Program-made: the position numbers and the translations under genes
Assembly: GCA_021605095.1 (NCBI GenBank)
Contig: BPLR01000781.1
Coordinates: forward strand, 130,414-140,509
Length of the DNA: 10,096 nucleotides
Direction: 5' to 3'
Origin: Caerostris extrusa
Lineage: Eukaryota
In this document: one piece after another, positions 1 through 10,096 of the stretch
Layout of the letters: every line of letters begins with the position of its first letter
Numbering within the stretch: position 1 is the stretch's first letter
The notes under the pieces: generated by a model
Databases searched by the model: none
The model's input: only the letters and a program-made list of their open reading frames with translations
What the model was told of the DNA's origin: nothing

Positions 1-413
1 AATAAAATACATATTAAATAAACAAGAATTATAAAATAAAATATTTATACAAATGCAACTAAAAAAATAATGATAAGCTCTTTTTATATCACAGATAATT
101 AATGCTTACAGACTGTTTCTCTCTGAAATATATTTCTTATGATACCTCTTTTTCAGAACTTAGACAAAGTCCAACAGCTACATGATTCAAGCATCCAATT
201 TCCTTACAGACAAGTATGCAAACTTCCCGGATGAACTGCAAATTCCAATTACTCTTTAAATTCCCTTCTAATGGAACAACATGCTAAAATCACTTTTCAC
301 TTAGATGATCTTAACTTCCAAAATACATAATTGATCCCTTTAATTAAAAACCTATTTGAGCAACATAAAGAAACAACGAAAATCATTCAGACATGCAACA
401 CTTCAAAAGATCT

Positions 414-434
414 AAAAAAAAAAAAAAAAAAAAA
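414..434 (+). repeat. Poly(A) homopolymer, 21 A.
   Basis: Read directly from the sequence. The mirror position in the right arm has a shorter T9 run (7486-7494) within conserved flanks (aaaaattcaattttca). This is therefore an old microsatellite that is part of the palindrome, not a retroposon tail. Confidence 0.9.
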
Positions 435-1831
435 TTCAATTTTCAGATGTAAATAATTTCACATTTTTTTACAGGCAGTATTTCCCACAACATTGTCTTT
501 ATCAAAGGAGCTCTAACTCCCATACTATTTATCTCTTCTCAAATCAATTCAGCTCATGATTTTATAATTTTAACAGATCAGCTTATCAGAACAGTTCAAT
601 CAGCTTATAATCTTCATAGATATCTTTTCAAATAATCAAAAATAGCAGCTTTCATGCTATATTTTTCAAAAAATTACTTGGTCACTAACTTTTCCAAATT
701 TGAAACATATCTATCAAATTTATACGAGTTCCAAAGCATGCTGGTCTTCAGAAAATGAGTTAGTAGATTCCATAGCCAAAGCAGTTAAACTAGTCTTACA
801 CTGGATATCACCAAAAGAATTATTACTCATAAAAAAAAGGGTAAAAATTAATATGATTAAACAATAAATACACTAAAGAATTTTTCCTTTTAATCATCAT
901 TAAAATTAAACATCACACATTCCGAATGGGAAAGCAAACAAATTTTTATATAATATCCTGTCCATCTCAAATTAAACTCAATAAATTTTGGTTTATTTTC
1001 TCTCCAATATATTTCAAATGCAATCAGCTGCAGAATATTCTATTCATATGCAAGAGATATACGGGAGCACAGAGAAAAATCCCAAGCAGTTTTGAATGCT
1101 ATGTTTTCCTTTCACCTATATTTTTTATCCAATTCATTATGCTCATAAAAAAAAACTATCTTTTAAAGAATTGTAAGCCTTTTTCTTAATAGATTTTATA
1201 AGTTAATACATCAAAAGTGTACTTTTGCCCCCATTCTTTTTAATAAATTTTTCCTTTACTTTTCAACTTACACATTTGTAAGTTCTTTTTTTTCCTTCGT
1301 ACTTTTCAAGCTGTAATTGGATAAATTGAGATAAAGCAATGACGTAAAAAAATAAAATCAAAGAATTATTAAAATAAAATGCTTTATAATAATGCAAAAA
1401 CTATTGGGATATTTGCTTTTCAAAATATTAAAATATTACATAGAATGTAGAAAAAAAATTAGAGTGAAACAAAAAACACAATATTTTGCATATTAAAAAT
1501 TGATGAAATAAATCTATCGTTTTTTTAAATATCTTGAATGAAAAGAATTTGTTATCAAGTGCTAATTAAATAAACAGATATCAAAATTATTTAAATATAC
1601 TTCTAATAAATGAGACATACCTTTAAATAAACCATGTTTTTGTCTTTTTTAATGTTAATTAAAAATATATATTTCACATCAATTAAAAAAATGCTAAACT
1701 TTTAAAAATAAATAATAATAAAATAAAATTTTTTTATATTTCAAATTATGAAGGTTTATTTTAATTAAAAATAAAAAATACCATAGTTTGTCAAAGGAAT
1801 ATAGGGCATCTATCATTTCAGTGTAGGAAGA

Positions 1832-2162
1832 TTAGAGATGGGCCTCCAGAAGCTCTTTCTGGGTACACCTAATGGATTCTTTAATACCATTTTTTTCATC
1901 TAAAACAATGAATAGAAATAGTTTTGAAGATTCAAAATCAAAATTTGTGAAATGATTTGAGATCCCAAAAATCTCTTCAAGAATATTATTTATTTTAAAT
2001 ATTGATAGTTTTTGTCCTTTGAACTTGACAATGTCATCTCTTCGGCCTTCAAAATAGAATGAACCTTTATAAATCTGAACAATATCTCCAGTTGATCGCA
2101 TTATTTTATGATTGCAATTTGGCCACTCTTCATTATTAATGATGCACCATCTTTTCTTCCAC
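1832..2162 (-). CDS. AASDH: Internal coding exon of an AMP-binding (adenylate-forming) enzyme, AASDH/ACSF4-like (beta-alanine-activating enzyme family). The 3' end is uncertain: the exon may end at the in-frame stop (1832) or at a donor-like AG|GTGTAC near 1868.
   Basis: This is the only long clean ORF in the window (112 codons, minus strand). Its translation, ...RWCIINNEEWPNCNHKIMRSTGDIVQIYKGSFYFEGRRDDIVKFKGQKLSIFKINNILEEI..., carries the adenylation-domain core pattern (Y/M)R(T/S)GD ... G.(F/Y)(F/Y).GR.DD.(V/I)K.(R/K)G.(R/K)(I/L). As I recall it, the closest match is the divergent version in AASDH (...TMRATGDFVTVKDGEIFFLGRKDSQIKRHGKRLNIELVQQV...). On the minus strand the ORF is preceded by a pyrimidine-rich tract and AG (ctttattgtttag|GTGGAAG, around 2163-2175), which fits a 3' splice site. 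The exon is in phase with a split codon. The family assignment is from memory and was not checked by search. Confidence 0.7.
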
Positions 2163-2175
2163 CTAAACAATAAAG
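2163..2175 (-). other. Putative 3' splice site (polypyrimidine tract plus AG) for the AMP-binding exon.
   Basis: Minus strand reads ctttattgtttag|GTGGAAGAAAAG. The ORF frame begins with a split codon (AG|G). The same motif survives at the mirror position in the right arm (aaattttag|GTGAG, 6061-6070). Confidence 0.5.
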
Positions 2176-2792
2176 TTTTTAAAAATCAATCAAAATAGGA
2201 GTGTTAAAAATAGGTCCAAATATACATCAAAAATTAAAAACTGTAATTCTTTCTATTAGTCTTATAACTTAAAATTTTAAATAACTAAGCTTTTTCATAA
2301 ACAAATGTATAGTTTGTAAATCATAGAAAAATCAATAAATTGAATAATAAATGAAAAAGTAATAATATACTATAATTTTTAAGTTAAAAGTCTTTGGAAT
2401 TTAACAGTGCAGAATATAGGAAAATGCATTGAATTTTTTAATGAAATTTCAGTAAAAATTAATTCTACTAGCCCAGGCAGGTGTTATTTCTATATAAAAG
2501 CAAGCTTAAAGCTAATAAAATTTAATTTATGCCAGAAGTGAATAAATAATTTAATTAAATTACAAAAAAAAGGCACAAGAATTAACTTTTAAATACTAAA
2601 AAAACAAAGATTTTATCAATAAAAAATTAGAATTACAATAGAATTCTATGTAGTCATGTAATGTTTTTGAGGATGTAGAATTTTGGGTTTGCAGTGTTAT
2701 AGTGATTTTCAAGATAAGCAAATTTAACTGAAATGTTTTTAAAAGAGTGGGAAGTTTAATGTCATGGTGTAATTTCTTATTGCAGATGTAAC

Positions 2793-2810
2793 TTTTTTTT
2801 TTTTTTTTTT
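2793..2810 (+). repeat. Poly(T) homopolymer, 18 T.
   Basis: Read directly from the sequence. It lies in a stretch of left-arm sequence that has no counterpart in the right arm (right-arm equivalent around 5560-5580). Confidence 0.9.
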
Positions 2811-3120
2811 AAATTCTGGATAGTTAAATTTTTGCTGTGCATTCAAAATGTTGAAGTTTGACTTTGTAGTGTATAGCTCGAACCAAGCATGCATAAATGA
2901 GAATTGGTCTAAAAAAGTACTGCGTACATGAGAATTTTGTTTTCCCTGCCCATTACAGAGTGTTTATTAATTAATGGACATAGAGCTCTGGTACAATTAC
3001 AAATTTCTGTTTGACATATAGAATATGTGGTTTCAAAGTTATGTGCTGGTTAAAAAGAATGACAAGAAGATTTGTTTGTTTACTCCAAAAAATGAGTTTA
3101 TCATTAATTTAATTGATTGA

Positions 3121-3137
3121 TTTTTTTTTTTTTTTTT
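3121..3137 (+). repeat. Poly(T) homopolymer, 17 T.
   Basis: Read directly from the sequence. The right-arm counterpart is only A8 (about 5339-5346) within conserved flanks. Confidence 0.9.
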
Positions 3138-3410
3138 AGGTTTATACATTTTTTTGAAGATGAAATTTGTGCACTGATTGATTGATAATGATATTATTAT
3201 GATTTTTTATTTATCTAACAAATATAAAGAACGACAGAAGCAGATTATATTCCATTCGGATAAAAATAGATTACATTTTCAAATATCTGATAATTCAAAG
3301 TTTTCAGACAGTATTTTTTTTAAATCGATTCTTGTATTCTTAAATAGAATCTTTTGTTTATTTTACCTATAATAAGTTGCCCATCTATAAAATATGTCAG
3401 TACATGTTCC

Positions 3411-3421
3411 TTTTTTTTTTT
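3411..3421 (+). repeat. Poly(T) homopolymer, 11 T.
   Basis: Read directly from the sequence. Confidence 0.85.
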
Positions 3422-4324
3422 CTCATGGTGCTATCATACATGCATTTTCTTTATGATTTTCCTATATTATTATGTATTTGTATATTTTTTATATTATTTT
3501 GGCAGAAAAGGCTTGAAGAAGTTTGCTTTTAAAAAGTGTGACAAATTTTATGCTAGTTTAAAATCTTAAGGTCAAATACAAAAAGATGTTTGTTCAATTG
3601 ATTAATATACTGTGAAGTAAAAATCTTGATATTCTGAGTTGAAATTCAATTTATGTTATGTATTGTTTTTAACATTGTCAGTAAAACATTGTTCTATTAT
3701 AAAAATGTCTTTACTTTATTATGATAGCTTTTTTGTAAGAAAATATTGATTTTTAAAAACAATTTTTCAAATTACAATACAAGTATAATAATAATATGCA
3801 TAATAAAAAATTTTAGAAGTATTTTTTTTATTAGACATTATAAGCATTGATATCCAAAATTAAGCTTCTTATCATAGTTAAAAATTGATTAGCATATTTT
3901 TGGATCATTATTTACTATAATGATGAATAAAATTGGCAAGTCATATCTTTGTTTAAGTGAATAAAGAAAAGCTAAAAATACTACCTATACTAAGTTCATT
4001 TTCATCAGTTAATTCAAAACTTGTATCCAAAAATAGGTTTTCCCAAAGGAATAGAATTTGACATATATCTATAATATAAAAATGAGTTATTTGTATCATG
4101 TAGATGCTTAAGGTAGAATTATACATATTACATTTAAATAAATAAAGAATATTAATTTATAATAATTTTATAACATAACTTTTATTTTTCTAAAGTTCTT
4201 TGCCAATTATTGTGTTTTTTGTGATCCCATGTTTAAGATATATTCTTTAAGAAATAATATGACAAGGGTAGTGAAACTTGACCTTAATATTTGATTTTCA
4301 AATAAAGAAAACTTTTATGAACAG

Positions 4325-4330
4325 TTGGTG
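4325..4330. other. Central spacer and symmetry axis of the palindrome (ttggtg).
   Basis: It is flanked by ttcaaataaagaaaacttttatgaacag (4297-4324) and its near-perfect reverse complement ctgttcatagaagttttcttttatttgaa (4331-4359). About 27 of 29 positions match. Confidence 0.85.
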
Positions 4331-7300
4331 CTGTTCATAGAAGTTTTCTTTTATTTGAATCAGAGTCAGGGACTCACTACTCTTGTCGCCAACCCATTTC
4401 CTAACCAAAAGAATGCTTATCTTAAACATGGGATCACAAACACGTGGTTGGCAAGGGAACTTAGAAAAATAAAGCCCATGTTATAAGAGTATTATAAATT
4501 GGCTATTCTTTTATTTATTCAAATGTAATATGTATAATTCTACCTTAACCTCTACATGTTACAAGCCTTCATTTATATTATGGGTGTCAAATTCTATTCC
4601 TTTGGGAAAACTGTTTTGGATGCAAACACGAATTATTTGGAAATGAAGAGGCTTAGTAGGCAGTATTTTAACTTTCTATTCATAAACTAGATGAACTTGC
4701 CATTTTAAATAATGATCAAAGAATATGCTAATCAATGCAACATGATAAACAATTTGAATATCAATATATTTAATAAAAAAACTTCATATTATATATTATT
4801 ATACTTGTATTGTAATTTGAAAAAATTACAAAATCAGCTGACACTAACTACAAAAAAGCTATCCTGTAAAAACCAAAAGACATTTTAACCAAATTTGTGT
4901 TTTACTGACAATGTGCACTAATACATAACATAGAGGTAATTTCAGCTTCAGGGTATCCAGACTTTCACGGCTGATGGCGGTGAGACAAGCATTTCTTTTG
5001 TGAGCTGCTGGAGGCAAACTAGCATACGCAAAAGCAGGCTCTTCCAGCACCTTTCTGCCAAATGTAAAAATATGCAATACATAATAATGAGGAATCATGA
5101 AAAATAAATGTATATTGCATAACAAGAAAAGGCAAAAGGCAACTGTGGGTAAAACAAACAAAAGATTCTGGAATTCAGGAAATCGGCTATACGGCAATTA
5201 TCAGATATTTGAAAATGTAATCTGTCAGTGGGTATAATCTGCTTCTGTCGTTCTTTTTATATTTGTTAGATAAACAAAATCATGAAAATTATATCGTCAT
5301 CAATCAATCACAAACTAAATCTTCAAATGTAAACCACAAAAAAAATCAGCTGGTAAATTAATGATAGAACTCATTTTTAGGTAAAACAAACAAATCTTCT
5401 TGTCATTCTTTGACCAGCACATAACGAACCACTATTCTGTCAAACAGAGAATATGTCCATTGAGATTATGGAAACAAAACAATAACCACGTATTTTAGAC
5501 CAATTCTCATTTATGCGCGCTGACCGGCCTACAAGTCAAACTCAACATTTTGAATGCAGCAAGAGTTACAGCCTGCCATGACGATAAACTTCCACTCTTA
5601 CTCGGTTGCATCTTGAAATCGCTACCCATCTCAAAAAAACATTACATGTTTACATGGAAATTGTGTAATTCTTATTGAACTCAAAATCTCATTTTAGTAT
5701 TTAAAGGGCAATTCTTTGTCTTCCATTTTGATTTGAATAGGTGTTATTCACTTCTGGGCATAAATTCAGGGCATTGGCTTTTAAGCTTATATAAGTAGCA
5801 CTGCTAGGTGAGATAATTAATTTGCTGAGGCCATTAAACGTGCATTTTCACTGTTCCTTCACTGATAAAACCAAAAGACTTTAACTTAAGGCCTGGTATG
5901 TACTTTTCATTTGACCATTCAGTTTATTGATTTTTCTATGATTTCTCTTACAAATATACATTTGTTTATGGCACGGATTATTGCAGGAGCAGAAAAGAAC
6001 CACATTTTTCCAATTTTGATGTTGGACTTCAGCTAGCGCTTTCATTTTGATTGATTTTAAAAATTTTAGGTGAGATGCGTATTAATGTGAGAGTGGCAGC
6101 CACGTCATAAAATAATGCGATCAACTGGAGATGTGTTCGGGCCCCATGGTTCATTCTATTTTGAAGGCCGAGAAAAGTGACATTGTCAGAGATTCCAAGG
6201 ACAAAAAACTATAATATTTAAAATAAATAATATTGAAGTTGCAGGTCTCAAATGAAACACTAGTGCCCGATTTGAAAATCTTCTTTTAGATGAAAAAAAT
6301 GACTGTCTCCATTAGGTGTAATGAAAGAGCTTGGAGGCTCCATCTCTGTCTTCCTATGACAGTATTAGATGTTCCTTGTATTCCTTTGACAAACCATGTT
6401 ATTTTTAATTAAAATAAACCTTCATGAATATAGAAATTTTAGAAATTTATTATTATTTATTTTAAAGAGATTTGACACAGTGATGTGAAAATATTTTAAT
6501 TAACATTAAAAAGACAAAAGCTGGTTTATTAAGGCATGTCTCGGCTGACAAGTATGTTTAAATAATTTTGCATTCTATATATTTAACCACAAATGGCACT
6601 TGATAACAAAATTCTTTTTCATTAAAAGACATTAAAACCGTGTATTTCATTCAATTTTGGCATATGCAAGATATTTTGTTCCTCTAATTTTCTGCATTCT
6701 ATGTATGTTTGCAGCTATTTTAGAAAAGCAAGTTTTTGCGTATTAAAGCATTTTATTTTGTAATTCTTTTGTTCCTAAATCATTGCTGTCTGCAATTTAT
6801 CCAAGTACAGCTATGCGAAGGAAAAAAGAACTACAAGTAGTAAAGAAAAATTTATTAAGAATGAAGGCATACACTTTTAACATTAACAACAAAATCTATT
6901 AAAAAAATTTCTTCTTTTAAAAGATAGTTTTTTTTATGAGCATAATAGTGAGATAAACTAGCAGGTGGAAAACCTTAACATTGCGCCAGAATTTTCTGTT
7001 AACTAAATATCTCTTGCATATGAATAAGAATATTCTGCAGCTGATACATTTAATATATTGAGAGAGAAAGCAAACCCATTGAGCCAGGCATTGACCATAT
7101 GAAACCACATTTTTCCCCATCTGTGATGTTGAGCACAATGATGATTAAAAGGAAAATTCTTTTGGTATTTAATATTTAATCATATTTTGCCCTTTTATGG
7201 TAATAGTCTTTTGGTGATATCCAGTGTAAGACTAGTTTAACTGCTTTGGCTATGGAATCTACTTAATCATTTTCTCAGCATGCTGCTCATAGTGACCAGA

Positions 7301-7811
7301 TATGTTTCAAATTTAGTCAATGACAATATTTTGAAAATACTTTCTTTGCTATCATATGAAGCCGCAACGATCTGTTCAAAGTATAGTATCTTGAAGCTGA
7401 TAAATATGGGGATAAACTCCTTGACAAAGATTTTAATGTTATTAAAGGAAATACTACTGAAAAAATGTGAGTATTGAAAATTGAATTTTTTTTAAGTGTT
7501 ACGTGATTTTAAGTAGCACCTCATTAACTCAATAGGTTTTTTAATTAAAGGGATCAATCTCTCACATTTAGAAGTGGGTCATCTAAGGAAGTGAAAGTAT
7601 TTTAGCATGTTCCCGTAGAGGAATTTGGAGGCTGCGGTTCATCCGAAGTTCTAACGAGAGAATTGGATGCTTGAGCTCACTTTTGTCTAAGTTCTGAAAG
7701 AAGATGTCATAAATATATTTCAGAGAGCTGGTCTGTAAGCATTAATTACTCTGGCCAAAAGAGCTTATCGTATTTTGGTTACTAGTATAGGCATTTAATA
7801 TGTATTTTATT
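4331..7811. repeat. Right arm of the large imperfect palindrome. It is about 850 bp shorter than the left arm because of many small indels.
   Basis: Same anchor set as the left arm. In-window homology ends at 7811, which pairs with window position 1. Whether the palindrome continues past 7811 cannot be judged, because the matching left-hand sequence lies outside the window. Confidence 0.9.
6070..6350 (+). pseudogene. Degenerate inverted copy (pseudo-exon) of the AMP-binding exon at 1832-2162.
   Basis: Plus strand 6109-6132 (aaaataatgcgatcaactggagat) equals the reverse complement of 2085-2108, and the homology continues in both directions. Translated in the matching frame it reads ...HKIMRSTGDVFGPHGSFYFEGREK*. 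Compared with the left copy there is a 1-nt insertion (ggccgagaaaagtgacattgtc against ggccgaagagatgacattgtc), a premature TGA, and two further stops plus a 5-codon deletion in the part equivalent to FRWKKRWCIINNEEWPNCNH. An acceptor-like tttag|GTGAG is retained at 6064-6070. Confidence 0.75.
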
Positions 7812-10096
7812 GCCTTCAGGCAAAAGCAGGCCTAAAAAATTGCTTTTTGTTAAGCAGCAGAAATATCCAGTGCCCAATACCTGATTTTTAACAAGGATGA
7901 TAGAAGTTGTGGAAGGTAGATACTTGCCCATCTTTATTTCTACTTTAAAATTTATGTGGTAATTTATTTTTGGCTCAGCTGCATTTCCACGGCAGGACAT
8001 CAGAGCCAGAGGCGAGAAGTGATGAACCGTTCTGGAATAGTGATGCTTTTCCCGACACATTCAAGGTGACGAATGAAGTTTGAAGCCTGGTCCTGATCGA
8101 GATGACTAACAAACATATTTGAGCTCTTAAGCCATTGCCCCTGTATTAAATAGACTGTGTGTTTCATGACATTAACACAACCTTCATTAAAAGAAAACTG
8201 CATCTCTCATTGTTTTGAAATTTGATAACTGATATGTAATCATTCAAAGAAAACTATGTCATGTGCAGTAATTGAACCACGAGATTATTAATGTGAGTTA
8301 TCTTTTTGTTCATTATGCATTAACGACAAGAAATGCATAGATTCATCTCCATGATGGTTGTATTTGAGTAAGTAAACACATATTTCATTACAATAAAGGG
8401 AGTTATTTTGCATTTTTTGTTTTAGTATTTAATAAATGCTCTTTCTTTTCTTATAAAAGATTTTCAAATTTCATAATTGACAAATGAAAGAGAGTATTAC
8501 ATCATGTATAATTATAAAAAAATTTTGAGAATAAGCACCTATTCAGCCACAACTGATCAAACTAACAAGGTATAAGTGAACATATACTTTATCTTAGAAA
8601 CACTGATAAATTTAAGATTAGCTTTGCAATTCCCAAAAAGGAAGTACATGAGGCTGTTATTATTTGGAAACTGTCAGTGTGAGGCATTCAAAGCTGTTAA
8701 TTTGAGAAGCTGTGCAGTCCAGGCCCTTGACCACACCGCCGGTCATGCAAGCATATTTCAGCACGGCGAAACAGTATCATCCCTCCTCCAGGTTTGAGTT
8801 ATGTGGTAATCTCTTCCTGTTCTTGAAGAGGTAAAACTCTTTGATCTTCAAGCAGAACCAAATGAGTGTGTCAATCCCCGACTATATAACGTTACATTCC
8901 ATTTGCAACCGGCACCATATTTTGTCCATCACAAAACTATTAAACAAAGCAATATTTCCACAAAAAATTTATTTAACGTGTGCATTAAGCTACAAGTATC
9001 TGAGATACTATGGAATGTCATTTAAGTAGTATCTCTATTATTTGTACTTAATGACACAGGTCAATGACTTTCACAGCATTGGATCACATTCTGAGCCGAG
9101 ATCTCTTAAATGCGCTCTAAGTGACTATCAAGTTGTGGAAGTATGTATGTTGGTGAGTGTGTTTAAACCTGTGCTTATTTTATATACCTGTTTTTGTCTA
9201 TAAGTGTTATATCTTCTTTTGAGCGAGTAAAATGAATTGTAAATAAATTCTTTTATTTGTTACACTTTCAGTGCTGAAAATATTGCATTTTTCAAACATA
9301 TGAAATTAGCAATAGGAGTATATTTTCAAGATTATTAAGTACCTTTTCTCTATACCAACTTTTATATTAGATAAAGAAGAAATTCATACAAATACATTGT
9401 ATCAAATGATTTAAAGTTCTACCAAAGTATTATTAGAATAAAAAACTATTCTTTTGATAAAAATTATTTATATATACTCTGATTTGGAGTAAAATACTTT
9501 TGATGAAATTTTGGCATGAATGCTTTTCACTCTGTTAAGAGCCTTGAAATAGCAGACTGAAAGGAGTTTGCTGTTGATAGGGCATTATAATTAATAAACA
9601 ATTTAAAATAAATGCTGAGGGTGAAAATACTAAAACCAATACATATTTCTTCCTTATTCAGCATTTGCGTGTCTAGCAATTAGGATATTTCATGATATTT
9701 AGTACAAATTTGCTGTTTCTGGATTTTATTTTATCAGTGCTATTGTGTTGACATGGAGGCTGATAACTCGGCACAAAAGAATGTATGGAAGTCCCGTTTA
9801 ATACTAAATTTTAGCACACTTCTTTGCTTCCCAAGTGTATGAAATATTTTCTTGATTACCCTGTTTTAGAATTCAAGGTATGGTAACGATATTTGTGCTA
9901 ATTTCTTTCAGATTACTTTGCAAATATCAATAATTATTTTTTTTCTGTATAATAGCTTTTGTGCTGTTTAGTAGTTTTATTAAAAGTACCAAGCACATTA
10001 GTGTAAATAGTAATATTTATAATTCGTAATGTTCCAGGATGATGTAATCTGTATTGTTTGAATATCAAAAGACAGAGGATTCAGAAACCATGGCTT

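Follow-up and report, generated by a model that had tools for sequence, protein, structure and literature searches.

The window, a stretch of 10,096 nt that was analysed over its whole length, holds the 3' half of a spider beta-alanine-activating enzyme (AASDH/ACSF4) gene twice, in inverted orientation and together with its introns. The exons follow one another as exon a, exon b, a carrier-domain (PCP-like) exon and then an exon encoding KKCID, and they reproduce the AASDH/ACSF4 layout, with adenylation motifs A8-A10, the carrier domain and the beta-propeller in order and with conserved exon boundaries. Compared with spider AASDH genes, exons a and b agree in sequence, order and exon boundaries, the latter being identical to the splice positions of Trichonephila clavata, whereas the window holds the 3' half only. 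The upstream AASDH exons, the nearest of which reads NLYGLTEVSCWA..., are joined to neither copy in the window, and the introns of T. clavata do not align with it.

The left copy lies on the minus strand. Its exon a (3985-4068; SNSIPLGKPI/LDTSFELTDENELSIG, residues ~336-364) is flanked by an AG acceptor and a GT donor, and its frame is broken by an additional T within the run 4029-4033, which is T4 in both the outgroup and the right arm. Exon b (1782-2162, minus strand, residues ~363-494) encodes motifs A8-A10 with a 117-codon open frame and, across 98 residues and a single gap, matches Argiope AASDH at 64% identity (E=5e-35); small indels near 1840-1856 and 1807-1821 break its frame. The putative carrier-domain exon c (726-825, minus strand; NNSFGD-IQCKT-SLTALAMES...) has boundaries inferred from AG/GT sites only, and in both copies in the window, in contrast to AASDH carrier domains, 5 inserted residues split its GGDS motif. 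Read-through of the left exons requires 3-4 small indel corrections, and all of their lesions are small frame-breaking indels, with no nonsense substitution among them.

The right copy, on the plus strand, is far more damaged. Exon a (4587-4665) is degraded, one C and several short segments having been lost, and the 27-nt block 4585-4611 within this region is identical to the left copy. Exon b (6076-6398) contains stops and frameshifts, with 6350-6397 (LPMTVLDVPCIPLTNH) in frame, and over the same residues as the left exon its identity to Argiope AASDH is 37%, with stops present. Exon c (7207-7300) agrees with the left copy at 97% identity over its first 69 nt, after which come a stop and deletions. 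The next downstream exon (8181-8429, plus strand; ...KKCIDSSP..., residues ~618-709) has at least 5 stops and several gaps, and a possible further exon fragment (10046-10069, plus strand; NLYCLNIK, residues ~745-752) is a weak match.

Both copies belong to a large inverted repeat. Alignment and composition delimit an accurate left arm (1-4324), which the left window edge truncates, and a right arm (4331-7811) that is a degraded reverse-complement copy of 1-4324. The arms meet at a 6-nt spacer, TTGGTG (4325-4330), which forms the centre of symmetry, has CAG/CTG on its flanks and falls within the intron 5' of exon a; no strand is assigned to arms or spacer. With permissive gap costs, blastn placed 31-4324 and the reverse complement of 4331-7810 in one HSP (E=0), and 1-4324 against 4331-10096 gave 17 collinear minus-strand HSPs (best E 2e-50). 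A repeat search of the window returned 98 inverted pairs, all along a single anti-diagonal, including 750-818/7207-7275 (97% identity) and 3763-3793/4794-4824 (100% identity). The global alignment of the arms extended from position 1 paired with 7811 to 4327 paired with 4328. In control comparisons, a score of 800 was reached with the reverse complement, one of 4 with the right arm in forward orientation and 2-6 with shuffled sequence. Exact matches between the arms ran for up to 56 nt, compared with 31+-5 in shuffles. The inverted repeat is thus real at these coordinates and far above chance, and a palindrome of the same extent, with the same 6-nt junction, had already been described in an earlier note on this DNA. 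The identity of the arms varies with the counting of gaps, being 87% when only aligned columns are considered, ~80% when differences are scored per event and 66% when all alignment columns are counted, which makes the earlier figure of 75-85% with many short indels a fair one. The note had also offered, as one possibility, a structural element inside a large intron, and the centre indeed falls 257 nt into an AASDH intron that measures 8.9 kb in T. clavata.

The right-hand copy extends beyond 7811, to at least 8429, as indicated by the degraded exon at 8181-8429; therefore, 7811 is merely where the partner runs off at the left window edge, in agreement with the suggestion that this edge cuts the left arm. 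We regard 7812-10096, to which no strand is assigned, as the probable continuation of the right arm, with a right-arm-like composition and further degraded downstream exons on the plus strand; its partner would sit to the left of the window. Degradation of the right arm continues throughout at least 5.8 kb. Neither the right copy past 7811 nor the strong asymmetry between the arms was noticed in the earlier note.

Base composition switches at the centre. The GC content changes there from 0.24 in the left arm to 0.32 in the right arm, and the CpG observed/expected ratio rises from 0.24 in the left arm to 0.46 in the right arm (0.46 and 0.41 past the centre). Runs of A/T of at least 5 occur 19 times per kb in the left arm but 8 and 6 times per kb past the centre, a density equal to the random expectation. 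The change in composition persists from the centre to the end of the window.

The differences between the arms are similarly one-sided, almost in their entirety. The right arm is 3481 nt long and the left 4324 nt (ratio 0.805), and the arm alignment, with ~300 gap events and 424-503 mismatches, contains 1004 left-only bases (213 events) compared with 161 right-only bases (88 events), or 898 compared with 84 under stricter gap costs. The right arm has lost ~900-1000 bases in ~210-250 small pieces of at most 37 nt; the sizes of the missing segments are better described by a geometric distribution (logL -519) than by a power law (-563), and the fitted power law predicts ~16 segments longer than 37 nt, of which there are none. 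Throughout the arm alignment, both arms are free of transposon insertions and large deletions. With T. clavata DNA as the outgroup for exon b, the right arm has lost 58 bases and the left arm 2. In the non-exonic parts, the right arm is short of 888 nt and the left arm of 130 nt. Loss from the right arm proceeds at a similar rate in exons and beyond them (18.8% and 23.9%), whereas the corresponding values for the left arm are 5.0% and 3.5%, so that the left-arm introns contributed almost no indels.

Mismatches are also biased in direction. A left A/T faces a right G/C at 272 positions and the reverse holds at 68 (4:1), and the per-site rates of weak/strong change, 10.9% and 8.3%, lead by arithmetic to an equilibrium of ~57% GC, while the introns at this locus have 24% GC. 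In exon b, the GC content is 0.367 in the right copy, 0.309 in the left copy and 0.296 in the outgroup, and the substitutions are strand-asymmetric (T>C 114 versus A>G 71, p=7e-4). There are ~0.6-0.7 indel events per substitution, a ratio several-fold above that known for neutral animal DNA. Neutral evolution of two copies could not yield such one-sided differences.

A comparable pattern has been reported for single molecules. When nanopore reads pass through inverted duplicates, accuracy drops from the junction on, bases being miscalled as well as skipped, and the poor-quality arm comes out consistently shorter than the one read before it (PMC7229812); Spealman, Burrell & Gresham 2020 first described this effect, on inverted duplications that were genuine (PMC7229812). 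Fold-back artefact reads are known from genomic DNA sequenced by nanopore or PacBio, with more than 11 bp between the halves in fewer than half of them (PMC12870357). As in the nanopore failure (PMC7229812), the window consists of two near-spacerless inverted arms of which the first has normal accuracy, accuracy is lost from the junction on, the trailing arm is shorter (0.805), and the degradation lasts as long as the preceding arm; as in the artefact reads (PMC12870357), the gap between the halves is short, 6 nt in the window. The halves align end to end on opposite strands, accuracy is lost in the trailing arm only (58 versus 2 bases in exon b, with a near-intact left frame and a broken right frame), and bases of the trailing arm are both missed and miscalled (3481 versus 4324 nt). 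The two publications deal with single reads that have quality scores and raw current (PMC7229812, PMC12870357), the nanopore failure being marked by low phred scores, raised current and faster translocation in the trailing arm, whereas the window is a finished sequence alone, and in contrast to a single published read, an error-laden arm in an assembly requires the assumptions of support by one or very few reads and of no polishing.

Because the differences between the arms are one-sided and match the published nanopore failure, we favour, with moderate confidence, the explanation that the window derives from a fold-back molecule, the second arm of which was read inaccurately and escaped polishing. 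The left arm would then rather likely be one genuine copy of the AASDH 3' half on the minus strand, and we lean towards seeing the right arm and everything rightward of it as a low-accuracy, reverse-complement re-reading of the left-arm DNA. The extra T in a left-arm T-run is of the type of residual long-read consensus errors and supports this technical explanation. In such a scenario, a fold-back DNA molecule, or a read-through of template and then complement, would have gone through a nanopore instrument, and the first arm, once past the pore, may have re-annealed with the emerging second arm, leading to faster translocation and to a base-caller that miscalled and skipped bases from the junction onwards. 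The assembler could then have extended the contig with the fold-back read, and polishing would have brought the first arm to ~1% residual indels, while the garbled arm would have recruited no reads. The structure, the gene content and the one-sidedness and nature of the differences are directly observed, whereas the sequencing platform and the read-level history are inferred.

The earlier note held the arms to be too diverged for a fold-back artefact and offered an old inverted segmental duplication or a hairpin-RNA-producing locus instead. The argument fails, as it presumes that the differences are evolutionary, yet they are one-sided (58 versus 2 bases in exon b; 898-1004 versus 84-161 nt over the arms; a drift towards ~57% GC). 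The one-sided pattern fits a mis-read arm and is unlike 20% of neutral divergence built up over time, and the two proposed origins are less likely. On the fold-back explanation, the '20% divergence' on balance reflects measurement noise rather than evolutionary time, and the animal's genome probably lacks the palindrome. If this technical explanation is right, divergence between palindrome arms is no proof of age, and one-sidedness can reveal a mis-read fold-back from sequence alone, by polarisation against an outgroup, by asymmetric indels and base composition, and by indel sizes that follow a truncated geometric distribution; the source assembly would also contain a spurious inverted duplication that cuts the AASDH gene model short.

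Several observations count against the artefact. Mismatches are rarer in exons (8.6%) than elsewhere (13.5%, p=0.002), which speaks against pure noise, and 3 of the 6 best-kept blocks are exonic. Sequence of higher complexity and lower AT content is, however, base-called and aligned more accurately, a possible source of this exon effect. The 69-nt block at 97% identity is unusually clean for ~34% noise, and ~34% is a high overall difference between the arms, even if the read was poor. The -1/-2 lesion at 1807-1821 in the left arm is no simple homopolymer error. In exon b, 25 substitutions look left-derived relative to the outgroup, and these probably lie mostly in misaligned columns.

The exon effect is at the same time a prediction of the strongest alternative, in which selection has acted on one of two real copies. 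According to this explanation, which we consider unlikely, the AASDH 3' half was duplicated long ago, introns included, in inverted orientation next to the original, by fold-back priming at the CAG/CTG microhomology, and the right copy decayed as a pseudogene while the left stayed functional until recently. The continuous, mirror-symmetric arms, a right copy full of stops beside a nearly intact left one, and left-copy lesions that are absent from the right copy, as in independent lineages, are all in line with this history. However, it predicts symmetric change in introns, at similar rates and with the same mutational bias in the non-coding parts of both copies, whereas outside exons, too, indels are one-sided by 6-10 to 1, with 888 versus 130 nt missing, and the implied equilibrium is ~57% GC against the 24% of the introns. 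A dead copy at a locus of 24% GC should not reach 32% GC, double its CpG or lose its A/T tracts, and ~0.6-0.7 indel events per substitution are too many. At the apparent age, ~8 kb would have remained without an indel longer than 37 nt or a transposon insertion, and the left copy is itself frameshifted and thus not simply the functional gene. Nearly spacerless palindromes of at least 8-11 kb are expected to be unstable. The orthologous locus of T. clavata (46.7 kb) is without an inverted repeat of at least 150 nt, although this species belongs to a distant family and its introns are unalignable. In its full form, a real and old near-spacerless palindrome with arms of at least 5.8 kb, seated inside its own AASDH intron in an araneoid spider and changed in one arm by massive loss through small deletions and by AT-to-GC substitution, we regard it as very improbable. 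Were the structure real, a long-lived spacerless palindrome decaying in one arm would be truly puzzling, both for how stable palindromes are and for how symmetric mutation is; an old palindrome would point to an unknown arm-specific process of mutation or repair, or to unusual constraints acting on a hairpin-RNA locus.

A real but young inverted duplication, with genomic arms that are essentially identical and a second arm mis-read by nanopore, would make the structure true and the divergence false. Every sign of one-sided technical noise applies to it equally, and the published effect was first described on just such genuine duplications (PMC7229812). Nevertheless, we consider it quite unlikely, as reads from the other side and from within the arm should have corrected the right-arm consensus, which instead stays degraded for at least 5.8 kb, and as both copies are severed from the upstream AASDH exons.

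An endo-siRNA-type hairpin-RNA locus would be an inverted fragment that is transcribed, perhaps within the AASDH pre-mRNA, forms a long hairpin and is diced into small RNAs by which AASDH is regulated. Like hpRNA loci and the plant 'inverted duplication' model for young miRNA genes, the window has an inverted part of a protein-coding gene that could form a long hairpin; the arms come from such a gene and are located in its intron, the central 456 nt have a predicted fold of -213 kcal/mol (z=-24.7), and the arms share 16 exact duplex runs of at least 20 nt. Known hpRNA stems, as in Drosophila hpRNA genes, are near-perfect and built of target-matching sequence. In contrast, the stem in the window is far from a near-perfect long duplex, with 66% all-column identity, ~300 bulges and no perfect run longer than 56 nt; it is compositionally asymmetric and consists mostly of intron sequence without a target. 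Transition mismatches (126 versus 100) show no clear G:U-favouring excess on either strand, an Rfam search gave zero matches, and the one-sided decay would be left unexplained, all of which makes this origin extremely improbable.

The ampliconic palindromes of primate sex chromosomes share with the window kilobase-scale, inverted, gene-bearing arms. They have kilobase spacers and intact genes, and gene conversion between the arms keeps them more than 99.9% identical; the window, unlike them, has a 6-nt spacer, two truncated gene copies and arms of 66-87% identity. A palindrome maintained by gene conversion was rejected, as arm identity (66% over all columns, 87% over aligned ones) lies below 99% and the differences lack symmetry (indels 6-10 to 1, weak/strong changes 4 to 1). 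A foldback or TIR transposon was likewise rejected, the arms being exons and introns of a host gene. A Pfam search of the ORFs yielded neither a transposase nor any other hit, and the only tandem repeat in the window is an A21 run.

All 98 inverted pairs found by repeat search in the window lie on a single anti-diagonal. When positions 1-4324 (the left arm) were compared by blastn with the rest of the window, the check proposed in the earlier note for its palindrome at 1-7811, 17 collinear minus-strand HSPs were returned, with E values down to 2e-50. Under permissive gap costs these merged into one HSP that pairs 31-4324 with 7810-4331 (E=0; 66% identity over 4378 columns, with 503 mismatches and 302 gap openings), and the palindrome is thus borne out. 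Global alignment of the left arm with the right arm (4331-7811) runs from the pair 1 and 7811 to the pair 4327 and 4328, with 87% identity over 3323 aligned columns; its score was 800 for the reverse complement, against 2-6 for shuffles and 4 when the right arm was left un-reversed. At the centre the sequence is ...ATGAACAG TTGGTG CTGTTCAT..., in agreement with the 6-nt spacer that had been placed at 4325-4330, and in sequence folding the central part of the window would form a hairpin of very high stability (z=-24.7). The window is AT-rich (GC 24-37%), has no tandem repeat but one A21 run and gave no Rfam family at threshold, and a Pfam search with its seven longest ORFs returned nothing significant.

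The longest open frame (117 codons; 1835-2185, - strand) carries the A8 motif of adenylate-forming enzymes, and its best PDB match is SidN (E=0.006). Identification of the gene rested on an exhaustive HMMER search, a word-indexed protein search with the exon having returned zero candidates. In the exhaustive search, the frame matched with E=1.7e-33 a 960-aa protein, the beta-alanine-activating enzyme (AASDH/ACSF4) of Argiope bruennichi, and the matches that followed were from other spiders. Identity of the exon is 54-64% to araneid and nephilid orthologues and 40-42% to those of Uloborus and Parasteatoda. Judged by these similarities, the DNA is that of an araneoid spider, and the window holds the 3' half of its AASDH/ACSF4 gene in 1-4324 on the - strand and again in 4331-10096 on the + strand. 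By tblastn and frame-by-frame reading, exon a was placed in the left arm at 3985-4068 (- strand; SNSIPLGKPI/LDTSFELTDENELSIG), exon b at 1782-2162 (- strand; KRWCIINNEEWP...HKIMRSTGD...PYIPLTNYG) and the carrier-domain-like exon c at about 726-825 (- strand); the right copies of the three lie at about 4587-4665, 6076-6398 and 7207-7300 (+ strand). Exons a and b have the same boundaries in Trichonephila clavata, where the gene is 40.7 kb long. The symmetry centre is intronic: it lies 257 nt inside the intron that precedes exon a, an intron of 8.9 kb in T. clavata, and both copies are unconnected to the upstream third of the AASDH gene. A stretch near the centre, KCNMYNSTL, was considered as a decayed A5-motif exon common to both arms and rejected as intronic, because the exon starts only after it, judging by the boundary in T. 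clavata and by an AG acceptor at 4069-4070. A prokaryotic or viral origin, or an alternative code, was also rejected, as there are no dense ORFs in the window under any genetic code and spider exons and introns were found.

The right copy extends beyond the left one. Its next downstream exon (residues about 618-709, ...KKCIDSSP...) was found at 8181-8429 (E=4e-4 to 1e-3), and a possible further exon fragment lies at 10046-10069. Because degraded exons continue past 7811, this position merely marks the exit of the partner from the window; the right copy measures 4.1 kb or more, and probably at least 5.8 kb. The proposal that the left arm is cut by the window edge and that the true size is probably larger holds. 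A candidate further exon occurs at 893-1039 (- strand) and about 7030-7060 (+ strand) (...NILQLIAFEIYWRENKPKF...); it is similar to the ...LWKNYT... region that immediately precedes the carrier domain, and the right copy has a stop where the left has W. The GGDS phosphopantetheine-attachment motif of the carrier domain is split into GD-IQCKT-S by an in-frame insertion of 15 nt (IQCKT; 792-806, - strand, and 7219-7233, + strand), which is present in both copies and so belongs to the underlying gene. The right arm also contains a 112-codon open frame (4862-5197, - strand) with no Pfam match, the left counterpart of which (3348-3566, + strand) is open for 73 codons only; this frame has probably arisen by chance within an intron.

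The differences between the arms are one-sided, and the choice of interpretation turns on this. The right arm is 3481 nt long versus 4324 nt for the left; 1004 bases in 213 events are found only in the left arm and 161 bases in 88 events only in the right (898 and 84 bases, respectively, under stricter gap costs). The left copy of exon b can be aligned to 98 residues of the Argiope protein with a single gap; the right copy contains stops and deletions, and its identity to this protein is 37%. In a three-way DNA alignment of exon b that included T. clavata, the right copy lacks 58 bases common to the other two, and the left copy lacks 2 bases only. With T. clavata as the outgroup, 62 substitutions in this exon are right-derived and 25 apparently left-derived; the latter probably come from misaligned columns, and a flank filter leaves 3 isolated substitutions, with which the polarity check has no power. 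Missing from the right arm are 18.8% of bases in exons and 23.9% outside them, and from the left arm 5.0% and 3.5%. If both copies were evolving, non-coding losses would be expected on both sides, yet they fall on one. Where the left arm has the A21 (414-434) and T18 (2793-2810) tracts, the right arm has A8 and a loss within a 37-nt gap, respectively.

The composition switches at the centre and stays switched to the end of the window: GC is 0.24 in the left arm and 0.32 both in the right arm and beyond 7811, and CpG observed/expected is 0.24, 0.46 and 0.41, respectively. Runs of five or more A/T occur 19 times per kb in the left arm, which is twice the random expectation, and 8 and 6 times per kb in the right arm and beyond 7811, which is close to it. 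Mismatches with A/T in the left arm and G/C in the right number 272, versus 68 for the reverse (per site, 10.9% weak-to-strong and 8.3% strong-to-weak); by our arithmetic, such a substitution process would equilibrate near 57% GC, compared with 24% GC in the introns here. For exon b, GC is 0.367 in the right copy, 0.309 in the left and 0.296 in the outgroup. There are about 0.6-0.7 indel events per substitution, and the lengths of missing segments are fitted better by a geometric distribution (logL -519) than by a power law (-563); the longest is 37 nt, and under the fitted power law about 16 would be expected to exceed this length. Neither a transposon insertion nor a large deletion was found in about 8 kb of arms. 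The substitutions show strand asymmetry (T>C 114 versus A>G 71, p=7e-4). RIP-like C-to-T mutation would leave the mutated arm AT-richer and free of indels, and it is rejected because the AT-richer arm holds the intact frame. A planted or simulated mutated copy is rejected because the substitutions are non-uniform (T>C 114 versus T>A 25) and also because the degraded copy outlasts the part that has its partner in the window. Selection for G:U-tolerant pairing was set aside, with no clear excess on either strand.

Two copies in one genome have had equal time to change, and neighbouring copies share a mutational environment. Because of this shared age and environment, no ordinary evolutionary version of an old inverted duplication stands up to the test of symmetry. 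That the left exons are cleaner could be due to selection on them; such selection cannot account for the near-zero indels from the left introns, and it cannot account for a dead copy leaving the local compositional equilibrium. One-sidedness, composition and indels are all as a technical explanation would predict. In nanopore reads that cross an inverted duplication, quality collapses at the junction (PMC7229812; Spealman et al.). Re-annealing of the first arm to the second as the latter emerges makes translocation faster, so that bases are both miscalled and missed; the poor stretch has about the length of the arm before it, although it is consistently shorter (PMC7229812). Genomic libraries sequenced by nanopore and PacBio are documented to contain fold-back artefact reads, of which fewer than half have >11 bp between their halves (PMC12870357). 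We favour, with moderate confidence, a fold-back artefact whose second arm was mis-read as the most likely explanation, the inverted repeat then not being a real genomic feature; the divergence between the arms, at least, is quite probably technical. The ancient, diverged palindrome of the earlier note is not favoured, as the differences are one-sided and the composition is off equilibrium. A fold-back molecule, or template-complement read-through, may have extended a contig, and polishing would have cleaned the first arm and been unable to recruit reads to the second. If so, the intron upstream of exon a (3985-4068) would reach an exon encoding ...FNLYGLTEVSCWA....

The lesions of the left copy fit a long-read origin. 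The left exons have only small frame-breaking indels, three to four in number, and zero nonsense substitutions. The T run at 4029-4033 is one base too long, T. clavata and the right arm both having four T, and a single surplus base lies near 1840-1856; at 1807-1821, a -1/-2 pair creates TGA TAG. At two of these lesion sites the right arm is in frame, as expected if it were a separate, noisy read-out of one true sequence.

Some points fit the fold-back artefact less neatly. Mismatches amount to 8.6% in exons versus 13.5% elsewhere (p=0.002), and exons account for three of the six blocks that are best preserved between the arms. The best block (750-818/7207-7275; 69 nt, 97%) coincides with the carrier-domain-like exon c, and the longest exact run is 56 nt versus 31±5 in shuffles. 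Such cleaner exonic blocks could result from real constraint, or else from base-calling and alignment that perform better where the sequence is less AT-rich and more complex. The overall difference between the arms is about 34%, which is high for a read. Because of the exon-biased matches, the left-derived substitutions and this 34% difference, a real duplication remains a rival. If it were old and its right arm pseudogenised, the ratio of exon to intron mismatches would be accounted for, as would the independent lesions; the asymmetry, the GC shift, the indel spectrum and the survival of a nearly spacerless palindrome would not, and we regard this as unlikely. A young duplication with a mis-read second arm, in which the structure is true and the divergence false, is more doubtful, as the right arm should then have been corrected by reads entering from the opposite side. 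Equally hard to credit, if not slightly more so, is a real palindrome with decay confined to one arm. A hairpin-RNA locus is very improbable, its stem being too poor and mostly intronic, and a foldback/TIR transposon was rejected, as the arms consist of host-gene exons and introns and subrepeats and transposase are absent.

The orthologous locus of T. clavata (46.7 kb) has zero inverted repeats of at least 150 nt. Its introns do not align with the window, and as only the exons can be aligned, this distant species is too far removed to date or refute the palindrome. A retroelement ORF (RVT_1, DUF1759; L001 1-1666) adjoins the AASDH orthologue in T. clavata and is irrelevant to the finding.

Follow-up and report, generated by a model that had tools for sequence, protein, structure and literature searches.

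A kilobase-scale inverted repeat at a spider AASDH segment as a probable fold-back misassembly

Introduction

In Drosophila, hairpin RNA (hpRNA) loci contain inverted-repeat pieces of an exon of the progenitor gene and give fully complementary siRNAs, and the arms of functional hpRNAs can be near-perfectly complementary (PMC10317233). Like the arms of these loci (Vedanayagam et al. 2023, PMC10317233), the arms of the inverted repeat described here derive from a protein-coding exon, and a transcript across it would be a long complementary hairpin. However, hpRNA loci are defined by Dcr-2-dependent siRNAs and by a transcription unit of their own, whereas the arms of the present locus are 3.5-4.3 kb long, include introns, share only about 66% identity and are riddled with indels.

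Palindromes may also arise from sequencing. In fold-back chimeric reads the second segment shares the map position of the first but lies on the opposite strand, with almost nothing between the two at the breakpoint (Heinz, Meyerson & Li 2026, PMC12870357; Pacasus, bioRxiv 10.1101/173872). Fewer than half of ONT fold-back reads have more than 11 bp between their two alignments, and such reads can tangle assembly graphs (PMC12870357). The locus described here has the same arrangement of segments and the same near-absence of sequence between them; as in fold-back artefacts, one arm is far less faithful than the other, and the gene breaks off precisely where the two meet. The papers on fold-backs cover reads, not finished assemblies; that one has persisted in a deposited assembly, with about 23% of the bases of one arm deleted, is what we infer here.

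We analysed a window of 10,096 nt from the spider Caerostris extrusa (assembly GCA_021605095.1, contig BPLR01000781.1, positions 130,414 to 140,509), together with the orthologous loci of Trichonephila clavata and Araneus ventricosus and the corresponding protein of Argiope bruennichi.

Results

The minus strand of the window has an ORF of 112 codons at 1832-2170. A phmmer search against 1.84 billion representatives gave 743 matches at 1e-3 or below, the top one being the spider beta-alanine-activating enzyme (AASDH/ACSF4); the homologous part of the ORF, 1868-2158, has 64% amino acid identity to the A. bruennichi protein (E 2e-33). Solved adenylation domains, of NRPS and of acyl-CoA synthetases, also match the ORF near their TGD and GRxD..K..G motifs, each chain doing so at an equivalent position (best E 0.005). 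Homology to adenylation domains that includes both motifs is what marks a member of the adenylate-forming superfamily, and the assignment of this exon to an AMP-binding enzyme in an earlier note on this DNA is borne out. The check proposed there, by blastp or Pfam, gave a divided answer: homology identified spider AASDH, but Pfam assigned the fragment alone to no family. In the A. bruennichi protein PF00501 stops at residue 358, immediately upstream of the large exon described below.

The exons for residues 336-364 and 363-494 are bounded in the left arm as they are in the AASDH genes of araneoid spiders. The left arm has 74-76% DNA identity and 54-64% protein identity to those genes, and its 1.8-kb intron is similar in size to that of A. 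ventricosus (1.9 kb). The protein identity of the left-arm exon to Araneidae and Nephilidae falls in the range of 54-64%, those families being 56-61% identical to each other. Unlike in the araneoid genes, the frame is broken by five small indels, and a mirror copy stands in place of the exons for residues 1-335.

Positions 1-7811 form a single kilobase-scale inverted repeat in self-alignment (BLAST E = 0), far above chance, in agreement with the earlier suggestion that the stem may run for kilobases. The features of the repeat are listed in Table 1. Overall identity between the arms is about 66%, with one indel per approximately 10-12 nt. There are 14 perfect runs of at least 21 nt (388 nt in total), four of them within exons; the best-matching block pairs 750-818 with 7207-7275, and a perfect run of 56 nt lies at 762-817. 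The exon had been taken for the strongest-looking part of the stem, which does not hold, its identity per 100 nt (0.55-0.78) being equal to the arm average (0.66). The left arm has a GC content of 24%, a CpG observed/expected ratio of 0.24 and A/T runs of up to 21 nt; in the right arm the values are 32% and 0.46, and A/T runs are never longer than 8 nt. In GC, CpG and homopolymer values, both halves are inside the range found along the two orthologous spider loci, and only the contrast between the mirror partners is abnormal.

Table 1. Features of the window, with coordinates, strand and supporting evidence
Feature	Position	Strand	Description	Basis
Left arm	1..4324	-	Spider AASDH genomic segment, introns and two exons, cut by window start	Self-alignment, composition, orthology
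Left-arm large exon	1782..2162	-	Ortholog residues ~363-494	Boundaries from T. clavata and A. ventricosus genes
Left-arm small exon	3985..4068	-	84 nt, ortholog residues ~336-364 (SNSIPLGKP..LDTSFELTDENELSIG)	blastn, 4-way alignment
Palindrome axis	4325..4330	.	ATGAACAG-TTGGTG-CTGTTCAT; 6-nt spacer	
Right arm	4331..7811	+	Left-arm mirror image, 843 nt shorter	Self-alignment, composition
Right-arm small-exon copy	4585..4659	+	Acceptor AG and donor GT gone	Alignment
Right-arm large-exon copy	6070..6398	+	329 nt, three in-frame stops, many indels, donor GT changed to TT	
Mirror-copy continuation	7812..10096	+	Partner expected left of window start	Composition
Degraded exon remnant	8181..8353	+	3' part of exon for ortholog residues 533-689 (..LICNHSKK..KKCIDSSP), with stops	tblastn, HMM, blastn

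The left-arm small exon is 76% identical to T. clavata and 73% to A. ventricosus by blastn. Its AG acceptor and G|GTAGTA donor are present, and one extra nucleotide adjoining the T-run at 4029-4034 shifts the frame. The large exon specifies the C-terminal subdomain of the adenylation domain, together with the TGD and GRRDD..K..G motifs; it measures 381 nt in the left arm, against 396 nt in the orthologs and 329 nt in the right arm. One nucleotide is lost at its 5' end relative to the orthologs, the last approximately 80 nt are a net 5 nt shorter, which flips the frame, and only the middle approximately 290 nt are in frame. The TAA (1832-1834) and TGA TAG stops of the left copy are due to these frame changes near the exon end. 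The exon had earlier been described as intact at 1832-2162; this is right for its middle part, but the exon extends from 2162 to 1782 and is not intact. All lesions of the left-arm exons are small frame-breaking indels, five in number and one of them beside a T-run, and comparison with the two orthologous loci revealed no nonsense substitutions in these exons. The open reading frame across the exons that an AASDH ortholog should have is present in neither arm.

The large-exon copy at 6070-6398, with its three in-frame stops and several frameshifts, is the degenerate, non-coding plus-strand copy that had been noticed before. The right arm keeps the frame better than the left over the final 80 nt of this exon, and at the site of the extra nucleotide in the left small exon, the right small-exon copy falls 1 nt short of the orthologs. 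The flank 7812-10096 has the same composition as the right arm (GC 32%, CpG observed/expected 0.41, A/T runs of at most 8 nt), and the exon remnant at 8181-8353 matches the T. clavata exon with a blastn E of 3.6e-5 and 92% identity over 8328-8353. Since remnants of downstream exons lie to the right of the arm on the plus strand, the mirror image simply continues. The left arm covers only residues ~336-494 of the protein; the mirror half adds degraded residues ~640-700 and, weakly, 745-756. Exons for residues 1-335 were found on neither strand of the window, and the exon for residues 336-364 has the axis about 260 nt upstream of it, at the very point where the gene ought to continue. The locus does not have the complete AMP-binding/PP-binding/ACSF4 beta-propeller architecture of an AASDH.

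The divergence between the arms is one-sided. About 258 deletions and about 95 insertions are private to the right arm, as counted from left-only and right-only gap events, respectively, and its approximately 335 substitutions favour A/T to G/C. The left arm has A/T and the right arm G/C at 222 sites, and the reverse occurs at 50. In reliable exon columns polarised by the orthologs, 12 changes were right-derived and 3 left-derived; at the latter, 3 of 295 columns, it is the right arm that agrees with the orthologs, against an estimated 0.8 or so such sites expected by chance if the right arm were a noisy copy of the left. The ratio of A/T-to-G/C over G/C-to-A/T changes is 4.0, as in simulated uniform substitution (3.8-4.1) and not as in substitution following local composition (1.3-1.5). 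Likewise, the bases inserted privately in the right arm are 50% GC, against 0.52-0.61 for simulated uniform insertion and 0.23-0.33 for insertion following local composition. No CpG effect was seen in the right-arm damage.

About 23% of the bases are deleted in the right arm, including 33 deletions of 8-37 nt in complex sequence, and the largest of approximately 350 indel events is at most 37 nt. Gap openings per mismatch vary from 0.34 to 1 with the scoring. There were no tandem duplications among the left-only segments and no excess of microhomology at deletion edges. In these respects the indels do not resemble those of natural origin. The substitutions consist of 185 transitions and 150 transversions, with a strand asymmetry of 97 versus 59.

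Discussion

The reading that we favour, with a confidence somewhat above even, is that the palindrome stems from a fold-back chimeric long read that was taken up into the assembly, and so is probably not real as a biological feature. By published criteria (PMC12870357), the two segments of a fold-back map to one locus but to opposite strands, their breakpoints lie within 200 bp of each other, and next to nothing intervenes; here the segments are separated by a 6-nt spacer, in which no adapter-like sequence was seen. One arm is also error-like, being composition-blind, indel-rich and short-tailed, with the reservation that its deleted share is above raw-read error. Ordinary raw-read error is lighter than the right-arm damage when bases, not events, are counted.

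The left half holds the 3' part of an AASDH gene on the minus strand, joined head to head at the axis to a low-fidelity reverse complement of the same stretch, which runs to the window end. Once the palindromic chimeric read had entered the assembly, the left arm would have reached consensus quality, with ortholog-like conservation and about 1% small indels, and the right half would have retained errors at raw-read level, presumably as the reads used for correction would fit the true arm better. There would then be no biological hairpin, and the real gene would run upstream into exons displaced by the fold-back. The damage of the right half, which we take to be technical rather than biological, suggests that the mirror copy may be absent from the genome. 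With its ortholog-level conservation and indel-only lesions, the left arm has the look of a live gene in which consensus errors remain. Counting against an artefact are the approximately 23% of deleted bases, the strand asymmetry, the three left-derived columns, the better frame of the right arm in the last 80 nt, the composition of both halves inside the spider range, and a perfect 56-nt run that is somewhat long for uniform noise. The transition bias also counts against it, such a bias arising in real evolution too.

As it stands, the main value of the locus is as a warning that one-sided, composition-blind damage of a mirror copy marks fold-back misassembly, which truncates gene models, depriving the AASDH here of the first ~335 codons, and may be mistaken for a regulatory structure. 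Similar cases could be flagged from sequence alone by a relative-rate comparison with orthologs and by setting the A/T-to-G/C ratio and the GC of inserted bases against simulation.

The main rival, possible although we find it doubtful, is a real duplication of the fold-back kind that took in the 3' part of AASDH, starting from the intron before residue 336, and formed a head-to-head palindrome. Both copies would be inert, decaying pseudogene fragments with neither the promoter nor the first ~335 codons, and a functional AASDH, if any, would be elsewhere. Such a history would fit the private frame-breaking lesions in both arms, the few left-derived sites at which the right arm keeps the ancestral base, the transition bias, the normal composition of both halves and the missing upstream exons. 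However, adjacent copies have had equal time under one local mutation regime, so neutral decay should affect both alike, giving comparable rates and the same compositional direction in the two arms, whereas we found gaps of 258 to 95, substitutions of 222 to 50 and 843 nt of difference in length. Spontaneous mutation is AT-biased, but the excess changes are blind to composition. A left exon with conservation at ortholog level and only indel lesions would be odd for an old pseudogene. Also counting against this history, approximately 8 kb are free of large indels and transposon insertions despite about 10% substitution divergence.

It is improbable that a real palindrome is transcribed as one unit whose long imperfect hairpin changes how the AASDH exon is spliced, draws in ADAR or yields siRNAs against AASDH. 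The predicted cofold of the exon region with its copy is strong, the gain reaching -208 kcal/mol (shuffles, -6.8 +/- 2.6) with 332 bp formed between the two molecules, the 14 perfect runs include four inside exons, and Drosophila hpRNAs offer a precedent (PMC10317233). The pairing of exon and copy proposed in the earlier note is thus predicted if both lie on one transcript, but a live-gene transcript of this kind is not supported. It would need a minus-strand transcription unit starting to the right of the right arm, where the mirror image continues; the window shows neither upstream exons nor a transcription unit, and the left copy is frame-broken as written. The arms do come from a protein-coding gene, as in hpRNA loci, but with an indel every ~10-12 nt they do not form a highly complementary duplex along their length. 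The exon is conserved between the arms no better than the intron, nothing suggests selection for pairing, and the composition-blind asymmetry would be left unexplained. A functional pre-mRNA hairpin is unlikely on this evidence; if the palindrome were real and transcribed, an intragenic hairpin against a host exon would offer a starting point for finding hpRNA-like loci in spiders.

Even less credible is a real palindrome in a long intron of a live AASDH, every pre-mRNA of which would carry a hairpin of at least 3.5 kb against its own exons. It would represent an hpRNA-like self-targeting regulator, or an ADAR substrate, in a spider, and the odd GC-gaining decay of one arm would have to be explained biologically, for instance by GC-biased gene conversion acting very locally.

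Gene identity of the left-arm exon

The ORF at 1832-2170 (minus strand) aligned with the TGD and GRxD..K..G region of solved NRPS and acyl-CoA-synthetase adenylation domains (best E 0.005). In an exhaustive HMMER search its best protein match was a 960-aa "beta-alanine-activating enzyme-like" protein from Argiope bruennichi (E 2e-33, 64% identity), which contains AMP-binding, PP-binding and ACSF4 beta-propeller domains. Both matches bear out the earlier note, which had placed the exon among adenylate-forming enzymes and proposed an HMM check. HMMER gave the family and a related protein, while Pfam assigned no family to the ORF alone. This null leaves the assignment unrefuted, because the AMP-binding Pfam model in the A. 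bruennichi protein stops just before the equivalent of the large exon (residues 363-494). A word-indexed homolog search with the exon as query gave no match, and by exact look-up none of ten window ORFs was present in the protein collection.

The left-arm exon protein was 57-64% identical to Araneidae and 54-58% to Nephilidae. Araneidae and Nephilidae are 56-61% identical to each other for the same protein, equal to the values of the window exon, which indicates that the left-arm exon evolved like an ordinary ortholog. Judged from these identities, the source is an araneoid spider about as distant from Araneidae as Nephilidae are.

Palindrome geometry and exon map

Self-comparison showed a single inverted repeat spanning the window from 1 to about 7811. 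Its arms (left, 1-4324; right, 4331-7811) meet at 4317-4338 as ATGAACAG-TTGGTG-CTGTTCAT, with 6 nt between them. When the left arm was aligned globally with the reverse-complemented right arm, 2880 positions matched and 335 were mismatched; 258 gap events accounted for 1013 bases present in the left arm alone, and 95 for 167 bases present in the right arm alone. Identity was fairly uniform along the arms, averaging about 0.66 (range 0.43-0.83 per 100 nt). Because the window start truncates the left arm, the flank at 7812-10096 is probably a further mirror image of DNA beyond the left window edge. Scans of the window for tRNAs, Rfam families and tandem repeats found nothing relevant; one sub-threshold miRNA match was merely the axis hairpin.

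The exon map was derived from the orthologous loci of Trichonephila clavata (L001) and Araneus ventricosus (L002), in which the relevant exons cover residues 259-335, 336-364, 363-494 (396 nt), 494-532 and 533-689.

Mirrored exons and self-BLAST matches in the window
Feature	Left half	Strand	Right half	Strand	Remarks
Small exon (residues 336-364)	3985-4068	minus	~4585-4659	plus	left copy 73-76% DNA identity
Large exon (residues 363-494)	1782-2162	minus	6070-6398	plus	left copy 74-76% DNA identity
Exon 533-689, 3' part	off-window		8181-8353	plus	E 3.6e-5; 92% over 8328-8353
Self-BLAST HSP, minus strand	64-356		7531-7776
Self-BLAST HSP, minus strand	663-2668		5635-7337
Self-BLAST HSP, self-palindromic (2999-5456)					E = 0

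Protein, profile and DNA searches detected no exon for residues 1-335 on either strand of the window, and the small exon lies about 260 nt downstream of the axis. The mapped 3' exons, together with the absence of those for residues 1-335, indicate that the 3' part of the AASDH gene is folded back head-to-head on itself.

The exon for residues 494-532 had no confident placement in the window. A weak candidate for its start at 7821-7917 (plus), after a good acceptor (ttattgccttcag), reads "GKSRPKKLLFVKQQK..", resembling the "GKxDxKKLL" start of this exon, whose GK lysine we take to be catalytic. A second candidate is "LWNSYK" at 719-742 (minus). The peptide "SMLWNSYKFDRYVSNLEKLV" at 683-742 (minus) / 7280-7340 (plus) weakly resembles (E ~0.7) spider AASDH "..LW(K/Q)SYT" followed by "NQETVKDIDNFI", a conserved motif of spider AASDH that spans the boundary between exons 494-532 and 533-689. 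A genuine match would mean that the intron at this boundary may be missing or shifted in this species. The 7821-7917 candidate and this match are in conflicting order.

Weak minus-strand N-terminal matches at 7965-8048 and 9483-9633 were rejected as non-collinear, with E > 1 and no exon-DNA support. The stretch "NMYNSTL" upstream of the small exon was rejected as the NLYGxTE motif; the ortholog map puts that motif in a separate upstream exon, and the stretch is therefore intronic. In T. clavata the intron separating the small from the large exon measures 6.1 kb (L001 17313-23465), compared with about 1.9 kb for A. ventricosus and 1.8 kb for the window (2162-3985); intron sequences gave no cross-species alignment. 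A 112-codon ORF at 4859-5197 (minus), antisense to the right-arm gene copy, hit no Pfam family, and the left-arm ORFs at 3178-3372 and 3354-3569 (plus) partly match it, sharing "..FFMI..YYV...FGRK..". The 112-codon ORF probably arose by chance or is a fragment of an unrecognised repeat.

Coding lesions

Compared with both orthologs, the left small exon has 1 nt extra beside the T-run at 4029-4034, and the left large exon lacks 1 nt at its start. The final ~80 nt of the latter are a net 5 nt short of the orthologs, so an ortholog-like reading changes frame three times. The TAA closing the ORF and the TGA and TAG stops result from the left-arm frame shifts; no nonsense substitutions relative to either ortholog were found in the left-arm exons. 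In the right arm, the large-exon copy carries three stops and many indels, and its splice signals are gone. The earlier observation of an intact exon facing a non-coding mirror copy largely stands, the right-hand copy being non-coding as described, but "intact" overstates the condition of a left arm with indels against both orthologs.

One-sided divergence of the arms

Adjacent copies are equally old, and neutral change should match in both. This expectation fails for the two arms. The right arm falls 843 nt short of the left and has a GC content of 32% vs 24% and a CpG observed/expected ratio of 0.46 vs 0.24; the flank at 7812-10096 resembles the right arm in composition. A/T on the left faces G/C on the right at 222 sites, and the converse occurs at 50. 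Among exon columns reliably polarised by the orthologs, 12 changes were right-derived, mostly A/T to G/C, and 3 left-derived.

Left-only exon bases are right-arm deletions, since they are conserved coding sequence, and left-only bases are as dense in the exon as in the introns. Left-arm slippage insertions were rejected as the source of the length difference, tandem copies being no commoner than random. Deletion edges had no excess microhomology, and the longest of ~350 indels was at most 37 nt. CpG deamination was rejected for the T-left / C-right differences (10 of 62 sites in CpG vs a 17% background).

Two damage types, uniform (composition-blind) and local-composition, were simulated on the left arm and passed through the same aligner. 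The observed ratio of A/T-to-G/C to G/C-to-A/T changes was 4.0, compared with 3.8-4.1 under uniform and 1.3-1.5 under local-composition damage. The GC of bases inserted privately in the right arm was 0.50, compared with 0.52-0.61 and 0.23-0.33, respectively. These values fit uniform damage, and the right half looks like left-type sequence plus composition-blind noise.

Origin of the structure

We lean toward the simplest account, a technical one in which a chimeric fold-back long read would have entered the assembly and its second half would have gone uncorrected. Among ONT genomic reads, about 0.55-0.6% are of this fold-back type; they often have almost no junction sequence, pass through adapter-based filtering and can leave assembly graphs tangled (PMC12870357). 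Such a read would explain why almost no spacer separates the arms, why the AASDH gene stops exactly at the axis and its downstream exons reappear in mirror image, why the damage is one-sided, indel-rich and composition-blind, and why the lesions of an otherwise ortholog-like left arm are all indels. Several findings speak against an artefact. About 23% of bases are deleted, above our expectation for ordinary raw reads. Among the substitutions, transitions outnumber transversions (185 to 150), and there is a strand asymmetry (97 to 59). The right arm also keeps the ancestral base at three exon sites, where we estimate ~0.8 by chance. Finally, the composition of each half is by itself inside the normal range of orthologous spider loci, so composition alone identifies no artefact.

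A real, inert inverted duplication, consisting of two decaying fragments, would fit the private lesions in both arms but leaves their asymmetry and the composition-blind pattern unexplained, and we regard it as possible though rather unlikely. On the sequence evidence, an assembly fold-back is the most likely reading of the feature; failing that, it would be an ordinary, decayed inverted duplication of this kind.

The earlier note had proposed a pre-mRNA hairpin between the exon and its inverted copy, with the exon as the strongest-looking part of the stem. The pairing potential is real: the two copies are predicted to form 332 bp and to gain -208 kcal/mol by pairing (-6.8 +/- 2.6 for shuffles), the arms share 14 perfect runs of at least 21 nt, and Drosophila hpRNAs made of exon fragments of their targets offer a precedent with an exon-derived inverted repeat (PMC10317233). 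However, the arms here are far too degraded, the exon pairs no better than the intron, and the window shows neither a transcription unit nor upstream exons, which leaves a functional hairpin unsupported and very improbable.

Homopolymer runs and the best-kept segment

The best-kept palindrome stretch, 750-818 / 7207-7275 (69 nt, 97%, with a 56-nt perfect run from 762), is of high complexity, has no match in the orthologous loci and was matched to no exon. A perfect run of 56 nt is somewhat more than uniform noise would be expected to leave given the event rate observed. A/T runs of 21, 18 and 17 nt occur in the left arm at 414-434, 2793-2810 and 3121-3137, and the right arm and flank have none longer than 8 nt. 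A run-by-run comparison of homopolymers yielded few clean cases. Three long left-arm runs, of 21, 17 and 9 nt, are each matched by exactly 8 nt on the right. This limit may reflect homopolymer truncation by the base-caller, or coincidence.
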